From an uncultured Lachnospiraceae bacterium (GTDB taxonomy: Bacteria > Bacillota > Clostridia > Lachnospirales > Lachnospiraceae): a stretch of DNA of 64,000 nucleotides. The DNA is taken from positions 2,866-66,865 of the forward strand of contig CAMODT010000138.1 in the NCBI GenBank assembly GCA_946611535.1, read 5' to 3'. Position numbers and translations under genes: made by a program. Within the stretch, counting starts at the first letter, position 1; every line of letters starts with the position of its first letter. The notes below the pieces were generated by a model. That model saw nothing but the letters and a program-made list of their open reading frames with translations, was not told the origin of the DNA and did not search any database. Shown here in pieces: positions 1 through 64,000 of this stretch.

Positions 1-1039
1 CGCCGGCACGATTGCGGCTGCAGACAAGGGCCGCAAGGGCGAGTGCTACATCCTCGGCAACAAGGAGGTCACGCTGAAGGAGGTCGCGAAGATGCTCCAC
101 GACGCCAGCGGCTGCAAACAGCCTCTCTTCTACGTGCCGATCCCGATGGCCTACCGCCTCGCCGCTTCCATGGAGAAGAAGGCAAAGAAGACCGGCGAGA
201 AACCGCTGATGACCAGCTTCGCGGTCTACAACCTCGACAGAAACAACTCCTACGATTACTCCAAGGCGGAGAGAGAGCTCGGCTACCACACCCGTCCTTA
301 CAGCGAGACGCTGACCGACGAGGCGGTCTGGCTCGTCAAAGCCGGCCTCATCAAGGGCAAGGTCAGCGTTAAGGAGACTGCCCCGGCAGCCGTCACCGTC
401 TCCATTCCGGAGCAGGTCGCCAGCGTCTTCGCGGACAGGGATCTTGTCCGGCAGGTCGCCGAGGCGGAAAGCGCCGACAGGCTCGAGGCGATTCTCTCGA
501 CGGCAGGCATCACCAATTTCACCCGCGATACCCTTGAGGAATCCTTCAAGCACCTCACGCTCAGCCGCGACAGCCTCGCCCTGACCGACCTCTTTAAGGA
601 CAGCAGCTACTACAGCTGCTCCCGCAAGCTCGCCGCCCTCGGTCTTTCGACCACCCCGGCGGAGTTCGACCTCATCAAGGATATCTTCGCGGCGGCTCAC
701 GACAGCACGATGGGCCCGGACATGGACGACGCCCACGACCTTGACGCGGCTGCGGAAGTCCTCAAAGCCTACGGCCACTACCATATCGAGAAGGATTTCA
801 TCGCCACCATGCTCGAGTACACGACACTGCTTGACGAGGAGGGCATTTTCTCGGAGCAGGTTTACGAGGAAATGAAGAAATACACCTTCGAGCAGCGCTG
901 CACGAAATACATCACCACGCTCCAGGCGATCGGCGTGATCACCGGCCTTCGCTACGGGATCCATGACAGCTTTGAGACGCCTTACCTCATCGCGATCGCG
1001 GGCTGCGCGGCGATGATCCGCCAGAGGATGGCGGCGTAA
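1..1039 (+). CDS. NAD-dependent epimerase/dehydratase (extended SDR), 5'-truncated by window edge, with ~200-aa C-terminal extension
   Basis: Frame is open from position 2 (AGTIAAADKGRKGECYILGN...). The YILGN and DYSKAERELGY motifs are typical of extended-SDR C-termini. The tail after ~AGLIKG is unrelated to SDRs. Confidence 0.7.
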   Translation, partial: AGTIAAADKGRKGECYILGNKEVTLKEVAKMLHDASGCKQPLFYVPIPMAYRLAASMEKKAKKTGEKPLMTSFAVYNLDRNNSYDYSKAERELGYHTRPYSETLTDEAVWLVKAGLIKGKVSVKETAPAAVTVSIPEQVASVFADRDLVRQVAEAESADRLEAILSTAGITNFTRDTLEESFKHLTLSRDSLALTDLFKDSSYYSCSRKLAALGLSTTPAEFDLIKDIFAAAHDSTMGPDMDDAHDLDAAAEVLKAYGHYHIEKDFIATMLEYTTLLDEEGIFSEQVYEEMKKYTFEQRCTKYITTLQAIGVITGLRYGIHDSFETPYLIAIAGCAAMIRQRMAA

Positions 1040-1064
1040 GAGAGAATCTGAAGGAGATACGGCA

Positions 1065-1233
1065 ATGGAAAATGCAGAAAAGAAGCAGGTGTGCGTGATC
1101 ACCGGAGGCGGCTCCGGGATGGGGCTGGCGACCGCGAAGCGCATGGCGAAAAAAGGCTATTACACGATCCGGTGCGGACATCATCTGCGACGGCGGGTGC
1201 GTGGCGAGCGGCGCAGGGGCATTTTCAAGATAA
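1065..1233 (+). pseudogene. Short-chain dehydrogenase remnant with large internal deletion
   Basis: N-terminal Rossmann motif VITGGGSGMG, joined out of frame at ~1170 to the classical SDR C-terminal motif GADIICDGG...stop at 1233. Confidence 0.75.
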
Positions 1234-1240
1234 GGCACAG

Positions 1241-1270
1241 AAAAGGGAGCAGGCTCTGTCCTGCTCCCTA
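1241..1270. terminator. Hairpin terminator between convergent genes
   Basis: GGGAGCAGG-N6-CCTGCTCCC stem preceded by an A-run. Confidence 0.6.
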
Positions 1271-2197
1271 CAGTTCTTCATGGCTGTAATTGAGGAATCC
1301 CTCCCCTCGGACCTCGTGCGCGTCGGTCAGGATCATGAAGGCTCCCGGATCGGTCTCGGCAACCAGATCGCGGAGCAGGACGGCCTCCTTCTTTGAGACC
1401 GCGACCAGGAGGACCGGACGATTCTCTCCGGTGTACATTCCTGTTCCCTCAAGACGCGTCACGCCGCGGACGAGCTCCCGCATGATCCTGCCGGCAAGCT
1501 CCTCGTGCCTTTCCGAGATGATCAGGGCGGAATAGGCGTTCCGGAACCCGATTGTGATCGAGTCCGCCACCCGGCTCGTGAGCACAACGGAAATGATCGC
1601 GTACATGGAGATTTTCACGCCGAAGATCCAGACTGACAGGAGGATGACGGCTCCGTCCAGGAGCTTCATGAGCGTGGCGGTGCTCATGTAGGGAAATGCC
1701 CGCTGCAGCAGCGCCCCGAGCGTATCGGTTCCCCCGGTCGTCGCCTTTCCGAGAAATACAAACCCGAGGCCGGCGCCCATCACCGCACCGCCCGCGATCG
1801 TCGTGAGGAAGAGGTCGTCCCCCATCAGCGGGTACTCCGGCACGACGAGGAGCCAGAGCGAGAAAATGACGGAGGCGGCAAATGTGCGCCGCATAAAGAG
1901 CCACCCCCGCACGCGGATCGCGGCGAGGATCAGCGGGATGTTCAGGGCGGCGTTCGAAAGCCAGGTAGGGATCCCGCCGGGAAACCACGGCAGGCCGGCG
2001 CTGGCATATCTGATGATGATGGCGAGACCGGTGAACCCGCCGGGGACCATTTTGGCCGGCGTGAAGGCCAGGTTGGCGGACAGGGCCATGAGAAGGGTGC
2101 CGAGGAGGATCGAGAGGTAATCCTGCAGGCGCTCCCTGCCGGCATAGAGCCTCGTGCCCGCGAGGTCGGCTTTTATTTTCTGTAATGCTTCGGACAT
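1268..2197 (-). CDS. YitT family membrane protein
   Basis: PGGFTG motif, repeated TTGGTD motif, C-terminal DUF2179-like domain (G.GMYTG...DP.AFM). Confidence 0.85.
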   Translation of the reverse strand: MSEALQKIKADLAGTRLYAGRERLQDYLSILLGTLLMALSANLAFTPAKMVPGGFTGLAIIIRYASAGLPWFPGGIPTWLSNAALNIPLILAAIRVRGWLFMRRTFAASVIFSLWLLVVPEYPLMGDDLFLTTIAGGAVMGAGLGFVFLGKATTGGTDTLGALLQRAFPYMSTATLMKLLDGAVILLSVWIFGVKISMYAIISVVLTSRVADSITIGFRNAYSALIISERHEELAGRIMRELVRGVTRLEGTGMYTGENRPVLLVAVSKKEAVLLRDLVAETDPGAFMILTDAHEVRGEGFLNYSHEEL

Positions 2198-2376
2198 GAT
2201 CTGTACCTCCCAAATCTGAACAGTGGCCAAAAAGAACGGGCCGCTCCCTTAAGGAGTTGCCCGTTTAATCATCTTATACAGATTCTTTTCCTGCCGCAAG
2301 TCTGCTGGCAGCGCTATTCTATTATAAAGAGGCAGCCCCCGTCAAGCACATGCGTTACCGCGGCAGAGCACTGAAA

Positions 2377-3873
2377 TCACTCTTCAGCGTCTTCCATTTT
2401 CAGCTCATACTTGACGATATCCGCAATCACGTTCCCGTCCGACGAGAATGTGATCGCTCCGGCCTCCGCCGGCGTGTAGAGGACAAAGGAAGCCGCCTGC
2501 TCGCCGTCGTTGACGAACAGTTCCAGGCTGTAGCGGTCCAGGATGATTCGGAATTTGATCATCCCGTTCACCGCGTTGACCGGGAATTCGCGGATATTCA
2601 CGATATCATGCGGGAATCCGCTGTGCGTGCGGTCCACCTTCACCGTTCCGACGTCCGGCCGGAAGCGGATCAGGGTGTAATGCTCGCCGTCCTTCGCGAC
2701 GTAGATGCGGAACCACTTGTAGAGGTTGCTCACGTTGACCGGACGGATCGAGACCGTCATGTCAACGTACCGGCCGCTGATACCGCTGAGACCCAGATCT
2801 CCGTTGACCAGGATATTGCTGTATTCCACCCTGATGCCGCGGTAGTTCTCGAGTTCCCGGACCGGAAGCTGATAGAGGCGGCCGTTCTTCACGGACAGCT
2901 CTCTCGGGATCGTCATCTGGCCCATAAAGCTGAGATCGTGCTGCCGGCAGGCGGACGTCTCCCAGTTCTGCATCCATGCAATCATGATCCTGCGCCCGTC
3001 CGCAGCCTTGAGCGTCTGCGGCGCATAGAAATCAAGACCGTAATCGATCGCGTGGACCGCTTCACGCAGCAGATGCTTCTTCTGCCGGTCATAGGTGCCG
3101 ATCATGCAGACCGTCGCGTTGCCCGGATGGAACTCCAGGCCGATCGCCGACATCTCGATCGGGCTCACCAGAAGGACGTGGCGGCCGTCCAGCGGGAAGA
3201 AATCCGGGCACTCCCACATTCTTCCGTACTGGTTGTGGCAGGATGCGATGATGCTCACAAAATTCCAGTGGATCGCGTCCTCGCTCTCGTAGAGAAGGAC
3301 TCTTCCGCTTCCGTCAGGACCTTCGTTCACGATGACCGCGTTGTATTTGCCGCCTTCCATCCAGATCTTCGGGTCCCTGAAATCCTTCACGCTCCCGCCT
3401 TCCGGAATCTGGTCCGCACCGATCACCGGGTTTCCTTCATATTTTTCATAGTCCATGCCGTCCCCGAAAGCTATGCACTGCGTCTGGTAGCTCTCGATAC
3501 GGCCGCTCTCATTTCTCTCGTTTCGCACACCCGTGTACATCAGGAGGTGACGCCCGTCAGGCATTTCGACGGCGCTCCCCGAGAAGCATCCGCCGCTGTC
3601 ATACTCCTGATCCGGAGCCATCGCGGCGGGCAGGCGTTCCCATTTTATAAAATCATGCGTTTTGACATGCGCCCAGTGCATCGGTCCCCATTTGACATCA
3701 TAGGGATAATACTGGAAAAATAAATGATACTCTCCCTTGTACGGAGCAAATCCGTTCGGATCGTTCAGCCAGCCGATTCCACCCGTCACGTGAAATTTGG
3801 GCTGCTCCGCATGCGAAAAAGGAAGGTATTTCTGCTCAAAATCGCGAGCCTCGGTGAGAAGACTGCTGCCCAT
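2377..3873 (-). CDS. GH32 beta-fructofuranosidase / sucrose-6-phosphate hydrolase
   Basis: Catalytic motifs WLNDPNG, FRDP, WECPD; C-terminal beta-sandwich with S.ELF.NDG. Confidence 0.92.
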   Translation of the reverse strand: MGSSLLTEARDFEQKYLPFSHAEQPKFHVTGGIGWLNDPNGFAPYKGEYHLFFQYYPYDVKWGPMHWAHVKTHDFIKWERLPAAMAPDQEYDSGGCFSGSAVEMPDGRHLLMYTGVRNERNESGRIESYQTQCIAFGDGMDYEKYEGNPVIGADQIPEGGSVKDFRDPKIWMEGGKYNAVIVNEGPDGSGRVLLYESEDAIHWNFVSIIASCHNQYGRMWECPDFFPLDGRHVLLVSPIEMSAIGLEFHPGNATVCMIGTYDRQKKHLLREAVHAIDYGLDFYAPQTLKAADGRRIMIAWMQNWETSACRQHDLSFMGQMTIPRELSVKNGRLYQLPVRELENYRGIRVEYSNILVNGDLGLSGISGRYVDMTVSIRPVNVSNLYKWFRIYVAKDGEHYTLIRFRPDVGTVKVDRTHSGFPHDIVNIREFPVNAVNGMIKFRIILDRYSLELFVNDGEQAASFVLYTPAEAGAITFSSDGNVIADIVKYELKMEDAEE

Positions 3874-3962
3874 ATTAATTCTCCTTGGATGTAATAAAGG
3901 TTCTCGCCCTTCCGCGGAAGGACGAGAACGATGTTGGAATTCAGATGCTTTCTGCCGATTAA

Positions 3963-5711
3963 TTATTTCTCATCCGCATAGTAGACATCGAGATACTTCT
4001 GGTAGATGGCAAGGAGCTCATCGATCTTGTAAGCCTTAAGGTCAGACTGAAGCTGATCCCAGTCGGCATCCGTGAAGCCGTTCATGACCCAGTCAGACTT
4101 CGCGGTGTTGATGCGCTTCGTGGTGTCCGCCAGAATGTTGGAAACGGTCTTGACGTCGTCCGTGCTCATAAGAACGTTCGGATAGACATACTTGCCGTTC
4201 ATGTCCGGAGTGTAGATGTCCTTGATCCAGTTAAGACGATACTGAGCATCATCCGGGCAGGTGACATAGACATCATAGTAGCTGTCGAGGATTGCCAGCG
4301 GTCCGTTGACGGACTCAGCCTCACGGACTTCAACCGGGGAGGCATCGCCAAGCCATGCATGCTTAAGCATCGGCTCGCCGTTCGCGTTCTCGCTCATCTC
4401 GAAGATATCGAAATCGTCATCTTCGCCGTAGGTACCCCAGTTGTTCTGCGGGGACTGGATCGGGATATACATCTGGTCAAGCCATGCGCAGACGAGCGCC
4501 GGGTTCTTGGCAGCAGCGGTGACAACGCAGCGGCCGCGGTCGAAACCGGAAGTGAAGGAGCCGTTCTGCGGAGTGATGTTCTTGACGTCAGCTTTCAGGG
4601 CCGGAAGCGGAACCCAGCCCTTGCCTGCGATCAGGTCATCCATGCTGACCTGGGCGATGTTGGCAATGTCCCAGGAGAAGCAGACGCCGTAACGTCCGGA
4701 TTTGCCCTTCGCAACGTAAGTGGACCATTCCTGTGTGAAAGCTTCCTGGTCGATGAGGCCTTCCTCATAGAGCTTGTGAAGCCATTCGATACCCTTCTTG
4801 AAGCCTTCGGTCTGAGCGGTGCAGATGACCTGGAGATCGTCAGTAACCGCAATGTGGCGGCCGCGGTCCGGATCGCCATAGCCTTCGCCGAAACCGTTGA
4901 TAATGATCGCCGGATCCTGGTCACCGTCGTTCATGATGCAGGACATCGGGATGATGTCGCCGTCGATACCGAATTCAGCCTTGATCTTGTCCGCGTTGTC
5001 CTTGAACGCAAGCAGAACCTGCTCGAACTCGTCAACAGTCGTCGGCATCTCAAGGCCGAGGAAGTCAAGCCAGTCCTTATTGATGAAGCTCATGTCGCCG
5101 ACAGTCTGGATAGCGGTCTTCTCATAGCCGAGCTGCTCGATCCACGGAAGAGCCCAGATGTGGCCGTTCTCGTCTTCGCACATTGCACGATATTCCGGAG
5201 CCTGCTCAAAGACAGCCTGCAGATTCGGCATGCATGTGTCGATGTAGTCCTCAAGGTTGAGGATGACGCCCTGCTTGGCATACTTCAGAAGGTCGGTGTC
5301 GCTGAAGCCTGCCTGGAAAACGAAGTCCGGAAGCGTCTTGACGTTGGACATCTCAAGAGCGATCTTCTCACCCCACTGGTCGCCCTGGATTGTACGCCAG
5401 TTGATGTGAACATTGGTCTGCTCCTCAAGTCTCTTGAAGATCGTGCGGTTGTTCGGCTCGGATTCTGTTCCGGGCGGGTAGCTGGTCAGACCGGAGAGCT
5501 CCGCCTTCTCAGCAAGCGGGAAAGTGTAGGTATCTCCCGCAGCGGTCTCGCCGCCGGAAGTTCCCTCAGACGTGGCTGTGCTGGCTGTGCTGGCTGTGCC
5601 GGCGGTGCTGCCGCCATTGCCGGAACCGCCGCATCCTGCAAAGACAGATGCCGCCATCACGGAAACCAGAAGAAGTGATGTCACCTTTTTCCATTTTCTA
5701 GAATTTCTCAT
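3963..5711 (-). CDS. Carbohydrate ABC transporter substrate-binding lipoprotein
   Basis: Lipobox FAGC after a signal peptide, Ser/Thr/Gly linker, SBP-like body; SD (AGGAG) upstream of the ATG at 5711. Confidence 0.85.
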   Translation of the reverse strand: MRNSRKWKKVTSLLLVSVMAASVFAGCGGSGNGGSTAGTASTASTATSEGTSGGETAAGDTYTFPLAEKAELSGLTSYPPGTESEPNNRTIFKRLEEQTNVHINWRTIQGDQWGEKIALEMSNVKTLPDFVFQAGFSDTDLLKYAKQGVILNLEDYIDTCMPNLQAVFEQAPEYRAMCEDENGHIWALPWIEQLGYEKTAIQTVGDMSFINKDWLDFLGLEMPTTVDEFEQVLLAFKDNADKIKAEFGIDGDIIPMSCIMNDGDQDPAIIINGFGEGYGDPDRGRHIAVTDDLQVICTAQTEGFKKGIEWLHKLYEEGLIDQEAFTQEWSTYVAKGKSGRYGVCFSWDIANIAQVSMDDLIAGKGWVPLPALKADVKNITPQNGSFTSGFDRGRCVVTAAAKNPALVCAWLDQMYIPIQSPQNNWGTYGEDDDFDIFEMSENANGEPMLKHAWLGDASPVEVREAESVNGPLAILDSYYDVYVTCPDDAQYRLNWIKDIYTPDMNGKYVYPNVLMSTDDVKTVSNILADTTKRINTAKSDWVMNGFTDADWDQLQSDLKAYKIDELLAIYQKYLDVYYADEK

Positions 5712-5769
5712 GCTTAAACTCCTTTTTAGTGTTAATGCATTTTCAGTTACGGGTCTCATTCGAAGTTCA

Positions 5770-6675
5770 TCAGCCCTTGACCGCGCCGGCCATGATACCG
5801 TTGTCGAAGTACTTCTGGAAGAACGGATACATGACCATCAGCGGGAGACTCGAGATGATGATCGTCGCATACTTGAGCAGTTCCGCGAGCTGGGCTCTCT
5901 GAGCCGTGCTCTGCATATCGGAAACCATGCCCGGTTCCGGCTGGTTCTGAATCAGGATAGAACGGAGAACCAGCTGCAGCGGCTGCTTGGATGCGCTGTT
6001 CAGGTAGATCATCGCATCAAAGTAGCTGTTCCACATACCGACGAACTGCCACATGGCGATCGTCGCAATGATCGGTGTGCAGACCGGAAGCAGGATCCTG
6101 AAGAAATAGGTCAGCTCCGTCGCGCCGTCAACCTGCGCAGCTTCCTGGAGGTCAGCCGGGATACCCATGTAGTAGGTTCTGGCAATGATCATGTTCCATA
6201 CGCTGAACGCACCCGGAAGAAGGATGGCCCAGATCGTATCAAGCATGCCCAGGTCGCTGATCAGAAGGTAGGTAGGAATCAGGCCGCCGCCGAAGAACAT
6301 CGTAATGACGAAGATAATGTTGAAGAATCCGCGTCCTCTGAAGTCCGGTCTCGACATCGGATACGCCGCAAGCAGCGTCACCACCACGGACAGAATCGTG
6401 AACAGTACCGAGTAGATAACGGCATTTTTGAAACCGACCCAGATCTGGGCATTCGACATAACGCGCTCATAGGCCGTAAGGGTCCACTTGCTGAAATCGA
6501 ATGTCAGACCGCTGTTCTGCAGCGTGACAGGATCGATGAAGGAAGCCAGGATGATATAAACCACCGGAAGAATGATCGCGACAACGAAGAGACCCAGCAG
6601 GATGTAACCCGCAATCAGGATCGTCTTGTCGCCGAGAGAATGTCTGGCAAACTCGCTTTTTTTCTTGGTCTTCAT
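5770..6675 (-). CDS. Carbohydrate ABC transporter permease
   Basis: Multiple TM segments; EAA loop (LQEAAQVDGA); WNSYF motif. Confidence 0.9.
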   Translation of the reverse strand: MKTKKKSEFARHSLGDKTILIAGYILLGLFVVAIILPVVYIILASFIDPVTLQNSGLTFDFSKWTLTAYERVMSNAQIWVGFKNAVIYSVLFTILSVVVTLLAAYPMSRPDFRGRGFFNIIFVITMFFGGGLIPTYLLISDLGMLDTIWAILLPGAFSVWNMIIARTYYMGIPADLQEAAQVDGATELTYFFRILLPVCTPIIATIAMWQFVGMWNSYFDAMIYLNSASKQPLQLVLRSILIQNQPEPGMVSDMQSTAQRAQLAELLKYATIIISSLPLMVMYPFFQKYFDNGIMAGAVKG

Positions 6676-6687
6676 ATCTCCGCCTCC

Positions 6688-7632
6688 TTAAATCCCCTTG
6701 CCTTCATTCATTCTCTTGACCAGCGAATTCATGGAAACAAGAAGAATGACGTTGATGACAGTGTTGAAGAGACCGACCGCCGTGGAGAAACCGTAGTCGC
6801 CGTCCAGAAGACCCTTCTTGTAGACGTACGTAGAGATGATCTCAGACGTATTCAGGTTCAGGTCTGTCTGCAGAGCGTAGGCCTTCTCGAAGCCGACGGA
6901 CATGATGTTACCGACGGACATGATGAACTGGATCAGGACCGTGTCCTTGATCGCCGGCCATTCAACTGCCTGGATCTGCTGGATGATGTTCGCACCGTCG
7001 ATGACTGCCGCTTCCTTCAGTTCCTTACTGGCGTTGGACAGAGCCGCCGTGTAGATGATCGACGCCCAGCCGGCCCCCTGCCAGATGCCGGAGGCGATGT
7101 AGATCGTCCGGAACGCGGAAGGCATGGTCATGAAGTTGATGTTTGTTCCCAGAAGGGAATTGATCATACCGGTCGGTGAAAGAAGGATACGAACAATACC
7201 GCAGAGAACGATGACCGAAATGAAGTTCGGCATGTACAGGACCAGCTGGATCTTCTGCTTGATGCTGGTGCTCATGATACGATTCAGCAGGAAAGCAAGA
7301 AGAATCGGTGCCGGGAATCCCCAGAGGAGTCCGAAAATACTCAGTTTCAGCGTATTTGCGAGGTACCTGAGGAAGTCGGGAGATGACAGGAATCTCCTGA
7401 AGTTTGCAAACCCAATCCATTCACTTCCGAGGATGCCCCGTACCGGGTTGTACTCGGTGAATGCGATTGCGATGCCGCCCATCGGAATGTAACGGAAAAT
7501 GATGGTCAGCAGGAAAGCCGGCAGCATGAAGATCACATACAGCTGCCAGTGCTGCTTGATGTAGATCAGCGAGTTGTGCAGACTGTTGTCGTTTCCTTTT
7601 GCTGCCGAAGCAGGTGCTTTTGCACTTTTCAT
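6688..7632 (-). CDS. Carbohydrate ABC transporter permease (LplB-like)
   Basis: EAA loop (LKEAAVIDGA), G.GFEK motif; SD GGAGG upstream of the ATG at 7632. Confidence 0.9.
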   Translation of the reverse strand: MKSAKAPASAAKGNDNSLHNSLIYIKQHWQLYVIFMLPAFLLTIIFRYIPMGGIAIAFTEYNPVRGILGSEWIGFANFRRFLSSPDFLRYLANTLKLSIFGLLWGFPAPILLAFLLNRIMSTSIKQKIQLVLYMPNFISVIVLCGIVRILLSPTGMINSLLGTNINFMTMPSAFRTIYIASGIWQGAGWASIIYTAALSNASKELKEAAVIDGANIIQQIQAVEWPAIKDTVLIQFIMSVGNIMSVGFEKAYALQTDLNLNTSEIISTYVYKKGLLDGDYGFSTAVGLFNTVINVILLVSMNSLVKRMNEGKGI

Positions 7633-7770
7633 TTGCGAAAAACCTCCTTTCTTTGTCAACGAGTTACAGTTTCCTTACCCTTATTTTCTTTCCATATCCA
7701 CCCCCTCCTTTACCTTTCCTCTGCCGTCCGGTCTCTGTCCCGCCGTCCGGCAAAGGCGCTGATGCAGCTG

Positions 7771-7900
7771 TGCAAATGCCCACATCAGTTTTCTTTTCCA
7801 CCATGAATCATAGCAATAAATCGCGTGTTTGTCAACCAAAAACAGTGCATTTGCACATTTTTGTAAATAGTGCTGAATCGTTTCACTTTGCATATGCAAA
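7771..7900. promoter_or_regulatory. Candidate operator sites TGCA-WW-TGCA in the divergent ABC/LacI intergenic region
   Basis: TGCAAATGCC (7771), GTGCATTTGCAC (7845-7856), perfect palindrome TTTGCATATGCAAA (7887-7900). Confidence 0.5.
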
Positions 7901-7985
7901 TATCATCTTGCACATCGGCGCGGTATATCTTATAATGTATATATCACCGTTAAACTGCACCTATCACCATTCGGAGTCCGGCATC

Positions 7986-9056
7986 ATGAAAAAGAAGACA
8001 ACGATCCAGGATATCGCAGACGCTCTCGGCATTTCAAGAAACACTGTCTCCAAGGCCATCAACAACTCCGGCGGCCTGGCGGACGAAACGCGGGAAAAAA
8101 TACTGCAGAAGGCAGTTGAGATGGGCTATAAACAGTTTTCCTACGTGAGTACCTTTTCAAACAACCCCGCCTTCAGGCCGGCTTCAGAGACTCCCCGGGA
8201 GATGCCTGTATTCCGCGGGGAACTGGTGCTTCTCACGACGAAGTTTCTGGATCCGTCGCATTTTGCGTCGCTCATGCTGGACAGGTTCCAGCGCGATATG
8301 GCCCAGCTGGGTTACACGGTCAATACGCACCGCGTCACACAGAGCGATCTCAAAGAGGGACGTCTCCCGATCACCCTGTTTCTCGAGCGCTGCAGCGGAA
8401 TCATCTGCTTTGAAATATTCGACAGAGCCTACGCGGAGATGCTCTGCTCGCTGGAGGTCCCGATCCTCTTCGTGGACGCGCCTGCCGGGGTAAAAGGTTC
8501 TCCGCTGCCTGCAGACCAGCTCTATATGGACAGCATGACCGGCGTCACCCAGTTTGTGAATATCATGCTGAAGCAGGGGGTCACAAAGATCGGATGGATC
8601 GGCGATTACGACCACTGTCAGTCGTTCCGCGACCGTTATGTGGCTTACCGCTTAGCCCTGCTGACGGCCGATGTGCCGGCGGATGACCGGTTCATCATCC
8701 GGCTGAATGACGTCGACGACCTCACCTGGACGCTCCATGAGCTTCCGGAACTGCCGGAGGTTTTCATCTGCGCAAACGATTTTGTCGCCCAGGACGCCGT
8801 ACAGATCCTGACCGATATGGGGTACAAGGTTCCCGATGACGTCAAAATCTGCGGATTCGACGACTCCCCCGCTTCGAGAGAGACCACACCCAAGCTGACG
8901 ACCGTGCATATCCACACTCAGGTCATGGCATTTTCCGCCGTGCACCTGATCGTCTCCAGGATGGAAGAACCGTCCCTTGATTACCGTACGATCTACACGG
9001 AAGCCAACCTTATTCTGCGAGAATCCACCGGACCGGTTGAAGGAGGAAATAAATGA
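7986..9056 (+). CDS. LacI family transcriptional regulator
   Basis: N-terminal HTH TIQDIADALGISRNTVSKAIN; C-terminal F.CAND...A and ICGFDD...P.LTTV motifs. Confidence 0.9.
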   Translation: MKKKTTIQDIADALGISRNTVSKAINNSGGLADETREKILQKAVEMGYKQFSYVSTFSNNPAFRPASETPREMPVFRGELVLLTTKFLDPSHFASLMLDRFQRDMAQLGYTVNTHRVTQSDLKEGRLPITLFLERCSGIICFEIFDRAYAEMLCSLEVPILFVDAPAGVKGSPLPADQLYMDSMTGVTQFVNIMLKQGVTKIGWIGDYDHCQSFRDRYVAYRLALLTADVPADDRFIIRLNDVDDLTWTLHELPELPEVFICANDFVAQDAVQILTDMGYKVPDDVKICGFDDSPASRETTPKLTTVHIHTQVMAFSAVHLIVSRMEEPSLDYRTIYTEANLILRESTGPVEGGNK

Positions 9057-9718
9057 AATTCTTCTCATATGACAGCAAGTTCAGCCAGATCGTCCTGGCG
9101 GGCTGCCAGGCCTGCCTGCTGAACCTCCTGTGGGTGATCTGTTCGCTCCCGGTCTTTACGATCGGGGCTTCGACCACCGCGCTCTACTATGTCTGCATCA
9201 AGATCGTCCGCGGCGAGGAGCAGTATGTCATCCCGATGTTCTTCCGCTCCTTCAGGGAGAACTTCAAACAGGCCACCCAGATCTGGCTCATCATGCTCCC
9301 GATCGGCGTCCTGCTTTTTTTTGACGGCTACATCCTGCTCAATCTCCGCTCGCACACGACCGGCGCACCTGCCATATTATGGACGCTGCTGCTGGCGCTC
9401 GCGATCGGCGCCGCCGTCCTCTACACGATCGTCCTGACCTTCATCTTTCCGCTGACGGCGATCGTAAGCAACACCACGAAGGCGATGTTTAAGAATGCCT
9501 TCCTGATCGGCACCCACTACCTGTTCGCGACGATCATGGTGTTTGCCGTTCATTTTGCGGTCTTCTTCGTGACCGTCCGTTTCTTTACCCCCCTGATCAT
9601 CTTCGGCGAGGGGCTCTGCGCCATGATCAGCGCATCCCTCCTTAACAATGTGCTCGCCGCCTGCTCCTACGATCCGGAAAATGCACCCGAGGAAGAGGAT
9701 CCCGATGGCAGCCAATGA
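9053..9718 (+). CDS. YesL/DUF624 family membrane protein
   Basis: LNLLW..CSLPVFTIGASTTALYYV...F..F.ENFKQ signature; sugar-ABC context. Confidence 0.85.
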   Translation: MKFFSYDSKFSQIVLAGCQACLLNLLWVICSLPVFTIGASTTALYYVCIKIVRGEEQYVIPMFFRSFRENFKQATQIWLIMLPIGVLLFFDGYILLNLRSHTTGAPAILWTLLLALAIGAAVLYTIVLTFIFPLTAIVSNTTKAMFKNAFLIGTHYLFATIMVFAVHFAVFFVTVRFFTPLIIFGEGLCAMISASLLNNVLAACSYDPENAPEEEDPDGSQ

Positions 9719-10430
9719 TTACGAGAGCAGGGAATTAAAAAAGAGCCTCGGCAAGATGAGGCCCCTTGAAAAACTGCAGTATTTCTTTTCTTATTATACA
9801 ATCCATTTTCTCCTTGCGGTCCTGGCGGTCGTCATCGTCGTGAGCGTCATCGTCCGCATCGCCACTCAGAAGGAGACGGTCCTCTACATCGCGTTCACAA
9901 ACGCCGCCATCGGATCCGTCCTTGAAAATGAACTGACCGACGCATTTCTTGCCGACGCCGGCTTCGATCCCCGCAAAAAAGAGATAGAGCTCTATAAAGA
10001 GCTCTACATCTCCAATGACCCCGCGCAGGAGAACCATGAATACGCCTACGCCTCGGGTCTTAAAGTCATGGCCTCCATCAACGCGGGCAAGCTGGACCTG
10101 GTCATCATGAACCGGGAGTCCTACGACGTCTTTTCGGGAAACGGCTATCTTGCCGACCTCTCCGCTCTCACGGAAAGCGCCCTCGGCGAGAAGCTCGCCC
10201 CCTATCTGGTGCAGAACGACGTCATCCTCACCGACAATTCTCTCGAGGTGGCTCTCGGCGAGGCCGAAGAGACCGAGATCGTGACCGAGACCGCTTTAAA
10301 TGCCGTGAACGTCACCTCTCTTCCGGTCTTCCGTGAGGCCGGTTTCCAGGCGGACGTCTATCTCGGCGTCATCGCCAACTCCGAGCGCACGGAGACGGCT
10401 GTCCGCTATCTGGAGTATCTGCTCGGGTAA
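9705..10430 (+). CDS. Membrane-anchored hypothetical protein (solute-binding-like C-terminus)
   Basis: K..YF..YY motif plus single TM, then AG.LDL.I and L.DLS segments; overlaps the yesL-like stop. Confidence 0.65.
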   Translation: MAANDYESRELKKSLGKMRPLEKLQYFFSYYTIHFLLAVLAVVIVVSVIVRIATQKETVLYIAFTNAAIGSVLENELTDAFLADAGFDPRKKEIELYKELYISNDPAQENHEYAYASGLKVMASINAGKLDLVIMNRESYDVFSGNGYLADLSALTESALGEKLAPYLVQNDVILTDNSLEVALGEAEETEIVTETALNAVNVTSLPVFREAGFQADVYLGVIANSERTETAVRYLEYLLG

Positions 10431-10498
10431 CGCGCCGTTCATCCGCACCTCTCATCTCACGTCCTTTTGCAGTGTCACCTTTTTTCCTGTCCGCCTGC

Positions 10499-11491
10499 TC
10501 AGGGCCTGAAAGCTCCCTTGATAAACCCGGGCGCCTGCTTCTCCATCAGCTCGCTGACGCGGTCGAAATCCTCGGTATCGTAGACCGTGGTCACGCCGGT
10601 GAACTTCCAGATGCCTTTGCTAAGCAGCTCCATGCAGCGCCTGCACAGGCCTGCTTCGTAGTCGATCCGGCGCTCATGGCAGTTGATGGTGGTGATGGCC
10701 TTGAAGTTCCAGAGCATGTAATCGATGGTGCGCGGCCCGTCATTGTGATAACCGCCGATGCCGAGACGGCCGTGGGCCCTGACCAGGTCCCCTGCCAGCT
10801 GCAGCCCGCTCTCGGTGCCGGAAAACTCCATGACGGTGGGGATGCCCGGCGCGAAGACGTTGGCGTTGTCGCCGCTTCGGGTCAGGTCGGCCTTGCCAAT
10901 GGTCTCAAAATTGGAGTGGTACATCTCGGGGACCTCATCGGGCAGATAGGTCTCCGTGGCGCCGAACTTCTTCGCGAGCTCAAGGCGCTCCGGATGGAAG
11001 TCGATGGCGATGATGTCGCCGTAGCCCATGGCCTTGAAGAGGGAGATCGCGCCGAGTCCCATATAGCCGCAGCCCACCACGGCGATCGTATCGCCAAGAG
11101 TCTCCACGGGCAGTTTCATCGCCGCGCTCAGCAGGCAGGCCAGAGGCTCGGAAATCGCGTCCTCGTCCTTCAGGTTGTCGGGCACATGAGCCATTTTATC
11201 AGGGGTGACCACGATGTACTCCTTGTAAGCGCCGCCGCCGAGACCGGTGACCCGGTCGCCGACCTTGAAGCCGGTCACTTTTTTACCGATCTCCGCCACC
11301 ACACCGACGGACTCGTGGCCCAGCACGTCGCCTTCCTTCGCCGTCTGCCAGGAATAGAGCTCGGAGTGGCACATCCCGGTCAGCGTCACCCTGACCAGCA
11401 TTTCATTATCGCTGATCTTCGGAATGGGGACCTCAATGATCCTGCTCTTGCGCGGTCCCGCCATAACCATCTGTCTCATATTTCCTTCCAT
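10499..11491 (-). CDS. Zinc-binding (MDR family) alcohol dehydrogenase
   Basis: CHSE and GHE catalytic-zinc motifs, EPLAC, Rossmann VVGCGYMG. Confidence 0.85.
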   Translation of the reverse strand: MEGNMRQMVMAGPRKSRIIEVPIPKISDNEMLVRVTLTGMCHSELYSWQTAKEGDVLGHESVGVVAEIGKKVTGFKVGDRVTGLGGGAYKEYIVVTPDKMAHVPDNLKDEDAISEPLACLLSAAMKLPVETLGDTIAVVGCGYMGLGAISLFKAMGYGDIIAIDFHPERLELAKKFGATETYLPDEVPEMYHSNFETIGKADLTRSGDNANVFAPGIPTVMEFSGTESGLQLAGDLVRAHGRLGIGGYHNDGPRTIDYMLWNFKAITTINCHERRIDYEAGLCRRCMELLSKGIWKFTGVTTVYDTEDFDRVSELMEKQAPGFIKGAFRP

Positions 11492-11639
11492 GATGAAAAC
11501 GCTCCTTTCAATCTTGCTTTGATAAGCAGATTATACCCTGATCAAGGACAAATCGTTATCACGGAAACGGCAACAATCTGGACAAAAACGCTGTTTTCCG
11601 GTATACTGTGGTCATATCAGAAAAAGGAGGCTGAGTGCC

Positions 11640-12404
11640 ATGTCGCTTCTTTCCATCGGATTTTCCCCGTCTGTATTTACGGATTGTCCGCTCCATAACC
11701 ATGACTGCTATGAAATCATTTTAAATAAAGAAGGTACTGGAACGGCGGAGATCGGCGGACGGAAGGTTCCATTTTCTCCCGGAACGATCCATGTGATCCC
11801 GCCGAACACCCCGCACAGAAAACGCGCCGAGAAGGGCTTCCGGGATCTTTATCTTCACACTGACTCTCTCCGGCCTTCCGGGGCTCCGTCACTTCTCCCG
11901 TCCTCTTCCTCCGAACCGCTTTTTCTCTCCGACGACGCCGGCCGGACCATGGAGGGGCTCTTTACCATCCTTCTCGGCCGGAGTTCGCTCAGTCGGGGGA
12001 GCGATGTGATCAGCATGAGTCTCTTCGATATCGTGCTTCGCCTGATCGCCGAGTGGTCGCAGGCGGAGCCGTCCGACCCGGTTGTGAGCGATGTGATCCG
12101 CAGGATCTCCGAATCCTACAGCGACCCGGAATTCGAGGTCACGGACGCCCTGCTTGCCACGGGCTACAGCAAGGATCATCTGCGCAGACGATTCGAGCAG
12201 GTCACCGGCATGACGCCGGGCAGGTATCTGCGTTCCGTCCGGATCAACCACGCCAGGCAGCTTCTTAAGCGGCAGGACCTGCTGCACCTCTCAATCGGGG
12301 AGGTCGCGCTCATGTGCGGGTTCTACGACCCCTCCTACTTCTGCCGCGTTTTCCGCAGCGAGACGGGCGTATCACCGTCCGCGTTCATGAAAGATGCGCA
12401 GTGA
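11640..12404 (+). CDS. AraC family transcriptional regulator
   Basis: N-terminal cupin (H.HDCYEI), C-terminal double HTH (IGEVALMCGF.DPSYFCRVFR). Confidence 0.88.
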   Translation: MSLLSIGFSPSVFTDCPLHNHDCYEIILNKEGTGTAEIGGRKVPFSPGTIHVIPPNTPHRKRAEKGFRDLYLHTDSLRPSGAPSLLPSSSSEPLFLSDDAGRTMEGLFTILLGRSSLSRGSDVISMSLFDIVLRLIAEWSQAEPSDPVVSDVIRRISESYSDPEFEVTDALLATGYSKDHLRRRFEQVTGMTPGRYLRSVRINHARQLLKRQDLLHLSIGEVALMCGFYDPSYFCRVFRSETGVSPSAFMKDAQ

Positions 12405-12622
12405 GCGGCCACGCAGGGCATAATAAGGCAGTAAACAGATCCGTTTGAGGCCCGAACCAAATGCTTCAATGCCTTTGAAAAGATACGGGGTATGTGCGAT
12501 GGTTTCATTTCGCAAATAGGAATGAATATGACGATGGCTTCACGCAAAGCATCAACCGGAATCTCGGGAATCTCGTTTCGGTGGATTCCGTCACCCGTCA
12601 GCTCCACACGCCAGCGAATGTG

Positions 12623-12805
12623 CATAGCCCTAAGGCCCCGCTCGATCGTGTAGCGCCCGGTCTCGAAATTTCCCACATCCGCAAGCGCCATGTAGCACTC
12701 CGGGACCAGCCAGTTTCCGAGGTTGACGCCCCGGATCTGAAACGTCCTGCCGCTGCCGTCAAGGAGCCTTTTTCCGTCTGCTCTGATAATTCCCCGATTC
12801 TGCAT
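12623..12805 (-). pseudogene. N-terminal fragment of a GH5-type glycoside hydrolase
   Basis: G..LLDG.G..FQIRGVNLGNWLVPE motif; similarity stops after ~60 aa. Confidence 0.6.
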
Positions 12806-12991
12806 TGCGTTTCTCCCTCAGCAGCCTTTCCTGCCACTCTTGTGGTCCGCGATCGAGCAGGCGCCCTGTGTCCCGAACTCGACAAGACCCACATACTCCT
12901 GCTTCAAATATACTATACACATGTGGCTGACATTCATTAATTTTTTCAAAAGTGGCTTATTTTAATGCAGGCTCATTCAAAACCCACTGTG

Positions 12992-13267
12992 TTAATTCAG
13001 TGTCAGCAGGGGATTTGTCAGCAGGCTCTTAATTATATCCCTGTAGACATCTCCCCCTTTTATCTCGGTAATTGTTGTTATTTTCTTCCCGGCATCCTTG
13101 CTGCTGGCTCCGCAATGGTATACCTTCATGGTCTTTGTTCCATAATCAAGCACAATATATCTGTCGTGGACTTTGTTTACAGACTCCCACTTTGAGACCG
13201 CCTTATTCGAGATCCCGAACTTCCCGGCGAGCGAAGTCTGCGTCAGCCCTTTTTCCCGGAGATACAC
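12992..13267 (-). pseudogene. XRE-type HTH fragment fused to an unrelated coding tail
   Basis: LREKGLTQ..LA.KFGISNKAVSKWE is the first part of an XRE HTH; it then switches abruptly to AT-rich sequence; no SD site. Confidence 0.5.
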
Positions 13268-13278
13268 CTGAAGCCCGG

Positions 13279-13303
13279 CAAAAAGAGCCGCTTTTCGCGG
13301 CTC
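13279..13303 (-). terminator. Rho-independent terminator of the DUF2975/HTH pair
   Basis: GAGCCGC stem followed by a T-run on the minus strand. Confidence 0.65.
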
Positions 13304-13317
13304 TCATTAACCTTATG

Positions 13318-13530
13318 TCATTCTTCCGGGCTGTATTCCAGAATATCTCCCGGCTGGCAGTTAAGCGCCTCGCAGATTGCCACCAGAGTGGAAAATCTGA
13401 TCGCACTCACCTTGCCGGTCTTAAGTTTGGAGAGATTCACATTTGAAACTCCCACACGTTCTGACAGCTCATTCAGACTCATTTTTCGGTCCGCCATAAC
13501 CCGGTCGAGCCGCAATACTATTTTTCCCAT
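13318..13530 (-). CDS. YozG-like Cro/C1 HTH transcriptional regulator
   Basis: I.LRLDRVMADRKMSLNEL...NLSKLKTGK..AIRFSTL.AIC.AL.CQPGDIL. Confidence 0.88.
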   Translation of the reverse strand: MGKIVLRLDRVMADRKMSLNELSERVGVSNVNLSKLKTGKVSAIRFSTLVAICEALNCQPGDILEYSPEE

Positions 13531-13542
13531 ACGTGACCTTCC

Positions 13543-14115
13543 TTATAAAATCTCATCAACTTCGTTCTGAAGAGCCCTGCCGTATTCCAGTATCGAGTAG
13601 ATACACCAGAAAAGAAGAGCCCCCATGACAGCCGGACCGACACCGACAAATACCAGAAGCGCCGCCGTCAGCATGATAAACGCATACTTAAGCTTGCCTA
13701 ATATCCTGTCTGAGAAAGGTGTTGTCTCCCGGCTGAGCTCTTTAAAGATATCTTTAAAAAGACCCAGAGCACATGTGACAATGGCGCAGAGGATGGCTGC
13801 CACGGCACAGCTCATTGCGATCGGCAGTGCATAATTTCCCGCGGCAAAAGCCCTGTCATAGTTTATCAGGAAATCTATATTGCTGCCCCCTATTCTGAGG
13901 TTTTCGACGGTTACCGAACCGGCTTCCACCGCTTTTCCGACATGCTCATCAATCATTCCCCTCTGCGTAATGCAGACAATCGCTCCTACGAGCGCCAGTA
14001 CGATACCGACAATTGTCACAATCTGCAAAACGGAGACCACCCGTGATGATGTCCTGCAGCGGTTTCTGACAGCCTCCAGCTTCCTGCTCTGTTCATTCAT
14101 GATTCTTTCCTCCAT
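13543..14115 (-). CDS. DUF2975 family membrane protein
   Basis: Four TM segments, PFS motif, ends G.ALQ.E.DEIL; canonical partner of YozG-like genes. Confidence 0.75.
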   Translation of the reverse strand: MEERIMNEQSRKLEAVRNRCRTSSRVVSVLQIVTIVGIVLALVGAIVCITQRGMIDEHVGKAVEAGSVTVENLRIGGSNIDFLINYDRAFAAGNYALPIAMSCAVAAILCAIVTCALGLFKDIFKELSRETTPFSDRILGKLKYAFIMLTAALLVFVGVGPAVMGALLFWCIYSILEYGRALQNEVDEIL

Positions 14116-14146
14116 TGGCTTTTAACAGTTTAAATCCTACCTAAAC

Positions 14147-14236
14147 GTTTTTCGTTAACGATTTAATGTTTATCGTTAAGTTAAATATACCAGCCAATGG
14201 ATCGTTTGTCAATAACTTTTTAATGTTTTTCGTTAA
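14147..14236 (-). promoter_or_regulatory. Promoter (TTGACA-N17-TATATT) with three GTTT(T/A)TCGTTAA repeats upstream of the DUF2975 gene
   Basis: Repeats at 14147, 14168 and 14225; -35 at 14207-14212; -10 at 14184-14189. Confidence 0.55.
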
Positions 14237-14279
14237 ATATTTTTCAACGCACAATAAAAGACAGGTCTTACGCCTGTCT

Positions 14280-15578
14280 TTATATATTATCTTTCGAAAG
14301 TATCGCATGGCTAAAGCACAGCACCGAAAACACAACTGTCAGCCCAAGGTAAATCCACATGCCGAGAGGTATCGACATCACATAGTGACTTCCGATGCGC
14401 ACCAGCCGCTCATCGTATAAAAGAGAGTCGTTTATCCTCTGAAGCGGAAGGTACTGCCACAGCTGGGCGAGCGTCCGGTTCCGGTAAAAGATCCCGTAAT
14501 GGATAAAGACCGTCATGAGAAGCGTCGTCATAAGTATCCAGATCGGTACATTGCCGTTGTGCGTAAGCTCTGAGAGGAACATGGTGATTGCCGCGAAAGC
14601 TGTAACGATCAAAATACTTGAAGCACACATGATAAGCATCGCCTGTCCGCCCGTGACCATCAGTCTGCTCCACTGCAGCCCACGGATCTGCTGAACGGGC
14701 GTGTTCCACCCGTCCATCCCGAAAATCAAAAACTGGATACTTATCGTGACCGCAAGCAGGATGACCGAAACCGCCGCCGTGACCAGAATACCTGCCCCTG
14801 TCCTTATCAGCGCGGAATGGACGGGGCCCATTTTTGCGGCCTGTATCAAGGGCCCGGTCCTGTACTTGTGATCCAGCGAGAAGGACTCGCTGAGCATAAG
14901 GATCACAAAGAACAGCGTCATAAGATGCACCCGCCGAATAACCGTAAAAATCTGCCTCAAAGCCGGCGTGTAGGCCAGCTTGAGCGGGAACTCGAGCGTA
15001 TCGTGTCCGTCCCAGAATGCCCTCTCCTCCTCTGAAAGGGCAAGATTCTCATAAAGACCGCTCATCTGATCTTCGAGCAGCGTCTCGATTTTCATTTCCG
15101 ACAGGTCTTCCCGAAACGGATTGAGCCCCAGATTCATGATGCTCTTCCATACCCAGTAATAATTCTGGTAATTCCATCCGTCGATGCGCCCTTCGTTTGA
15201 AGAGCCGTATTTCTTAAAAAACCTTTCTGCCTCTCGAAGCACGCTGTCGTCAAGGGCTCGTCCCGACCATTTTTCGGCAAATTCTCTCTGTATCCGGATA
15301 TACGTAAGGGGTGAGACCCGCTTCTCCACGATGTTTCCGTCGTCATCAACCCATCGGACAGGCACACCGCGGAAAAATGCGCTCCAGTCATTATTCCGTT
15401 CACCGTCTTCGGTCATCACCACCGTGTTTTCGCCCTCCGTCCCGATCGAGTAGAGCGGAATGGACCAGAGGTTAAAAAGGATCGTCAGCCCCAGCATCAT
15501 GAAAAATGCAAACCACACCATTTTTCTGTCCGTGATCTTCTTTATCTCATATGCCAGAATTCGAACCGTATGCTTCAT
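14280..15578 (-). CDS. ABC transporter permease (ABC-2 type) with extracellular loop
   Basis: N-terminal TM, large loop, five further TM segments; translationally coupled to the ABC ATPase. Confidence 0.75.
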   Translation of the reverse strand: MKHTVRILAYEIKKITDRKMVWFAFFMMLGLTILFNLWSIPLYSIGTEGENTVVMTEDGERNNDWSAFFRGVPVRWVDDDGNIVEKRVSPLTYIRIQREFAEKWSGRALDDSVLREAERFFKKYGSSNEGRIDGWNYQNYYWVWKSIMNLGLNPFREDLSEMKIETLLEDQMSGLYENLALSEEERAFWDGHDTLEFPLKLAYTPALRQIFTVIRRVHLMTLFFVILMLSESFSLDHKYRTGPLIQAAKMGPVHSALIRTGAGILVTAAVSVILLAVTISIQFLIFGMDGWNTPVQQIRGLQWSRLMVTGGQAMLIMCASSILIVTAFAAITMFLSELTHNGNVPIWILMTTLLMTVFIHYGIFYRNRTLAQLWQYLPLQRINDSLLYDERLVRIGSHYVMSIPLGMWIYLGLTVVFSVLCFSHAILSKDNI

Positions 15579-16282
15579 CTGACCTCCCCGGCGGAGTCGA
15601 TCATTTTCAGATAAAAATCCTCGAGGCTCCCTTCCGCTTCACTCCGCCTGCCCTGCCACAGGATCTGTCCGGATTTCATAATGATCACCGTATCTGCGAT
15701 CTGCTCGATGTCGGAGACGATATGCGTCGAGAGCAGCACGATATTCTCCCTGCCGATCTCCTCGATCAGATTTCTGAACCGCACCCGCTCCTTCGGATCG
15801 AGTCCCGCCGTCGGCTCATCCAGGATCAGCACCTCCGGACGGTTGATGAGCACCTGCGCGATCCCCAGCCTCTGCTTCATGCCCCCGGAGTAGGTCTTTA
15901 TCTTTTTACCCGCCATATCGGACAAGCCGACGATTTCCAGGAGTTCCGCGGTTCGCGCCTTCGCGTCATGGTTGGTAAGCCCCTTAAGAGCGGAAAAATA
16001 CATAAGAAAATCCCTGCCCGAAAACTCCGGGTAATATCCGAAATCCTGCGGGAGATACCCCAGTACCTCCCTGTAGCTTTCCTCTGTTACCGACACACCG
16101 TTATAGGTGATATCTCCGCCGGTCGGCGTAAGGATGCCGCAGATCATCCGCATGAGCGTCGTTTTTCCCGCTCCGTTGGCCCCGAGCAGGCCCGTCACGC
16201 CTTTTCCCAACGAAAATGTCAGCCGGTCAACAGCTATCTTGTTCTTATACTGCTTTGTCAGGCGATCCACCTTCAGTTCCAC
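15575..16282 (-). CDS. ABC transporter ATP-binding protein
   Basis: Walker A GANGAGKT, signature YSGGMKQR, Walker B LILDEPT, H-loop STHI; GTG start at 16282 with SD. Confidence 0.92.
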   Translation of the reverse strand: MELKVDRLTKQYKNKIAVDRLTFSLGKGVTGLLGANGAGKTTLMRMICGILTPTGGDITYNGVSVTEESYREVLGYLPQDFGYYPEFSGRDFLMYFSALKGLTNHDAKARTAELLEIVGLSDMAGKKIKTYSGGMKQRLGIAQVLINRPEVLILDEPTAGLDPKERVRFRNLIEEIGRENIVLLSTHIVSDIEQIADTVIIMKSGQILWQGRRSEAEGSLEDFYLKMIDSAGEVR

Positions 16283-16986
16283 GCGTATTCCTCCCACCTG
16301 AATGTTTTTCTTATCTCCGCGTATTCTATGACGATCAGGACGGCGGCGGCCGCATACCAGACCCACTGCCAGCCCTCCGGGAGCTGCCATCCCTCAACCT
16401 GTATCAGAAGCATCACGCCCGAGACGGCGGCCGACACCGCAATCGCGCTCAGAGCATTTCTCCTTCCGAGAGCGGTCCTTTCCAGTTCCATGCAGAGAGC
16501 TGAAGAGATCAGGTAAGGTGTTGTCAGCATCGCCCCCGTCATCATGTACCCGTAACCGCTCTGCCGGCCTGCGATAACCGCCAGGACCAGCAGCAGCGCG
16601 ATATGCACGATGCCTATTGAGACAAATCTGGCAAACAGCACCCCTCTCTCGGAGACATACGTGACGCTCTCAAGCTCCGTCATCCCGTACCGCCCGGACC
16701 TCGCAGAGTCGAAAACAGCTATTCCCGATACAAACGGCATGATGGCAGAGACGGCAGCGATCACCTCCCTGTCTTTATATAATCCCCAGACCGCCACGAT
16801 GAGCACCGCAAGAGAAAGCAGCCAGACCGGCATTCGAATATACCCCATCTGACTTCTTATGATGTCAAATGTACCGCCCCGGCCTCCCCGGCACTGTTTT
16901 CTGTATGCCCTGACGAACCTGTCCTTTTTCCGGTGGTCAGGCACAGGGGCAGCGCTTAAGAGCTGCATTTTTATTTCTCTATTCAT
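16273..16986 (-). CDS. Membrane protein downstream of ECF sigma (possible anti-sigma)
   Basis: About six hydrophobic segments, M.ELES.T motif; coupled to the sigma gene. Confidence 0.6.
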   Translation of the reverse strand: MNREIKMQLLSAAPVPDHRKKDRFVRAYRKQCRGGRGGTFDIIRSQMGYIRMPVWLLSLAVLIVAVWGLYKDREVIAAVSAIMPFVSGIAVFDSARSGRYGMTELESVTYVSERGVLFARFVSIGIVHIALLLVLAVIAGRQSGYGYMMTGAMLTTPYLISSALCMELERTALGRRNALSAIAVSAAVSGVMLLIQVEGWQLPEGWQWVWYAAAAVLIVIEYAEIRKTFRWEEYAWN

Positions 16987-17434
16987 GCGTCCCGCCTCCT
17001 TCCATCAGTCTCATAAATTCCTTTTTGACGCGGTTCAGCTTCCGGTACAGGGCAAACCGTGAAAGACCGGTGATTCTTGAGATGTCTCGCAGCGATTCCT
17101 CATTCATATACCGCAGGATCAGGAGCTCCCTGTCCTCTTCCGACATCCTGCCGAGTGCGAGGTTCACCTGCGCTTTTTCAGCGGCCTTTTCCGCCTCCAG
17201 CCCGTCATCCGAGACATCATCCGGGAGCTCTTCCGCCCTTTCGCGTCTCATTTCCTCTGTACACAGGTTTCTGGCGATCGTGTACAGGTATCGGATCCTC
17301 TCGCCGCGCTCTTCATAGGGGCTTTTCAGGAAGCGGAGAAATGTCTCCTGCGTCAGATCCTCGGCAGTCTCTTTATTTTTCACCCTGTAATAGCAGAAGC
17401 GGTATATTTTGTCGTACTGTTCTTCGATATCCAT
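16979..17434 (-). CDS. ECF RNA polymerase sigma factor
   Basis: Y.KIYRFCYYRV...AEDLTQETFLRF (region 2); L..RY....S..DI..ITG (region 4). Confidence 0.88.
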   Translation of the reverse strand: MDIEEQYDKIYRFCYYRVKNKETAEDLTQETFLRFLKSPYEERGERIRYLYTIARNLCTEEMRRERAEELPDDVSDDGLEAEKAAEKAQVNLALGRMSEEDRELLILRYMNEESLRDISRITGLSRFALYRKLNRVKKEFMRLMEGGGTHE

Positions 17435-17523
17435 GGCGCGACTGTTATACCTCCCTCTATACTGTATAATGGATTTTAGCATCAAAAGGTGCGGGTTAAT
17501 CAAATTTTTGTTTTCAACTGACA

Positions 17524-17566
17524 CATAAAAAAGCAGACAAGCTGATTGCCTGTCTGTCTTCCTATG
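17524..17566. repeat. Degenerate direct copy of the tRNA-Ala 3' flank/terminator (other copy 18521-18563)
   Basis: CATAAAAAAGCAGACAAGC-TGAT-TGCCTGTCTGTCTTCCTATG versus CATAAAAAAAACAGACAGGC-AAAA-TGCCTGTCTGCTTCTTATG. Confidence 0.6.
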
Positions 17567-18520
17567 AACGAATAACTGTCCATTTGTATAGAGAAGAACC
17601 ATTCTCAGAAGAAAATCGTCTCATTTATCGTCTCAATTCGTCTCACGATTTGGTTTTTGATATCTCGTGGACCTACCTGCACCTATCATTGTTAATAGAC
17701 CTGCGTCACACATTTTTTTGAGCAAACGAGCCACGGTTGGCTTCGGCTTTGCGCGTGTCTCTTCATCTGCCATACATTACACCCTTTCAAATTGTCGCGA
17801 CATGTCGCAACTATTCATTTCAAAGCGTAAAGCGGTGCTTTTCAACAAAAATTATATTCGTTTTAGCAAAGTTAATCAATGAAGAAAATAGTTCAGCGTT
17901 CAAAAATACCAGTAAAAGACTATTGGCTATATAGCAGCACGCTATGCAAATCTGCCAGAGCCGCACCTGTTATACGATCCTGACTGATCGTAAAGACAAA
18001 AATCATCTTTTCGGTAAGCTCAACCACCTGATTTGCTCTGAACCATGCATTGATTCCTGCTTCCCGAACCACGAACAGCAATCTTTTAACCGAGCGGCAG
18101 CGCCTTCTTGCCTTCTTGTCTCCTTCGCTGCTGCCTCCAGCCGCTACTCGTTCTGCTCCCTCCCTTCCCGCTTAAAGCAACTCTCACCTGCCTGGACTCT
18201 AATTATTTCTGCCTCTCACTTTGCAGACCTGCTATCTCCTTTCGGATAAAGTAAAATCTGCCTGTCCAAAAGGCTCCCTACGAACACTTTCTCTTTAATT
18301 TCATCCCTTCAGCCCCGGATTAAAGTAAATTCGGAGCCGTTTACCACTCAAAAGTCGCCATTCAAACTTTATTTTAGCTCCCTGGACCTCACTTTAAAGT
18401 AAACAACTCATTTGAGGTCGATAAAAAGTCATTTTCTGACTTTGCAGGGCACTCAATTCTCTGTCTGCACAGCAATCGAGCCCTAAGACCCTCCGCAAAG
18501 CCCGAAATACTCTCCGCACG

Positions 18521-18556
18521 CATAAAAAAAACAGACAGGCAAAATGCCTGTCTGCT
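18521..18556 (-). terminator. tRNA terminator
   Basis: CAGACAGGC / GCCTGTCTG stem followed by a T-run on the minus strand. Confidence 0.75.
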
Positions 18557-18561
18557 TCTTA

Positions 18562-18634
<73 letters not shown>

Positions 18635-18683
18635 AAACGAAAGGTATTATAGCATACCTTTCTTAACTTGAAAAGCCCTTTTT

Positions 18684-19262
18684 TCAATTTTTTGCAAATC
18701 CGCCGAGCGCCTTTTCCACTCTTCTCCCGATCACAAGCGCAACCGCCAGCTTCGCAAGATCCGGAATGATGAACGGGATCACGCACCAGGCCAGCGCATC
18801 CGAGACCGTGACCGCCCCCTTCGTGGAGCTGTAGACGATGATGAACCAGACCGTCCCGAAAACGAACACCACGACGTCGCCCAGGAAGAGCCCGAGCGCC
18901 TCCGGAATCATCTTCTTCCCGAGCATGCGCGTCATGAGCCCATAGAGAAGCGGAACCGCCGCTGCCCCGATAAGGTACCCGCCGGTCGTCCCGAAGAGGA
19001 CGCCGATGCCGCCCTTCATGCCCGAGAACACCGGGATCCCGACCGCGCCGAGGAGTAGGTAAAGAAGGATCGCGAAGAGTCCGTCCTGCCACCCCAGGAC
19101 CACCGTCACGAGGAAGAACCCGAAGGTCTGCACCGTGAAGGGGATTGCTCCCAGCGGGACCGTGATCCATGCGCAGATCGCGATGATGACCGCCGAGACC
19201 GCGATCTGGGCCATTCTCACGGTGCTCATAGTGCTTTTTTTCATTTTCTCTGTATTTTCCAT
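18684..19262 (-). CDS. bioY: Biotin ECF transporter S component BioY
   Basis: PFT.QT, G.PVFSG..GG, G.TGGYL.G and PFI.PD..K motifs; divergent from birA. Confidence 0.92.
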   Translation of the reverse strand: MENTEKMKKSTMSTVRMAQIAVSAVIIAICAWITVPLGAIPFTVQTFGFFLVTVVLGWQDGLFAILLYLLLGAVGIPVFSGMKGGIGVLFGTTGGYLIGAAAVPLLYGLMTRMLGKKMIPEALGLFLGDVVVFVFGTVWFIIVYSSTKGAVTVSDALAWCVIPFIIPDLAKLAVALVIGRRVEKALGGFAKN

Positions 19263-19302
19263 GGTCGTACCTTTCCTTTTTGAGCCCCCTGTGCTAGAAT
19301 CA

Positions 19303-19396
19303 ATTGTAAATTTCAAGGCTCAGTATTCTTTACAATCAGGCAGTCTAACAGACATCCGCCCGATTGTCAAGTTAAAATCGCAAAGGACTTTACAAT
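19303..19396. promoter_or_regulatory. Two tandem BirA-type operators ATTGT(A/C)AA-N18-TTTACAAT
   Basis: 19303-19336 and 19363-19396 have identical spacing and resemble the TGTwAA-N(16-18)-TTwACA BirA box. Confidence 0.8.
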
Positions 19397-19397
19397 C

Positions 19398-20381
19398 ATG
19401 AAAAAAGAACAGATCTTAGAAGAGCTCCTCATGGCCGACGGTTACCTCTCCGGCGAGGAGCTCGGCCGGAAAATGAACTGCACCCGCGCCGCCGTGAGCA
19501 GCGTCATAAAAATGCTCCGCGCCGACGGCTACACGATCGACTCGGTGACCAACCGCGGGTACCGCCTGACCGGGACCCCCAACGTGCTCACCGGCGAGCT
19601 AGTCGCCGCGCGCCTGGGTGAGAGCCGTGCGCAGCATGTCCTGGTTCTCCCCGAGATCGACTCCACCAACCGCCTTCTCAAACAGCTCGCCGACGAGGGC
19701 GCGCCGGACGGACAGGTCGTCATCGCGGACTGCCAGACCCGCGGCCGCGGCAGGCTGGGGCGGGATTTTTATTCTCCGAAGAAGAAAGGGGTTTATTTTT
19801 CCATGCTCATGCGCCCCGACATTCTTCCCGCCGAGGCCTTCAACATCACGCCCTGCGCCGCCGTCGCGACGGCCCGGGCGATCGAGCGCACCTGCGGCGT
19901 CTCCCCCTCGATCAAATGGGTCAACGATCTGCTGCTCGGAGGAAAAAAGATCGTCGGGATCCTCACCGAGATGACCCTCGAGGCCGAGACCGGCCGCATC
20001 GCGGGCATCATCTGCGGGATCGGCATCAACGTCCTCGAGGAGGAGGAAGATTTCAGTGAGGAACTCCGCGGCATCGCGGGCTCGATTAAAACGGCCGCCG
20101 GCATCGAATGCTCCCGCGCCGCCCTCGCCGCCGCCCTCACCGAGGAGATGGACGTCCTCCGGACCGGCTGGCCGGCCTGCCAGGGCGAGTTCCTTGCTGC
20201 CTACCGTGAACGGCTCGGCACAAAAGGTCCGATCGCCATCCACGATCTTCTCGGAAACAGAAAAAATGCCGACGCGATCGGCGTCGGCGATGATTTCTCG
20301 CTGCATGTGCGCTATGAGGACGGCAGCGAGGAGTATCTGAGAAGCGGCGAGATCAGCATCCGCCCGCAGAGCCCGGCTTAA
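19398..20381 (+). CDS. birA: Bifunctional biotin ligase/repressor BirA
   Basis: N-terminal wHTH (YLSGEELG), DSTN, QT.GRGRLGR, KWVNDL...KKI.GIL. Confidence 0.93.
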   Translation: MKKEQILEELLMADGYLSGEELGRKMNCTRAAVSSVIKMLRADGYTIDSVTNRGYRLTGTPNVLTGELVAARLGESRAQHVLVLPEIDSTNRLLKQLADEGAPDGQVVIADCQTRGRGRLGRDFYSPKKKGVYFSMLMRPDILPAEAFNITPCAAVATARAIERTCGVSPSIKWVNDLLLGGKKIVGILTEMTLEAETGRIAGIICGIGINVLEEEEDFSEELRGIAGSIKTAAGIECSRAALAAALTEEMDVLRTGWPACQGEFLAAYRERLGTKGPIAIHDLLGNRKNADAIGVGDDFSLHVRYEDGSEEYLRSGEISIRPQSPA

Positions 20382-21268
20382 ACCTCCGCGTAATTTCCCA
20401 GGAAAATGAACTCCGGGCACGCGCTCCTGATGCGGCCCAGCATTTCCCGAATCTTCGGGTCCGCACAGGAGGCCTCCGCGTCGAGGTAGAAGCAGAACTC
20501 GAAGTCGCGGCCGACGAGCGGGCTGCTCTCAAGCTTTAAGACATTTACCTCTGAGGCGGCGAATTCCCCAAGCAGGCGGTAGAGCGACCCCGGCGTGTGC
20601 GAGACCGTCAGGATCATCGAGATCCGGTTGGACCCGGCGTAAATCACCGGATCCTTTGCGATGCAGATGAACCTCGTGTAGTTGTTGTCGCTGTCCGAGA
20701 CCCGGTTCACGAGGGAGACGAGCCCGTAGGTCTCGGCCGCCTCCGGCGAGGCGATCGCCGCTGCGCCCGGATCGTCGGTCTCCGCAACGTAGCGGGCCGC
20801 CATGGCGGTGTTCAGCACCGGGATCACCGCGATCTTCCCCTCCACGGTCTTCAGGAACTGCGCGCACTGGCCGATCGCCTGCTCGTGGGAGCGTATGCTC
20901 GTGATATCCTCGAACCTCGTGCCGGGCTTCACCAGCAGCTGATGCCGGATCAGGATCCGCTCCGAGCGGATGATCGTCACATCGGCGGTCTTTAAGAGCT
21001 GGTAGACGGCCCGCACCGAGCCGTAGGAGTTATTCTCGATCGGGATCACGCCGTAATCGACCAGCCCGGATTTCACCGCCTCGATCACGCCCCCGAACGT
21101 CTTGAAGAACATCCGCCCGGAGAGCGGGAACATCCGCTTCGCCGCCTGCTCCGAGTAGGCACCTTTCACGCCCTGGCAGCCGATCCTGGCCTTTGCGGGA
21201 AATGTCACGTCCCCCGGCAGCAGCCTCATCTTCTTTCCTGCGATCTCGATCATCTTCTCTTCCTGCAT
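20378..21268 (-). CDS. pheA: Prephenate dehydratase with ACT domain
   Basis: QG..GAYSE, PIEN...GSV, SH.QAI.QC, N.TRF, H.PGSL...LESSP. Confidence 0.9.
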   Translation of the reverse strand: MQEEKMIEIAGKKMRLLPGDVTFPAKARIGCQGVKGAYSEQAAKRMFPLSGRMFFKTFGGVIEAVKSGLVDYGVIPIENNSYGSVRAVYQLLKTADVTIIRSERILIRHQLLVKPGTRFEDITSIRSHEQAIGQCAQFLKTVEGKIAVIPVLNTAMAARYVAETDDPGAAAIASPEAAETYGLVSLVNRVSDSDNNYTRFICIAKDPVIYAGSNRISMILTVSHTPGSLYRLLGEFAASEVNVLKLESSPLVGRDFEFCFYLDAEASCADPKIREMLGRIRSACPEFIFLGNYAEV

Positions 21269-21271
21269 TTT

Positions 21272-22282
21272 TCATTCCTCCTCGCTGATCAGCTGACGGA
21301 TCCTGCGGAGACTCGCCGCTGTTTTCGCAAATTTTTCCGGCGTGAGCGACTGCAGCCCGTCGCATTTTGCGTGCGCGGGGTCGCTGTGCACCTCGATCAT
21401 GACGCCGTCAGCCCCTGCGGCGGCGCCTGCGCGGGCCAGAGCCGGGACATAGGTGTATTTTCCGCCTGCGCTCGACGGGTCGACGATGACCGGCAGGTGC
21501 GTCAGGCTCTTCAGGAGCGGCACGGCGGCCACATCCAGTGTTCCGGGGACGGACGGGTCAAACGTCCGGATCCCCCGCTCGCAGAGGATCACGTTCGGAT
21601 TGCCGCCCGCGAGGATATATTCCGCGCTCATGAGCAGCTCCTCGCGGGTATTTGAAAATCCCCTCTTCAGGATGACCGGCTTCTCCGTCCTGCCCAGCGC
21701 GCGCAGGAGCGCGTAATTCTGCATGTTCTTCGCGCCGACCATGAGAACGTCGATATCGCAAAAGAGCGGCAGCTGGGAGGCGTCGTAGATCTCCGAGACG
21801 ACCGGCAGGCCGTATTGTTCCTTCGCGGCAAGCAGCAGGCGGATGCCTTCGATCCCGAGTCCCTGGAACGCGTAGGGCGAGGATCCTGGCTTGAAGGCGC
21901 TGCCCCGGAGGAGGTCCGCCCCGGCCGCTTTCACCGCCTCTGCGGTCGCCATGAGCTGTTCCTCCGACTCCACCGCGCAGGGTCCGGCGATGATCGTGAG
22001 GTTTCCGCCGCCGATGACCGCGTTTCCGACCCGAATTACGGTGTCGTCCGGGTGGAACTTGCGGTTTGCATTTTTATAGGGCTCCGCGACCCGCTTCACC
22101 GCCTCCACGATGTCGAGCGCGGCGATGAGGTTCATGTCGATCCGGCTCGTGTCGCCGACGAGCCCCAGGATCGTCTGAGAGGCGCCCACGGTCGGGTGCA
22201 CCGCAACGCCCTGCGCGTTCAGCCAGGAAATGAGACCCTCGAGCTGGTCCGGGTCGGGCCTGTTTTTTAAGATGACGATCAT
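21272..22282 (-). CDS. aroF: DAHP synthase (type I-beta, N-terminal regulatory domain)
   Basis: IAGPCAVES, RG.AFKP.SSPYAFQGLG, LKRG, LCERGIRTF, IVDPS. Confidence 0.92.
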   Translation of the reverse strand: MIVILKNRPDPDQLEGLISWLNAQGVAVHPTVGASQTILGLVGDTSRIDMNLIAALDIVEAVKRVAEPYKNANRKFHPDDTVIRVGNAVIGGGNLTIIAGPCAVESEEQLMATAEAVKAAGADLLRGSAFKPGSSPYAFQGLGIEGIRLLLAAKEQYGLPVVSEIYDASQLPLFCDIDVLMVGAKNMQNYALLRALGRTEKPVILKRGFSNTREELLMSAEYILAGGNPNVILCERGIRTFDPSVPGTLDVAAVPLLKSLTHLPVIVDPSSAGGKYTYVPALARAGAAAGADGVMIEVHSDPAHAKCDGLQSLTPEKFAKTAASLRRIRQLISEEE

Positions 22283-22310
22283 AACTTACTCCTTTCTGCG
22301 GGTTCCTTCA

Positions 22311-22364
22311 GGGACGGTTCCTGGGGGACGGTTCCCAGGGAACCGTCCCTGGGAACCGTCCCCC
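22311..22364. repeat. REP-like element (nested GGGACGGTTCC/GGAACCGTCCC)
   Basis: Two forward and two reverse copies of the core, in the aroF leader. Confidence 0.85.
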
Positions 22365-22368
22365 ATAC

Positions 22369-22399
22369 AAAAACCCCCGCGGCCGGCGGCCGCGGGGGT
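22369..22399 (-). terminator. Attenuator terminator upstream of aroF
   Basis: Perfect 12-bp stem ACCCCCGCGGCC/GGCCGCGGGGGT, 3-nt loop, UUUUUGU tail. Confidence 0.85.
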
Positions 22400-22432
22400 C
22401 ATTCTCTTCCTCAGGGAACCTTATTGACCCTT

Positions 22433-22519
22433 TCACGCCCAGCCGAAAAATGCCTTACCCTTCGTAAAGGTAAAGCCGGCAAAGGCGAAAAAGAAGTTGT
22501 TCCCGTTTGTTGTTCTCAT
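22433..22519 (-). CDS. Phe-rich leader peptide (MRTTNGNNFFFAFAGFTFTKGKAFFGWA)
   Basis: 28 codons, 8 of them Phe, lying between a consensus-like promoter and the terminator upstream of aroF-pheA; SD is weak. Confidence 0.8.
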   Translation of the reverse strand: MRTTNGNNFFFAFAGFTFTKGKAFFGWA

Positions 22520-22550
22520 GGCGTTCACTTGTCCATAAATGTTTTGATAT

Positions 22551-22579
22551 ACTTTACCATGTGTACGGCTCGCTGTCAA
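22551..22579 (-). promoter_or_regulatory. Sigma70/A promoter of the aroF-pheA leader
   Basis: TTGACA-N17-TAAAGT with a TG extension. Confidence 0.75.
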
Positions 22580-23483
22580 GCACCGTTTCCTGCAGAAAAT
22601 GCTGCATGTCAGCCGGCATCCTGACGCCGACCCGGATGCTGTTGCCGTTGAACGGCTGGTAGAACTGCATGAAGCCGGCGTGCAGCGCCGCCCGGTCAAG
22701 CCCTTCGATCGGGCCCTTCCCGTAGAGGCTGTCCCCGAGGAGCGGATGGCCGATGTGGCTCATGTGGACCCGGATCTGGTGCGTCCGCCCGGTCTCGATC
22801 TGCAGCTTTAAAAATGCGTAATCAGGGTACTGGCGCACAACCTCGTAGTGGGTGACCGCGCTGTCCCCGTTTTCACGGGCGACGCGCTTTATTTCCCCCT
22901 CGAATTCACGCGCGATCGGAACGTCGATCGTCCCGAAGCTGTTGTCAAATTTCCCCTCCGCCAGCGCATAGTAGACCTTGCGGCGCGTCCCCTTCTCTGC
23001 CTGCTCCACGATGCGGGCGACCGCCGTGCGGCTCTTTCCGAACGCGATGAGGCCGGACGTATCCTTGTCGAGCCGGCCGATGGTCCGGATCTCGTGGGGA
23101 TCGTGGTTCATTTTGTAATACCAGCAGAGGTAATTGGCGAGGGAATCCGAGAAATGTCCGTGGGACGGATGCACCACCATCCCGGCGGGTTTATTTAAAA
23201 TGATGAGATCCTGATCCTCGTAGACGATCTCGAGCGGTCCCTGGACCGGCACCGTCTTCTCGCTGAGCTGATCACTGAGGCGCACCTTCACAACGTCGCC
23301 CGCGCGCAGAACATAATTCACGCGCACCTGGCGGCCGTTCACGGTAATCCCGTTCGGAGTATCGTACTTCGCCCGCGAGATGTCATGGCTGACAAGTCTG
23401 AAATTTTCCTTGATCACATCCCGTACGGTACGGTTCCGCTTCACGTCGGAAGGCCGGGCGATATAGGTGAGCACTCTTAGCAT
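22554..23483 (-). CDS. RluA/RluD family pseudouridine synthase
   Basis: NKPAGMVVHP, RLDKDTSG (catalytic Asp), TGRTHQIRVHM..IGHPLLGD.LYG, ALHA. Confidence 0.92.
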   Translation of the reverse strand: MLRVLTYIARPSDVKRNRTVRDVIKENFRLVSHDISRAKYDTPNGITVNGRQVRVNYVLRAGDVVKVRLSDQLSEKTVPVQGPLEIVYEDQDLIILNKPAGMVVHPSHGHFSDSLANYLCWYYKMNHDPHEIRTIGRLDKDTSGLIAFGKSRTAVARIVEQAEKGTRRKVYYALAEGKFDNSFGTIDVPIAREFEGEIKRVARENGDSAVTHYEVVRQYPDYAFLKLQIETGRTHQIRVHMSHIGHPLLGDSLYGKGPIEGLDRAALHAGFMQFYQPFNGNSIRVGVRMPADMQHFLQETVLDSEPYTW

Positions 23484-23628
23484 AGAATCTCCCGAAAAAG
23501 AGAAGGTCAGTCGACGTCACGCTGCACTATAACATAAGAAAAAAAGAAAGTCTATCCTTGAAATATTTCCCGATCTGTGGTATGAGGGCCGCATTTTGTG
23601 CTATAATTGCCGAAGAGTCAATTACTAT

Positions 23629-23655
23629 GGGGACGGTTCCCAGGGAACCGTCCCC
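23629..23655. repeat. Minimal REP-like palindrome
   Basis: GGGGACGGTTCCC-A-GGGAACCGTCCCC, perfect inverted repeat. Confidence 0.85.
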
Positions 23656-23678
23656 AATCATTAAGAAAGAAGCTCACC

Positions 23679-24431
23679 ATGGAAGTAAACTACTATAAAG
23701 AATACAGCTTCCGGCTCGGCCGGCAGATGGAATTTAAAACCTACGGCACAAAGGGAAAGATCTGCATTGCATTTCCCTCCCAGAACGGCCGTTTCTACGA
23801 TTTCGAAAACTTCGGCATGCACGAGGTCATGCAGCCCTGGATTGACTCCGGCCGCATCATGCTCTGCGCCTGCGACGGCATCGACCGCGAGACCTGGTCA
23901 AACAGAAACGGCGACGAGCACGCCAGGCTTCTCCTGCAGGAAAAATGGTTCTCCTACATCACCGATGAACTCGTCTGCTCGCTCCGCCGGAAAAATGAAA
24001 ACCCCGAAGCCGCCTCGCATCTCATCGCCACCGGCTGCTCGATGGGCGGCTTTCACGCCGCGAATTTCTTCTTCCGCCGGCCGGACATCTTCGACACTGT
24101 GATCTCCCTCTCGGGCTGCTACGACGGCTACCTCTTCTTCCCGGGCTCGAAGGACCCGCTGGTCTACGAGAACTCCCCGGTCGAATTCATCCGGAATATG
24201 CCCGCGGACCATCCCTACATGGACCTCTACCGCGCTTCCCGGATCATTCTCTGCGTCGGCCAGGGCGCCTGGGAGGACGATCTCCTCAAGAGCACCCGCC
24301 GCATGGATCTTGTCCTGCGCGACAAAGGTATCCCCGCCTGGGTCGACTACTGGGGATTCGACGTCAACCACGACTGGTCCTGGTGGCGCCGCCAGCTTCC
24401 GTATTTTCTCGGAAATGTCATGCACGGCTGA
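23679..24431 (+). CDS. Putative esterase (alpha/beta hydrolase)
   Basis: GCSMGG nucleophile elbow, GQGAWE, HDW motif. Confidence 0.8.
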   Translation: MEVNYYKEYSFRLGRQMEFKTYGTKGKICIAFPSQNGRFYDFENFGMHEVMQPWIDSGRIMLCACDGIDRETWSNRNGDEHARLLLQEKWFSYITDELVCSLRRKNENPEAASHLIATGCSMGGFHAANFFFRRPDIFDTVISLSGCYDGYLFFPGSKDPLVYENSPVEFIRNMPADHPYMDLYRASRIILCVGQGAWEDDLLKSTRRMDLVLRDKGIPAWVDYWGFDVNHDWSWWRRQLPYFLGNVMHG

Positions 24432-24434
24432 GGC

Positions 24435-25286
24435 TCACTCGCCCGCCAGGTACCTTTTCATCGCCGGCAGCGCCTCGAAGGCCGCTGCCCGGCCTGCCTC
24501 ATAGGTCCTGACAAGCAGTTCCGTGTCGTGGCAGATGTTGCCAATCCCCAGCTTCTCCTTCGGCCGGATTACGAAGCAGTTTCCTGCCTCCTCCTGCCGG
24601 CGGATGTAGCGGTAGGTGCGGTTGTATTTCTCATGCCGCACCTCCATCGCATGAATGATAGCCGGATACTCTTTCAGCGCGATCTTCGCCGCCGGAACGA
24701 GCTTATTCGGCTTTTTTATGTAGTTCATGGGCTGCGTCAGCACCACGACGTTCCGGTCATACCCCTTTTTCTCGAGGAATCTGAGCGGGACCGAGTCCGA
24801 GAGCCCGCCGTCAAGGTATGTCTTCCCGTCGATCTCCACCGGCCGCGACACGAGCGGCATCGAGGAAGAGGCGCGGAACCATTTCATATCCTTCTCCGTG
24901 CCCCGGGAGACGTTCCGGTAGACCGCCTTGCCGGTCTCCGTGGAGGTCGCGCAGGCATAGAACACCATCGGGTTTTTCCCGTAGGTCTTCAGGTCGAACG
25001 GATCCAGCTCATGCAGGATCGCCTGGTAGCAGAACCGCTCGCCGAAAATATCCCCGGTCTTCATCAGCGACCAGAAGCTGCAGTAGCGCTTGTCCTTCGC
25101 GAACCTTAAGTTGTAGCGGATCGCGCGGCCGTGCTGCAGTGATTTGATATTGGCGCCGAAGACGACGCCCGCCGAGGTGCCGACGCCCCCGTCGAAGGTG
25201 ATCCCCTGCTCCATAAAGACGTCGATGACGCCCGCGGTGAACATGCCGCGCATGCCGCCGCCTTCCATAACGAGACCTGTTTTCAT
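24435..25286 (-). CDS. Patatin-like phospholipase
   Basis: EGGGMRG, GTSAG, DGG motifs. Confidence 0.9.
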   Translation of the reverse strand: MKTGLVMEGGGMRGMFTAGVIDVFMEQGITFDGGVGTSAGVVFGANIKSLQHGRAIRYNLRFAKDKRYCSFWSLMKTGDIFGERFCYQAILHELDPFDLKTYGKNPMVFYACATSTETGKAVYRNVSRGTEKDMKWFRASSSMPLVSRPVEIDGKTYLDGGLSDSVPLRFLEKKGYDRNVVVLTQPMNYIKKPNKLVPAAKIALKEYPAIIHAMEVRHEKYNRTYRYIRRQEEAGNCFVIRPKEKLGIGNICHDTELLVRTYEAGRAAAFEALPAMKRYLAGE

Positions 25287-25290
25287 TTTC

Positions 25291-25875
25291 TCACTCCTCC
25301 AAAAGCCCTTTCAGGCAGTCCCGCCAGAGTCTTCCGACCGGCAGGCCGACCACATTGTTGTAATCGCCGTCAATCTTCTCAATATACCGCGCGAACATCC
25401 CCTGGATCCCGTAGGATCCGGCCTTGTCGAACGGCTCGCCGGTCGAGAGGTAGAACGCGATGTCCTCCTCCGTAAGCCGCGCGACATAGACGTCCGTCTT
25501 TTCGGCAAATGAAACCCTCTCACCCGCCGAAAGCACGCACACGCCGGTCCAGACCTCGTGCCCGCGTCCGGAAAGGAGCCTCAGCATCCTGGCTGCGTCC
25601 TCCGGATCGTGCGGCTTCCCCAGGATCTCATTGCCCAGAACGACGATCGTGTCCGCTCCGACGATGATGAGGTCTTCATTTCCGCGGCCTTCCCGGACCA
25701 GGTGCTCCCGGACCGCCTCCGCCTTCCTTGCGGCCAGCTCCCGGCAGGCTGCCGCCGGCTCCAACGCATGGACCGACTCGTCCGCCTCCGAGGTCAGGAC
25801 TTCAAAGTCGAGGCCGATCTGGGCAAGCAGCTCCCTCCTCCGCGGCGAAGCAGAGGCAAGTATGATCTTCCTCAC
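25291..25875 (-). CDS. maf: Maf family nucleoside triphosphate pyrophosphatase
   Basis: ILASASPRRRELL, ADTIV, LGKP, DKAGSYGIQG, NVVGLP. Confidence 0.92.
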   Translation of the reverse strand: MRKIILASASPRRRELLAQIGLDFEVLTSEADESVHALEPAAACRELAARKAEAVREHLVREGRGNEDLIIVGADTIVVLGNEILGKPHDPEDAARMLRLLSGRGHEVWTGVCVLSAGERVSFAEKTDVYVARLTEEDIAFYLSTGEPFDKAGSYGIQGMFARYIEKIDGDYNNVVGLPVGRLWRDCLKGLLEE

Positions 25876-26594
25876 GCCCGCACCTCCGCGAGCGCCCTGT
25901 CCGGCTCGTTGGTAAAGATCGCGTCGACCCCGAGAGCCATCATCTGCCGGACATGCTCCGCCCCGTCCACGGTCCAGACCCGCACGGTAAGCCCGGCCTC
26001 ATGCGCCTTCTTCACGTAATCCGGCTCGGTAAGGTGGTAAATGGCCGGGTGCAGCGCATCCGCGTGAACCGTATGTTTCGCATAATCGACCACCCCGATC
26101 GGCCGGTCCGCGTAGAGGAGGCCGGCTCCGGCGAAGGGGGCGAGTTCTTTCATTTTCCGCACCGAGAAATGGTTGAAGGATGAGTAAAACACCTGCTCCT
26201 CCATCTTCATCTCCCGGGTGAGCGCGGCGACCTGCTCCTCGATCCCGTCGAACGTAAAGATGCCCGTCTTCAGCTCCACATTGATGAGGAGCCCGGTCGG
26301 CCGCATGAGCTCGTAGACTTCGCGGAGCGTCGGGATCCTCGCGTCCTTGTATTCCGGGTGCGTTTTATTAAAATGAAGCCCTTTCAGTTCCGCGAGCGTA
26401 TAGTCTTTGAGCCAGCCCTGCCCGTCAGATGTGCGGTCCAGGGTCTCGTCGTGGCAGACGACAAGCTCGCCGTCGGCTGTCCTCTGGACGTCCAGCTCGA
26501 TCCCGGCCGGCTTCATCTCTGCCGCGAGAGCGAAGCTTTCCAGTGTATTTTCCGGGGCGTAGGCTGAGGCGCCGCGGTGCGCAAATATTTTCAT
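25872..26594 (-). CDS. Glycerophosphodiester phosphodiesterase
   Basis: AHRGAS..APENT, ELDVQ.T.DG.LVV.HD, NVELK, VWTVD. Confidence 0.92.
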   Translation of the reverse strand: MKIFAHRGASAYAPENTLESFALAAEMKPAGIELDVQRTADGELVVCHDETLDRTSDGQGWLKDYTLAELKGLHFNKTHPEYKDARIPTLREVYELMRPTGLLINVELKTGIFTFDGIEEQVAALTREMKMEEQVFYSSFNHFSVRKMKELAPFAGAGLLYADRPIGVVDYAKHTVHADALHPAIYHLTEPDYVKKAHEAGLTVRVWTVDGAEHVRQMMALGVDAIFTNEPDRALAEVRA

Positions 26595-26596
26595 TT

Positions 26597-27421
26597 TCAG
26601 GATTCTCCTTCCTCGACGATCACAGGCATCTCCGATTCATAGGTGAGCGAGTAGAGCCTGTCGTAGGACCTTCTGCCCTTCGCGGTGTCCGAAAATTCCT
26701 CGATCAGCTGGGCCGCCTTCGGCAGCGTGTTCATATAGAGCTCCATCAGGCGGTCATCCGAGAGCGCCAGACGCGGGTTCGCTTCCTTGCGGACGATGTG
26801 GCCGCCGAACCTTTTGTAGACATGGGCGGTCTTCATCAGGCTCGTGAGCAGGTTCCGCTTGAGGTCCGTCCGGCAGACCAGGATGCGGTTGACCGTCACA
26901 AAGCCTTTGAGCGCCTTCAGGACGCCCCGCGGGGTCACACCCGGGTAGAATTTCGAGATGATCTCCGCGTACCTCTTCGTCGGGCGGAAACCGTCGGAAA
27001 GATCCTCCGCGACAGGGTTTTTCCCGTCCATCTCAAGGAGATACCGGTCGAACTCGCCCTCGATCTCCGCGTGGCTGATCCCGGTCTCCTTCTCGTGGCG
27101 GATGATGAAATTGTGGCAGACCGCATCCAGCGCAAAATGGCACAGAGACCCGTACACATAAGCCCATGCCAGGGGATCGTCATGTTCGGCGAGCACCTTC
27201 GCCGCCTTCTCAAAGAAGATGCGGCCGGGCTTTCTGTGGATCCGGCTTCCGACCTTGTTAATGCGGTTTTTGAAGAGCGGATTGTAATAGAAGAAAATGT
27301 CAGGTCCCTGCAGGCCGATCCGATAAAGATCGTACTCCGCCTCGGTCTGCGGCTTCAGCTCTTCCGGCAGGCGCCGCAGCACATCTCTTCCGAACCGCTC
27401 GTGCGTGTAAGTTGTGGGCAT
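26597..27421 (-). CDS. Zinc-dependent phospholipase C family protein
   Basis: TH..F N-terminus, G.QGPD.FFYY, H, GSLCHFALD..CH zinc ligands. Confidence 0.8.
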   Translation of the reverse strand: MPTTYTHERFGRDVLRRLPEELKPQTEAEYDLYRIGLQGPDIFFYYNPLFKNRINKVGSRIHRKPGRIFFEKAAKVLAEHDDPLAWAYVYGSLCHFALDAVCHNFIIRHEKETGISHAEIEGEFDRYLLEMDGKNPVAEDLSDGFRPTKRYAEIISKFYPGVTPRGVLKALKGFVTVNRILVCRTDLKRNLLTSLMKTAHVYKRFGGHIVRKEANPRLALSDDRLMELYMNTLPKAAQLIEEFSDTAKGRRSYDRLYSLTYESEMPVIVEEGES

Positions 27422-27493
27422 GATGACTGAAGACGGCAAAGCCTTCCTTTCGGGCGGCCCTGCCGTCATTTCCTTTCCTTAATATACTGTATT

Positions 27494-28093
27494 TCAGAGC
27501 GCCGCCTTGATCGCGGCCAGAAACTCATCGAACTCCTCGAACGCCGGCAGATCCGGGTTCTCCGCCTTGATTGCCTCCGTGCTCTTGAAGAGGAAGCCGG
27601 CCTTCGAGGCGCGGATCATCCCGAGATCGTTGTGGCTGTCGCCGGCCGCGATCGTCTCAAATCCGCAGGACTGCAGCGCCCTGACGGTCGTGAGCTTGGA
27701 CTGCTCGCAGCGCATCTTATAGCCGGTGATCTCCCCGTTCTCCCCGACGATGAGCTCGTTGCAGAAGAGAGACGGGTAACCGAGCTTCTTCATGAGCGGC
27801 ATCGCGAACTGCGTGAACGTATCGCTCAGGATGACGACCTGCGTGATGCTCCGGAGCTCATCCAGGAACTCCTTTGCGCCCGGCAGCGGGTCGATCCCCG
27901 CGATCGTCTGCTGGATCTCCTTAAGGCCCAGCCCGTGCTCCTTCAGTATCTGGATACGGAAGCGCATCAGCTTGTCGTAATCCGGCTCGTCACGGGTCGT
28001 GCGGCGCAGCTCCGGGATCCCCGTCGCCTCGGAAAATGCAATCCAGATCTCCGGCACCAGCACCCCTTCCATGTCCAGGCATACAATATTCAT
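27494..28093 (-). CDS. thrH: Phosphoserine phosphatase / homoserine phosphotransferase
   Basis: CLDMEGVLVPEIW, TTRDEPDYD.LM, SDTF.QF, GDS.ND. Confidence 0.92.
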   Translation of the reverse strand: MNIVCLDMEGVLVPEIWIAFSEATGIPELRRTTRDEPDYDKLMRFRIQILKEHGLGLKEIQQTIAGIDPLPGAKEFLDELRSITQVVILSDTFTQFAMPLMKKLGYPSLFCNELIVGENGEITGYKMRCEQSKLTTVRALQSCGFETIAAGDSHNDLGMIRASKAGFLFKSTEAIKAENPDLPAFEEFDEFLAAIKAAL

Positions 28094-28219
28094 ACTAACC
28101 TCCTGCGATGCGGCCCGGCAGCCCGGGCGTTCTTTCATATGTGAGATAGTGTAGCAAAAAAAACATTTTTTTGCAATTGTGTGTTATTATATAAAAAACG
28201 AAAAGTGTATAGGGACTTT

Positions 28220-28393
28220 GGGGACGGTTCCTGGGAGGCCGCCTGCGGCTGGGGACGGTTCCTGGGAGGCCGCCTGCGGCTGGGGACGGTTCCTGGGAGG
28301 CCGCCTTCGGCTGGGGACGGTTCCTGGGAGGCCGCCTTCGGCTGGGGACGGTTCCTGGGAGGCCGCCTGCGGCGGCCGGTGGGAACCGTCCCT
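28220..28393. repeat. Tandem array of five REP-like units (31-bp period) closed by an inverted core
   Basis: GGGGACGGTTCCTGGGAGGCCGCCT(G/T)CGGCT x4, then a full element ending GGGAACCGTCCC; no unique spacers. Confidence 0.9.
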
Positions 28394-28424
28394 GAACCCC
28401 CCGCCCGCACGAAAGGACTTTCAC

Positions 28425-29234
28425 ATGAACCCCACCGACTACATGCCCGCCCGCCTCCGCGAACTCGCGAACCGGGCTTACCAGAACAACTACATCACCC
28501 ACACTGCCTTCCTCGGCAGCGCCGAACAGGCTGACTTTTACAGCGCCCTCGCAAAACTCGGCGTCCCAAAGACGGTCCCCGAGCTCGACGGCGTCCCCTA
28601 CCTCCTCTGGGGCGGCCACCCGGACGCCGAGCGCGTCATGGCGGTTTTTCTGCCTTCGTATCTCACGCCGGAGGCATTTTACGAGCAGGAAAATGAAGCC
28701 CCCTCCGTCCTCGCCTGCCTCAAGGCTGAGCCCCTCATGCGGAAATTCTCGGACGATCTGACGCACCGCGATTTCCTCGGGGCTCTCATGAACCTCGGGA
28801 TCGAGCGTGAGACCATCGGGGACATCCTGATCGACCGCGAAAATGCCTCCGCCTTCCTCTTCATCGCCGCCGACCTCGCGCACCTCGTCACAGAGGAGCT
28901 CGTCCGCGTGAAGCACACCTCGGTCAGCTGCCGGCAGATCCCGCCCTCCGAGTGTACGGTCCGGCCGGAGTTCGAGGTCCGGGAGGGCTCCGTCGCCTCC
29001 GAGCGCCTCGACGCGGTCCTCGCGTTCGTCTTCCGCCTCGCCCGCGGCAAGGCCCAGGAGCTCATCACCCGCGAGGCGGTCTTCGTCGACGGCCGCACAG
29101 CCGTCTCCGCCGGGGCAGACCTGACCCCCGGAAGCCGCGTATCGGTCCGGGGGTTCGGAAAGTTCATCTATGACGGCGCCGTGAACACGACGAAGAAGGG
29201 CCGCACCTTCGTCCGGGTGCGGGTGTTTAAGTAA
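28425..29234 (+). CDS. ylmH: YlmH/Sll1252 family RNA-binding protein (S4 domain)
   Basis: T.FL, L.HRDFLGALMNLGI.RE.IGDI, V.S.RLDAV, SVRGFGKF. Confidence 0.88.
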   Translation: MNPTDYMPARLRELANRAYQNNYITHTAFLGSAEQADFYSALAKLGVPKTVPELDGVPYLLWGGHPDAERVMAVFLPSYLTPEAFYEQENEAPSVLACLKAEPLMRKFSDDLTHRDFLGALMNLGIERETIGDILIDRENASAFLFIAADLAHLVTEELVRVKHTSVSCRQIPPSECTVRPEFEVREGSVASERLDAVLAFVFRLARGKAQELITREAVFVDGRTAVSAGADLTPGSRVSVRGFGKFIYDGAVNTTKKGRTFVRVRVFK

Positions 29235-29243
29235 GTGATTGCT

Positions 29244-29352
29244 GGGGACGGTTCCTGGAAGGCCGCTTTCTCCGGGGACGGTTCCTGGAAGGCCGCTTTC
29301 TCCGGGGACGGTTCCTGGGAGGCCGCCTGCGGCGGCCGGTGGGAACCGTCCC
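29244..29352. repeat. REP-like array (two 30-bp units plus a full element)
   Basis: GGGGACGGTTCCTGGAAGGCCGCTTTCTCC x2, then the full hairpin element. Confidence 0.88.
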
Positions 29353-29366
29353 TGAAGCCACCTTCC

Positions 29367-30833
29367 TCACTCCACCAGCTCGATCCTCCCCTCGATATGC
29401 GCATCCAGCCCCTCATGCGTGGCAAAATACTCCTCCAGGATATTGTTCACCGAGGTCGCGATCACCCGCGGGCGCATATTCTTCTTCACTTCCTCGAGCG
29501 GAACACCGAGAAACTCGTCAAAATTCTTAAAGTGATAATTCTGGATCGCAAACTTCAGCCTCGTCTCCGGCGTGATCGGTTCCCCGTTGAACGTCAGCTC
29601 CTCCAGCACCCGCGTCGTCTTGTTGTAGCGGATGTGCATGCCTTTCGAGAACTGATAGAACTCGGTCTCGCCCGTCCAGGCCTCGTCGCGCATGATGTGC
29701 TTCACCATGGTCCGGATCTGGTCCCCTGTCATCTCCACCATCCAGAGGTTGTCGTCGAACGGGGTGTTTTCCAGCATATCCTGGTACTCGATCACCGGAC
29801 CCAGCTCCTTCTTCCGGATGCTGCCGGATCCCATCATCATGACGTCAAAGCTGCTCTCCCACTGCAGCGAGTCCGTGTACAGGTTGCCCATCTCGGTCTC
29901 CTGCTCGCGGCACGGGTGCGTGAGCTTTCTGGCCCAGCGCGTCACGACGCGTTTGTATTTTCTGTCGGTCTGGGTCCGGTAGCTGTCCAGCAGCTCCTCC
30001 AGCGGCTCGTCCTTCGGCGCGGTCTTTTCGTTGATCGGGACGCATTTCCAGGAAAATGAAAGCAGCTTCCTCTGCTCCTTATCATACTGCAGCTCGATCT
30101 GCCCGATGATGCCCGTCCCGGTGCCTGCCTGCACGATTGGGATCCCGTTCACCACCTCCGGCTTCTCCATAAAGCTGTGGCTGTGTCCGCCGATGATCAT
30201 GTCGACCCCGCAGTCCGGGTCCAGCGCCTCCGCCAGCTGCCGGTCCATCTCGAGACCGATGTGCGTCAGCAGGATCGTCATGTCCGTCTTCACGGTCCGG
30301 TAGTTGTCGCAGATAATGCTGACTTCCTTCGCCGCCTCCTTGACATCGATAAAGGAACCGATGATCCGCTCCTGTTTTGTGGACGCAAGCACCTCCTCGG
30401 TCAGGATCCCGATAAACAGGATCCGGCAGCCGCCGATCTCCACATTGATGTAGGGCTGGAAGAGCCGCGCGCTGTTCATAGTCACGAACAGGTTTGCGTT
30501 GATGATCGGGAATTTTGCGCATTTTTCGAGAAATAAAAGATGCGCCAGCCCGTAATCCACCTCATGGTTTCCGAGCGTGGCCACATCCGGCCTTAAGCTG
30601 TTCATCAGATCGATCGTCGACAGGCCCTCATACTCCTGGTCGATGATCGACCCCCGGAACATATCGCCGGCGACGACGTAGAGCACATTTTTCTTCTCCT
30701 GACGCACCTTGCTGATGTAGCCGGACAGGCGCACCAGGCCGCCCCACTCCTGTCCGTCAATAGTCTTCGGCAGAAAGTCCCCGTGCATGTCATTGGAGTG
30801 CAGGATGGTCAGTTTCGTGATGGTATCGTCCAT
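29367..30833 (-). CDS. Bifunctional metallophosphatase / 5'-nucleotidase
   Basis: HSNDMHG, AGD, GNHE.DYG, LTH.G, IGGHSH metal motifs; C-terminal 5'-nucleotidase domain. Confidence 0.88.
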   Translation of the reverse strand: MDDTITKLTILHSNDMHGDFLPKTIDGQEWGGLVRLSGYISKVRQEKKNVLYVVAGDMFRGSIIDQEYEGLSTIDLMNSLRPDVATLGNHEVDYGLAHLLFLEKCAKFPIINANLFVTMNSARLFQPYINVEIGGCRILFIGILTEEVLASTKQERIIGSFIDVKEAAKEVSIICDNYRTVKTDMTILLTHIGLEMDRQLAEALDPDCGVDMIIGGHSHSFMEKPEVVNGIPIVQAGTGTGIIGQIELQYDKEQRKLLSFSWKCVPINEKTAPKDEPLEELLDSYRTQTDRKYKRVVTRWARKLTHPCREQETEMGNLYTDSLQWESSFDVMMMGSGSIRKKELGPVIEYQDMLENTPFDDNLWMVEMTGDQIRTMVKHIMRDEAWTGETEFYQFSKGMHIRYNKTTRVLEELTFNGEPITPETRLKFAIQNYHFKNFDEFLGVPLEEVKKNMRPRVIATSVNNILEEYFATHEGLDAHIEGRIELVE

Positions 30834-30867
30834 AAAAAACCTCCTTCTTGCAGGCTGAGAGGACTGC

Positions 30868-30916
30868 GGGGACGGTTCCCGGGAGGCCGCCTGCGGCGGC
30901 CGGGGAGAACCGTCCC
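30868..30916. repeat. Single REP-like element
   Basis: GGGGACGGTTCCCGGGAGGCCGCCTGCGGCGGCCGGGGAGAACCGTCCC. Confidence 0.85.
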
Positions 30917-30930
30917 TGTTCCGTGACCCC

Positions 30931-32055
30931 TCATTGCTCTGAGAAATCCGTATCCATATTCACAACCAGCTCATACTCCGGAAATGCCTTCTGCACATCC
31001 GCCACCGTCTCGCAGAAGACCGCCTTCCGGTCCTTCGCGTTAAAGCTCACCACGAGGTCGAACCGCATCGACTTCTCCTCCTTCTCGAGGTAGAACCCGT
31101 GTATCTGCTTCACATGCCTGTGGGTGAACACGATGTCGTGCACCTTCTTGCGCGCCGCGATCACCTCCGGGTCGCGCGTGTTCACCGAGTAGACTCCGAC
31201 CGCCGTCAGGATCACGTGATGCACCTCGAACACCTTATCCTGGATCTTGCGAATCAGCCGGTCCAGCTCATTTGCCGAAAATGTATCCGGCACCTCGATA
31301 TGGATCGACCCGTTCCAGTTGTCCGGCCCGTAGTTGTTCAGGATGAGGTCATACGCTCCCTGCACGCCCGGAAATTCCACCACCGTCTCCTTGATCGCCT
31401 GCGCGAGTTCCGCGTCGTTCCGTTCGCCCAGGATCTGCGAGATCGTGTCCTTCAGCATTTCGATCCCGGACTTGATGATCACAACGGAGATGACCGCGCC
31501 GAGCCACGCTTCCAGAGAGACATGGAAAATGAGAAAAATCGCCGCCGCCACCAGCGTCGACGCCGAAATCACCGAATCCAGCGTCGCGTCCTCACCCGAG
31601 TTCACCAGCGAGTCCGAGTTGACCTTCTCGCCGACGCTCTTCACGTAGCGCCCGAGGACTATTTTCACCACGACCGCCACCGCCACGATGACCAGCGAGA
31701 CCGGCGTGTAATCCGGGGTCTCCGGGTGAATGATCTGCTTAACTGACTCCTCAAACGACGTAACGCCCGCGTACAGCACGATCACCGAGATGATCATCGC
31801 GCTCAGGTATTCGATCCGCCCGTAGCCGAACGGATGCTTCTTGTCGGGCTCCTTCGCCGCGAGCTTCGTCCCCACGATCGTGATCAGCGAGCTCCCCGCG
31901 TCCGATATGTTGTTGACCGCGTCCAGTATGATTGCGATCGAGTTGGTCAGCACCCCGATCACCGCCTTGAAGGCCGCGAGGAACACATTGGCGACGATGC
32001 CGATGATGCTGGTCCTCACGATCATTTTCTCTCTTGATGTCTCAATTGCCTGCAT
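30931..32055 (-). CDS. Cation diffusion facilitator family transporter
   Basis: S.AIILDA.N..SD, PDKKHPFGYGR.EY, C-terminal dimerisation domains. Confidence 0.9.
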   Translation of the reverse strand: MQAIETSREKMIVRTSIIGIVANVFLAAFKAVIGVLTNSIAIILDAVNNISDAGSSLITIVGTKLAAKEPDKKHPFGYGRIEYLSAMIISVIVLYAGVTSFEESVKQIIHPETPDYTPVSLVIVAVAVVVKIVLGRYVKSVGEKVNSDSLVNSGEDATLDSVISASTLVAAAIFLIFHVSLEAWLGAVISVVIIKSGIEMLKDTISQILGERNDAELAQAIKETVVEFPGVQGAYDLILNNYGPDNWNGSIHIEVPDTFSANELDRLIRKIQDKVFEVHHVILTAVGVYSVNTRDPEVIAARKKVHDIVFTHRHVKQIHGFYLEKEEKSMRFDLVVSFNAKDRKAVFCETVADVQKAFPEYELVVNMDTDFSEQ

Positions 32056-32203
32056 TTTCCGTTTCTCCTAATCTTTCAAACTTTTTTACCCACAGACTGA
32101 GCGCTTCATCTGCCCGGATACGCTCCCTCTCGCCTTCGTCAAGCTTCGCGATCATCCCGCTCTTGTATAAAAATGCCACTTTTGAACCGCCTTACCACTC
32201 GGC

Positions 32204-33064
32204 TCACCTCACCGGATGATACTGCTCACACTTACACTTCTTAAACTTCAGCCCGCTCCCGCACGGGCACAGTTCATTCCGCCCGATCTTTCTCTTCTTC
32301 GGCGGCATTTTGGTCATCTGCTGACTGAAGAACTGAGCCAAATGCTCGCGGCCGCCGTAACGGTCAAATATTTCATCTATTGCCGCTCTATCGTCGGGAA
32401 TGTCTTCATCCCTCTCCGGAATATCGTCCGGCAATACAGGTGCATCCGCCAGTTCGTCCGGTTTCCAGCCTCTGAGGACAGGGTTCGGCAGAACCCGATA
32501 GAGCTTATTCCCCAGATCCCGAAATTGCCTGACTTGCGCGAGTGTGCGGAAATGTATTTTCCCGGAACTCTCCGCCCTGAGAACTTCCGTTACCCATGAA
32601 GCCCCGCTGCACAGCGCATACGGCTGATATAATACACATTGATCCAGGAGCTGCTGCGACCATTCATCATCCAGCCCCAGCACCGTTTTCCCGAAATCAA
32701 GGATTGCTCTCGCCTCCGGAAGACCCAGGAGCCAGGTGTCGGGCTCAAGCAGACCCTCCTCCGGCCATTCATGAAACGGAAGATCATGCCGGGCGGCAAC
32801 AAAAGCATCAAAATCGTCGCCGATAACAAGCAGGTGCCCCGTCACCAGTTCCGGATCTTCAACACCTTCATTCACCACATAGCAATGGCAGCGGAGCAGG
32901 TTCCTGACGCATCTGTCCAGGACCCGCTCGACCTGCTTTGCGGTGACATCCGGATGCCGTTCCGCTATCTTCTTAACAACATAAGTCACCGGTACGGACC
33001 AGTAATGCTGTGCATAAGCCTCAAAGAGTTTTCCAAGTTTTTCATCGGTCATACTTATCACCAC
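32204..33064 (-). CDS. SEC-C motif-containing hypothetical protein
   Basis: C-terminal KIGRNELCPCGSGLKFKKC; start may be the ATG at 33052. Confidence 0.75.
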   Translation of the reverse strand: MVISMTDEKLGKLFEAYAQHYWSVPVTYVVKKIAERHPDVTAKQVERVLDRCVRNLLRCHCYVVNEGVEDPELVTGHLLVIGDDFDAFVAARHDLPFHEWPEEGLLEPDTWLLGLPEARAILDFGKTVLGLDDEWSQQLLDQCVLYQPYALCSGASWVTEVLRAESSGKIHFRTLAQVRQFRDLGNKLYRVLPNPVLRGWKPDELADAPVLPDDIPERDEDIPDDRAAIDEIFDRYGGREHLAQFFSQQMTKMPPKKRKIGRNELCPCGSGLKFKKCKCEQYHPVR

Positions 33065-33122
33065 ACTTTCTTTTGACTGTTGGAATCGGTCTTATTCCGA
33101 TCCTTCGAAGGAGTCCCGAATT

Positions 33123-34949
33123 TCATAACCTTTCGAGATATTCTTCCACGTTCATATATTCTATGCCATTATCCATAGGCTGCGACTTTCCGCGATAGAT
33201 GACACATTTACGCGTGATAGGTCCATAAATATGCTCTGCAGCAGTACAATCTTCCGGAGAAAGAAGTGTCCGGTATTGCCTGGATACCGCTTCCATGCTG
33301 TGTTTGATCTCATACGCTTCACACGTATAATTGCTCTTATTAACAATCAACATATCAAATTCGGCACGGGCAAAGATCAGTTTAAACGCACGCCGGTCTT
33401 TTGGCAGAGCCCGGCTTGTCTCGAGCAGAACAATGTCTTCCATCATCCGCCCCCTTACATCTTCAAGGATACGTTCGCAGGCCAGATCCCGTTCCTTGAG
33501 GCTAAAAGAGGAGAACAAAGGGTCTTTCATCAATACATGGACCAAAGCCTGAGCCTGAGAATATCGCATGCCCGGCTGTGTAAAGATCACATATTCCGAC
33601 GGAGTACTGTCTGAAAATGCTGTTTCCGAAGGAAGATCCACAACAAGATCAAGTGCTTTCAGGTATTCTCTGATTTCTTCTACGTGAGCTTTTTTGATGC
33701 CTATGGTCTGATCCTCACGATTGCGTATTTCCAGCATTTCCATCAGCTTACGGGTAATGGCTTCCCGGTCAATGCGATCCAGAATATCTGTCCTTTTTTC
33801 AGGATCTGCCTGCTTTCTGAGGAGTTCCGCTGCGGACCCCAGATCATGAGACTTAAAAGCCCTTGTCTGCGTGCTGATCAGAAACTGATGATTCATGCTT
33901 TCAATGATGCGGTTAATGGCGCCGGTGAGTTCTCCTGCTTCGTATAATTCACGAAGATGCCGAAAATATTCGCCGTCCTTACAGCAGGCAAGAGAGTGCC
34001 GGATATTTTTACAGATTGCTGTATCAATATAACGCCTGGTAGATTCATCATCCCGGAAAGAGGCCTCAGGGGAGAGCAGGTCTTCGTCATCAAAATCCGT
34101 TTCACCCATGCGAAGCGTTCCGCCATAGCAGATATATTCATCAATATTTCGGATTCCCAAAACCCTTACGTACTCATGAAATGGAATATAGGTTGTATGA
34201 ATGAGAAAAGCGCGGTCGTACAGCTCCTGCGACATCGTAAACCAGAAGCCAAGAGAATCCGTCCCGGAAAGGATGATCTTCATGCCCATCATAGCATAGA
34301 CATCAGAAAAAAGTGCTGCTCCATCGATAAAGTCATCCATAAGCGTCACTTCATCCAGAAACACATAGCGGTATCCGGATGAAGCCAGCATCTTTAAATC
34401 ATGGTTCATATCGGTCATACTGTCTGTTGTCCGAGCCTTAATGTATACAGCCTGTGACAATTCCTCATAAGACAGCTCATTTACCATCTGGAACAGCAGA
34501 GTCGTTTTTCCGGTACGCCGGAGACCGTACAACAGACAGACCTTTCCGGGATAATTCCCGCGAACATATTTATGCAGAAGAGAAAAGCAGTCCCGCTTGT
34601 GATACCCCTTTACAGAAGATGTCATCATCAGCAGTTCCTCTCCACGAAGTACATGGGTGTGAAAATAGTCTGTCTCCGGTTCTGTGGATACACCCAGAGA
34701 GGGCGTGGACGGATTCACAGCCTTTAGTTTTTTCAGTTCCGCCTGCAATGTTTTTCTCAGTGTAATCTTTCGGAATATCTCTTCCCGCTCCGCGATCTTT
34801 ATATATTTGGAGACAGTATGTCCATTCTCTGTCCATTGAAGGTAAGGCTGTGATTTACCCTTAATTTTTTTATAGACCAGATATCCCACGGGCAGTTCTT
34901 CCAGCTGTCTTTCGATTTCAGCAATTCGTGGTTCATTCATTGTAGTCAC
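33123..34949 (-). CDS. AAA family ATPase with N-terminal basic domain and C-terminal PD-(D/E)XK-like motif
   Basis: Walker A GLRRTGKT, Walker B VFLDE, C-terminal E.DML...YEIK. Confidence 0.75.
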   Translation of the reverse strand: MTTMNEPRIAEIERQLEELPVGYLVYKKIKGKSQPYLQWTENGHTVSKYIKIAEREEIFRKITLRKTLQAELKKLKAVNPSTPSLGVSTEPETDYFHTHVLRGEELLMMTSSVKGYHKRDCFSLLHKYVRGNYPGKVCLLYGLRRTGKTTLLFQMVNELSYEELSQAVYIKARTTDSMTDMNHDLKMLASSGYRYVFLDEVTLMDDFIDGAALFSDVYAMMGMKIILSGTDSLGFWFTMSQELYDRAFLIHTTYIPFHEYVRVLGIRNIDEYICYGGTLRMGETDFDDEDLLSPEASFRDDESTRRYIDTAICKNIRHSLACCKDGEYFRHLRELYEAGELTGAINRIIESMNHQFLISTQTRAFKSHDLGSAAELLRKQADPEKRTDILDRIDREAITRKLMEMLEIRNREDQTIGIKKAHVEEIREYLKALDLVVDLPSETAFSDSTPSEYVIFTQPGMRYSQAQALVHVLMKDPLFSSFSLKERDLACERILEDVRGRMMEDIVLLETSRALPKDRRAFKLIFARAEFDMLIVNKSNYTCEAYEIKHSMEAVSRQYRTLLSPEDCTAAEHIYGPITRKCVIYRGKSQPMDNGIEYMNVEEYLERL

Positions 34950-34960
34950 CCTCCGAAATC

Positions 34961-35002
34961 ATGATAGCACGAGATAACCACAATTTCAATGGTTATCTCG
35001 TG
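34961..35002 (-). promoter_or_regulatory. Promoter TTGAAA-N17-TATCAT overlapped by a 13-bp inverted repeat
   Basis: CACGAGATAACCA-N9-TGGTTATCTCGTG (34968-35002) brackets the -35 box. Confidence 0.65.
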
Positions 35003-35594
35003 TTATCTGTTTCACGGGCTATTGCCTGTGTAAGTATTGGTTCTATTTTTTTCTGCCTGATGTTAACACCTGCCGCCAACCATTAAACCTGCAGCGGCAA
35101 TTTCACCTGCCAGGCGTTCTTTCTCGTTCGCTCGAATGATCGGCTCCATCCTGCTGTTTAAGACAGCGATATCGCTCTTCGAAACTCTTCTTACGATCAC
35201 AGAACTGCACTGTGCAGAAGACGCTTTAACAGCTTTCTTTCTCATAATCGCATGCTTGGCATATCTTACGATCCGGCTGATAAAGGACAGGATCCTCTGC
35301 CCTGACGTCTTACGACATTTCTTCGAATAGCTTTCAAGAAATCGTTTAGCGGAAGGCGTGAAAATGACTGCGACATTTTCATAAGAGTAGAATCGAATCC
35401 TTCGCGGACAAACAGCTAGTTCCTCACATATTATACCTGCTTACACTATAGACATTATTCCGAAGGATGGCAAACCCCCTCTGACATCCTTCCGAAGGAT
35501 ATCAAACGGAGTCTTGATATCATCGTCCTGAAGACAGCCCATTTAAACAGCTGATCACGGAGGATAATGATAAGGAACTAATCGATTCGCATGC

Positions 35595-35625
35595 AAAAGG
35601 TCCGGCCTCCCGGCCGGACCTTTTT
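35595..35625. terminator. Bidirectional-type terminator after the 3D-domain gene
   Basis: AAAAGGTCCGGCC-N4-GGCCGGACCTTTT. Confidence 0.8.
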
Positions 35626-35636
35626 GCTGCCTGTTT

Positions 35637-36239
35637 TTATTCATGTACCAGATACACATCCGCACTGCTCATCCCAAACCGCAGCGCCTCCTCATGGGAA
35701 TCCATAAAAATGTCCACATGCCCGTACGGCGTCCCGCGATCCTCAACCGTGTAGACCGTACCGTTGATGAGAAGCTTCGTCCCGAAGGGGACGCCGCCCA
35801 TCGCGACCGTGTGTCCGGTTGTCGGCATGACGCCGCTGGCGGTCGCATTTCCCGCGACACTGCAGCAGGCCGCACAGTGGCAGTAGGCCGTCAGGGTGAA
35901 CCGTCCGAGGTACTCCGCCGAGGCGAGCATCGCCTCCAGCGCCGCTGCCTCCGCTTTCGCTTGAGCGGCGGCAGCGGCCTCAGCCTTTGCCGCTTCCGCC
36001 GCCTCATAGGCGGCCCTGCGCCTTTTTTCCAGTTCTGCCTCCGCATCTTCGATCATCTCTTCGAAAGAGGAAGAGACTTCCTGACCGCTTTCCCCGGGTT
36101 CTGAAACAGCCTCCGCTGTATATTCATTCAAGTCCATGTCGGAAGCTTTGTCCCTGATGCCCGCGTAGACGGGGTCCGCCTGTGAGAAGACGAACATGGA
36201 TGCCGCAAGCAGCACACTTGTAATCTTTTTAAAAACCAT
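35637..36239 (-). CDS. Secreted 3D-domain protein (YocH-like cell-wall enzyme)
   Basis: Signal peptide, Ala/Glu-rich coiled linker, F.LTAYC...TASG...VAM..VPFGT...Y.VEDRG...VDIF. Confidence 0.85.
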   Translation of the reverse strand: MVFKKITSVLLAASMFVFSQADPVYAGIRDKASDMDLNEYTAEAVSEPGESGQEVSSSFEEMIEDAEAELEKRRRAAYEAAEAAKAEAAAAAQAKAEAAALEAMLASAEYLGRFTLTAYCHCAACCSVAGNATASGVMPTTGHTVAMGGVPFGTKLLINGTVYTVEDRGTPYGHVDIFMDSHEEALRFGMSSADVYLVHE

Positions 36240-36307
36240 AAAAAAACTCCTTTCGAGAACAGGATTATAGCACGGTTTTCCTGAAAGTAAAGGAGTTTTT
36301 AACATTT

Positions 36308-36324
36308 TGTAACATTTCTGTAAT
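36308..36324. promoter_or_regulatory. WalR-type box TGTAAC-N5-TGTAAT
   Basis: Exact match to TGTWAH-N5-TGTWAH, upstream of the TATAAT (36264-36269, minus strand) of the 3D gene. Confidence 0.6.
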
Positions 36325-36432
36325 ATTTACAGGGCTTTTGCGCTCCCGCCTATCCGCATCCGTCAGATTGGACACATTTTAAAAATGAAGCCCCCTCAAT
36401 TCCGGCAAATATGCACAACCTGGCGGCATTTT

Positions 36433-36924
36433 TCACATCGTCCGGAGCCTCCTGATGATCTCCTCCACCCGCCTGATCGCCTCGGCGACCTGCGAACGTG
36501 CCTCGTTGATCTTCGACTGGACGAAGAAATCCGCGATCAGCCCGTCAAAGAAAAAGTCCGCAAATGAAAGAAACCCGTCGATATCGATATTCATGTACTG
36601 GAGGTCCTGCACGTCGTCGAGCTCGTTGCTGAAATTCTGCAGCTCGTACTTTGCGTTTGCGATATCTCGTTTCGCGTCGTCGATTTTCGAATGTTTGATG
36701 AGATTGGTGATGAGGCCGCCGCCGAAGAGGTCGACGACACCGGCGATCCGGGCGGTCCCGAGGTCGTTCTGGGCCAGCTTGAGCGCCTCGAGCGCGCGCT
36801 CTCCGGCCATGATGGCCTCGTTGATCTCGGTCTGGCGGTCCTTGGGGACGTTCTGTCTCGTGTATTCGTATCCGTAGCCGGTTCCGTTTCCGTAATTGTA
36901 GTCATCGTAGCGCGTCATGATCAT
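36433..36924 (-). CDS. Conserved-looking helical hypothetical protein
   Basis: 163-aa ORF with host-like codon usage; DLFGGG and FADFFFDG segments; SD AGGAG upstream. Confidence 0.6.
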   Translation of the reverse strand: MIMTRYDDYNYGNGTGYGYEYTRQNVPKDRQTEINEAIMAGERALEALKLAQNDLGTARIAGVVDLFGGGLITNLIKHSKIDDAKRDIANAKYELQNFSNELDDVQDLQYMNIDIDGFLSFADFFFDGLIADFFVQSKINEARSQVAEAIRRVEEIIRRLRTM

Positions 36925-36980
36925 TCTCCTTTGTGTTCGGCTGCAGGCGGGGCCTGCGGATGAGGGCCGGAGGGCCTGCC

Positions 36981-37009
36981 GGTTTCGCAGAATAAGGCAT
37001 TCTGCGAAA
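36981..37009. repeat. Left copy of 29-bp inverted repeat (candidate recombinase site)
   Basis: GG-TTTCGCAGAA-TAAGGCA-TTCTGCGAAA; exact reverse complement of 43962-43990. Confidence 0.9.
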
Positions 37010-37071
37010 AGCCCGCGGACGCTCTGGATTTATATATGTATCAAGTAACAGTATACCACAAGGAGGGACAC

Positions 37072-40000
37072 ATGAAAAAGATGAAAAAAGTCCTGTCACT
37101 CGTCCTGGCGATGGTTATGATCCTTTCGCTGGGCGCAACTCCGACCTGGGCAGCCGGAAGAGGACAGAGCGGCTGGTCCAGCGTCACCTACGGTGCCGCG
37201 GAGGACAAGACCGAAGATACGGCGGAAGTTCTGGCAGAGGAGCTTGCGGCTCCGGCCGATGAATCAGAGGTTCCGGCCGAAGAACCGGCGGCTCCGGCTG
37301 AGGAGACCGAGGTTCCGGCGGAAGAGCCGGCAGCTCCGGCCGAAGAGCCTGAAGTTCCGGCGGAAGAGCCCGCAGCTCCGGCTTCTGAGCCTGAAGCTCT
37401 GGAAGAAAATATTGTTTCCTATCCCGCCGTCACCCTTGCGGGAATGACGGAGGGTTCTGTTGCCGTGCGCGTGGAGGCACCGGAGGGCGCTCTCCCGGAG
37501 GGCACGACCATGACGCTCAAGGACGTCACGGTTGAGGAGGTTCAGGCGAAGGTTTCCGGCGAGATAGAAGGCAGGATTGTCACGGCGGTCGACATCACCT
37601 TCCGTGACCTCAACGACAACGAAATCCAGCCAAATGGAAATGTTGCGGTTTCGATCAAGGCGCCTGAGCTCGCGGAGGCGGAGGCTCAGGAACTCGGCGT
37701 TCTCCATATCAATGAAGAGAAGAAGGAAGCTGAGGAACTGACGGCTGAGGAAAATGCAGTCGAAGTGAAAGCGGCCTCGGCAGATGAGGTGGCTTTTGTA
37801 AATGATGCCTTCTCCATCTATGTCGTTGTGGAGACCGGAAATGAAGCCAGACTGTTTGTCAATTTTGTCGGATTAAAAAATAGCCCAATCGCATCCATCC
37901 CCGTCAAGCAGGGTGATAAGATGGATCAGGTGCTCTATGATCCCGGCGCAGGCACTCTTGAAGACGGCGTGTACTTCCGCGGCTGGACGACGGATGCTGA
38001 TTATACGACTGCGACACCTGCTCTGACGATCTCTGATGTGCGTACCGCTGTGGCAGCCATGCTGCCTCCTGCGTCGGATGGCACAGAGGTGACTTACTAT
38101 GCGATGCTGTTCAAGGATTACCGGATCACTTACCTGGATGAGAAAAATATCTCTCTCGGCCAGGAGGAGGTGACGTTCCGCGCGGATGCTGCATCTGCAG
38201 AGCAGCAGTACAAAGTGAACATGGCCTACACCGTTCAGAATGAGAACTATCACTTTGAGGGGTGGAAGGTCAAAGATGGTTCCAGCAATATTGTTGGATA
38301 CGAAACGGATAAGGCCTATCAGAATAACGAAACCATCACGATTACCGGTGATGTCACCTTCAGTGTCAACGCACCGGAGGGCCATTGGTTTATCTTTGAT
38401 GCAAATGGTAAAGGAGCTACTTACAATGCTCCTCAGTTCGTGTATTCTGCCGATAAGCCTAGAAGACCGAATGATGAGAACATGATCCGCAACGGATATA
38501 GATTCGGGGGTTGGTATTCTTCAAAGGCGATCGCAGATGATTTGGAATCTACTGAAGAAGAATATGATTTTGATCAGCTTCTTACAGATAAGACTACTGT
38601 CTATGCTCGTTGGATTCCTAATACAACAGCAGGATATACTATCATTATCTGGAAGCAGAATCTGGCTGGTGACGGGTATGACTTCGTTGAGTCTATTCCC
38701 AAAACCGGTAATGTGGGCAGCAATATTGATACTGTAAGATATGAAGATGGAGATCTCCAAGTACAGCGTAATGGTAACACATGGTCAACTGTAGAATATA
38801 CCGGTTTCCACTATAAATCGTTTGATCAGAATGTTTCAATCAAGACAGAAGGAAACTCTGTTCTAAATATTTACTTTGATAGGAACGAACACACTCTGAG
38901 ATTTAAGACCTCAAGCGGTGGTATTAATACAAAAACAAAGTCGTACAATGGTACGACCTATACATTGGCACAATCCGGAAGTAATTACTACATTCAGATT
39001 AATGGAAAGTGGTATCGTGTCACTGGAAGTAGTGTAGGCAACTATTTCTGGGGTGATTATGCGATTAACAGTAATTACAATCATGTAACTAATATTACTC
39101 CTGGTGGATCTATATACTTTAAAAATAGTGGTTTACTTAGCCAATGGCATGGTCCGTATAGCATAGCCAGTACAGCAACTGAGTTGACTGACTCAAGTGA
39201 AGTTAAAACCATCACTGCGCTTTATGGCCAGCCCATTGGTGAAAACTTCCCTATCGTCGGCACAAACGGAGTAACATATAACAATGGTGAGCGCTGGAGT
39301 CCTCAGAACAGCACTACTTATAATCAGGTTCTCGTTTACATTGACACTATGCCTGATGAAGACGTAACGTTCATCGTCAACACTTCAACATATGGCACAA
39401 AAACTATTACATATTATACTGAAGTGCTGTCGGGCGAGACACCGGATATCACATACAATGGCAAGGGATTTAAAGAATATAAGTCTGTAGACGCGAAGTA
39501 TGGCTTCTTTACTGAAGCGGAAGACTATATAAACTTTGTAGGCTTCTCTAAAGGCGGCACCACATATCCGCCCAGAGCATATAACTCAAATGGAACACAA
39601 CTAAACTCTGTATGGAACAACGAAAACGCAAGATATGTACAGTGCTACTACACCCGTATCGTCTATCCCATCAACTTCATGGATGGCAAGTATGTAAACG
39701 GCGACAACAATCCTTTGGAAGAATCCGGCATGAGCCAGATCCATATCGAGGAAGATATCGCATATGGCGCTGACATTTCAGCACAGAACAACTATAAGCC
39801 AGATGCTACACATACACCTTCCGGATATGTTTTTGAAGGTTGGTACCTTGACGACGCGTGCACACAGCCGTACACATTCTCAACCATGCCGGAGGGTGGT
39901 ATCACTGTCTACGCGAAGTGGAGACAGAAGCAGTACCGTGTATTCCTTCATGTAAACTACCCTGAAGGAGCGACCGGTTATATCGACTGGGGTACAGCTA

Positions 40001-41844
40001 ACCAGGCATTGACCTTCCGTATCAGCGAAGGCGGTCATGTCAGTGAGCCTACCGGTAGAGGTCTGGCTGGGTATGCATTTGACGGTTGGTATCTTGATCC
40101 TGAATATACACGTGTATTCAACGGAGAAGCTTATACGATCAATGAATCCAACGTTACGACTCCTTACGACAAGTCTGTCGACATGACAGATACTTATGAC
40201 GTAAACGGTCAGCTGGTCGATCCGAAACGCAACTCGGATCTTACCGGCTGGGACGATGACGGAGATGAAAACACTCCCGGCAAAGAACGTTTCTGGATAA
40301 CCAAGAAGCTCGACATCTATGCTAAGTGGCATGCGACTCTGGATGGAGCGTCTGGCATCGTAGTGGAATACGACGCAAATGGGGGTAGCGGAGCTCCTAC
40401 GGACATCCATACCTACGTGGATACCGCTAAGGCCCCTGCAGGCGCTGCATCAACCGCCCAGGCAGGATCCGGTAAGGTATTCGGCTATTGGGCCGTCATG
40501 AAGTGGACTGAATCCGGGTGGGCAGAAACCGGTGAGACAGTTCTTCCCGGCGATACCTTCACCGTACTGAAAGCGAATGCGAAGGTAGAAGAACTTGCTA
40601 CGGCTGCGCCAAATGGAGATACCAAGAAGTACACAGTACAGCTGAAAGCTGTCTATATCGATTCCGAGAAACCGACGCCGACACATATCTGCTGGTTCGA
40701 AAATGACGGAACGGAAGCTTTCCATACAGATAAAGTAACTGGAGATCTTGGCATCAATGAAGCGGTTAATATTCAACCTGCACCGACAGACGCCCGGATT
40801 GAGGAAGGTTACAAATTCAAAGGCTGGGCAAGAGTAAAGATCAGCAGTTCTCAAGATTATGACGAAGCAGCAGGGGAGGCAGCTGCGTGGGAGGCTAATT
40901 CGAATAACTGGAAACAGGATAATCTTGAACTTTTCCTGTATTACAATGAGGCCAATGGTAAGTTTTATAAAGAGGCAGCATTCACTAATGAGGCTAAAGA
41001 GGTTGCAGCAGACGAAGAACTTCCGTATCATGCGATGTTCGCTGTCTGGGAAGCCAAATATTACGTTTTCAATTCCTCGACAGGTGTACTTCATGCCTAT
41101 ACATTGGAGAAGAATGTTGACCTGACAGATTATGTGTCAGACGGCCATCTTTACGGCGGCTACTACAGCGCGTACGGAGCATACAACGCTACCGATGGAG
41201 AGCTGGCTGCCGCTATGGCTGAGGCTGAAAAGAACGGAACTTATGAAACTCATGCAGAAGTATATACCGGAGACGCTATAAAAGCCAAGAACGGTAATCG
41301 CTTCTGGAGTAAGGCCAACCAGTTAACAGCGAAGGGAACCAGCGTCAATCCTAAGCCGAATGATGTTTATTTCTTGAAAGAGGTTCCGAAGAAGTATCTC
41401 AATACAGATGCAAGATGGGTCTACGATGTGACAAACAATGACCACAATATCCTGTACATGTACTTGATTACCGTCATTGATGATCCTTACTATAGCCAGG
41501 TCGGATACAAAATCATCAGTAAGGACAAACCGACAAAGGTAATTACAGCAAAGTTTACAGCAGTTAACCAGCAGAATGGAGTACAGAGTGGGTCCCAGAC
41601 AATCTCAGCGGCGACATATAAAGATGATGGCATAAGTCGCGGTTATCTGGGTGTCGTTGACGCCAGCACTGAAGTGATCGGCGGTCTTGCAAACGGATCC
41701 GTCTCTGTCCAGCCTTACTGGATAACACCTGACGGCGTCACAGTCCGATTTGGCGGTTACAACATTAACACTAAGGACGGTAATGCAGTTAAGGACGGAA
41801 ACCTCGAGCATAGTAATGTCGGAACCGAAGTAACGTATGAATAA
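37072..41844 (+). CDS. Large secreted/surface protein with multiple InlB B-repeat (Listeria-Bacteroides)-like domains
   Basis: SD AAGGAGG, signal peptide MKKMKKVLSLVLAM, EEPAAPAEE repeats, about 7 recurrent F.GW(Y) motifs; no LPXTG seen at the C-terminus. Confidence 0.8.
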   Translation: MKKMKKVLSLVLAMVMILSLGATPTWAAGRGQSGWSSVTYGAAEDKTEDTAEVLAEELAAPADESEVPAEEPAAPAEETEVPAEEPAAPAEEPEVPAEEPAAPASEPEALEENIVSYPAVTLAGMTEGSVAVRVEAPEGALPEGTTMTLKDVTVEEVQAKVSGEIEGRIVTAVDITFRDLNDNEIQPNGNVAVSIKAPELAEAEAQELGVLHINEEKKEAEELTAEENAVEVKAASADEVAFVNDAFSIYVVVETGNEARLFVNFVGLKNSPIASIPVKQGDKMDQVLYDPGAGTLEDGVYFRGWTTDADYTTATPALTISDVRTAVAAMLPPASDGTEVTYYAMLFKDYRITYLDEKNISLGQEEVTFRADAASAEQQYKVNMAYTVQNENYHFEGWKVKDGSSNIVGYETDKAYQNNETITITGDVTFSVNAPEGHWFIFDANGKGATYNAPQFVYSADKPRRPNDENMIRNGYRFGGWYSSKAIADDLESTEEEYDFDQLLTDKTTVYARWIPNTTAGYTIIIWKQNLAGDGYDFVESIPKTGNVGSNIDTVRYEDGDLQVQRNGNTWSTVEYTGFHYKSFDQNVSIKTEGNSVLNIYFDRNEHTLRFKTSSGGINTKTKSYNGTTYTLAQSGSNYYIQINGKWYRVTGSSVGNYFWGDYAINSNYNHVTNITPGGSIYFKNSGLLSQWHGPYSIASTATELTDSSEVKTITALYGQPIGENFPIVGTNGVTYNNGERWSPQNSTTYNQVLVYIDTMPDEDVTFIVNTSTYGTKTITYYTEVLSGETPDITYNGKGFKEYKSVDAKYGFFTEAEDYINFVGFSKGGTTYPPRAYNSNGTQLNSVWNNENARYVQCYYTRIVYPINFMDGKYVNGDNNPLEESGMSQIHIEEDIAYGADISAQNNYKPDATHTPSGYVFEGWYLDDACTQPYTFSTMPEGGITVYAKWRQKQYRVFLHVNYPEGATGYIDWGTANQALTFRISEGGHVSEPTGRGLAGYAFDGWYLDPEYTRVFNGEAYTINESNVTTPYDKSVDMTDTYDVNGQLVDPKRNSDLTGWDDDGDENTPGKERFWITKKLDIYAKWHATLDGASGIVVEYDANGGSGAPTDIHTYVDTAKAPAGAASTAQAGSGKVFGYWAVMKWTESGWAETGETVLPGDTFTVLKANAKVEELATAAPNGDTKKYTVQLKAVYIDSEKPTPTHICWFENDGTEAFHTDKVTGDLGINEAVNIQPAPTDARIEEGYKFKGWARVKISSSQDYDEAAGEAAAWEANSNNWKQDNLELFLYYNEANGKFYKEAAFTNEAKEVAADEELPYHAMFAVWEAKYYVFNSSTGVLHAYTLEKNVDLTDYVSDGHLYGGYYSAYGAYNATDGELAAAMAEAEKNGTYETHAEVYTGDAIKAKNGNRFWSKANQLTAKGTSVNPKPNDVYFLKEVPKKYLNTDARWVYDVTNNDHNILYMYLITVIDDPYYSQVGYKIISKDKPTKVITAKFTAVNQQNGVQSGSQTISAATYKDDGISRGYLGVVDASTEVIGGLANGSVSVQPYWITPDGVTVRFGGYNINTKDGNAVKDGNLEHSNVGTEVTYE
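37237..37395 (+). repeat. About four 42-bp tandem coding repeats (EEPAAPAEEPEVPA)
   Basis: Visible in the DNA (GCGGCTCCGGC...GAGGTTCCGGC units) and in the translation. Confidence 0.8.
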
Positions 41845-42220
41845 GAAGTATACACTATTATTATCTGCCCTGGCAGTAATTATTCTGCTTACGATCTGTT
41901 TATTACTGATTCGGCCTCGCACAGAGGCCAGATCAGGACAGACGCAGGATTCATCTTACAGTACTGCGTCTGTCTCCAATCAAAGTACAGAGGCAGATAA
42001 GTCAGAAATAAGTGCAGCGGCTGAAGCAGGAAGCAGCACCGCAAGTGATGCCCCTGCGGCAGATGCATACAGGGAGGATTCCGGCAATACGTTTTCCGGA
42101 GAAGAGATTTCAGAATCAGGGGGAGATAGTTCGACCGCTGAGTCTGAAATCCCTTCTGTTACTGTTACAGAAGAATATACCATCGAGCTTCAGGAGGGTG
42201 AAGCGATCGGTGGTTTCTGA
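41837..42220 (+). CDS. Small membrane-anchored/secreted Ser/Glu-rich protein
   Basis: N-terminal hydrophobic segment, low-complexity linker, short C-terminal motif ...TIELQEGEAIGGF; start overlaps the upstream stop. Confidence 0.65.
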   Translation: MNKKYTLLLSALAVIILLTICLLLIRPRTEARSGQTQDSSYSTASVSNQSTEADKSEISAAAEAGSSTASDAPAADAYREDSGNTFSGEEISESGGDSSTAESEIPSVTVTEEYTIELQEGEAIGGF

Positions 42221-42243
42221 TAAGAAAGGAGGTCTGATGGATT

Positions 42244-42525
42244 ATGGCTCAATTTACATTTGGGACCTGGTATCAGGGTTTTACAGAAGAAGACTATAAT
42301 AGCTTTAGAAGCAACACAGCTATAATGGAAATATTAAACCAATTTGGAGGTGTTCTTGAATATAGTTGTGACGGCGGTATCTGCTATATTGTCCCCGGAG
42401 CCGGAGATGGCGAAGCCTTGCGGAATGCACTTTTTGAAAGTGATGAAGGCCTTGAAGCTTCAGAGCTGTTAAATACATTCGTCTATTGCGGATCTGCGTA
42501 CGGCTTCTCGACATTTCTGGGTTAA
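42244..42525 (+). CDS. Small hypothetical protein A (paralogue of 43688-43936)
   Basis: SD AAGGAGG upstream; shares G.(W/Y)Y.G(F/L)TEE.(Y/F) and DGG..Y motifs with the paralogue. Confidence 0.6.
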   Translation: MAQFTFGTWYQGFTEEDYNSFRSNTAIMEILNQFGGVLEYSCDGGICYIVPGAGDGEALRNALFESDEGLEASELLNTFVYCGSAYGFSTFLG

Positions 42526-42627
42526 TTAAGCAGTATTGGATGATCAGTTTTATGTAAAAGGCAGAGAGGAGTCCCCGGCAATTTATTTTCCGGAGGCTCC
42601 TTTCGTGACAGGAGGCTATTCGGGCAA

Positions 42628-43359
42628 TTGACACAAGCGCAATCTTCAGAATACGTTACAATCAAGATCGCCGGGCACCCCATGCGCCTCTCCCTCCGTT
42701 ATCCTGCCGCAGCCCGATTTTTCAGGCAGTATGCGGCAGCTGAACCACCTGTCTTTCAGGTTCCGGAGGTCAATGAGGATGACTGGCAGGCGCTAATGCG
42801 CAGCGGATTTGTGCGCTCCGCCCAGATGGAATCGAGTTTCCTCTGCGCAAAGTGCTCCGACGTCCTTCTGCCGGAGCAATGCTGCCTCATTCACGCCGCC
42901 GCCTTCCGGGACAGAGAACATGCCTATCTACTCGCGGCCGACCCCGGCGTCGGCAAATCCACCCAAGTGCGGACGTTACAGGAGCTGTACCCGGGTGAAT
43001 TTTCCGTTATTTGCGGAGACAGGCCGGCTCTTAAGCTCACGGATGACGGCAGGGTCATGGTTCACATGACCCCTTGGAACGGCAAGGAAAACTGGGGAGG
43101 AGCACCGGCCGCTCCGCTGTCTGACCTTATTTTTCTTAAGCGGGGAGAGAGCTCGTCGCTGCGGCAGCTGACGGTCCGCGAGGCGGTCCTGCCCTTGTGG
43201 AGCTCCCTGATCCATACGGCCGAGATGGAGGAGGGGATCAGGCAGGCGGCGGAATTTGCCACAGGGCTGCTGAGCCGTATCAGGACCTGGGAATTTGTCA
43301 ACGGAGGTATCCCGGACTCCTCAAAAATGCTCTATGAGCAATTGCTTCGGAGGGAATGA
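42628..43359 (+). CDS. HPr kinase-like P-loop protein
   Basis: IHAAA...PGVGKST, GDRP, TPWNGKE motifs of HprK-related kinases. Confidence 0.75.
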   Translation: MTQAQSSEYVTIKIAGHPMRLSLRYPAAARFFRQYAAAEPPVFQVPEVNEDDWQALMRSGFVRSAQMESSFLCAKCSDVLLPEQCCLIHAAAFRDREHAYLLAADPGVGKSTQVRTLQELYPGEFSVICGDRPALKLTDDGRVMVHMTPWNGKENWGGAPAAPLSDLIFLKRGESSSLRQLTVREAVLPLWSSLIHTAEMEEGIRQAAEFATGLLSRIRTWEFVNGGIPDSSKMLYEQLLRRE

Positions 43360-43360
43360 T

Positions 43361-43645
43361 ATGACATACAAGTGCAGACCCGGCATCGTCCGTGTGAAGA
43401 TCTGCGGAGAGTATCTGCTGACCCCGACCAGGGCTGCCTCGGAAGCCTGCCCGAAGGTGCTGAGGCTGTCCATCATGAAGGCGGCGCTCTGGGAGGAGCT
43501 GGAGAAGGGACATGACGGGAGTGTCGTCGTGCGGGCATTTCATGCGCTGAGCAGAAAGCCGGAGGAAGAGATCCGCAAAAAGGTCGATCAGGCCCTCACA
43601 GAACTGTATGAAGGCGGTTTTATCATCAGGGCTGACGAAAACTGA
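43361..43645 (+). CDS. PqqD family protein (RRE-like)
   Basis: 94 aa: beta-rich start (RVKICGEYLL), ALWEEL, KVDQALTELYEGGFI, matching the PqqD pattern. Confidence 0.7.
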   Translation: MTYKCRPGIVRVKICGEYLLTPTRAASEACPKVLRLSIMKAALWEELEKGHDGSVVVRAFHALSRKPEEEIRKKVDQALTELYEGGFIIRADEN

Positions 43646-43687
43646 CCATGCGGTCCGGGATATGTCGCTGATGAAAGGAGCGGGAAG

Positions 43688-43936
43688 ATGACGCTGAAAA
43701 CAGGAGAATACTACGGACTGACGGAAGAGCAGTTCAGGGCACTCGGAAAATACGCAGGATTCAGGAACTTTGCGGACCGTTTCAGCCTTCTTCGCACGGA
43801 CGGCGGGAACTATTATGTCTACAGCGGAGAGCCTTACGAATTTTTTGAGTTCGCGGAGGACAACGAGATCGGCGAACGTTATAATCTGACGTATTTTACT
43901 TACATTTACCCCAGGAATTTTGTCACGGGGTTCTGA
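43688..43936 (+). CDS. Small hypothetical protein A' (paralogue of 42244-42525)
   Basis: SD AAGGAG; MTLKTGEYYGLTEEQF...DGGNYYVY. Confidence 0.6.
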   Translation: MTLKTGEYYGLTEEQFRALGKYAGFRNFADRFSLLRTDGGNYYVYSGEPYEFFEFAEDNEIGERYNLTYFTYIYPRNFVTGF

Positions 43937-43961
43937 CGCGGCTCATTCTTGATATAAAAAA

Positions 43962-43990
43962 TTTCGCAGAATGCCTTATTCTGCGAAACC
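43962..43990. repeat. Right copy of 29-bp inverted repeat
   Basis: TTTCGCAGAA-TGCCTTA-TTCTGCGAAA-CC. Confidence 0.9.
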
Positions 43991-44202
43991 CACTATTCGC
44001 TCTAAACGTTTGGATTTATAATATTCCTCATTCGAAATAATGTCAATAGATTTTCCGGTATTTCAGGATTGTATTTTTTTATACGAATCCTTCCAGACAT
44101 GAATACCGACCGTACGCAGTCAGCGCCCGAGAAAGGGCGAAGACAACCAGCAGACACCAGGAGATACCGCGGAAACAAAATTGCACCAGGAGGAATATGC
44201 CC

Positions 44203-45216
44203 ATGAAATCCACCGAACTGTTAACATTTGGCGATGCCGCATCCGAATGGCTCGCCGGTCTCCGGCCGGAACTCAAGGAATCCAGCCTCGCACGCTACCG
44301 GAACATACTGAAGATCCATCTGCTGCCGGAATTCCGGGACACCCCGGTCTCCGGGATCACCCGCGAGCAGGTAAACGACTGCCGGATCCGTCTCCTGAGC
44401 GGAAATGAAGACAATGCCGCCCTCGCCCCCGCAACCGTCTCCGCCATCCTCTCCGTCCTGAAACGAGTGCTGCGCTACGCCGGCAACGAAAAAGGCTGCC
44501 GCATCGCCGACCTCTCCTCTGTCACCGTGCGCCGAAATGTCCCCCGTCTGCGGGTACTGACCGGCGAGGAGCAGTTCCGCCTCACCCGTCATCTGTGCGC
44601 CAACCCGAGCCTGCCAAACCTTGGGATCCTCCTCACGCTCTACACCGGGCTCCGCATCGGGGAGCTCTGTGCCCTCAGATGGGAAGATATCGCCCCGGAC
44701 TCTCCGTCGATCCAGGTCCGGATGACCATGCAGCGCGTGCAGACCCCTGAACAGTCACCGCGCACGCGTGTCATCGTGACCGCCCCGAAGAGCCCGTGCT
44801 CCGTCCGGGTCATCCCGGTGCCGGATTTCCTGAAACCGATGCTCCTTGCCGCGCGGAGGGAGCCCGACTGCTATTTTCTGACGGGGACCTCCGATTCTTT
44901 TCTGGAGCCGCGCACGATGCAGAACCATTTCAGACGGATCCTGGCGGACTGTTCGATTGAGGGGGCTGTATTTCACACGCTGCGCCACACCTTCGCGACC
45001 CGCTGCATCGAGCAGGGGTTCGACCTTAAGACGCTGAGCGAGATCCTCGGGCACTCGGACATCGGCATCACGATGAACCGCTACGTGCACCCCTCCATGA
45101 CCTTCAAGCGGGAAAACATGAACAAGCTGGCCTCCCTCTTTGAGGGAAATCTGCTCCCGGAATCATTTGAGCCATCGCCGACGCGCAGGAAGACGGTCAA
45201 ATCGCCTGAGTCCTAA
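44203..45216 (+). CDS. Tyrosine recombinase / site-specific integrase
   Basis: SAM-like N-domain; all catalytic residues present: YTGLRIGE (R), PKS (K), HTLRH (H..R), LGH, RYVH (Y); SD GGAGG. Confidence 0.93.
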   Translation: MKSTELLTFGDAASEWLAGLRPELKESSLARYRNILKIHLLPEFRDTPVSGITREQVNDCRIRLLSGNEDNAALAPATVSAILSVLKRVLRYAGNEKGCRIADLSSVTVRRNVPRLRVLTGEEQFRLTRHLCANPSLPNLGILLTLYTGLRIGELCALRWEDIAPDSPSIQVRMTMQRVQTPEQSPRTRVIVTAPKSPCSVRVIPVPDFLKPMLLAARREPDCYFLTGTSDSFLEPRTMQNHFRRILADCSIEGAVFHTLRHTFATRCIEQGFDLKTLSEILGHSDIGITMNRYVHPSMTFKRENMNKLASLFEGNLLPESFEPSPTRRKTVKSPES

Positions 45217-45893
45217 CGCGTGCCCCGGTCATTTTCTTTTGCCAGGAAATAGGCTGCCACATGCATGGCCTGGAGGAAGGTTCCTTCGGCGATCATTTTC
45301 GCAAGGTCCTCCGGGGAGGCAAGCCTCACATTGAGAAATTCAATCGTGTCGAGATCCTGCCCGCTCACCTTCACGCAGTTCTTCGCCCGGAATATGTACG
45401 CCCAATTGTCCGCAATCGTCGCCGCCGAGGGGAGCTTCGTGAGGAACTCCCAGTCGTCGGAAATGTAGCCGGTCTCCTCGAGGAGCTCGCGCTTCGCGCC
45501 GGCGAGGGCATTTTCTTCCGGCTTCGCGAAAAAGGGTTCCGCCGTCGACGTCTCCGAGAACCCGGTGGCCTCCGGGTCGTCCTCGGGCTTTTCAAGCCCG
45601 TACTCCTCGTAGAAATCCATCCGGTACTCGCGGTCGATCCCGCTCTCGATCCCGCCGGCCGGGAACTCGTCCGTGACCCTGCGGATCCCCTGGCGGAACT
45701 GGCGCACCAGGATGTAGTTTCCGTCAGTGTCCGTCGCGACGATCACCGTGTAGTCCTTGCGGCTGAAGGTGTAAAATGGCCCAGCCGTCTTCCCGTCCGG
45801 CAGCATGTACTCACTCTTTCGAAGATCCATCCAGCGGTCGTGGATCAGCGTCTCGGTGGAAACGTGCCGCCAGGCGAGGTTTTCGTCTTTCAT
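45213..45893 (-). CDS. NUDIX hydrolase (ADP-ribose pyrophosphatase-like)
   Basis: LVRQFRQG...EFPAGG[insertion]AKRELLEETGY. Confidence 0.85.
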   Translation of the reverse strand: MKDENLAWRHVSTETLIHDRWMDLRKSEYMLPDGKTAGPFYTFSRKDYTVIVATDTDGNYILVRQFRQGIRRVTDEFPAGGIESGIDREYRMDFYEEYGLEKPEDDPEATGFSETSTAEPFFAKPEENALAGAKRELLEETGYISDDWEFLTKLPSAATIADNWAYIFRAKNCVKVSGQDLDTIEFLNVRLASPEDLAKMIAEGTFLQAMHVAAYFLAKENDRGTR

Positions 45894-45941
45894 TTTCCGC
45901 GCACCTCCCCGTTAACATGTCTTCATTATAGCAAATTAAGA

Positions 45942-45964
45942 GGCCGCGGGCAATTCCCGCGGCC
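45942..45964. terminator. GC hairpin after rubrerythrin
   Basis: GGCCGCGGG-CAATT-CCCGCGGCC; U-tract is weak. Confidence 0.5.
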
Positions 45965-45983
45965 AAAATAGAAGAGATTTCAA

Positions 45984-46529
45984 TTAATAATTCTCGGCGC
46001 AGACTTCGAAATAGCTCTGCGGATGGAAGCAGACCGGGCAGAGAGCCGGAGCCTCGGTGCCGATCACGATGTGCCCGCAGTTGCGGCACTCCCAGATTGT
46101 GATGCCGGCCTTCCTGAAAACTTCGAGCTCCTCGATGTTCTTCAGAAGCTTCCTGTACCGCTCCTCGTGATGCTTTTCGATTGCCGCGACGCCGCGGAAC
46201 TGGGCGGCGAGCTCCGCAAAGCCCTCCTCCTCGGCTTCCTTCGCAAATGTCTCATACATGTCGGTCCACTCGTAGTTCTCGCCTTCAGCTGCGGCGAGCA
46301 GGTTCTCCTCGGTCGTGCCGATACCGCCGAGCGCCTTGAACCAGAGTTTCGCGTGCTCTTTCTCATTGTCGGCGGTCTTCAGGAAGATCGCCGCGATCTG
46401 TTCGTAGCCGGCCTTCTTCGCGGCGGATGCGAAGTAGGTGTACTTGTTTCTCGCCTGGGACTCGCCGGCGAACGCGGCCTTCAGGTTCTGCTCGGTCTTT
46501 GTGCCTGCGTATTTGTTGTTTGCTGCCAT
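45984..46529 (-). CDS. rbr: Rubrerythrin
   Basis: [26 protein letters not shown]-terminal W.CRNCG...CPVC.HP. Confidence 0.95.
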
Positions 46530-46572
46530 GATAACCTCCTTATTGTGTGTATTGTGAATTGCCGGGAACTTC

Positions 46573-46654
46573 GGGGACGGTTCCTGGGGGACGGGTCCTG
46601 AAAACGGTTCCCTGTGGGAACCGTTCCCGGGACCCGTCCCTGGGAACCGTCCCT
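46573..46654. repeat. Nested REP-like palindrome
   Basis: GGGGACGGTTCC...GGGAACCGTCCCC enclosing degenerate inner copies. Confidence 0.85.
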
Positions 46655-46663
46655 TCAGTTTCC

Positions 46664-48583
46664 TCAGCCCTTTCCCTGCGGTTCGCACCTTCTCTTCCGC
46701 TCTCTCCTCGCAACCCCGTCCATGACCATCGTCACCTCCGGCTGCTCCGGCTCGACCGCGAGCGCCTTCGAGAACTGGGTCGTGTAGAGCTCGTGGTAGA
46801 CGCCGTCCGGGGTCTTCACCAGGTCCGCATGCTGGCCCCGCTCGACGATCGCCCCGTCCTTCACGACGAGGATCTCGTCCGCGGCGAGGATCGTCGAGAG
46901 CCTGTGCGCGATCAGGATGCTCGTCCGGTCCTTGATGAGCGGTTCGATCGCCTCCTGGATCTTCTGCTCGGAGATGGAGTCGAGCGCCGACGTCGCCTCG
47001 TCGAAAATGAGCAGCGCGGGATCCTTGAGCAGCACCCGCGCGATGGAGATGCGCTGCTTCTCGCCGCCCGAGAGCTTGAGCCCGCGGTTGCCGACCATCG
47101 TGTCCAGGCCCGCCTCCTGGTTCTCGACGAAATCGTAGATGTTGGCCTTTTTGAGCGCCTCGACCATCTCCTCCTCGGTGGCGTCCTCCTTCGCGTAGAG
47201 GAGATTTTCCCGGATCGTCCCGTTGAAGAGATAGGTCTCCTGGCTCACGATGCCGACCTGCTGCCTGAGCCAGGTGAGATCCAGCTTCCGGACGTCGATC
47301 CCGTCGAAGGAGACGCTCCCGCCCGTCACGTCGTAGAGACGCGGGATCAGGTTGATCATCGTGCTCTTGCCCGAGCCTGAAGGCCCGACGATTGCGATGC
47401 ATTTTCCGGCGTCGAGCGTGAAATTGACGTCCTTCAGGATCTGCCGCTCGCCGTCGTAGGAGAAATCGACATGCGAGAACTCGACCTCGCCCGAGGCGGA
47501 GGCCGGTGCGACCGCGTCCTTCGCGTTCACGATCTCGGAGGGCATGTCAAAATATTCAAAGATTCTTGTAAACAGCGCCATCGAGCGGATCCACTCGACC
47601 TGAATGTTGAGGAGGGAGTTGACGGGCATGTACATTCTCCCGAGGAGCGCGACGAGGACCGTGATGTCGCCGACTGTGAGGTCCGCGTCGTAGCGCATCA
47701 TCAGGATGCCGCCGACAAGATAGAGAAGCATCGGGCCGATGCTCGCGACCGTGGAAATGACGACCCGGAACCAGCGGCCCGCCATCTGCTCCTTGATGCT
47801 GAGTTCAATCATGCGGCGGTTTGCATTTTCATATTTGGCGTACTCGAGCTCCTCGCGCCCGAACAGCTTGACGAGCAGCTGGCCGCTGACCGACATGGTC
47901 TCATTCAGGATCCCGTTGATGTCGTCCGAGGCCGCCTGGGCTTCGCGGGTCAGGGTCCAGCGGGTCTTGCCCGCGCGCCGCGTCGGGATCGTGAAAAGCG
48001 GGATGATGACGACGCCGATCGTCGCCAGGATCCAGTTCCGCCGGTACATCGCGACCACCGCGATGATGAGCGTGGTCGAGTTGGAGAGGATGCTGGTCAT
48101 CGTGTTCGTGATGACCGAGCGGACCCCGTCGATGTCGCTCGTCATGCGGGTGATGATGTCGCCCTGGTTGCTCGAGGTGAAGAAGCGCTGGGACATTTCC
48201 TGCAGGTGCCGGTACATCGTGTTCCGCATGTCGTAGGTGATGTGCTGCGCGATCCAGGTGTTCATGTAGCTCTCAAGCACCCCGATGAGGTTCGCGCCGA
48301 GCGTGACCGCCAGCGAGAACACGATGAGGCGGACCAGCATCGGCAGGTTCCTCCCGATGAGGCCCTCGTCGACGATCCGCCCGGTCAGGATGGACGGATA
48401 GAGGTTTAAGAGCGAGGAAATGAAGATCGCCGCGAGCACCACGACCATCTGCTTCCAGTAAGGCGCGAGGTAGGAAAATACCCGAAGAAGCAGCTCCTTC
48501 GTCACCTTCGGCTGATTCTTCTTCTCCTCTTCCGTCAGGTACTGGCCCCCCATCGGGCCTCCCGGTCCTCTGTGACCCGCCAT
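46664..48583 (-). CDS. ABC exporter (fused permease/ATPase)
   Basis: Six TM segments; [34 protein letters not shown]. Confidence 0.92.
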
Positions 48584-48604
48584 ATTGACTCCTCTCCAGG
48601 GGCT

Positions 48605-49525
48605 CTACAGCCACTTCTTCTTGTGAAAATAATAGAAACTCACCACCACGATGAGAATACTCACGATGATCACGAGCGGATAGGCGAAGGGCGACTCGAG
48701 CTCCGGCATGTAGCGGAAGTTCATCCCGTACCAGCCGACGATCAGGGTCAGCGGCATGAAAATGACCGTCACGACCGTGAGCACCGTCATCGTGTTGTTC
48801 TGGTTCACCGCGATCTGCGACGCGTAAAGCTCGCGGACCTGCACGCTGTAGTCTCTCAGGTAGGTCGTGATGTCCTGCAGCCGGGCGACTCTCGCCGCGA
48901 ACATGTCGAAGTAGCGGAGGTTGTGTTCGGCGAAGAAGCTGTTTTCATTTTCATTAAATTCGATACCCAGGTCCCCGAGCTGCTCGTAGTGGATGCGCAG
49001 CCGCAGGAGCTCCCGGCGGATCTCGGTGATCCGGACCAGGCTCTCGTTGCCGGCCTTGCCCGCGAGGATCTTGTCCTCGATCGCCGCCAGCTCGTCCTCG
49101 AGATTGCCCAGGTAGGCCAGATCCCCGAACACGAGCCGGTTCAGGAAATCATAGAGGAACCGCTCATAGCTCGGGATCCGCCAGCGGCGGGTCAGCCGGA
49201 TGTCCTCCACGATCATCCCGGCGAGGCCGTCGTCGTCGATGAAGACGACGCCCTTCTCGTCGAGCGCGAAGGTGAACTCGTGGCTCAGCTCCGCGACGTC
49301 CTTCTTGTCCGGGATCGTGAAGCCGCCTGTCAGGGAGTCGTAGTTGACCTCTGCCTTGGTCGTGTGTATGCGGTCGTACTCAATGTCAAGGTCGATGCCC
49401 ATCTTGAAGGAGTCCTTCGTCGCGTTCCACTCTTCGGACGTCATGACCGCGACGAACTGCCGGTGGGACTTCATGCACTGCTCCAGGGTGGAGGGCTCCA
49501 GGGTGTCAGCTATTTTGTAGAACAT
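48605..49525 (-). CDS. corA: CorA family Mg2+ transporter
   Basis: C-terminal TM pair with F.PLT...GWYGMNF..MPEL. Confidence 0.9.
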   Translation of the reverse strand: MFYKIADTLEPSTLEQCMKSHRQFVAVMTSEEWNATKDSFKMGIDLDIEYDRIHTTKAEVNYDSLTGGFTIPDKKDVAELSHEFTFALDEKGVVFIDDDGLAGMIVEDIRLTRRWRIPSYERFLYDFLNRLVFGDLAYLGNLEDELAAIEDKILAGKAGNESLVRITEIRRELLRLRIHYEQLGDLGIEFNENENSFFAEHNLRYFDMFAARVARLQDITTYLRDYSVQVRELYASQIAVNQNNTMTVLTVVTVIFMPLTLIVGWYGMNFRYMPELESPFAYPLVIIVSILIVVVSFYYFHKKKWL

Positions 49526-51854
49526 TTCCGCCTCCGTCTGTCTTGTTATTGTGATGCATATGCCAGGCCGCAAATGCCGCCTGTCCGAGCGCGATCCCGC
49601 CGTCGTTCGGGGGGATCTGGCTGTGCAGGAGGACTCTGAAGCCCTCATTTCTCAGCTTCTCCGCGGTAAGGCGTGTGAGGAGCAGGTTCTGGAAGCAGCC
49701 GCCCGAGAGCGCCGCCGCAGCCACGCCGGTCTCCTCCCGGACCATCCGGGCCGCACTCACAGCCATCTCCGCCAGCCCCTCGTGGAAGCAGTAAGCCAGG
49801 TATCCGGTATCCTCCCCGGCCAGTTTTCCGCGGACGAGCCGCTCCATGAGCCTGTCGGTGGGGAGAACGATGCTGCCATTTTCTGAAAATGCAGCCATCT
49901 CAGAGACTTCCGCCTTCTCCGCCTGCTCCGCCCACCGTTCCGCGGCGAATTCCAGCGCCGTCGATGCCTCGCCCTCGAAGGTCGAGGCCCTCCGGATCCC
50001 GAGCATCGCGCTGGCCGCGTCAAAGAGGCGGCCGGCGCTGGTCGATGTGACCGTGTTAAGCCCCCGCTCCGCCATCATGAGGATCGTCCGCGCGGACGCG
50101 GGATCGGCGATCCCCAGCTTTTGGATTATGTCAACTGCTTCTTCCTGATAGAGCGCGCCCAGCATCGTCACCGCGACCCGCCAGCCCTCGCGGGCTGCCG
50201 CATCGCCGCCGGTCAGGGGAAACGGCTTGATATGCCCCTTCCGCTCAAAGCCCTCAAAGTCGGCGAGCAGGATCTCGCCGCCCCAGACCGTCCCGTCCGG
50301 CCCGTAGCCGGTGCCGTCGAAGGAGAGGCCTATGACAGGGTCTTTGTATTCATTTTCCGCCATGCAGGACAAGATATGCGCATAGTGGTGCTGGACCCGC
50401 ACGACCGGGAGGCCCAGGCTCTCCGCCGCCTCCGCCGAGTGGTAGCGCGGGTGCAGATCCGCCGCGCAGACCTCCGGTCTGGCCTCGAGAAGCCTGATAA
50501 AGCGGCCGACGGTCTCCGTGAGCGCCTCATATGTGCGCACGTCCTCCATGTCCCCGATGTAGGGCGAGGGATAGAAGATGCCGCCGCTGCCCACACAGAA
50601 CGTGTTTTTAAGCTCTCCGCCGATGCCGATGACGGGGGCGTCAAATTCACCCCCGAGAAGGAACGGAAGCGGCGCGTAGCCGCGTGAACGGCGGATCATA
50701 TAGGGTTTTCCTTCAAAGAGATCCGTCACGGAGTCGTCCGCCCGGATCCGGATCTTCCGGTTGTGGGAGAGGATCGCATCGGCGAGGTTCCCGAGTTCCT
50801 CCAGGGCCTCCGCGTCGTCGCGGCAGATCGGGGCTCCGGAGACATTTCCGCTCGTCATGATAAGGCTCTCCGGCATGGAAATGCCGTCGTCATAGCGAAA
50901 GAGCAGCAGATGGATCGGCGCGTAAGGAAGCATGACGCCGAGCTTCGGGTTGTCCGGGGCCGCTTCGCCGCACACGCGGCCGCCAGGGCGCTTTTTAAGG
51001 AGCACGATCGGCTTCTGGTGGCCGGTAAGGAGCTCCTCCGCCTCGGGCGGCACCGCGCACTCGCGCCGCACGGTCTCCATATCCCGCATCATGACCGCAA
51101 ACGGCTTCATCGGCCGCGTCTTGCGCTCCCTGAGGGTCCGCACGGCTTCGGTGTTCTCCGCGCTGCAGCAGAGGTGGAAGCCGCCGATGCCCTTGATCGC
51201 GACGATTTTCCCCGCCGCGATCATCCGCCGGGCAGTGCTGATCGCCTCGTGCCCGCGCGCATCTCCCCCCAGGAGATAATATTCCGGGCCGCAGTCCGGG
51301 CAGGCAACCGGCTGGGCGTCGAAGCGCCTCGACCGCCGGTTCCTGTACTCCGCCGCGCACGCCGGGCACATCGGAAATTCCTTCATGGAGGTCCGCTCCC
51401 GGTCGTAGGGCAGGCTCTCGAGGATCGTGAGCCTCGGCCCGCAGGAGGTGCAGTTGATGAAGGGGTGGAGGTAGCGGCGGTCATTTGGATCGAACATCTC
51501 CCGGATGCAGTCGCCGCAGACCGCGATATCCGGGGAAATGAAGACCTCCCCCTTCTCCTTCTCGCTCATAATGATCCGGAAGCGGTCAAAGGCGGGCGCG
51601 TCCTTCACGTCCTTCACGTCCATTTTAAGAACAGCCGCCCTTCGGGGCGGCCGCTGCCGCAGGGCGGTGAGAAATGCATCCACGCATTCCTCACCGCCCT
51701 GCGCAAATATTTCCACGTAAGAGCCCTTGTTCGCGACCGTGCCGCAGATCCCTGCCTCATGCGCGAGGCGGCTGGCCGTCGGCCGGAAGCCGACGCCCTG
51801 CACGATCCCGTACACGCGGATACGTTTGGTTGTGATGCCCGGATCCGCGTTCAT
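49506..51854 (-). CDS. hypF: Carbamoyltransferase HypF
   Basis: Acylphosphatase domain GIVQGVGFRP, two CxxC zinc fingers, KGIGGFHL, QHHYAH, GGCFQN, NDGGIALGQ. Confidence 0.93.
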   Translation of the reverse strand: MNADPGITTKRIRVYGIVQGVGFRPTASRLAHEAGICGTVANKGSYVEIFAQGGEECVDAFLTALRQRPPRRAAVLKMDVKDVKDAPAFDRFRIIMSEKEKGEVFISPDIAVCGDCIREMFDPNDRRYLHPFINCTSCGPRLTILESLPYDRERTSMKEFPMCPACAAEYRNRRSRRFDAQPVACPDCGPEYYLLGGDARGHEAISTARRMIAAGKIVAIKGIGGFHLCCSAENTEAVRTLRERKTRPMKPFAVMMRDMETVRRECAVPPEAEELLTGHQKPIVLLKKRPGGRVCGEAAPDNPKLGVMLPYAPIHLLLFRYDDGISMPESLIMTSGNVSGAPICRDDAEALEELGNLADAILSHNRKIRIRADDSVTDLFEGKPYMIRRSRGYAPLPFLLGGEFDAPVIGIGGELKNTFCVGSGGIFYPSPYIGDMEDVRTYEALTETVGRFIRLLEARPEVCAADLHPRYHSAEAAESLGLPVVRVQHHYAHILSCMAENEYKDPVIGLSFDGTGYGPDGTVWGGEILLADFEGFERKGHIKPFPLTGGDAAAREGWRVAVTMLGALYQEEAVDIIQKLGIADPASARTILMMAERGLNTVTSTSAGRLFDAASAMLGIRRASTFEGEASTALEFAAERWAEQAEKAEVSEMAAFSENGSIVLPTDRLMERLVRGKLAGEDTGYLAYCFHEGLAEMAVSAARMVREETGVAAAALSGGCFQNLLLTRLTAEKLRNEGFRVLLHSQIPPNDGGIALGQAAFAAWHMHHNNKTDGGGNVLQNS

Positions 51855-51889
51855 GCTCTCTCCGTTCCTTTCAAAATATGTATATTTCC

Positions 51890-52819
51890 TCAGATGCGCT
51901 TCTCGACCCACTCCGCGATCTCGTCGTAGACTTTGGCGCGGTCCGTCTCGTTCAGGATCTCATGGCGGTCCCCCTCGAAGAGGCGCATCGTGATATCCTT
52001 GATGCCGGCCCTCTCGTAGAGTTCCTTCATCTGCGTGGCGCCCTTGCCCATGCTGCCGACCGGGTCGTCGGAGCCCGATACAAAGAGCATCGGGAGGTCT
52101 TTCGGGACGTTTGCGATGCGCTTTTCATTTTCAGAATCGGCGACCGCCTCGAAGAGGCCCTGGTAGCCGTTGACCGTGAACATGAACTGGCAGCGCGGCT
52201 CCGCGTAGTATTTCCGCACGATCTCCGGATCCTTGGTGAGCCAGCTGTTCGTAAGGTCTTTCCCGGTCATGTCAAACTGCCTGTAGGCGTCGCCGAAGGC
52301 AAGTCCCTGGATAAACGCGCTGCGGTACCTGGGGCCGCGGAAGGCACCCTCGGTCTTCGAGAGCGCAAGTCCGAGCTTTGCGGAATTCACCGGCACATAT
52401 CCGGTGCCCATGATGATGGCGCCGGCAAGCCCCTGCCCGTACTTCGCGAGGTACTTGAGCGTCATGTAGGAACCCATGCTGTGGCCCAGAATAAAATACG
52501 GCTTCTCCGGATCCTCGTAGTGCCTGCGGACCGTCTGCATGTCCTCGATCACCGTATCGCTCGGATGCTCCGTGAAATAACCCCAGTCCTCCTCGGACCT
52601 CACGGACGCGCCGTGCCCCAGATGGTCGTGCCCGACCACGAGGAAGCCGCGCTCCGCCATATATCTCGCAAAATTGTCGTAGCGGTCGATAAACTCCACC
52701 ATCCCGTGGACGAGCTGCAGGACCGCCCTGTAGTTTCCGTCGGCGGGGATCCATTTTTTGCCCCGGATCGTTGTCACCTTGTCGTGCGATAAAAATGAAA
52801 AACCATACTTCTTTACCAT
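51890..52819 (-). CDS. Alpha/beta hydrolase (lysophospholipase-like)
   Basis: HGM.E...RY, GHDHLGHG.S, GHSMGS, RHEILNE. Confidence 0.88.
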   Translation of the reverse strand: MVKKYGFSFLSHDKVTTIRGKKWIPADGNYRAVLQLVHGMVEFIDRYDNFARYMAERGFLVVGHDHLGHGASVRSEEDWGYFTEHPSDTVIEDMQTVRRHYEDPEKPYFILGHSMGSYMTLKYLAKYGQGLAGAIIMGTGYVPVNSAKLGLALSKTEGAFRGPRYRSAFIQGLAFGDAYRQFDMTGKDLTNSWLTKDPEIVRKYYAEPRCQFMFTVNGYQGLFEAVADSENEKRIANVPKDLPMLFVSGSDDPVGSMGKGATQMKELYERAGIKDITMRLFEGDRHEILNETDRAKVYDEIAEWVEKRI

Positions 52820-52846
52820 GTTCTGCCTCCTGACCACCGCAGATCT

Positions 52847-53605
52847 TCAGATCTTATCCTGCATGGAATCTTCAAGCGCTTCGCAGATATTGTTAACGAC
52901 CTTCGTGACCTTCGCCTGCACCTCCGCGGGTGCGTACGGGAAGGTGTAGGAGACGTCCGCGGCCTCGAGGAGCGGCAGGTCGTTCAGGGAATCGCCGATC
53001 CCGTAGATCCGGCAGTCGCCGTAGTAGTCGCGGATGACCGAGACCGCCTCGCCCTTGGACGTTCCCTTCGGCGCGATGTCGACCTCGATGACGTTCTGGA
53101 ACGCGTTCAGGTACTCGCCGTACTTGTCGTTGATCTCCTTCGTGAGCGCGGCGGCCTCCTCAAGCGTCTCGCAGTGGATGCCGACGCCGTGGACAAGGCC
53201 CTCAGGCGCGTCGTCCATGCCGGTGATGACGTTGTACTCGCCCGGATAGTCCATCTCCTCGAAGACGTTGATCACGCCGTCGATATCGATGGAAATGCGG
53301 TTCCCGCGCGGCTTCACATCCTTCACGATCCTGTCGATCACGTCGCGGTCGACAAAGAGCTTGCGGATTCCCTTCAGATCCCGGTCGACGATGTTGGACC
53401 CGGTGCTCGTGATCATGAAATCCGGCACAAATTGGCCCGTGATGAACGGGGTGAGCCCGCCGACCTGCCGGCCGGTGCAGAGCCCGAAATAGTTGCCCGC
53501 TGCCTGGTACTCCTTGATTTTCTCAACCGATTCCGGAGGCAGCTTCACCTCCGCCTTATAGAAATACAGTGTTCCGTCGAAATCGCTGGCAAATACTTTT
53601 TTCAT
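52847..53605 (-). CDS. HAD-IIB (Cof-like) hydrolase
   Basis: SDFDGTL, CTGR, KG.AV, GDSLNDLPL. Confidence 0.88.
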   Translation of the reverse strand: MKKVFASDFDGTLYFYKAEVKLPPESVEKIKEYQAAGNYFGLCTGRQVGGLTPFITGQFVPDFMITSTGSNIVDRDLKGIRKLFVDRDVIDRIVKDVKPRGNRISIDIDGVINVFEEMDYPGEYNVITGMDDAPEGLVHGVGIHCETLEEAAALTKEINDKYGEYLNAFQNVIEVDIAPKGTSKGEAVSVIRDYYGDCRIYGIGDSLNDLPLLEAADVSYTFPYAPAEVQAKVTKVVNNICEALEDSMQDKI

Positions 53606-53740
53606 ATTGTGATCCTACCTTTCTTTTATTGTGAAAATCATACCATTATTTTCCCGAAAAAGGAACCTTTATATTGTATTTTCCCCAATTTTCGTTTACA
53701 TTTAAAGCAGAACATTTTTTTTAAAAAGGAGGCATCACCC

Positions 53741-55198
53741 ATGAAGCAGTGGACTCTTGAAGAACGCTACCGTGTGCTGATCAGCCCGGACGAAATCTCG
53801 GACCTCTATGACCGCATCCAGAAATCCGCTTACCGGCAGAACTATCATGTCCAGCCGATGACCGGCCTCTCCTCCGACCCGAACGGTTTCGCCTACTACG
53901 AAGGGCAGTGGCACCTCTACTATCAGTGGACGCCGTGGGGCGCCGTCCACGGCCTGAAATACTGGTATCACGCGATCAGCCCCGACCTCGTCTCCTGGGA
54001 CAACGCCGGCATCGGCATCGCGCCGGGCGATTTCTACGACAACAAGGGCTGCCACTCCGGCTCCGCCTTCGCGCTCGGCGACGATCTCTACTTCTTCTAC
54101 ACCGGCAACCACCGCGACGAGAACTGGATCCGCACGCCTTTTACCTGTGCAGCCAAAATGAACGCCGACGGCAGGCTTGAAAAGCTCGAAAAACCGCTCT
54201 TCGGCCCGCGCGACGACTACTCCGAGCACCAGCGCGACCCGAAGATCATCTATGTGCCTGAGAAGAAGAAATACTACATCTTCATCGGCGCGCAGACCCT
54301 GGACAAGAAGGGCACCGCCCTCATCTACGAGTCGGAAGAGCTCCTTACCGGCTGGCGCTTCGCCGGCCAGCTCCATGTCCCCGGCTACGAGGACTTCGGC
54401 GGCATGTGGGAGTGCCCCTGCATTGTGAGCATCAGCGGCAAGGATGTTCTCATTTTCTCCCCGCAGTACACGACGCTGCCCGGCCGCGGCAATTCGACCA
54501 ACCACAACGTCTACCTCATCGGGAAAATGGACTACGACACCCTCACCTTCACCCCGGAGAGCGATTATCAGTACCTTGATTTCGGCTTCGATTTCTATGC
54601 CGCCCAGTGCGCGGCCAATGTCACGGACCCGGACAAAGCGGTCCTCATCGCCTGGCTGGGCCTTCCGGACAACCACTATCCGACCGAGCCGGAAGAGTGG
54701 GAAGGCTCGATGTGCCTCCCGCGCGAGCTCCGCATCAGGGACGGAAAACTGATCCAGACCCCGGTCGCGGACATCGCAAAACTCGCCGACGGGGAGGCGC
54801 CCGCGGACGGCAGCCTGCCGAAAGCCTGCCATGTCGAGGCCGTTTTCGGAGAGGGCGACGCGGCTCTGGACCTCTTCACAAAATCGGACGGGACCGGCGG
54901 CTTCACGGTCCGCTATGACGCGGCCGAAAACAGACTGACCGTCGACCGCACCGGGATGGATATCCGCTTCAACGAGAAGGTCTTCGAGACCCTGGAAGTT
55001 CCGCTGGAGAACCCGCTTAAAAAGATCGACGCCTACATCGATTCGAGCTCGGTCGAGCTCTTCATCAACAACGGCGAGAAGACCTTCGCCTCCCGGATCT
55101 TCCCGACGGAGGCCGAGCACCACTTCACCGCCTCCGCGAACGCGTCGGTGAAGGTCACCTGCCTTAAGAGGTCGGTGACGGACAAGTTCATCGTCTGA
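53741..55198 (+). CDS. GH32 sucrose-6-phosphate hydrolase
   Basis: LSSDPNG, QRDPK, WECP motifs; SD AGGAGG. Confidence 0.9.
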   Translation: MKQWTLEERYRVLISPDEISDLYDRIQKSAYRQNYHVQPMTGLSSDPNGFAYYEGQWHLYYQWTPWGAVHGLKYWYHAISPDLVSWDNAGIGIAPGDFYDNKGCHSGSAFALGDDLYFFYTGNHRDENWIRTPFTCAAKMNADGRLEKLEKPLFGPRDDYSEHQRDPKIIYVPEKKKYYIFIGAQTLDKKGTALIYESEELLTGWRFAGQLHVPGYEDFGGMWECPCIVSISGKDVLIFSPQYTTLPGRGNSTNHNVYLIGKMDYDTLTFTPESDYQYLDFGFDFYAAQCAANVTDPDKAVLIAWLGLPDNHYPTEPEEWEGSMCLPRELRIRDGKLIQTPVADIAKLADGEAPADGSLPKACHVEAVFGEGDAALDLFTKSDGTGGFTVRYDAAENRLTVDRTGMDIRFNEKVFETLEVPLENPLKKIDAYIDSSSVELFINNGEKTFASRIFPTEAEHHFTASANASVKVTCLKRSVTDKFIV

Positions 55199-55288
55199 TA
55201 AAAGTTCAGCACCCCATAAGAAGGCATGATTTGAAGAGCGAAGCAGTCGCGCAGCGGCTGCGAATGGGGGGTGCTGAATAGCTGCATC

Positions 55289-55334
55289 AACGAAATGGGA
55301 CGTTTCTTTTTTCAAAGAAACGTCCCATTTCGTT
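55289..55334. terminator. Perfect 21-bp hairpin between convergent genes
   Basis: AACGAAATGGGACGTTTCTTT-TTTC-AAAGAAACGTCCCATTTCGTT. Confidence 0.75.
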
Positions 55335-55342
55335 AAAGCGAA

Positions 55343-56347
55343 TTAATATCCCTCTCTCTGCGCCTTCTTCCTCTGCCTCACCCGCTTCTCCGCGCCTTCC
55401 CAGCGCGCCTTCTCGGACTCGCTCTCCAGGATCAGGCCGTAGGGCACCGGCACCGGCCGCCCCTTCTCGTTGATGCAGACCTCCGTCAGGAAGGCCCGGT
55501 TGATGATCGTCCGCCTGCCGGTCGGCAGGTCCTCGAGCCAGGTGTCCACGCGGACCTCGATGGAGGACTTCCCGATGTGGGTGACCCTGGCGATCAGGAC
55601 GATCGTGTCATTTAAAAATGCCCCCTTCTTGAACTCCAGATGCTCGATCGACACCGTCGTCACGTTCATGCCCGCGTGCCGCATCGCCGCGACACCCGCG
55701 ATCTCGTCGATCATCTCGAGGAGCTTGCCGCCGAAAAGGCGGTTCTGCCCGTTGATATCCGGGTAGCGGAGAGCCCTTGTGAGCTCCGCGACCGATTCGC
55801 TCACCGTCTTGCAGCCGAGCCGCTCCACCGCGAATTTCGGGACCGGCGCGACCGCCTCAGTGAAATACGCGAACGTCGGATCCACCTCTCCGATGCTGAT
55901 GAGTGCGCTGACCTCTTCCGCGGTGTACCAGGTCGTCACATCGAACTCCTTCTTCGGAGCGGACGCGAGCTTCGGCTCGGCCTCGCACTCAAAGATCCAG
56001 ACGTCCCGCATCTCCTGAACGCAGCCGTGATCCGGGTCGTCGATAAAGACGGTCTTCACGACCTTGCCGGCATCCGCCGGGATGTTGATCCCGAGGCTCT
56101 CCTGCACCTTGCGGTAGGCGGTCAGGAAGCTCGACTCGGTCGAGAACGCGGTCCCGTGGATCGGCGCCAGATAGAGCGGACCCATGGTGTAGACGGAGGA
56201 TCGCCGGCCGAGGAGATATTTTCCCTCACTGTTACGGATCCAGACGTCCGCGGCGGCATGGTAGAGGCCTGCCGGGATGTCTTCATTTTCATCGATTACA
56301 AGGTCCGTGTCGCGCATTTCAGCATCGTACAAGCGCCATCTTTCCAT
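55343..56347 (-). CDS. Fusion of a degenerate NUDIX-like domain and a hotdog-fold acyl-CoA thioesterase
   Basis: N-terminal G.YH....VWI.NSEGKYL..RRS; C-terminal D.N...RLFGGKLL..IDE.AG, GKSSIEV.V. Confidence 0.75.
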   Translation of the reverse strand: MERWRLYDAEMRDTDLVIDENEDIPAGLYHAAADVWIRNSEGKYLLGRRSSVYTMGPLYLAPIHGTAFSTESSFLTAYRKVQESLGINIPADAGKVVKTVFIDDPDHGCVQEMRDVWIFECEAEPKLASAPKKEFDVTTWYTAEEVSALISIGEVDPTFAYFTEAVAPVPKFAVERLGCKTVSESVAELTRALRYPDINGQNRLFGGKLLEMIDEIAGVAAMRHAGMNVTTVSIEHLEFKKGAFLNDTIVLIARVTHIGKSSIEVRVDTWLEDLPTGRRTIINRAFLTEVCINEKGRPVPVPYGLILESESEKARWEGAEKRVRQRKKAQREGY

Positions 56348-56362
56348 GACTTCTCTCCCGTC

Positions 56363-57778
56363 TTATTCTTTTCCGTCCCAGCAGTAAGTGCACAGCTTGT
56401 CCCTGTCGATCCCGACCGCATCGATGAGATCGTCCAGGCGGTTGAAGCGCAGCGACGTAAAATTCATCTGCTCGCGCATCCGCTCCAGCATCCGCTCGTA
56501 GCGGTCCGAATCCGGATTGGCGTAATCGTCGAGGATCGTGCGGTCCACCGGGCCGCCTTCCAGCTCCTGGATCACGCGCCGGCCGATGAGCTCCATGTCA
56601 GAGGTCGACCGGGAGAACCCGATGTACTTGCAGCCGAAGAGGATCGGCGGGCAGGCCGGGCGCACATGGACCTCCTTCGCGCCGCTCTGGTAGAGGAATT
56701 CCGTCGTCTCGCGCAGCTGCGTGCCGCGGACGATCGAGTCGTCGATGAGCAGCAGGCGGCGTCCGTCGATCAGCTCATGGACCGGGATCAGCTTCATCTT
56801 CGCGATCTGGTCGCGCTTCGACTGGATGGTCGGCATGAAGGATCTCGGCCAGGTCGGTGTGTACTTGATGAACGGCCGCGAGAACGGGACGCCGGACTCA
56901 TTGGCGTAGCCGATCGCGTGCGCGGTCCCGGAATCCGGAACGCCGGCGACATTGTCGATGTCATCCTGCGTCATCCGGTCACGCCGCGCGAGATGCTGCC
57001 CGCAGCGGCAGCGCATGGCCTCGACGGAGACTCCCTCGTAGGCGGACGTCGGGTAGCCGTAGTAGACCCAGAGGAAGGTGCAGATCCGCATTTTGCCGCC
57101 CGGATCCTTGATCACTCTGACCTCCTCCGGCGTCATGAGGCAGATCTCGCCGGGTCCGAGCTCCCGGTAATCCCGGTAGCCGATGTTGAGGTAGGCGAAG
57201 GATTCAAAGGAAGCGCAGAAGCCGGTATCCTTCTGCCCGATGACGAGCGGCGTCCTGCCCAGGCGGTCGCGCACACAGTAGACGCCGTCCTGGTTCAGCA
57301 GCAGGAAGGTGATCGAGCCTTCCACCACCTCCTGCGCGTAGCTGAGGCCGTCGATCAGGTTGTCCTTCTCGTTGATGAGGGCCGCCAGAAGCTCGGTCGA
57401 GTTGATCTCGCCGGTGCTCATCACCTGCAGATGGACGCCCCTGTTGTTCATCACCTTCTGCGCCAGCTCATCTTTATTATTGATCTTGCCGACCGAGGTG
57501 ATTGCGTAAATCCCGTGATGGGAGCGCACAAGGAGCGGCTGCGGCTCGTAATCCGAGATGCAGCCTATGCCCATGTTCCCGCGCATCTCATTCACTTCAG
57601 AACCGAATTTGGTCCGGAACGGGGTATTTTCAATGTTGTGGATCGCGCGCTCCATGCCGTCCTTCCCGAAAATGACCATCCCCGCTCTCCTCGTCCCGAG
57701 GTGCGAATGGTAATCTGTTCCGAAAAAGACGTCCGCCACGCAGTCTTCTTTGAGTGCCGCTGCAAAAAATCCGCCCAT
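56363..57778 (-). CDS. purF: Amidophosphoribosyltransferase-like protein lacking the N-terminal Cys
   Basis: RDRLGRTPL, GVPDSG, PRPP-binding LLIDDSIVRGT, Fe-S Cys residues; begins MGGFF instead of MCG. Confidence 0.85.
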   Translation of the reverse strand: MGGFFAAALKEDCVADVFFGTDYHSHLGTRRAGMVIFGKDGMERAIHNIENTPFRTKFGSEVNEMRGNMGIGCISDYEPQPLLVRSHHGIYAITSVGKINNKDELAQKVMNNRGVHLQVMSTGEINSTELLAALINEKDNLIDGLSYAQEVVEGSITFLLLNQDGVYCVRDRLGRTPLVIGQKDTGFCASFESFAYLNIGYRDYRELGPGEICLMTPEEVRVIKDPGGKMRICTFLWVYYGYPTSAYEGVSVEAMRCRCGQHLARRDRMTQDDIDNVAGVPDSGTAHAIGYANESGVPFSRPFIKYTPTWPRSFMPTIQSKRDQIAKMKLIPVHELIDGRRLLLIDDSIVRGTQLRETTEFLYQSGAKEVHVRPACPPILFGCKYIGFSRSTSDMELIGRRVIQELEGGPVDRTILDDYANPDSDRYERMLERMREQMNFTSLRFNRLDDLIDAVGIDRDKLCTYCWDGKE

Positions 57779-57811
57779 AAATGCTCCTTCTTTCTATGAT
57801 AAACAGCTGTG

Positions 57812-59686
57812 TCATTCAAAATGTAAGTTCTCAAGAGCCTCCTCGATCTTCTCAAGGCAGGCGTCGCTGTCGATGCCGAGCGCATTTCGAAGGATCGTGA
57901 CGTCCCCGTGCTCCACATACGCGTCCGGCAGCGTGATGTTCATCACCCGAAGCTTCGGACAGTGCTTTTCGGCGTAATCCGTGACCTGCTCGCCGAAGCC
58001 GCCGCGCGCGACATTTTCCTCCAGCGTGATGAGCAGCCTGTGACCCGCCGCGAGGTGCTCCACCATGTCAAAATCGACCGGCTTCACGAAGCGCCCGTTG
58101 ACCAGCGTGCAGGGGATGCCCCGCATTTTCAGCTTTGTCCGGAGGTGCTCCGCCGTGCTGACCATGCTGCCGACCGCGAGGAGCGCAACGCCGCTCTCCT
58201 CAAAGAGCATCTCGGCCTTCCCGTACTCGATCGGAGCGTCGAACTCCGTGAGCCCGTCGTAGGCGACGCCCCGCGGGTAGCGCACTGCCGCGGGCGCTTT
58301 CATGGAAAATGCAAACCGCAGCATCTTTCTCAGCTCATCCGCATTTTTCGGCGCCATGACGGTCATGTTCGGGATGGAGGAGAGGTAGGTCAGGTCAAAG
58401 ATCCCCTGGTGCGTCTCCCCGTCCGCGCCGACCAGGCCAGCACGGTCCACCGCGAAGACGACCGGCAGGTTCTGCAGGCACACGTCGATCAGGATCTGGT
58501 CGTAGGCCCGCTGCAGGAAGGACGAGTATACCGCCACCACCGGATGGAGGCCGCCCGCCGCCATACCCGCGGCCGACGTCACCGCGTGCTGCTCGGCGAT
58601 CCCGACATCGAAGAAACGGTCCGGATACTTCTTCGAAAAATCCTTGAGCCCTGTCCCGTCCGGCATCGCGGCCGTGACCGCGACCACGGTCGGATCCTCC
58701 GCGGCGATCTTAACGATCTCCTCCGAAAAGACCTTCGTGTAGCTGGGTCCCTTCGGGGTGCCGAGAGGCTTCCCGGTCGCGACGTCGAACTTCCCGATCC
58801 CGTGAAATGCTTCCGGGTTGGCCTCCGCTGGCGCGTAGCCCTTCCCCTTCTTCGTGATCACGTGGATGAGGACCGTCCGCTGAATCGTCTTGGCCTCCTC
58901 GAGGATCTTCGTGAGCTTTTTGATGTCATGTCCGTCGACCGGGCCCAGATAGGTGATGCCCATGTCCTCGAACAGCATTCCTCCCGGCACTACGATCTGC
59001 TTCAGGAAGCTCTTTGCCCGGATCAGGGCCCCGGCGACCGGCTTGCCGACGACCGGCATCGTCTCGAGCCTGTCCGACACGCTCCGCTTCAGGCGGTTGT
59101 AGCCTTCCGCCGCGCGGAGATCATTTAAGTAGGTGGACATGCCGCCAACGTTCGGCGCGATCGACATGGTGTTGTCATTTAAAATAATAATGAAATTCGT
59201 CTTGCGGTCGCCCGCATTGTTGAGCGCCTCGTAGGCCATACCGCCCGTGAGCGCGCCGTCGCCGATCACCGAGACGACCTTGTAGTCCTCCCCGGTGAGG
59301 TCTCTCGCCTGCACGAGGCCGAGGCCTGCCGAGATCGAGGTCGAGCTGTGGCCGGTGTCGAACACGTCGTAGGGACTCTCCTTGCGCTTCGGAAATCCGC
59401 TCATCCCGCCATACTGCCGGAGACCCTCGAAGGCATCCTTCCGGCCGCTCAGGATCTTGTGCGTGTAGGACTGGTGGCCGACGTCCCATATCACTTTATC
59501 TTTCGGAAAATCAAACGCCCGGAAGAGAGCGATCGTGAGCTCCACCGCGCCGAGGTTGGAGGCCAGGTGGCCGCCGCATTTGCTGATCTTCTCGACCAGA
59601 AAACGTCTGATCTCGCCGGCGAGCACGTTGAGCTCGTCCTCCGACATATTTTTTATATCTAAAGGCCCTTCTGTTCTGTCAAGCAC
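57812..59686 (-). CDS. dxs: 1-deoxy-D-xylulose-5-phosphate synthase
   Basis: GGHLASNLG, WDVGHQSY.HK, GHSSTSISA, GDGALTGGMAYEALN, DVGIAEQH, DRAG.VGADG.THQG. Confidence 0.96.
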   Translation of the reverse strand: MLDRTEGPLDIKNMSEDELNVLAGEIRRFLVEKISKCGGHLASNLGAVELTIALFRAFDFPKDKVIWDVGHQSYTHKILSGRKDAFEGLRQYGGMSGFPKRKESPYDVFDTGHSSTSISAGLGLVQARDLTGEDYKVVSVIGDGALTGGMAYEALNNAGDRKTNFIIILNDNTMSIAPNVGGMSTYLNDLRAAEGYNRLKRSVSDRLETMPVVGKPVAGALIRAKSFLKQIVVPGGMLFEDMGITYLGPVDGHDIKKLTKILEEAKTIQRTVLIHVITKKGKGYAPAEANPEAFHGIGKFDVATGKPLGTPKGPSYTKVFSEEIVKIAAEDPTVVAVTAAMPDGTGLKDFSKKYPDRFFDVGIAEQHAVTSAAGMAAGGLHPVVAVYSSFLQRAYDQILIDVCLQNLPVVFAVDRAGLVGADGETHQGIFDLTYLSSIPNMTVMAPKNADELRKMLRFAFSMKAPAAVRYPRGVAYDGLTEFDAPIEYGKAEMLFEESGVALLAVGSMVSTAEHLRTKLKMRGIPCTLVNGRFVKPVDFDMVEHLAAGHRLLITLEENVARGGFGEQVTDYAEKHCPKLRVMNITLPDAYVEHGDVTILRNALGIDSDACLEKIEEALENLHFE

Positions 59687-59869
59687 TTTACACCTCTGAA
59701 ATCATGTCCTGAATGGTTTTTACCCCACTTTTACATGTTAATTATACCGCAAGAAGGCATATTTATCTATTCGTGAAATGTCACTATAAAAATGGCCGGC
59801 CGCCGCCCTCCTGCGACGAAAACGACAAAAATGCAGTCCCGCTCCGGCAGAACTGCATTTTCCGAATTT

Positions 59870-60748
59870 TTAATAGGAAAGGACCTCCGCGCCGGTCTCG
59901 GTGACGAGCACCTCGATCTCCCACTGGGCGGAGGGTTTTCCGTCGCCGGTGTAGACCGTCCAGCCGTTGTCCGCATCCGTGAAGATGCGGTCCGTCCCCA
60001 TGTTGACCATGGGCTCGATCGTGAAGACCATGCCCGGCACCATCAGCATCTCGGTTCCCGGCTTGCTCACGTAGGAGACAAACGGGTCCTCATGAAACTG
60101 TTTGCCGCAGCCGTGGCCGCCGATCTGGCGGACGACCGTGTAGCCGTTATCGAGCGCGTGCTGGTGCACGGCGTGACCCATGTCGCCCATGAGCGTCCAG
60201 GGCTTTACGTGCGCGAGGCCGATCTCCATGCACTCCTTCGTGACCTCGACGAGACGTCTCTTCTCCGGGCTCACGTCCCCGATCATGAACATGCGGGACG
60301 AATCCGAAAAATACCCGTTGAGGATCGTCGAGCAGTCCACGTTGATGATATCCCCGTCCTTCAGGATAATGTCCTTCGAGGGGATCCCGTGGCAGACCTC
60401 GTCGTTGATGGAGGTGCATACGCTCTTCGGGTAGCCCTGGTAGCCGAGGTCGGCAGGAATGCCGCCCATCTTCTTCGTGGTCGCCGTGACGATGTCGTCG
60501 ATCTCCTGCGTGGACATGCCCGCGCGGATCTTGTCCCCGATCTCGTCGAGCACCGCGATGTTGATCACCGCGCTCTTTTTGATGCCCTCGATGTCCTTCT
60601 CGTTCTTGATGAGCTCATGGCCGGGCACAATGTGGCCCATGAGCTCAAAGCGACGGATCTTGTCGTCGAAGGCGAGGTGGCAGCTCTTGTATTTTCTTCC
60701 GCTTCCGCACCAGCAGGGTGCGTTCCGATCGTATCTCTTGATGATCAT
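59870..60748 (-). CDS. map: Type I methionine aminopeptidase with N-terminal SEC-C motif
   Basis: RNAPCWCGSGRKYK.CH; CTSINDEVCHGIP, D.SRMF, GHG.G..FHE.P, FTIEPM. Confidence 0.93.
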   Translation of the reverse strand: MIIKRYDRNAPCWCGSGRKYKSCHLAFDDKIRRFELMGHIVPGHELIKNEKDIEGIKKSAVINIAVLDEIGDKIRAGMSTQEIDDIVTATTKKMGGIPADLGYQGYPKSVCTSINDEVCHGIPSKDIILKDGDIINVDCSTILNGYFSDSSRMFMIGDVSPEKRRLVEVTKECMEIGLAHVKPWTLMGDMGHAVHQHALDNGYTVVRQIGGHGCGKQFHEDPFVSYVSKPGTEMLMVPGMVFTIEPMVNMGTDRIFTDADNGWTVYTGDGKPSAQWEIEVLVTETGAEVLSY

Positions 60749-60909
60749 TTGACAACTCCTGTCCTTTATGCCGGTTTTTAACCCGCTCTTCATTTTAATC
60801 GCCAAACCGTGAATCGTCAATCCAAATCGTTGGCGCTTATCAACTTTTCACTTGAAATATCCCCGGACTGTGTTAGAGTAAATTAAGGAAATACTGTTAA
60901 GGAAGGGAA

Positions 60910-62559
60910 ATGCCTATGACCACCAACGACCCGGTCTACATCACCGGCCACCAGCACCCGGATACCGATTCCATCGCATCGGCGATCGCCTATGCATTTT
61001 TCAAGCGCTCCATGGGCATCCGCGCGATCCCCTGCCGCCTCGGCCCGCTGAACGCGGAATCCGCCTGGCTCTTAAAGCGCTTCGGCTTCGAGGAACCGAT
61101 GCTCCTCACCGACGCGCGCGTGCGCCTCGCTGACATCGCTCTCGACCCGCCCACCTACATCAAACCGGACACGACCATCTTCGAGTCCTTAAGGCAGATG
61201 GAGGAGGTCGGCCACACCTACTGCGGGGTTGTCGACGACGAGATGCACCTCCTGGGTCTCCTGACCAAGGGCGATATCGCCCAGGTCGGCCTCGGTGACA
61301 CCCACTACAACATCGACATCCTCTCAAAGACCCCGCTCGACAACTTTGTGAAGACCCTGGACGGTACGCTCGTCTACCGCGATGATGAGATGCACCTGAA
61401 CGGCAAAGTCAGCCTGATCGCGATGACCGGGGCCTCCCAGCTCGACGCTTACCAGATCGAAGGCCGCATCGTCATCGTCGGCAACAATGCCGAGGCCCAG
61501 AAGCACGTGATTGAAAACGGCGCCGGCCTCCTCATCGTCGTCTGGGCGGACGAGATCGCCCCGGAGGTGATCGAGATCGCGAAGGCGCACCACTGCCCGA
61601 TCATTATCTCGGGCCACGGCGCGATGAACACCTCGCGCTACATCTATTTCGCGCCTTCGGCGGAGACCATCATGAAGACGAAGCTCGTCACCTTCACGGA
61701 CATCGAGCTCGCGGAGGACGTCGGAAAGAAAATGCTCCGCAGCCGCTACCACATCTACCCGGTCGTCGATACCGCGAAGAAGCTGGTCGGCTACGTCGCG
61801 CGCTACCACATCATGAACTGCAGCAACAAGCAGATCATCCTGGTGGACCACAACGAGTTCTCCCAGTCGGTCCGCGCGATCGAGAAAGCCCGCGTGCTGG
61901 AGGTCATCGACCATCACCGGATCAACGATTTCTCGACGACCCAGCCGGTCGCCTTCCGAAATGAGATCGTCGGCTCCTCCGCCACGATCGTCTCGACGAT
62001 CTTCCGCGAGAACCAGATCCCGATCCCGCAGAACCTGGCAGGCCTGCTCCTCGGGGCCCTGCTCTCCGACACGATGAATTTCCACTCGCCGACGACGACC
62101 CCGAAGGACATCCAGACTGCCAATATCCTCGCGGCCATGGCCGACCTCGACATCGATGAGTTCGCCCGCGACATGTTCGCGGTCACGGCGAACACGGACG
62201 GGAAGACCTACTCCGAGATGATCAACCAGGACATGAAGATCTACGACATCAAGGAGACCAAGCTCTCGATCTCGCAGGTGATCGTGACCTCCACAAAGGA
62301 GCTCGGGGAGGACTCCCGGGATATCCAGCAGGCGCTCGAGTCATTTGCCGTAAAGAAGCGTCTGGACCTCTCGGTTCTGGTCTTCACCAGCATTCTGGAA
62401 AATGGTTCCGTCGTCTACGCCGGCGGCAACCGCGCGGCCTGGATCCCGGAGGCATTCCCGAACCGGGCAAATGAGGAGCACTCCTTCCAGCAGGACCTCC
62501 TCTCCAGAAAGAAGCAGATCCTGCCGAAGATCACTGAGGTGATTGACCGGTATATGTGA
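60910..62559 (+). CDS. ppaC: Mn-dependent (family II) inorganic pyrophosphatase with CBS-DRTGG insert
   Basis: GH..PDTDS, CBS/DRTGG region, LVDHNE, IDHHR, GSSATI, LSDT. Confidence 0.92.
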   Translation: MPMTTNDPVYITGHQHPDTDSIASAIAYAFFKRSMGIRAIPCRLGPLNAESAWLLKRFGFEEPMLLTDARVRLADIALDPPTYIKPDTTIFESLRQMEEVGHTYCGVVDDEMHLLGLLTKGDIAQVGLGDTHYNIDILSKTPLDNFVKTLDGTLVYRDDEMHLNGKVSLIAMTGASQLDAYQIEGRIVIVGNNAEAQKHVIENGAGLLIVVWADEIAPEVIEIAKAHHCPIIISGHGAMNTSRYIYFAPSAETIMKTKLVTFTDIELAEDVGKKMLRSRYHIYPVVDTAKKLVGYVARYHIMNCSNKQIILVDHNEFSQSVRAIEKARVLEVIDHHRINDFSTTQPVAFRNEIVGSSATIVSTIFRENQIPIPQNLAGLLLGALLSDTMNFHSPTTTPKDIQTANILAAMADLDIDEFARDMFAVTANTDGKTYSEMINQDMKIYDIKETKLSISQVIVTSTKELGEDSRDIQQALESFAVKKRLDLSVLVFTSILENGSVVYAGGNRAAWIPEAFPNRANEEHSFQQDLLSRKKQILPKITEVIDRYM

Positions 62560-62568
62560 GAAACATCA

Positions 62569-62713
62569 GGGACGGTTCCCCCCGGCCGCCTTCGGCGGCC
62601 TCCCAGGAACCGTCCCCGGAAAAAGGGAAGGGGACGGTTCCCGGAGACGGTTCTCGAAAGCCGGGCTGCAAATGCAGCCCGGCTTTCAGGAACTGTCTCA
62701 AAGGAACCGTCCC
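62569..62713. repeat. Compound REP-like region: one element plus a nested ~83-bp hairpin
   Basis: 62569-62617 full element; 62631-62713 core IRs enclose GAGACGGTTC/GAACTGTCTC and GAAAGCCGGGCTGCA/TGCAGCCCGGCTTTC. Confidence 0.85.
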
Positions 62714-62728
62714 TTTGTTTTTCGACTT

Positions 62729-64000
62729 TCACCCGATCCTCTCCATCTTCGCCCTGCACGCGATCACCCGGTCGGTCGGCAGATTGTCGAACCGGATCAC
62801 ATACGCCCGCCGGTCCGCGTCCAGGGACTTCACCGTGCCCTCCCCGAACGCCGGGTGGCGGACCCTCGTCCCTGCCTCGAAAAATGACTCCTCCGGTACA
62901 TCCCCCATCCTGATCATCGTGAACGCGATGTACTGCTTCGCCTCGGCGAGCAGCCCCTCCGCAGGCTTTTTGTCCCAGTGAAGGATATCATCCCCGATAT
63001 CGAAGAGGAAGCGCGAGGGATAACGCTCCGAATTGTCGAAATTCCGACCTCCGGCTTCGCTTAAGTACAGGCGCTCCTTCGCGCGGGTCAGCGCGACAAA
63101 GGCCAGCCGCCTCTCCTCCTCCATGCCCTCCTTCGTCCGGGTCTTCCGGGACGGAAAGATCCCTTCGTTCATCCCGATGAGGAACACATACGGAAACTCC
63201 AGGCCCTTTGCGGTGTGGACCGTCATGAGCCGCACCCGGTCGGGTCCCTTCGTCTCCGCGTCCAGTCCGGAAAAGAGCGCGATATGCTTCAGGTAATGTT
63301 CCAGCGTCGTCTCCTCCCCGCAGCCGGTCTCGTACTCATAGACGCTCTGCTTGAACTCCGCGAGGTTGTCGAGACGCTCCTGGCTGCCTTCGGTCCGGAG
63401 CATTTTCTCGTAGCCGCTTGCATTTAAGATATCCGCGAGCACCTCCGAGATCTGCCGCCCTTCCTGCTCCGCCGCGAAGCGGTCGATCATGGAGACAAAT
63501 GCCGCCGCACCTGTCCCCCTGAAGATCGGATCCTCGAGATTGCTCCTGAGCGCCTCGTAGAGCGTCACTTCCCGGCTCTTCGCATACTCCTCAAGGAACT
63601 GCATGCGCCGCTTTCCGAGGTTGCGCTTCGGGACATTGGCGATGCGGCGGAAGGACAGATCGTCCCGGAAGGCGATCATCCGAAGGTACGCGACCGCATC
63701 CCGGATCTCCATCCGCCCGAAAAACGGCACGCCCGAATAGATCGCGTAGGGGACTTTCTCCCGGATCAGCGCGTCCTCGAGCGGCCTCGTGAGATAGTGC
63801 GCCCGGTAGAGCACCGTGATCTCCTTTAAGGGCACGCCGCTCTCCTTAAGCTCCCGGATCTTCGAGACAACGTGATCCGCCTCGTCCGCGGCTGTCTCCG
63901 CGTGGTGGGCCATCACCTGTTCCCCGCCGTTCCGCACGGGGAGCAGGTCTTTTTTCATGCGCTCTTTGTTCTTATCGATCAGCGCGTTTGCGGCCGCGAG
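62729..64000 (-). CDS. pcrA: UvrD/PcrA family helicase, 5' part outside the window
   Basis: VLYR, LMTVHTAKGLEF..VF, EEERRLAFVALTRA, C-terminal RVRHP.FGEGTV; frame is open to the window end. Confidence 0.9.
   Translation of the reverse strand, partial: LAAANALIDKNKERMKKDLLPVRNGGEQVMAHHAETAADEADHVVSKIRELKESGVPLKEITVLYRAHYLTRPLEDALIREKVPYAIYSGVPFFGRMEIRDAVAYLRMIAFRDDLSFRRIANVPKRNLGKRRMQFLEEYAKSREVTLYEALRSNLEDPIFRGTGAAAFVSMIDRFAAEQEGRQISEVLADILNASGYEKMLRTEGSQERLDNLAEFKQSVYEYETGCGEETTLEHYLKHIALFSGLDAETKGPDRVRLMTVHTAKGLEFPYVFLIGMNEGIFPSRKTRTKEGMEEERRLAFVALTRAKERLYLSEAGGRNFDNSERYPSRFLFDIGDDILHWDKKPAEGLLAEAKQYIAFTMIRMGDVPEESFFEAGTRVRHPAFGEGTVKSLDADRRAYVIRFDNLPTDRVIACRAKMERIG

Follow-up and report, generated by a model that had tools for sequence, protein, structure and literature searches.

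A probable phenylalanine-sensing leader-peptide attenuator upstream of the aroF-pheA operon in a Clostridia genome

Leader-peptide attenuation is commonly seen as a speciality of proteobacteria, the Bacillota being associated instead with T-boxes, TRAP and repressors. In the pheL-pheA attenuator of enterobacteria (Rfam RF01859; PMC3082878), a leader with Phe codons, mutually exclusive 1:2, 2:3 and 3:4 helices and a terminator respond to the charging of tRNA-Phe. A leader of this kind is also described for a DAHP synthase operon: the aroR leader preceding the aroF operon of Corynebacterium glutamicum carries Phe-Tyr-Phe codons, and transcription is enhanced under Phe limitation (Neshat et al. 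2014, as presented in PMC11802643). The predicted uORFC-13-1, which comprises an upstream ORF with promoter, RBS, a U-run coding for Phe and an adjoining terminator, occurs before aroF only and has been proposed to act through the speed of Phe incorporation; its 24 representatives come exclusively from Acholeplasma and environmental sequences (Brewer et al. 2021, PMC8632094). Within the Firmicutes, leader-peptide attenuators for histidine have been predicted in the Bacillus cereus group, Peptostreptococcaceae and Erysipelotrichales (PMC9413887), and premature termination has been detected in the aroF 5' UTR of Clostridioides difficile (PMC8237595).

The locus described here resembles pheL-pheA in having a short leader ORF with Phe codons, predicted exclusive helices, an intrinsic terminator and a prephenate dehydratase gene under its probable control. 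It differs in its Clostridia host, in the length of the leader (28 vs about 15 codons), in the interspersed arrangement of the Phe codons (FFF-A-F-x-x-F-x-F) and in the position of the DAHP synthase gene, which comes first, so that the entry of the whole shikimate pathway would be gated and not the Phe branch alone. An earlier note on this DNA had recognised the geometry of enterobacterial pheL. The layout of helices and terminator is indeed shared, but the likeness does not extend to sequence or model: Phe_leader (RF01859) gave no match between 22200 and 22700 even at E <= 10. The nearest functional analogue with experimental evidence is, from its description in PMC11802643, C. glutamicum aroR, an aromatic-codon leader before a DAHP synthase operon; it belongs to the Actinobacteria, has three regulatory codons only, and is likened to the present leader by description and not by sequence. 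uORFC-13-1, compared here by its published description alone, shares the aroF context and the proposed mechanism. The Firmicutes His attenuators, known like the present leader from comparative genomics only, also replace T-box or repressor control in some lineages; they differ in amino acid, operons and sequence. The mechanism is classical, and close analogues before aroF have been published in C. glutamicum and Acholeplasma. As to the widespread Clostridia leader family described below, no Rfam model matches it and no description was found in the literature searched.

The T-box (RF00230) has its signal (uncharged vs charged tRNA) and its output (terminator vs antiterminator) in common with this leader, but it senses the tRNA by direct RNA-RNA contact, with no need for translation. 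The T-box model, which combines a Stem I bearing the specifier loop with the T-box sequence AAnnnGGGUGGUACCGCG, had no hit at this locus, either at the gathering threshold or at E <= 10, in agreement with the earlier note, which had recognised no T-box motif. The model did find a T-box of 124.7 bits before the aroF gene of L022, a relative of the same order that serves as positive control, and it gave five hits elsewhere in this genome. More generally, no Rfam family reached its gathering threshold in the window (the whole 64-kb stretch of DNA that was analysed) or in 18 related leaders, and none of the Rfam 15 models matches the Oscillospiraceae leaders. A sub-threshold His_leader hit of 18.2 bits was dismissed as chance or generic hairpin similarity.

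The aroF-pheA leader and its alternative structures

Analysis of the region 5' of aroF revealed a promoter, a Phe-rich ORF and a terminator in succession on the minus strand (Table 1), where the earlier note had placed them. The promoter, TTGACA-N17-TAAAGT, reached 10/12 in a promoter scan, and its -10 box overlaps the stop codon (TAA, 22556-22554) of the upstream rluD-like gene. Judging from the position of these boxes, transcription would start at about 22544. TTGACA is kept before the leaders of the relatives L002-L021, also where the upstream gene is another one, and TGnTAAnnT is conserved in the leader promoters of relatives.

Table 1. Features of the aroF-pheA leader region and its neighbours (positions in the window)
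Feature	Position	Strand	Details
RluA-family pseudouridine synthase (rluD-like) gene	22554-23483	-	upstream neighbour of the leader
-35 box TTGACA	22574..22579	-	inside the rluD-like gene, at its 3' end
Extended -10 box TGgTAAAGT	22551..22559	-	TAAAGT at 22556-22551; preceding TGn
Leader ORF, 28 codons + TGA	22433..22519	-	ATG 22519, TGA 22435-22433; peptide MRTTNGNNFFFAFAGFTFTKGKAFFGWA
Regulatory codon run FFF-A-F-A-G-F-T-F (region 1)	22466..22495	-	6 Phe in 10 codons
Full 1:2 helix	22414..22504	-	about 33 bp, -39.5 kcal/mol; Phe codons UUCUUUUUCGCCUU paired with GGGCGUGAAAGGG around the stop codon
Conserved intra-ORF hairpin GCUUUACCUUU / AAGGGUAAGGC	22452..22476	-	-12.9 kcal/mol, with AUUUUU after it; makes up the top of the 1:2 helix
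Region 2, lower strand CGGCUGGGCGUGAAAGGGUCA	22425..22445	-	spans the stop codon; 5' strand of the predicted antiterminator
Intrinsic terminator (3:4)	22369..22400	-	stem 22400-22372, 13 bp (11 G-C), 3-nt loop, U5 tail
Four REP-like palindromic units GGGACGGTTCC	22311..22362		between terminator and aroF SD
aroF, 3-deoxy-7-phosphoheptulonate (DAHP) synthase	21272..22282	-	NF006421, 428.9 bits; N-terminal ferredoxin-like regulatory domain
pheA, prephenate dehydratase	20378..21268	-	PF00800; starts 3 nt after aroF

The leader peptide contains 8 Phe and 1 Trp in its 28 codons. The window contains, over its six frames, 95,279 stop-free stretches of 11 residues, of which none but that in the leader reaches 6 Phe; the Phe motif occurs once in the 2.5-Mb genome. 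The TTT triplets of the Phe run are invariant in the alignment of 14 leaders (A1). The Shine-Dalgarno (SD) sequence is weak in this genome, as the earlier note had cautioned: nothing but a distant GGA precedes ATG 22519, and a good SD is confined to the leaders of the closest relatives. An alternative in-frame GTG start at 22528 has a GGA 5 nt upstream. At the level of the family, an in-frame start with an SD-like 4-mer was found in 57 of 72 leaders (79%), in comparison with 45 of 332 out-of-frame starts (14%) in the same regions.

The minimum free energy (MFE) fold of the leader RNA has an energy of -74.7 kcal/mol (z = -5.1 vs 200 shuffles), and in it 90% of the Phe-run bases have downstream pairing partners. 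The pairing of CCUUU with AAAGG pointed out in the earlier note is seen as part of the 1:2 helix. In alignment A1, the Phe-run columns and the purine tract are paired in 9-14 of the 14 sequences, with 63% of the cells paired. Downstream of the ORF, GGGUCA (22430-22425) lies 3-8 nt 3' of the stop codon and is complementary to UGACCC at 22401-22396, also as claimed, and in constrained folds region 2 pairs with UGACCCCCGCGGCCG at 22401-22385 to give the 2:3 helix, at -26.9 kcal/mol. The terminator, with a folding energy of -29.5 kcal/mol, is located where it had been announced with its U-tail, its stem being counted here as 13 bp and not 12. The alternative conformers of an attenuator can thus be folded in silico.

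The balance between these conformers depends on the position assigned to the ribosome. For this locus, 83% of the terminator 5' arm pairs upstream in folds that place a stalled ribosome among the Phe codons, and 33% in folds where it has reached the stop codon; in the stalled fold, region-2 bases make up 80% of the partners of the arm. The antiterminator would be masked by a ribosome that stalls as late as the last two Phe codons (22450-22445). Among 62 leaders, at least 50% of the 5' arm was paired upstream in 53 with a stalled ribosome and in 31 with the ribosome at the stop. Most leaders show no significant excess of 2:3 complementarity over single-sequence shuffles (z = -0.3 at this locus). 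That test was replaced by a comparison of own with swapped pairs, in which region 2 and terminator 5' arm match better when both come from one leader than when they are swapped between leaders (62 leaders; permutation p = 5e-5), the effect being small over the family (-10.6 vs -9.4 kcal/mol).

Conservation, covariation and codon content in relatives

A homologous ORF, N-F-F-F-[AG]-F-x-[GS]-F-[TA]-F, followed by a terminator, was found at 14 of the 19 aroF loci of the same genus, whatever the gene upstream; every leader-bearing congener has the terminator, with energies from -17 to -29 kcal/mol. In the remaining five congeners aroF has no leader, and the leader is therefore dispensable. The comparison was extended to the 80 nearest aroF homologues in the GTDB collection, taking one genome per species. 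A loose screen detected a short aromatic-rich upstream ORF in 66 of them, and about 60 were left once the filter had been tightened and plainly false hits discarded. The conservation of Phe codons on which the earlier reading depended is therefore seen: an ORF combining the aromatic run with an SD and an in-frame start is kept in the 14 congeners and in most of the nearest homologues. The upstream neighbours of these leader-aroF units vary and are often divergent, the leader staying with aroF, which indicates that the terminator is not simply that of the rluD-like gene.

The codon content of the leaders follows the genes that they precede. Leaders before aroF-pheA are Phe-rich, and those before aroF-tyrA contain Tyr and Phe mixed: the Tyr fraction, Y/(F+Y), was 0.17 in aroF-pheA leaders (n = 17) vs 0.50 in aroF-tyrA leaders (n = 37; Mann-Whitney p = 5e-8). 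After clustering by AroF identity, which corrects for phylogeny in part, the values were 0.25 and 0.54, respectively (p = 0.016).

Both the intra-ORF hairpin and the terminator covary, with compensatory changes. In the hairpin, 90.9% of the cells are paired and A-U to G-C compensation is seen in 5 of 14 sequences (RNAalifold, pair counts); in the terminator, 94.3% are paired and 6 of 10 core pairs covary. The covariation score exceeded those of all 500 shuffles, and slid controls were at most 52.6% paired, in comparison with 75.8% for the actual register. The hairpin occurs at the identical codon register in 29 of 76 leaders, including that of Oscillibacter valericigenes Sjm18-20, and is probably an RNA polymerase pause hairpin. 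In 62 leaders, the terminator lies at a median of 34 nt from the stop codon.

On these grounds we define a working family, the Oscillospiraceae-type aromatic leader, by an aromatic codon run and the hairpin GCUUUACC...GGUAAGG, the latter at a fixed codon register, within an ORF, with a terminator some 34 nt beyond the stop codon, all before aroF. The leader at this locus carries all the defining features. The earlier note is to be amended in that the leader is not peculiar to this genome, being a Phe-specialised member of a large Clostridia family. When the two leader subtypes were aligned with MAFFT (A2), the hairpin fell out of register owing to a duplicated GCYUUUAC. A search of 401 genomes of the taxonomic family (one per genus) with the degenerate DNA pattern FF[AG]FxxF[TA]F matched 36 genomes, with similar numbers for a reversed control, so that the pattern is uninformative outside the genus.

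Proposed mechanism and alternative explanations

Altogether, the data make it highly probable that aroF-pheA is controlled at this locus by ribosome-mediated transcription attenuation, with charged tRNA-Phe as the signal sensed. The earlier reading, Phe-sensing attenuation of a DAHP synthase/prephenate dehydratase operon, is supported, mainly by the comparison of relatives. According to this model, transcription would start at the TTGACA/TGnTAAAGT promoter, and RNA polymerase would probably pause past the intra-ORF hairpin until a ribosome starts on the 28-codon ORF. When Phe-tRNA is plentiful, the ribosome would reach the UGA and cover CGGCUGGGCGUGAAAGGGUCA, so that the 13-bp terminator could form and transcription would stop before aroF. 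Scarcity of Phe-tRNA would make the ribosome stall on FFF-A-F-x-x-F-x-F, breaking the 1:2 helix and setting free the strand around the stop codon; the predicted pairing of this strand in vivo with the terminator 5' arm (2:3, with the energy given above) would allow readthrough into aroF-pheA. If the leader were left untranslated, the 1:2 helix would sequester region 2, and termination would be the default.

Three other explanations were considered. The leader may be translated and the terminator regulated, with a signal other than the charging of tRNA-Phe, such as translation rate or coupling, or an arrest of the nascent peptide by a free ligand. In TnaC, the nascent peptide arrests the ribosome in response to tryptophan. 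A segment G-K-A-x-F-G-[LW]-A after the Phe run, conserved across genera, could suggest a function of the peptide itself, and the sequence data fit codon starvation and peptide-mediated arrest alike. The conserved residues are, however, those that coincide with region 2 and with the 3' strand of the hairpin that covaries, and their changes go along with those of their pairing partners (ACC/GGU with GCC/GGC); outside the stems the C-terminal peptide is free to vary. Moreover, the shift of Phe to Tyr codons tracks the product of the operon, as codon sensing predicts, and we consider a non-charging signal improbable. That the leader RNA might not be translated at all, its U-rich triplets and hairpin binding a protein or ligand that controls the terminator in a TRAP- or PyrR-like or riboswitch-like manner, seems very improbable to us. 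The weak SD in this genome, the regular spacing of the UUU triplets and the strong conservation of the hairpin would suit such an RNA, as would a sub-threshold match to the PyrR binding site (23 bits, E = 0.65). This match is far under the gathering score of 54 bits and was dismissed, and the signals of translation speak against an untranslated RNA: the excess of in-frame starts with SD over background, the aromatic run that always lies in the frame having start and stop, the stop codon at a fixed distance before the terminator, and the alternation of UUY and UAY, a change at the second codon position that tracks the operon product.

The remaining explanation, in which there is no regulation, takes the hairpin as the terminator of the rluD-like gene and the Phe-rich ORF as a chance frame or a gene for a small hydrophobic protein. 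The rluD-like gene has no other terminator, and its readthrough would end here too; the absence of the leader in five congeners also fits. Against this stand the conserved promoter between the end of the rluD coding sequence and the ORF, the presence of ORF and terminator before aroF also behind unrelated or divergent genes, a Phe density that is unique in window and genome, and the covariation that ties the ORF to the downstream RNA. We regard the absence of regulation as extremely improbable.

Significance and surroundings of the operon

We give about even chances to a wider reading, by which this locus would be a branch of one homologous attenuator family that the catalogues and papers searched do not contain. 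The members of this family would be distributed over many genera of Oscillospiraceae and of other Clostridia, and look-alikes occur in MAGs that bear the labels Kiritimatiellae, Lentisphaerae and Verrucomicrobia. When pheA took the place of tyrA beside aroF in the operon, swaps at the second codon position (UAY to UUY) would have changed the amino-acid specificity while the RNA scaffold stayed fixed. No second copy of DAHP synthase was found in the assembly (94.6% complete). If the wider reading is true, the sole DAHP synthase found would, in this genus, be gated transcriptionally by tRNA-Phe alone, with allosteric control remaining for Tyr and, judged from position, a T-box for the trp genes.

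A translated Phe or Tyr/Phe leader appears to control the entry enzyme of the aromatic pathway in this Oscillospiraceae genus of the gut, as well as in the majority of its closest aroF-bearing relatives, and the model predicts how abundant gut anaerobes would respond to the supply of Phe and Tyr. With one scaffold fitted with Phe codons ahead of pheA and with Tyr as well as Phe codons ahead of tyrA, the family is a natural case in which to follow the evolution of attenuator specificity. The leader is overlooked by gene callers and by RNA-family annotation, and a model built from these leaders would allow its annotation. A crude genome-wide scan for further leader-peptide attenuators gave noise only; its own filters missed the aroF leader, so that it is silent on absence. 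The candidate C122:17921 for a second attenuator was a false lead, corresponding to a bidirectional terminator flanked by REP-like units.

In the assembled contigs of four metatranscriptomes, one contig of 158 nt (depth 2) spans 22410-22567, and none covers 21968-22302, with the 5' third of aroF and its 5' UTR, a coverage too sparse to serve as evidence. Strain differences in four metagenomes are few and lie in loops, N-terminal codons and the promoter spacer; none was seen in Phe codons or stems, an anecdotal observation given that several of the variants come from a sister species.

At its distal end the operon faces the convergent birA gene, with a bidirectional terminator at 20267-20289. 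The REP-like unit present between terminator and aroF occurs in 29 copies in the window, vs 1.5 expected, and sub-threshold hits to miRNA precursors, which fall on these palindromes, were dismissed. The REP-like units are outside the attenuator proper, and the closest relative, L002, has none at this place.

Organization of the aroF-pheA leader region

The elements that the earlier note had described upstream of aroF (promoter, ORF and terminator) proved accurate in every detail when read on the minus strand. The interpretation proposed there, a Phe-sensing, ribosome-mediated attenuation of aroF-pheA, was supported as well, chiefly by conservation, codon content and folds, and the element is very probably a real, classical leader-peptide attenuator specialised for Phe.

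Features of the aroF-pheA leader region and related loci (window positions unless a contig of the window's own assembly, G000, is named)
Feature	Position	Strand	Remarks
RluA-family pseudouridine synthase gene	22554-23483	-	TIGR00005, 225 bits; 3' end adjoins leader region
Promoter -35 box TTGACA	22579-22574	-	17-nt spacer to -10; overlaps end of RluA-family gene
Promoter -10 box TGgTAAAGT	22559-22551	-	promoter score 10/12 in scan
Leader ORF	ATG 22519 to TGA 22435-22433	-	28 codons; product MRTTNGNNFFFAFAGFTFTKGKAFFGWA
Terminator	22400-22369	-	13 bp, 11 G-C pairs, U5 tail
Four REP-like palindromic units	22362-22311		between terminator and aroF ribosome-binding site
aroF, DAHP synthase	21272-22282	-	AGGAG ribosome-binding site in front; PF18152 + PF00793
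pheA, prephenate dehydratase	20378-21268	-	PF00800; 3 bases past aroF
birA			convergent, beyond pheA
REP-like units	22311-22362, 23630-23654, 28221-28392, 29245-29352, 30869-30916, 46574-46653, 62569-62713
tyrA-aroA, separate operon	G000:C176:5337-7689	-
trpB and T-box region	G000:C174:5964-9862

Among 95,279 stop-free 11-residue stretches in the six frames of the whole window, the leader is the sole one with at least six Phe residues, and its DNA motif occurs only once in the 2.5-Mb assembly. In addition, the 181-nt leader folds at -74.7 kcal/mol (z = -5.1 vs dinucleotide shuffles). The predicted mechanism matches that of Escherichia coli pheL-pheA (PMC3082878). As for other systems, a Phe-Tyr-Phe leader before Corynebacterium glutamicum aroF, aroR, reportedly responds when Phe is limiting (Neshat 2014, as cited in PMC11802643), a Phe uORF attenuator is predicted before Acholeplasma aroF (motif uORFC-13-1; Brewer et al. 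2021, PMC8632094), and His leader peptides are predicted in some Firmicutes (PMC9413887). Clostridioides difficile aroF is listed as a gene whose transcription terminates prematurely within the 5' UTR, the mechanism not being given (Fuchs et al. 2021, PMC8237595). Full-text literature searches, with subscription journals largely outside their scope, returned no description of Oscillospiraceae aroF leaders.

Distribution and codon content of related leaders

The aroF loci of 40 relatives were compared, together with those of the 80 nearest AroF homologues in a one-genome-per-species GTDB collection. The Phe codons are conserved: a homologous Phe-rich ORF was found at 14 of the 19 same-genus loci, with the core N-F-F-F-[AG]-F-x-[GS]-F-[TA]-F, a TTGACA/TGnTAAnnT promoter 5' and a strong terminator 3'; the other five loci had no leader. 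A loose screen revealed an aromatic-rich short ORF upstream in 66 of the 80 wider homologues, about 60 being left after stricter filtering and removal of obvious false matches. Carriers include Oscillibacter valericigenes Sjm18-20, Angelakisella, Marasmitruncus and Acetobacterium carbinolicum, as well as MAGs labelled Kiritimatiellae, Lentisphaerae and Verrucomicrobia, in which the leader-aroF unit could either have been acquired horizontally or result from mis-binning. In these MAGs (loci L066, L098, L071, L078 and L105) AroF identity was 52-60% and the leaders were rich in Phe and Tyr.

The genes located 5' of the leader vary between loci and are often divergent, indicating that the leader unit belongs to aroF and is not merely the rluD terminator. 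At one same-genus locus (L010) the leader lies 342 nt upstream of aroF because a Clostridiales-1 RNA (Rfam RF01699, 103 bits; L010:2589-2759, minus strand) sits between the leader terminator and the gene.

The gene following aroF was pheA (27 loci), tyrA (prephenate dehydrogenase; 51 loci) or aroB (3-dehydroquinate synthase; 11 loci). Leaders of aroF-pheA were dominated by Phe, with a Tyr fraction, Y/(F+Y), of 0.17 (n=17) that was near zero in the window's genus, whereas those of aroF-tyrA mixed Tyr and Phe (0.50, n=37; Mann-Whitney p = 5e-8). When the loci were collapsed by AroF identity, which falls short of a full phylogenetic correction, the values were 0.25 vs 0.54 (p = 0.016). In-frame UUY/UAY swaps that track the operon product would not be predicted by a constraint on the RNA alone.

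RNA structure and translation of the leader

RNAalifold analysis of 14 aligned genus-type leaders revealed two helices. One is a hairpin within the ORF, GCUUUACC...GGUAAGGY, whose 5' strand codes for [GS]-F-[TA] and whose 3' strand codes for G-[KR]-[AV]; 90.9% of its cells were paired, and in five sequences A-U was replaced by G-C, Thr/ACC with GGU becoming Ala/GCC with GGC. The other is the terminator (94.3% of cells paired), with changes on both sides in 6 of 10 core pairs. For the full 1:2 plus terminator structure taken from the window's fold, 75.8% of cells pair vs at most 52.6% with slid partners, and the covariation score was above 500 of 500 shuffles. The lower 1:2 helix, joining the Phe codons UUCUUUUUC to the purine tract at the stop codon, was retained in 9-14 of the 14 sequences. 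The in-ORF hairpin was present in identical codon register in 29 of 76 leaders, including the Tyr/Phe leaders of Oscillibacter, so that both types share a scaffold and are probably homologous. Directly 3' of the hairpin lies AUUUUU, and the scan flagged the hairpin as terminator-like; by analogy, this arrangement would fit a pause hairpin as in classical attenuators.

In the window, the alternative helices 1:2, 2:3 (antiterminator) and 3:4 (terminator) have energies of -39.5, -26.9 and -29.5 kcal/mol, respectively. The conformers were folded in silico, the stalled state being modelled with the ribosome footprint at the middle of the Phe run and RNA made only to the terminator loop. With the ribosome stalled, 83% of the terminator 5' arm pairs upstream, 80% of its partners being otherwise in 1:2, vs only 33% once the ribosome sits at the stop codon. 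Across 62 leaders, at least half of the arm paired upstream in 53 (stalled) vs 31 (stop codon), the median partner lying 5.5 nt 5' of the stop codon; the spacing between stop codon and terminator is tightly held (median 34 nt, interquartile range 32-40). Single-sequence shuffling gave no signal for 2:3 complementarity; across the family, the own region-arm pair beats swapped pairs (-10.6 vs -9.4 kcal/mol, permutation p = 5e-5). The statistics behind the predicted 2:3 antiterminator are thus modest.

An in-frame start with an SD-like 4-mer at 4-13 nt was found in 57 of 72 non-redundant leaders (52 of these starts being ATG), vs 45 of 332 out-of-frame starts (14%) in the same regions. In the closest relative (L002, AroF 86% identical), GAGG lies 5 nt upstream of the leader start. 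The window ATG has no good SD, as the earlier note had cautioned, and we therefore infer translation of this copy from the family. This poor SD and the modest antiterminator statistics are the weakest links of the attenuator model. A three-codon mini-ORF, ATG GAC AAG TGA (window 22525-22536, minus strand), stops 5 nt short of the leader ATG and overlaps an alternative in-frame GTG start (22528). In a bovine-gut metatranscriptome, one 158-nt contig, anecdotal at depth 2, covers window 22410-22567, exactly the promoter-proximal leader, and ends about 10 nt short of the terminator stem; no contig covered the examined part of aroF (21900-22282), a result to be read against that same low depth.

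T-boxes, other aromatic genes and REP-like units

No Rfam family reached threshold in the window, and a permissive scan of 22200-22700 gave sub-threshold matches only, with T-box and Phe_leader absent among them, as had been expected for the T-box. Likewise, 18 related leaders matched no Rfam family. By sequence comparison, the putative attenuator is a member of a large family with no Rfam model match and no description found. As a positive control, a T-box before aroF was detected at 124.7 bits in a relative that belongs to the same order but a different family; it stands in place of the leader peptide (L022:1160-1389), and its specifier loop, GAAGUUCC, could hold a UUC (Phe) specifier.

The window's genome has five T-box matches elsewhere, one of them on the trpB strand, about 2.5 kb 5' of that gene; its tyrA-aroA operon has a promoter and neither leader nor T-box. 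No DAHP synthase other than the window aroF was found in the assembly (94.6% complete). If the attenuator model is correct, the pathway's entry enzyme would be controlled at the level of transcription by tRNA-Phe alone in this genus, and the N-terminal ferredoxin-like regulatory domain of AroF (PF18152) would be left for sensing other end products.

The REP-like palindromic unit GGGACGGTTCC occurs in 29 copies in the window vs 1.5 expected, commonly in inverted arrays. The four copies preceding the aroF ribosome-binding site are absent from the closest relative, and six copies also lie 5' of the tyrA promoter. In metagenome contigs, inverted units flank a wide variety of terminator hairpins; the units reach a depth of 500-760x vs ~14x for the flanks.

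Follow-up and report, generated by a model that had tools for sequence, protein, structure and literature searches.

Two short inverted repeats beside a recombinase gene raise the question of whether the large surface-protein operon between them is turned around as a unit, and whether its expression turns with it. The locus belongs to a rumen Clostridia bacterium and was analysed within a stretch of 64,000 nucleotides (hereafter the window), from the first letter of which all positions are counted. It belongs to a widespread but little-studied family of gut-bacterial DNA switches, among which it is unusually large, and we consider it likely that it works by site-specific DNA inversion, with the complete 6952-bp operon, and not a promoter, as the part that flips. 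Flipping of the surface-protein operon probably switches its expression on and off, with an orientation dependence that is predicted from the sequence. The features of the locus are the following.

36433..36924, minus strand: left-flank gene, 163 aa, no family match
36981..37009: left recombination site GGTTTCGCAGAATAAGGCATTCTGCGAAA, 11-bp palindromic arms and centre AAGGC, 62 nt 5' of the surface-protein start codon
37010..43961: predicted invertible segment, 6952 bp, with leader, ribosome-binding site (RBS) and six ORFs, i.e. the whole operon; predicted from site geometry and family behaviour
37021..37034, plus strand: GCTCT-GGATTTATA motif, second copy at 43999-44020
37060-37067: RBS of the surface-protein gene, AAGGAGGG
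37072..41844, plus strand: surface protein, 1590 aa, with signal peptide, PAEEP repeats and Listeria-Bacteroides repeats
41837..42220, plus strand: small membrane-anchored surface-associated protein, 127 aa, weak SAG1386/EF1546 match
42244..42525, plus strand: ORF, 93 aa, no family match
42628..43359, plus strand: P-loop protein like HprK or ScmC, 243 aa
43361..43645, plus strand: PqqD-like small protein, weak match
43688..43936, plus strand: ORF, 82 aa, final gene of the cassette
43949..43991, minus strand: predicted orientation-dependent terminator, the site hairpin followed by U6-AUAU in the present orientation only
43962..43990: right recombination site, exact reverse complement of the left site
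44018..44046, minus strand: predicted fixed outward promoter (Pout), TTGACA-17-TATTAT, 11/12 consensus matches
44197..45216, plus strand: tyrosine recombinase, Phage_int_SAM_3 and Phage_integrase domains, likely start at 44203, called gene 337 aa

The site pair and the operon between its copies

The left and right sites match as reverse complements at 29 of 29 positions and lie 6952 nt apart, and since 100 shuffles of the window gave no match to the pair even when up to three mismatches were allowed, such a perfect inverted pair is not expected by chance. As the preliminary description of this DNA had reported, the identity ends at both edges; the surroundings are unrelated. Its division of each copy into 10-bp arms around a 7-bp core was correct and can be refined to 11-bp palindromic arms, TTTCGCAGAAT and ATTCTGCGAAA, around the 5-nt asymmetric centre AAGGC, with the identity of the two 29-bp sites extending 2 bp past the arms. 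Read in the sense of the surface-protein gene, the 7-nt core of the left site is TAAGGCA, and the right site shows, when followed along the minus strand with the outward promoter, the polarity that the left site has relative to the gene. The placement of the copies was also confirmed: the left one sits between divergent genes (minus-strand ORF start at 36924, surface-protein gene start at 37072) and has no T-run on either strand, while the right one, placed earlier at about 210 bp from an intact tyrosine recombinase, is separated by 206 bp from the start of the recombinase ORF at 44197. No site follows the recombinase stop codon. The neighbours of the locus are housekeeping genes, and phage, relaxase or excisionase genes are absent from its vicinity, as had been stated.

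Many copies across the genome would have pointed to a plain terminator or REP family, but a genome-wide search of the 2.5-Mb assembly found only four, so the site belongs to neither. The four copies form two centre classes, TAAGGCA twice (the window pair) and TAGGGTA twice (one copy each on contigs C174 and C180), which differ at two of seven positions in addition to one arm base. Matches to half-sites or to the T-run motif on contigs C105 and C13 were set aside as chance, since they lie inside coding sequence. A literature search with the arm sequences returned unrelated primer matches only.

The recombinase ORF is intact, matches Phage_integrase at 1.3e-22 and retains the catalytic set R, K, HxxR, H and Y; in alignment with XerA and Tn1549 Int, the motifs GLRIGE, HTLRH, GHS and NRYVH are seen. 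It falls below all NCBIfam cut-offs, and thus carries no name more precise than tyrosine recombinase. An exact-protein look-up gave no match for its 339-aa version, and for the 337-aa call the contig of the source run SRR5322963 alone, in the same orientation; the same look-up gave no match for the left-flank gene.

Within the operon, the surface protein has as its sole similarity 30% identity over the C-terminal 159 aa to a protein of a homologous cassette at another locus (L204), and the 243-aa P-loop protein shares 37% identity with the gene annotated as ScmC in that same cassette. The assembly holds no paralogue of the body of the surface-protein gene. On C174 and C180, 52 nt separate each site copy from a paralogous surface-protein gene downstream of it that has leader, RBS and signal peptide in common with the window gene; both contigs break within this shared 5' region, and a paralogue of the 127-aa protein lies directly upstream of the C174 copy. 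Metatranscriptome contigs match the cassette genes at 95-99% without giving their orientation, which indicates that relatives express such cassettes.

That a mobile element, be it a transposon or an integrative cassette, imported the operon and has the 29-bp repeats as its terminal inverted repeats is extremely improbable. The uneven G+C content of the cassette (39-60%) and the variation of cassette content between strains at the same flank would suit such an element, but there is neither a target-site duplication outside the repeats (flanks ...CCTGCC and CACTAT...) nor a transposase domain in the cassette, the recombinase lies outside the repeats, inverted tyrosine-recombinase sites give inversion and not excision, and the same site stands upstream of paralogous genes with no second repeat.

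Homologous recombinases, their sites and their switches

The recombinase has more than 7000 homologues, and the arms, searched as TTTCGCAGA-N9-TCTGCGAAA, were found in at least 119 metagenome contigs, 57 of which encode a recombinase homologue, usually 55-130 bp from the site; among recombinase loci from named genomes, 20 of 78 carry such sites. By this association, the palindromic arms are taken to be the conserved target of this recombinase family. Where contigs held two sites, all 64 pairs had inverted, reverse-complementary centres and none had direct ones; the centres vary freely between loci and are always reverse complements within one locus. Comparison of contigs with common outer flanks found 19 locus pairs in the same state and 19 in opposite states, representing at least seven switch families. 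The occurrence of homologous switches in both states, the always-inverted centres and the conservation of the arms as the target of the recombinase family together strongly support the inversion reading. The comparison with related loci that the preliminary description had suggested thus favours its proposal that the recombinase inverts the whole cassette, with the isolate's own contigs in one orientation only, whereas its alternative of binding to both sites as an operator found no support.

That alternative can be put more broadly: the palindromes might be operators or plain hairpin terminators, bound by a regulator or by the recombinase acting as a repressor, with no recombination at all. 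A 10-7-10 palindrome is indeed typical of dimeric DNA-binding proteins, and the right copy with its T-run resembles a terminator. An operator, however, needs no exact reverse-complement conservation of its spacer, the behaviour of the centres within and between loci does not fit, the intervening DNA of homologous switches occurs in both orientations in nature, and the left copy has no T-run to terminate with. We therefore regard this explanation as very improbable.

The inversion switch that we favour differs from its relatives in layout and size. Most recombinase homologues lie between the sites, inside an invertible module of 1.2-1.5 kb with an outward-facing promoter, unlike the window recombinase, which lies outside the segment. 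Some switches with the same arms span 209-211 bp, and all 82 related site pairs are at most 3.1 kb apart, so that a 7-kb inversion by this recombinase family is an extrapolation.

Large cassettes of similar design nevertheless exist next to homologous recombinases. At locus L204, where the recombinase is 57% identical, the site arms are identical and the core differs by 1 nt; the order is a Pout-like promoter, the site, a 108-nt leader, a gene for a 1316-aa surface protein, a ScmC-like kinase and PqqD, and no partner site was found within about 9 kb. At L211 (recombinase 51% identical), two divergent surface-protein cassettes, each following a site with the same centre, flank a module of promoter, ABC, recombinase and terminator. 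The cassettes of L204 and L211 sit in the predicted ON arrangement, and L211 and L206 are toggle designs with two alternative genes. A further locus, L213, was tried as the opposite state of L211, but what joins its parts is a scaffold gap (a run of N) within the leader common to both cassettes, and it is therefore not counted as evidence.

Predicted promoter and terminator, and orientation of the locus

The best sigma-70 promoter match within 35000-46000 is Pout. It sits outside the segment, in the gap that separates the recombinase gene from the right site, and is predicted to direct transcription leftward so that it enters this site after about 20 nt. A near-consensus outward promoter 13-67 bp from the site recurs at 36 of 42 homologous loci. 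Neither the left flank nor the 62-nt leader holds a plus-strand promoter of at least 9/12, and on this ground the present orientation was rejected as an ON state driven from the left; the operon is predicted to have no convincing promoter of its own. The preliminary description had taken a GCTCT...GGATTTATA sequence after both sites as a hint of a shared promoter design. The motif itself is real, but the sequence predicts a single strong promoter, on the minus strand of the right flank, and not two on the plus strand, and the right-flank copy of GCTCT-GGATTTATA overlaps the -10/start region of that promoter. After inversion, the two copies of the motif would become inverted relative to each other, and in the predicted ON leader AGAGCG would pair with CGCUCU around the site hairpin; the significance of both observations is uncertain.

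The site itself can form a hairpin with a stem of 11 bp or more, four G-C pairs and a stability of about -13 kcal/mol. With the T-run at 43956-43961 (minus strand), which is part of the inner end of the segment, it scores as a minus-strand terminator, and this combination of hairpin and U6 is absent from the flipped leader that we constructed. Among related sites, T-runs directly after the site were found in 33 of 273 contexts, compared with 2-4% in controls (p about 7e-9); on one flank, they occur in only 7 of 26 recombinase modules, and the terminator is thus not a universal feature.

On this basis, the adjacent tyrosine recombinase would bind the palindromic arms TTTCGCAGAAT of both sites and exchange strands within the identical, oppositely oriented centres, while Pout would stay fixed and fire into the right site in either orientation. 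In the orientation as sequenced, the Pout transcript would start near 44011, about 20 nt before the site, form the hairpin and run directly into the U6 that the cassette contributes with its inner end, an intrinsic terminator that would leave a transcript of about 55 nt; with this hairpin and U6, the sequenced orientation is predicted to be OFF. In the flipped orientation, the same hairpin would be followed by AGCCCGCGG, with no U-run, and transcription from Pout would pass the 62-nt leader with its RBS and continue through the surface-protein gene and five further genes, a read-through from which the inverted state is predicted to be ON. The operon transcript would then meet the left site, again with no U-run, and could run on into the 163-aa gene of the left flank. 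We infer the activity of promoter and terminator, and the identity of the ON state, from sequence features; a search for RNA runs that span the junction gave none.

Contigs of the source isolate run through both sites in the orientation of the window only, with no branch; since Logan contigs drop rare variants, this single orientation limits the frequency of switching and is still compatible with it. Additionally, metagenome unitigs from two studies (X8/X9 and X11) carry the left flank and site of this genome at 100% identity and, from the exact edge of the site onward, read CATTTTTTATATCATGAATG..., which is homologous to the right inner end when the latter is reverse-complemented. These flipped-type unitigs are of read length with a depth of about 2, and their cassette end is about 75-80% identical to that of the window, which assigns it to a different cassette or strain. 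An apparent joint from 42302 to 37035 in a contig of X4 was dismissed, as it consisted of two 19-nt matches only.

The isolate's single orientation, together with the limit of 3.1 kb among all 82 related pairs and the L204 cassette with no partner site within about 9 kb, would also fit a fossil or locked switch, in which inherited sites and recombinase remain in a one-off 7-kb layout that does not flip to any meaningful extent and the operon is controlled otherwise. We judge this to be decidedly unlikely: the 29-bp sites are still identical, including the 2 bp past the arms, amid unrelated surroundings, the recombinase retains an intact ORF with its catalytic residues, and the T-run is placed such that it makes a terminator in this orientation only. 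For the inversion switch, we infer that this 7-kb pair flips at a useful rate.

The two further sites on C174 and C180 bring in another possibility, namely that the recombinase serves all three units of site, leader and surface-protein gene, so that cassettes are exchanged or toggled between expression and silent sites and the centre decides the pairing. Such a multi-locus system would account for the position of these sites upstream of paralogous genes with common leader, RBS and signal peptide, for the breaks of both contigs inside the shared 5' region, for the toggling between two alternative genes at L211 and L206, and for the different cassette end that metagenome strains have at the same left flank. 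However, tyrosine recombinases require matching overlap regions, and with the differences between TAGGGTA and TAAGGCA, and in one arm base, cross-recombination with the window sites is unlikely. The assembly holds no third site with the TAAGGCA centre, and three or more mutually compatible sites, as in a multi-site shufflon, were not found there. Further, each flank joins its own leader variant only, and cross-joined variants of the C174 and C180 leaders are absent from the isolate's contigs. On balance, we find such a multi-locus cassette system unlikely.

A more far-reaching version of the whole-operon switch is offered here tentatively, as a possibility that we would not yet favour. The recombination site may be a dual-purpose element that the genome uses as an addressing system: the near-invariant arms would recruit one recombinase, the freely varying centre would serve as the private address of a pair, and, as RNA, the palindrome would become a terminator stem only when a flip puts a U-run behind it. 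One recombinase could in this way run insulated whole-operon switches that set the surface repertoire, and the orthogonal pairs TAAGGCA and TAGGGTA might serve three paralogous surface-protein genes at capsule/EPS borders.

Known inversion systems and meaning for rumen bacteria

The closest parallel in mechanism is cwpV of Clostridioides difficile, where the tyrosine recombinase RecV acts on the switch of a cell-surface protein whose promoter keeps its place outside the DNA that inverts (Emerson et al. 2009, PMC2784873). In the OFF state, transcripts end about 60-70 nt from their start, at a stem-loop with four G-C pairs and a poly-U tract that forms at the inverted-repeat junction; about 57 bp separate the inverted repeat from the start codon further on, and the flipping segment is a 195-bp leader with neither promoter nor ORF (PMC2784873). 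The predicted arrangement here is alike in the promoter outside the segment and the repeat-junction terminator in one orientation only, in a site-to-start-codon distance of 62 nt and in a predicted OFF transcript of about 55 nt. It differs in that a 6952-bp operon of six ORFs takes the place of the ORF-free leader, that the palindromic recombination site itself provides the predicted terminator stem, and that the recombinase gene lies next to the switch, unlike that of RecV, which is encoded elsewhere and acts on many switches.

Among gut Clostridia, the hCom2 PhaseFinderDC survey linked inverton group 139 to tyrosine invertase group 35; these invertons are short, nearly always lie near a tyrosine recombinase and flip according to read data, and the published examples are promoter-type invertons of about 230-260 bp (PMC11892184). 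The general description (Clostridia, adjacent tyrosine recombinase) fits our locus, likened by description and not by motif, and the 209-211-bp switches with the same arms look like this class on the same terms; a 7-kb operon, in contrast, is far from a short promoter-type inverton.

In the Hin system of Salmonella, a serine recombinase dependent on Fis and an enhancer flips together with the promoter, an arrangement resembled by the 1.2-1.5-kb modules with outward promoters in which most homologues of the window recombinase lie; here, the recombinase is of the tyrosine type and stays fixed along with the promoter, and the target operon flips. The fimS element of E. coli, which carries its promoter on 314 bp between 9-bp repeats that are not palindromic core sites and needs IHF and Lrp, shares tyrosine-recombinase inversion by recombinase genes (FimB/FimE), ON/OFF control of a surface structure and orientation-dependent termination, but differs from the palindromic 29-bp sites and 7-kb segment of the present locus. 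Inversions on the kilobase scale that link one promoter to alternative large surface genes with conserved 5' ends are found in the sap system of Campylobacter fetus, which is RecA-dependent and works through long 5' homologies, and in the vsa/vpma systems of Mycoplasma, which shuffle many compatible sites inside coding 5' ends. The three paralogues here likewise have site, leader and signal peptide in common, but only two sites have compatible centres.

DNA inversion is a well-known means of phase variation; for gut and rumen Clostridia, most of the knowledge comes from read-based surveys of short promoter invertons. The locus described here would represent the same toolkit of recombinase and site in a different format, with a fixed promoter, a flipping 7-kb operon and a crossover site that doubles as terminator stem. 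Most inverton-finding pipelines cap segment size at about 1 kb, and a confirmed switch of this kind would thus widen what such pipelines should seek. If confirmed, it would also provide a compact pair of recombinase and site with apparently programmable centres, and it would tie a very large uncharacterised recombinase family to large surface proteins, and the ScmC/PqqD-type genes associated with them, that rumen bacteria switch ON and OFF heritably.

Inverted sites and their copies in the genome

The exact inverted 29-bp pair named in the preliminary description is borne out: the left site (GGTTTCGCAGAATAAGGCATTCTGCGAAA), read as its reverse complement, matches the right one perfectly across an interval of 6952 nt, the pair ranks first among the inverted repeats in the 34-48 kb part of the window, and 100 shuffles of the window gave no match to the site at three or fewer mismatches. 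Each copy is itself a palindrome, with 11-bp arms (TTTCGCAGAAT and ATTCTGCGAAA) around the asymmetric centre AAGGC, and an inverted copy can be distinguished from a direct one by this centre and two outer bases only.

Sites in the window and on two other contigs of the assembly
36981-37009: left site, between a minus-strand ORF starting at 36924 and the plus-strand surface-protein gene starting at 37072
43962-43990: right site, ending 206 bp ahead of the tyrosine-recombinase ORF
C174:35975-36001 and C180:46818-46844: extra copies, each with a single mismatch in the arms and with TAGGGTA as centre (TAAGGCA in the window)

The genes around the switch locus are housekeeping genes (NUDIX, rubrerythrin, ABC transporter, CorA, HypF, cation efflux and nucleotidase), and close to the rubrerythrin/ABC-transporter junction, at 46564-46663, is a set of nested inverted repeats of 25-26 nt with 77-88% complementarity (GGGACGGGTCCTGAAAACGGTTCCC). 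Inside the segment, the surface-protein gene carries a tandem 21-nt (42-nt) repeat at 37225-37413, encoding PAEEP/PVEEP units right after the signal peptide, at which the Logan contigs of the source isolate break.

A search of the 2.5-Mb assembly (187 contigs) found four copies of the site and no more, so the site does not belong to a family of REPs or of generic terminators. The C174 and C180 copies each lie 52 nt upstream of the ATG of a paralogous surface-protein gene that has its leader, RBS and signal peptide (MKKMKKVLSLVLAM...) in common with the surface protein of the window, and the site therefore belongs to a conserved unit of site, leader and surface gene. Both contigs stop 128 nt past the site, within this shared leader and signal-peptide region, and both extra copies border capsule/EPS genes (Wzz, CpsD-like and sugar transferase in C174; NTP_transf_5, EpsG and aminotransferase in C180). 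The missing gene bodies could be the long surface-protein ORFs, still open, at the ends of contigs C115 and C185. With three paralogous units in the genome and toggle designs in relatives, a cassette system spanning several loci is attractive, but at 2 of 7 positions the C174 and C180 centres differ from those of the window, so these two sites are more probably a separate pair, possibly bracketing a second invertible segment.

Inversion at related sites and cassette orientation in this population

Public metagenome contigs, many of them from the human gut, were scanned for TTTCGCAGA-N9-TCTGCGAAA, which was found on at least 119 contigs. Among the matches listed, the 9-nt centres vary freely between loci, and in contigs with two sites they are reverse-complementary in 64 pairs and direct in none, with distances between paired sites grouping at about 210, 330-365 and 1200-1550 bp. 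When contigs with common outer flanks were compared, 19 locus pairs were in the same state and 19 in the opposite state (inner flanks swapped and reverse-complemented), covering at least seven different switches, and the DNA between such sites thus inverts in nature. These observations support the earlier proposal that the recombinase inverts the cassette via the two sites, and contradict the alternative that the sites serve as an operator; terminator-only and transposon readings are contradicted by the same observations, and there is no target-site duplication and no transposase.

Homologues of the window recombinase (32-51% identity) are encoded by 57 of the 119 listed site-bearing contigs, typically 55-130 bp from the site, and sites with TTTCG[C/T]AGA arms occur at 20 of 78 recombinase loci of named Clostridia genomes, where the gene usually lies within a 1.2-1.5-kb invertible module. 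The family is very large (more than 7298 proteins at E <1e-40), and many recombinase-bearing contigs are themselves 1.1-1.5 kb long. Assemblers yield such short contigs from a repeat-bounded segment present in two orientations, and the lengths are suggestive, though only that, of this origin. We consider it highly probable that the two sites in the window form a genuine inversion pair for the adjacent recombinase, whose activity on them is inferred from the behaviour of the family.

Several loci of the family have features of their own. Loci L133-L146, L188 and L194 encode what appears to be one and the same recombinase (46% identity to the query, same alignment statistics). The isolates that have it belong to many genera, Anaerostipes, Butyricicoccus, Negativibacillus, Eisenbergiella and Phascolarctobacterium among them; no recognisable site lies near the gene, which is probably carried by a horizontally spreading mobile element. 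In one subfamily (L006, L013, L069 and similar), the site is enclosed, in just one of the two states, by a longer palindrome (AAGGGAGGTTGGA-site-TCCAACCTCCCTT), and 43 nt past the site begins a ResIII/helicase gene containing HA domains, possibly a defence or helicase gene subject to phase variation. At the metagenome and genome loci L024, L026, L029, L095 and L157 the gene starting 16-120 nt beyond the site is TnpB-like (Cas12f1-like_TNB domain); inversion may therefore control genes of this type, or they may be linked with a tyrosine recombinase.

In the isolate's Logan contigs both sites are crossed in the window orientation, and the C174 and C180 flanks are each joined solely to their own leader variant; contigs lose rare variants, so the single orientation does no more than bound the switching frequency. 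A locked or fossil switch is compatible with these contig-level data. Read-length unitigs from two studies of rumen and gut metagenomes, X11 and X8/X9 (the latter probably a single data set deposited twice), contain 58-72 nt of the left flank plus the site at 100% identity and turn, from the first base past the site, into CATTTTTTATATCATGAATGCCGCC..., a homologue of the reverse-complemented right inner end (TTTTTTATATCAAGAATGAGCCGC). The loss of similarity coincides precisely with the edge of the site, and the junction has the flipped form, although its cassette end has diverged and therefore originates from another strain or cassette. Inversion is supported as the reading of the locus, and flipping in this strain is unproven.

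Large cassettes at homologous loci

At the locus L204, whose recombinase is 57% identical, the site has the same arms as in the window, and its centre differs by one base. A promoter-like TTGACT-17-TACTAT stands ahead of the site there; behind the site come its 108-nt leader and then, in order, the 1316-aa surface protein, a small ORF, a kinase of ScmC type (37% identical to window 42628-43359) and PqqD, which is the arrangement predicted for the flipped state of the window. TAAGGCA (window), TAGGGCA (L204) and TAGGGTA (C174/C180), the centres as written in the sense of the gene, are a series of related sequences with constant polarity. The locus L211, where the recombinase is 51% identical, contains two divergent surface-protein cassettes (VWA-type and Flg_new-type). 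ScmC and NTP_transf_5 are found in both, a site centred on TATAACA stands ahead of each, and between the two lies a module made up of a promoter, an ABC transporter, the recombinase and a strong terminator. The same recombinase protein adjoins cassette A in one of the scaffolds L211 and L213 and cassette B in the other. We rejected L213 as the opposite state of L211, as its join is a run of N within a leader/N-terminus common to both cassettes (an inverted repeat of about 415 bp, 81% identical), and could reflect mis-scaffolding, homologous recombination or real switching. Other family members adjoin a Flp/Tad pilus operon, a BspA-type LRR surface protein, SARP-like regulators or a helicase, and the 1.34-kb segment at L206 11031-12396, between diverged sites downstream of the recombinase, is a two-gene flip-flop with inward-facing small genes (140 and 144 aa) that have identical RBS/start regions just inside each site.

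Next to the large surface protein, cassettes linked to this recombinase subfamily repeatedly encode a ScmC/HprK-like P-loop protein, and with it a PqqD-like protein, an NTP_transf_5 nucleotidyltransferase, an ABC transporter or a radical-SAM enzyme. The recurring combination seems to be a conserved module, perhaps serving peptide or protein modification.

ScmC/HprK-like modules
Window: 42628-43645
L204: 4221-5287
L206: 7471-9837
L211: 2243-2995 and 16705-18923

Promoter, terminator and the proposed switch

The best sigma-70 match in 35-46 kb (minus strand, 44046-44018, TTGACA-17-TATTAT, 11/12) is a predicted promoter, Pout, which occupies the gap separating the recombinase gene from the right site and is directed into that site; for the operon itself, no promoter was found at 9/12 or better. 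A near-consensus promoter opposite the recombinase strand, 13-67 bp from the site, is present at 36 of 42 homologous loci. The right-flank motif GGATTTATA, earlier taken as a sign of a shared promoter design, is present but corresponds, when the opposite strand is read, to the -10/start region of this minus-strand promoter.

On the minus strand, the right site (hairpin folding energy about -13 kcal/mol) is directly followed by TTTTTTATATCA, a T-run that is part of the inner end of the cassette, and the combination scores as an intrinsic terminator. In a constructed inversion, the hairpin is followed instead by AGCCCGCGG..., a 62-nt leader, an RBS and the surface-protein gene. The terminator feature is recurrent in the family, yet not universal: a T-run lies immediately past the site in 33 of 273 distinct family contexts, against 1.9-3.8% in controls (p ~7e-9), and on exactly one flank in 7 of 26 recombinase modules, on both flanks in none.

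In the mechanism that we propose, the recombinase would bind the arms and exchange strands in the centres of the two inverted sites, inverting the 6952-bp segment. Pout, a predicted promoter whose layout is conserved, would fire constitutively into the right site; as sequenced, hairpin and U6 are predicted to end the transcript after about 55 nt, leaving the operon OFF, and in the flipped state Pout would read into the operon (ON). This assignment of the two states we regard as reasonably likely. More speculatively, in the flipped state the transcript would finally pass through the left site, which has no U-run behind it, and could run on into 36924-36433. Short sequences flanking the site turn complementary in the ON arrangement (AGAGCG/CGCUCU, window 37021-37034 and 43999-44020), with an equivalent at L204 (GCAAAAG/CUUUUGC, 9760-9790 and 9725-9732); the ON leader may fold into a longer stem around the site hairpin, though the complementarity could also be chance.

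The closest known mechanism is the C. difficile cwpV switch (PMC2784873), in which a fixed promoter faces, in the OFF state, a stem-loop and poly-U at the repeat junction and the target is likewise a surface protein, as predicted for the window. In cwpV, a 195-bp leader piece alone flips and RecV is encoded elsewhere, whereas in the window the segment comprises the whole operon and the recombinase is adjacent. In their general description, short switches with the same arms resemble the hCom2 'inverton group 139 / invertase group 35' (PMC11892184), and the Hin-like layout of most homologues, with recombinase and outward promoter inside the segment, is absent in the window. The kind of switch is thus already known; what is new is its large format, in which a whole operon would flip, the promoter would stay fixed and the crossover site would double as the terminator stem.

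Follow-up and report, generated by a model that had tools for sequence, protein, structure and literature searches.

A kinase and RRE gene pair with small-protein partners in a Clostridial surface-protein operon

The window, the whole 64,000-nucleotide stretch of DNA that was analyzed, comes from an uncultured Lachnospiraceae bacterium and contains a gene for an HprK-like kinase, followed by a gene for a stand-alone PqqD-type RiPP recognition element (RRE), between two small open reading frames. A preliminary description of this DNA proposed that these genes form a new modification module, which raises the question of what such a pair modifies and whether the arrangement reflects the design of the system. 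The genes that it noted were all found on the + strand at the coordinates it gave; the six from the giant gene to smallB are listed here with the elements around them.

36981..37009, no strand: left 29-bp site, GGTTTCGCAGAATAAGGCATTCTGCGAAA, with palindromic arms and an asymmetric centre, 62 bp 5' of the giant gene's ATG
37072..41844, + strand: giant secreted surface protein gene, 1590 aa from an RBS-preceded ATG
41837..42220, + strand: gene for a signal-anchored 127-aa protein, the tether
42244..42525, + strand: smallA, 93 aa, in the canonical place directly 5' of the kinase gene
42628..43359, + strand: HprK/PEPCK-fold P-loop kinase gene, 243 aa, TTG start
43361..43645, + strand: stand-alone PqqD-type RRE gene, 94 aa
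43688..43936, + strand: smallB, 82 aa, a second, divergent member of the small-protein family
43962..43990, no strand: right 29-bp site, the left site in inverted orientation
44197..45216, + strand: tyrosine recombinase, 339 aa, directly after the right site; Pfam Phage_integrase (E = 1.3e-22) plus a SAM-like N-domain
46664..48583, - strand: MsbA-type ABC exporter, 639 aa; Pfam ABC_membrane and ABC_tran

The cassette ORFs are close-packed on one strand and all six are undamaged. The start of the tether gene overlaps the stop codon of the giant gene, and ribosome-binding sites were found 5' of smallA, the kinase gene, the RRE gene and smallB.

The 243-aa protein is an HprK/PEPCK-fold kinase of the ScmC/PF27840 family. 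In a single-sequence search it was weakly HprK-like (TIGR04352, E = 1.6e-3; ScmC, E = 0.014), and the family and fold evidence was stronger than these scores. Among 23 family members, 15 matched ScmC and 13 matched HprK_rel_A; Pfam PF27840 'ScmC' is annotated on database homologues, and the family profile matched BsfK, an experimentally characterised lasso kinase (E = 1.8e-8). The structural model (pLDDT 94) gave Foldseek matches to PEPCK and L. casei HprK/P (E about 1e-6 to 1e-5). The protein carries a Walker A motif (ADPGVGKST) and the motifs CGDRP and PWNGKE, and all invariant kinase residues are kept. Fold and family profiles thus agreed with the earlier assignment as an HprK-like kinase.

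Two known kinase families were considered as identities for this protein. Like HprK/P it has a PEPCK-like P-loop kinase fold, with Foldseek matches to 1kkl, 1kkm and 1jb1 at E about 1e-5, but it is without the N-terminal HprK domain, its accessory N-terminal beta-hairpin and helix differ, and its gene adjoins that of the RRE rather than carbon-catabolite genes. HprK/P proper was ruled out because the similarity is at the level of fold only and Pfam Hpr_kinase gave zero matches to the window kinase at E <= 1. The best family-level matches were SynChlorMet ScmC (TIGR04249, PF27840) and HprK-related kinase A/PqqD (TIGR04352), which belong to systems where the kinase is paired with a PqqD-like protein, as in the cassette. 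The window kinase reached at most about 18 bits against curated cut-offs of 125-200, no radical SAM/SPASM genes (ScmE/F) were among the conserved cassette neighbours, and the context, unlike that of ScmC systems, is one of Clostridial surface-protein and capsule genes. A SynChlorMet cassette was ruled out by the ScmC scores, far below cut-off, and by the missing radical SAM neighbours.

Profile comparison identified the 94-aa protein as a PqqD-type RRE, with LppB and the lasso B1 proteins as its nearest solved relatives. The window sequence itself scored 17.4 bits, below the 23.4-bit cut-off of Pfam PqqD (PF05402), so that the earlier RRE assignment draws its support from the orthologues, 17 of 35 of which matched PqqD (best E = 1e-15), and from the family profile. 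This profile matched four solved RREs, including LppB (9x8z_B, E = 3.7e-5), the top PDB match, TbiB1 and TfuB1; it also matched BsfB1 (E = 1.2e-9).

The two small ORFs had been described as paralogous. Pairwise comparison alone was unconvincing on this point (BLASTP E = 0.013), and searches of Pfam and NCBIfam returned zero matches for either ORF. An independent profile built solely from 17 positional counterparts in other genomes matched both, smallB more strongly (E = 8.5e-10) than smallA (E = 3e-5), where each E value is for a single comparison. Intermediate sequences linked the two as well: smallA matched the small proteins of loci L077 and L076 (E = 5e-12 and 5e-10), which lie 5' of the kinase gene, and smallB matched those of L004 and L076 (E = 1e-4 and 2e-4). 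By the independent profile and these intermediates, smallA and smallB are members of one family of proteins of about 80-120 aa, and the claim of paralogy stands on that footing. The family comprised 109 cluster representatives in 1.84 billion proteins, nearly all of 72-123 aa.

The cassette is common to about 60 species-level genomes of Clostridia from rumen and gut, where it forms a little-known operon. Its shared order is the giant Flg_new protein, an acidic tether ending in GG[F/N], a small protein of roughly 85 aa, the kinase, the RRE and an NTP_transf_5 nucleotidyltransferase, often followed 3' by an ABC exporter and capsule genes. The RRE gene lies directly 3' of the kinase gene in about 62 loci, with the nucleotidyltransferase gene next in about 55; 41 loci have a homologue of the giant gene directly 5' of the cassette, and in 23 the cassette has an ABC exporter of the same type as a neighbour. 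In a neighbour census made by crude ORF calling in high-GC DNA, a same-strand ORF of 55-150 aa ended no more than 260 bp 5' of the kinase gene in 53 of 55 cases. With the small-protein profile as the sole starting point, all four retrieved contigs carried a giant protein, tether, small protein, ScmC kinase and RRE. The profile search and neighbourhood check that had been proposed for the small ORFs therefore revealed strict co-occurrence with the kinase and RRE, which makes the small proteins the best candidates for the substrate. There are exceptions, since in at least two relatives, L015 and L018, the genes for the kinase and nucleotidyltransferase are present but no convincing small ORF or giant gene accompanies them.

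The kinase and RRE are relatives of the kinase-B1 pair of lasso/paeninodin-type clusters, as the preliminary description had held; the matches to BsfK, BsfB1, TbiB1 and TfuB1 support this kinship. Tailoring sets of phosphorylated lasso peptides include paeninodin PadeK/B1, pseudomycoidin PsmK/PsmN and Bradymonas BsfK/BsfB1/BsfN (PMC8498205, PMC10368454). In these, the activity of BsfK is strongly raised by B1 and hexoses are added onto the phosphate by PsmN (PMC8498205, PMC10368454), and HprK-like kinases phosphorylate Ser of both lasso and LPP precursors (PMC8498205, PMC10368454, PMC13381572). By analogy, the cassette would be expected to phosphorylate Ser with the help of the RRE and then, through the nucleotidyltransferase, to glycosylate the phosphate; its candidate substrates have 80-120 aa, against roughly 40 aa for lasso peptides. 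A macrolactam synthetase and a B2 protease, which had also been reported missing, were not among the conserved neighbours of 62 loci, and PF13471 stayed below cut-off throughout the genome. On the absence of both enzymes from these conserved neighbours, a paeninodin-type lasso cluster was rejected.

The other close likeness is to the linear polyphosphorylated peptide (LPP) clusters of Bacillota, LppA/K/B/S/D/N (Popov et al., Nat Commun 2026, PMC13381572), a RiPP family described in 2026 with a kinase, RRE, nucleotidyltransferase and ABC transporter and no cyclase (PMC13381572). In LPP clusters, which lie within capsule loci, the precursors are 35-200 aa long (PMC13381572). Like these clusters, cassette loci bring together an HprK-like kinase and a separate PqqD-type RRE, in nearly all relatives with an NTP_transf-type transferase and often with an MsbA-like exporter; neither system has a lasso cyclase, and both are embedded in capsule-polysaccharide loci. 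One to three precursor genes (up to 200 aa) adjoin the LPP kinase gene, as the small ORFs do here. The window kinase qualifies as the LppK counterpart by fold and profile evidence, and among solved structures LppB matches the cassette RRE family best. The LppN counterpart is unlinked in this genome, on contig C180, and adjoins the RRE in about 55 relatives. For LppD there is the exporter at 46664-48583, on the opposite strand to the cassette and past the recombinase; it may be the cassette's exporter, a link that is uncertain. The systems differ in that LPP clusters have a SpI/SipW-like leader peptidase (LppS) and none is linked to the cassette. TIGR02228, the model for that peptidase, gave zero matches above cut-off in this genome; such genes occurred in 5 of 14 cassette-bearing genomes tested, always on other contigs and in none of the 14 linked to the cassette, and tblastn with four SpI proteins gave zero matches in any cassette locus or the window. 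A giant Flg_new protein and a membrane tether with a GG tail are constant companions of the cassette but not of LPP clusters, and the hosts of the cassette are Clostridia rather than Bacilli. The idea of a new module thus needs qualifying: the module is not isolated to the window, and the concept of a cyclase-less kinase/RRE system has been known since 2026, but this is a divergent variant of it.

The LPP leader YxxPxVLxHQxIxFETxxS is missing from the window small proteins, neither of which has a [YW]xxP motif, and their candidate Ser lies in the C-terminal tail. In distant loci, about 20 small ORFs begin with M[KR][KR]x[YFW]xxPx[LVIMF], followed by G[ST]GQG, and so keep only the YxxPx[LV] part; a start of this type is the RRE-binding leader motif of lasso and LPP precursors. 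The window small proteins are predicted to be folded alpha/beta domains, unlike classical RiPP precursors; the AlphaFold model of smallB (pLDDT 79) has an alpha/beta domain and a floppy tail. The tail motif of the family is Y-x-x-S-x-[QH]-G, and its Ser is kept in most group-1 members. SmallA is small, acidic and aromatic, and its tail (FVYCGS84AYGFSTFLG) holds this Ser within S-A-[YH]-G, a form that smallA shares with its orthologues in L076 and L077, both of them intact loci. SmallB, with a tail ending YIYPRNFVTGF, is without it, and the S-x-Q consensus is missing from both window copies.

We therefore favour, at roughly even odds with its mechanism included, the reading that the segment is the kinase-RRE core, with small-protein partners, of a Clostridial surface-protein operon divergently related to the LPP/phosphorylated-lasso tailoring machinery. 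By analogy with those systems, the operon's kinase probably phosphorylates its own small proteins. The RRE would bind an aromatic strand at the small protein's N-terminus ('YYxLTxxEY') and hand the protein to the kinase, which would phosphorylate, possibly several times, the conserved Ser of the flexible C-terminal tail, Ser84 in smallA. The nucleotidyltransferase would then extend the phosphate with a sugar or nucleotide, and the modified small protein would work at the cell surface with the giant adhesin, the tether and the capsule. Substrate, modified residue and chemistry are here inferred from analogy and conservation. Counting against this reading are the leaderless small proteins of the window with their predicted folds, the Ser-less smallB, the position of the transferase outside the operon, the exceptions L015 and L018, and the lack of RNA contigs over the kinase gene, the RRE gene and smallB.

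The surface proteins of the operon offer another set of targets, and the preliminary description had named Ser/Thr-rich secreted proteins beside the small proteins, of which the latter have proved the best candidates. The giant protein has a signal peptide, Flg_new repeats (Pfam Flg_new, E = 7e-22) and a conserved C-terminal 'PYWITxDGV' domain; no wall-anchor motif was recognisable in it. In the tether, a low-complexity Ser/acidic linker joins an N-terminal transmembrane segment to the conserved C-terminal motif TEEYTIELQEGEAIGGF. Counterparts are known from at least 25 loci, and in 24 of 26 relatives of the tether an acidic, beta-strand-like stretch leads into a terminal G-[GS]-x(0-2), so that the ordered motif reported at this C-terminus is conserved as a GG-like tail. 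The kinase and RRE, with the nucleotidyltransferase, might thus target the exported tether's linker or GG[F/N] tail, or the giant adhesin, with the small proteins as adaptors or chaperones, a reading we regard as rather unlikely. The modification would precede export and could, at similarly low probability, provide for example a phospho-glycan handle to capsule or wall. The tether and giant genes are tied to the trio as tightly as the small ORFs, the tether gene lies between the RRE and nucleotidyltransferase genes in distant loci, and tether tails (GQGIGGF) resemble small-protein tails (STQGIGGF/N); the linkers are Ser/Thr-rich and the cassette surroundings include capsule, LCP and LtaS-like genes. 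However, the tether and giant protein bear Sec or lipoprotein signals and the kinase, RRE and transferase none, and neither Ser nor Thr is conserved in the tether tail. The most constant partner is the small ORF directly 5' of the kinase gene (53/55), and it is the small ORF that bears the canonical RRE-binding leader in distant loci.

The arrangement in this genome bears on whether the operon still works. The left 29-bp site and 43962-43990 are perfect reverse complements of each other. Two occurrences of the pattern lie in the window, where 0 were expected, and the genome has four. Contigs of three bovine-gut metagenomes track the RRE gene and smallB and then diverge at 43978, within the right site, and the recombinase beside it was likened to XerC/XerD and integron integrases. 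The window has no nucleotidyltransferase, as had been claimed, but the claim fails for the genome, whose only PF14907 gene is intact on C180. There it is followed by EpsG-DegT-Metallophos-LCP genes, and the same genes follow the cassette in the closest relative, L076, where all cassette genes are contiguous and the nucleotidyltransferase gene comes directly after the RRE gene. SmallB occupies that slot here and is absent from L076. Since the nucleotidyltransferase lies elsewhere in this genome and adjoins the RRE in nearly all relatives, the flanking of the pair by two paralogues is a derived rearrangement and not the design of the system. On the preferred reading the operon would have been split, with the giant-to-RRE block and a Ser-less extra paralogue between the perfect inverted sites, beside the tyrosine recombinase, and the nucleotidyltransferase and capsule genes still at the ancestral locus, so that the transferase would need to act in trans.

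The same rearrangement, mediated by the recombinase, could instead have parted the module from its nucleotidyltransferase and capsule genes and left a displaced, partly disabled remnant; the pathway would then go no further than phosphorylation, or be silent, and smallB would be a duplicate in decay. We hold this reading to be improbable. It would accommodate the transferase on another contig, contiguous in the closest relative, the cassette's place between inverted sites beside a recombinase, the Ser-less smallB and the two copies without S-x-Q. Rumen metatranscriptome contigs, which are of low depth and may include DNA, spanned the tether gene and the tether-smallA junction, and one at 100% identity spanned smallA 42267-42450; none was seen over the kinase gene, the RRE gene or smallB, as would suit a remnant. 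Against it stand the six intact ORFs with their ribosome-binding sites, the full set of invariant kinase residues, the smallA tail shared with intact loci, the presence of the tether/smallA region in metatranscriptomes, and the intact C180 gene, which could act in trans. That the small ORFs are unrelated or chance non-coding sequence beside an orphan pair with substrates elsewhere is very improbable and largely refuted, for despite the weak BLASTP score and empty Pfam/NCBIfam searches they have independent profile scores, orthologues at E = 5e-12, 109 full-length family representatives, strict synteny with the kinase, ribosome-binding sites and RNA contigs.

A bolder reading, and a long shot, is that in the cassette LPP chemistry has branched off to the protein level, where it serves surface architecture rather than antibiosis, and that a Ser-(poly)phosphate protein primes or anchors a capsule polymer or docks the giant adhesin, which has no sortase motif, to the envelope. 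If so, the Ser (poly)phosphate would be received by a small, folded protein, perhaps also by the tether with its GG tail, and extended to a phospho-glycan by the nucleotidyltransferase. Gram-positive gut bacteria would thereby have a new means of mounting and exchanging giant adhesins, and in this lineage the recombinase would in addition invert or exchange the cassette as a whole.

The genes analyzed here form a tight row on the + strand that spans 37.0-45.2 kb of the window.

Genes of the + strand row, in order
37072-41844, + strand: giant, a secreted surface protein of 1590 aa with Flg_new repeats (Pfam E=7e-22)
41837-42220, + strand: tether, 127 aa, whose ATG overlaps the giant stop codon; N-terminal membrane segment, Ser/acidic linker and the end ...TEEYTIELQEGEAIGGF
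42244-42525, + strand: smallA, 93 aa
42628-43359, + strand: HprK-like kinase, 243 aa
43361-43645, + strand: RRE, 94 aa, beginning one base past the kinase stop
43688-43936, + strand: smallB, 82 aa
44197-45216, + strand: tyrosine recombinase (Phage_integrase E=1e-22)

Shine-Dalgarno sequences precede smallA, the kinase, the RRE and smallB. The GC content of the row is 0.44-0.53, compared to ~0.6 around it. Between 38000 and 42600, a segment that holds most of the giant and the small genes, it is 0.44-0.48 against ~0.6 in the flanks, as would fit a cassette whose body was exchanged horizontally.

As a single sequence, the 243-aa kinase gave weak matches to HprK_rel_A (TIGR04352, E=1.6e-3) and ScmC (E=0.014). 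Database homologues number 77, many of them already annotated with the new Pfam family PF27840 'ScmC', and within the aligned family ScmC was matched by 15 of 23 members and HprK_rel_A by 13 of 23. Among the residues invariant in the family are the Lys/Thr of Walker A, the 'CGDRP' Asp and a 'WNGK' motif. A PDB sequence search with the kinase profile returned generic P-loop matches only, so placement required a comparison of folds. An AlphaFold model built on the family alignment (pLDDT 94.3) was closest to PEP carboxykinases (E ~1e-6) and L. casei HprK/P (E ~1e-5); as modelled, the kinase is a PEPCK/HprK P-loop kinase fold. Published Bradymonas genes were translated for comparison with the kinase and RRE profiles, and the kinase profile matched BsfK, an experimentally validated precursor kinase, in a single comparison (E=1.8e-8). 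Within the host family the kinase is unevenly spread, with matches at E<=1e-10 in 27 of 121 genera.

The RRE scores below the Pfam PqqD threshold, but 17 of 35 orthologues have a PqqD match, the best with an E of 1e-15. The family profile matched four solved RREs: 9x8z_B (E=3.7e-5), which is LppB (PMC13381572), TbiB1, TfuB1 and 9x90_B (PbaB1). It also matched BsfB1, the Bradymonas lasso RRE (E=1.2e-9). The labels 'HprK-like kinase' and 'PqqD/RRE' used in the preliminary description are thus correct, given the family and fold evidence and the matches to BsfK and BsfB1. At two loci the kinase and RRE are apparently fused in one ORF (L054 5766-6821, 351 aa; L064 9869-11092, 407 aa), and these fusions are consistent with both acting as a single unit. 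A second, distant kinase paralogue is encoded in the genome that contains the window, on contig C173 at about 36.8-37.9 kb (L003 6848-7852; 28% identity, profile E=2e-66). An 88-aa PqqD-like gene lies directly before this paralogue rather than after it, and the pair adjoins a MATE-like transporter and hypA/hypB, with the giant, tether and transferase all absent nearby.

The two small ORFs flanking the kinase-RRE pair had been proposed to be paralogous on inspection. Direct pairwise BLASTP gave marginal support (E=0.013), while a common family was recovered by profile, by orthologues and by exhaustive search. The position immediately 5' of the kinase is taken in other genomes by a gene for a similar acidic, aromatic protein of 80-120 aa, and a profile built only from 17 such foreign proteins matched smallB with E=8.5e-10 and smallA with E=3e-5. 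L077 and L076, the two closest loci, have clear orthologues of smallA (E=5e-12 and E=5e-10, respectively), and smallB aligned with the small proteins of L004 and L076 at E about 1e-4. A word-indexed search with the profile gave 13 matches only, and the size of the family rests on an exhaustive profile search of 1.84 billion proteins, which found 109 cluster representatives, almost all of them 72-123 aa long and aligned from end to end. By these profile criteria, smallA and smallB are members of one family. Its features are an N-terminal 'G..[YW][YW]x[LF][ST]xx[DE][YFW]' strand, a central 'YY' and a C-terminal '[FY]xYxxSx[QH]G' tail. In smallA the serine of this tail is Ser84; smallB has lost it (..YIYPRNFVTGF). 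In the predicted model (pLDDT 79), smallB is a small alpha/beta domain whose tail has low confidence, and Foldseek returned nothing significant for it, the best hits being generic ferredoxin-like designs (E=0.07). The possibility that smallB is an N-terminal remnant of a nucleotidyltransferase was ruled out because it aligns over its full length with the small-protein family and an intact transferase lies elsewhere. Rumen metatranscriptome contigs of 95-100% identity covered the tether gene, the tether-smallA junction and smallA, at low depth and with possible DNA carry-over; none of these contigs covered the kinase, RRE or smallB. A reading of the small ORFs as chance ORFs is essentially excluded.

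Scanning a collection of genomes with the kinase alignment yielded a census of 62 loci, the ORFs of which were screened by HMM and BLAST. All 62 come from rumen or gut MAGs, mostly of Lachnospiraceae, Oscillospiraceae/Ruminococcaceae or Erysipelotrichaceae. The RRE lies directly 3' of the kinase in essentially all of them, and an NTP_transf_5 nucleotidyltransferase (PF14907) follows it in about 55. A same-strand ORF of 55-150 aa ends <=260 bp upstream of 53 of 55 kinase genes. The cassette is preceded on its 5' side by a homologous giant surface protein in 41 loci, has an MsbA-type ABC exporter nearby in 23, and is followed by CpsB, CpsD-like and Ig-like capsule genes in 7-13; LCP, LtaS-like sulfatase and metallophosphoesterase genes also occur near cassette loci. 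Counterparts of the tether were found in at least 25 loci, all with an acidic low-complexity linker and about half with a lipobox; the C-terminus ...[DE]x[IV]x[IVL]x[DE]..x.GG[FNL] is present in 24 of 26. In distant loci, the tether gene comes after the RRE and before the transferase. The reverse search, starting from the small-protein profile, recovered giant, tether, small protein, ScmC kinase and RRE on all four contigs retrieved, and the small ORFs therefore co-occur with the kinase/PqqD genes. The giants (37072-41844 and those of the 41 loci) have a signal peptide and a common C-terminal 'GYLG...PYWITxDGVxV' domain but lack LPXTG, SLH and any other obvious motif for wall anchoring. The translationally coupled tether may hold them on the cell.

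In distant loci, about 20 upstream small ORFs (18 loci) begin with M[KR][KR]x[YFW]xxPx[LVIMF], followed by a Gly/Ser-rich stretch with G[ST]GQG and often by an EF-hand-like DxDxDGxxD motif. The M-K-K-x-Y-x-x-P-x-L leader, G[ST]GQG and a single EF-hand/dockerin-like motif occur together in L032, L033, L045, L049, L052, L064 and others (e.g. ..NPDADYNGDGTVDEADY..), a combination atypical of RiPP precursors. [Y/W]xxPx[L/V] is the exact motif bound by lasso and LPP (linear polyphosphorylated peptide) RREs, and those systems are phosphorylated on Ser3 of their cores, GTSGNE and AQSNWK (PMC10368454, PMC13381572). The case for the small ORFs as putative clients of the RRE and kinase rests most strongly on this leader motif. 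We infer that the small proteins of the window group, which are leaderless and form a folded domain, may be clients as well.

Of the described systems, the nearest is the LPP family of Bacilli, first reported in 2026 (PMC13381572). LPP systems comprise a kinase (LppK), an RRE (LppB), a SpI-like leader peptidase (LppS), an exporter (LppD) and an NTP transferase (LppN); the clusters lie in capsule loci, the precursors have 35-200 aa and the primary modification is Ser3 polyphosphorylation (PMC13381572). The cassette was not classed as an LPP cluster because the defining leader peptidase is unlinked here and neither smallA nor smallB has the LPP leader consensus. In addition, it has a giant surface protein, a GG-tailed tether and, in the window group, folded small proteins with a candidate serine in the C-terminal tail. 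The cassette is a distinct variant that very probably works in an LPP-like manner. The preliminary description had reported no lasso cyclase, B2 protease or radical SAM enzyme, and this held: no B2 protease reached the cut-off in the genome, and neither cyclase-like nor radical-SAM genes were found among the conserved neighbours of the cassette loci. Searches of the literature library found no description of the Clostridial cassette and nothing relevant on ScmC/SynChlorMet or PF14907, and the one paper retrieved on YxxPxL together with a kinase was the Bsf paper.

A nucleotidyltransferase had also been reported absent, which holds for the window and fails for the genome: its sole PF14907 gene is terminal on contig C180 and precedes EpsG-like, DegT, metallophosphoesterase and LCP genes. 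In the closest relative, L076 (kinase 67% identical), smallB is absent and all genes are contiguous, in the order CpsD-like, Bac_transf, transposase, giant, tether (..EFVIELQEDQAVGGF), smallA orthologue, kinase, RRE, nucleotidyltransferase, EpsG, DegT, Metallophos and LCP. Contig C174 terminates in capsule genes and a second tether gene, after which come a palindromic site and the opening 24 codons of a giant gene, and the terminus of C180 carries the identical site and giant 5' end, divergent from the transferase. The second tether-family gene (C174:35571-35930) encodes a lipoprotein ending ..TIVLEENEAIGGF and lies after the capsule genes (two CpsC/D-like and Bac_transf), just before the palindromic site. 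No second giant gene that would fit these two extra 5' ends was found in the assembly, which lacks the bodies of both.

Perfect 29-bp inverted sites (36981-37009 and 43962-43990), each with 11-bp arms around an asymmetric centre, flank the 7-kb cassette of the window, with the tyrosine recombinase adjacent. A variant, TTCGCAGATTAGGGTATTCTGCGAA, is located at C174:35976-36000 and C180:46819-46843, and in both places the promoter, RBS and giant-gene 5' end that come next are the same. The site thus occurs four times in the genome, every copy at a giant-gene border, and none of the other loci carries it. The variant giant 5' end has about 2x unique depth in the isolate's own sequencing run, and contigs of three bovine-gut metagenomes track the window through RRE-smallB and part from it at 43978, within the right site. 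The palindromes are unlikely to be plain terminators, since both lack a T-run after them on the operon strand, the genome has just four copies, all at giant borders, and the metagenome contigs diverge inside one of them. The sites, the recombinase and the divergence at 43978 suggest that the recombinase drives the inversion or exchange of giant-adhesin cassettes; no inverted joint was seen in the assembled contigs. From these arrangements, we read the split as a probable lineage-specific, recombinase-associated rearrangement of an ancestral contiguous operon.

Beyond the homology, fold, synteny, co-occurrence and rearrangement documented here, we propose that the kinase, helped by the RRE, would phosphorylate the tail serine of the small protein, that the transferase, necessarily in trans in this genome, would extend the phosphate, and that the product would act at the cell surface jointly with adhesin, tether and capsule. 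As a joint mechanism, we consider this an evenly balanced proposition. That the exported tether or the giant protein is the real target appears unlikely. That the module is a displaced, partly disabled remnant is slightly less likely still.

The cassette shows that the kinase/RRE/nucleotidyltransferase logic of LPPs is reused across rumen and gut Clostridia. The Clostridial version involves 80-120-aa proteins, lacks the leader peptidase and is linked to giants, a dedicated tether and capsule genes. This linkage is a testable hint that phospho-tailored ribosomal products may serve cell-surface assembly rather than act as antibiotics, and smallA, with Ser84, offers biochemistry a defined, small candidate substrate. 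The cassette also draws attention to a giant-adhesin family, with no obvious wall anchor, in important fibre-associated bacteria of the gut and rumen.
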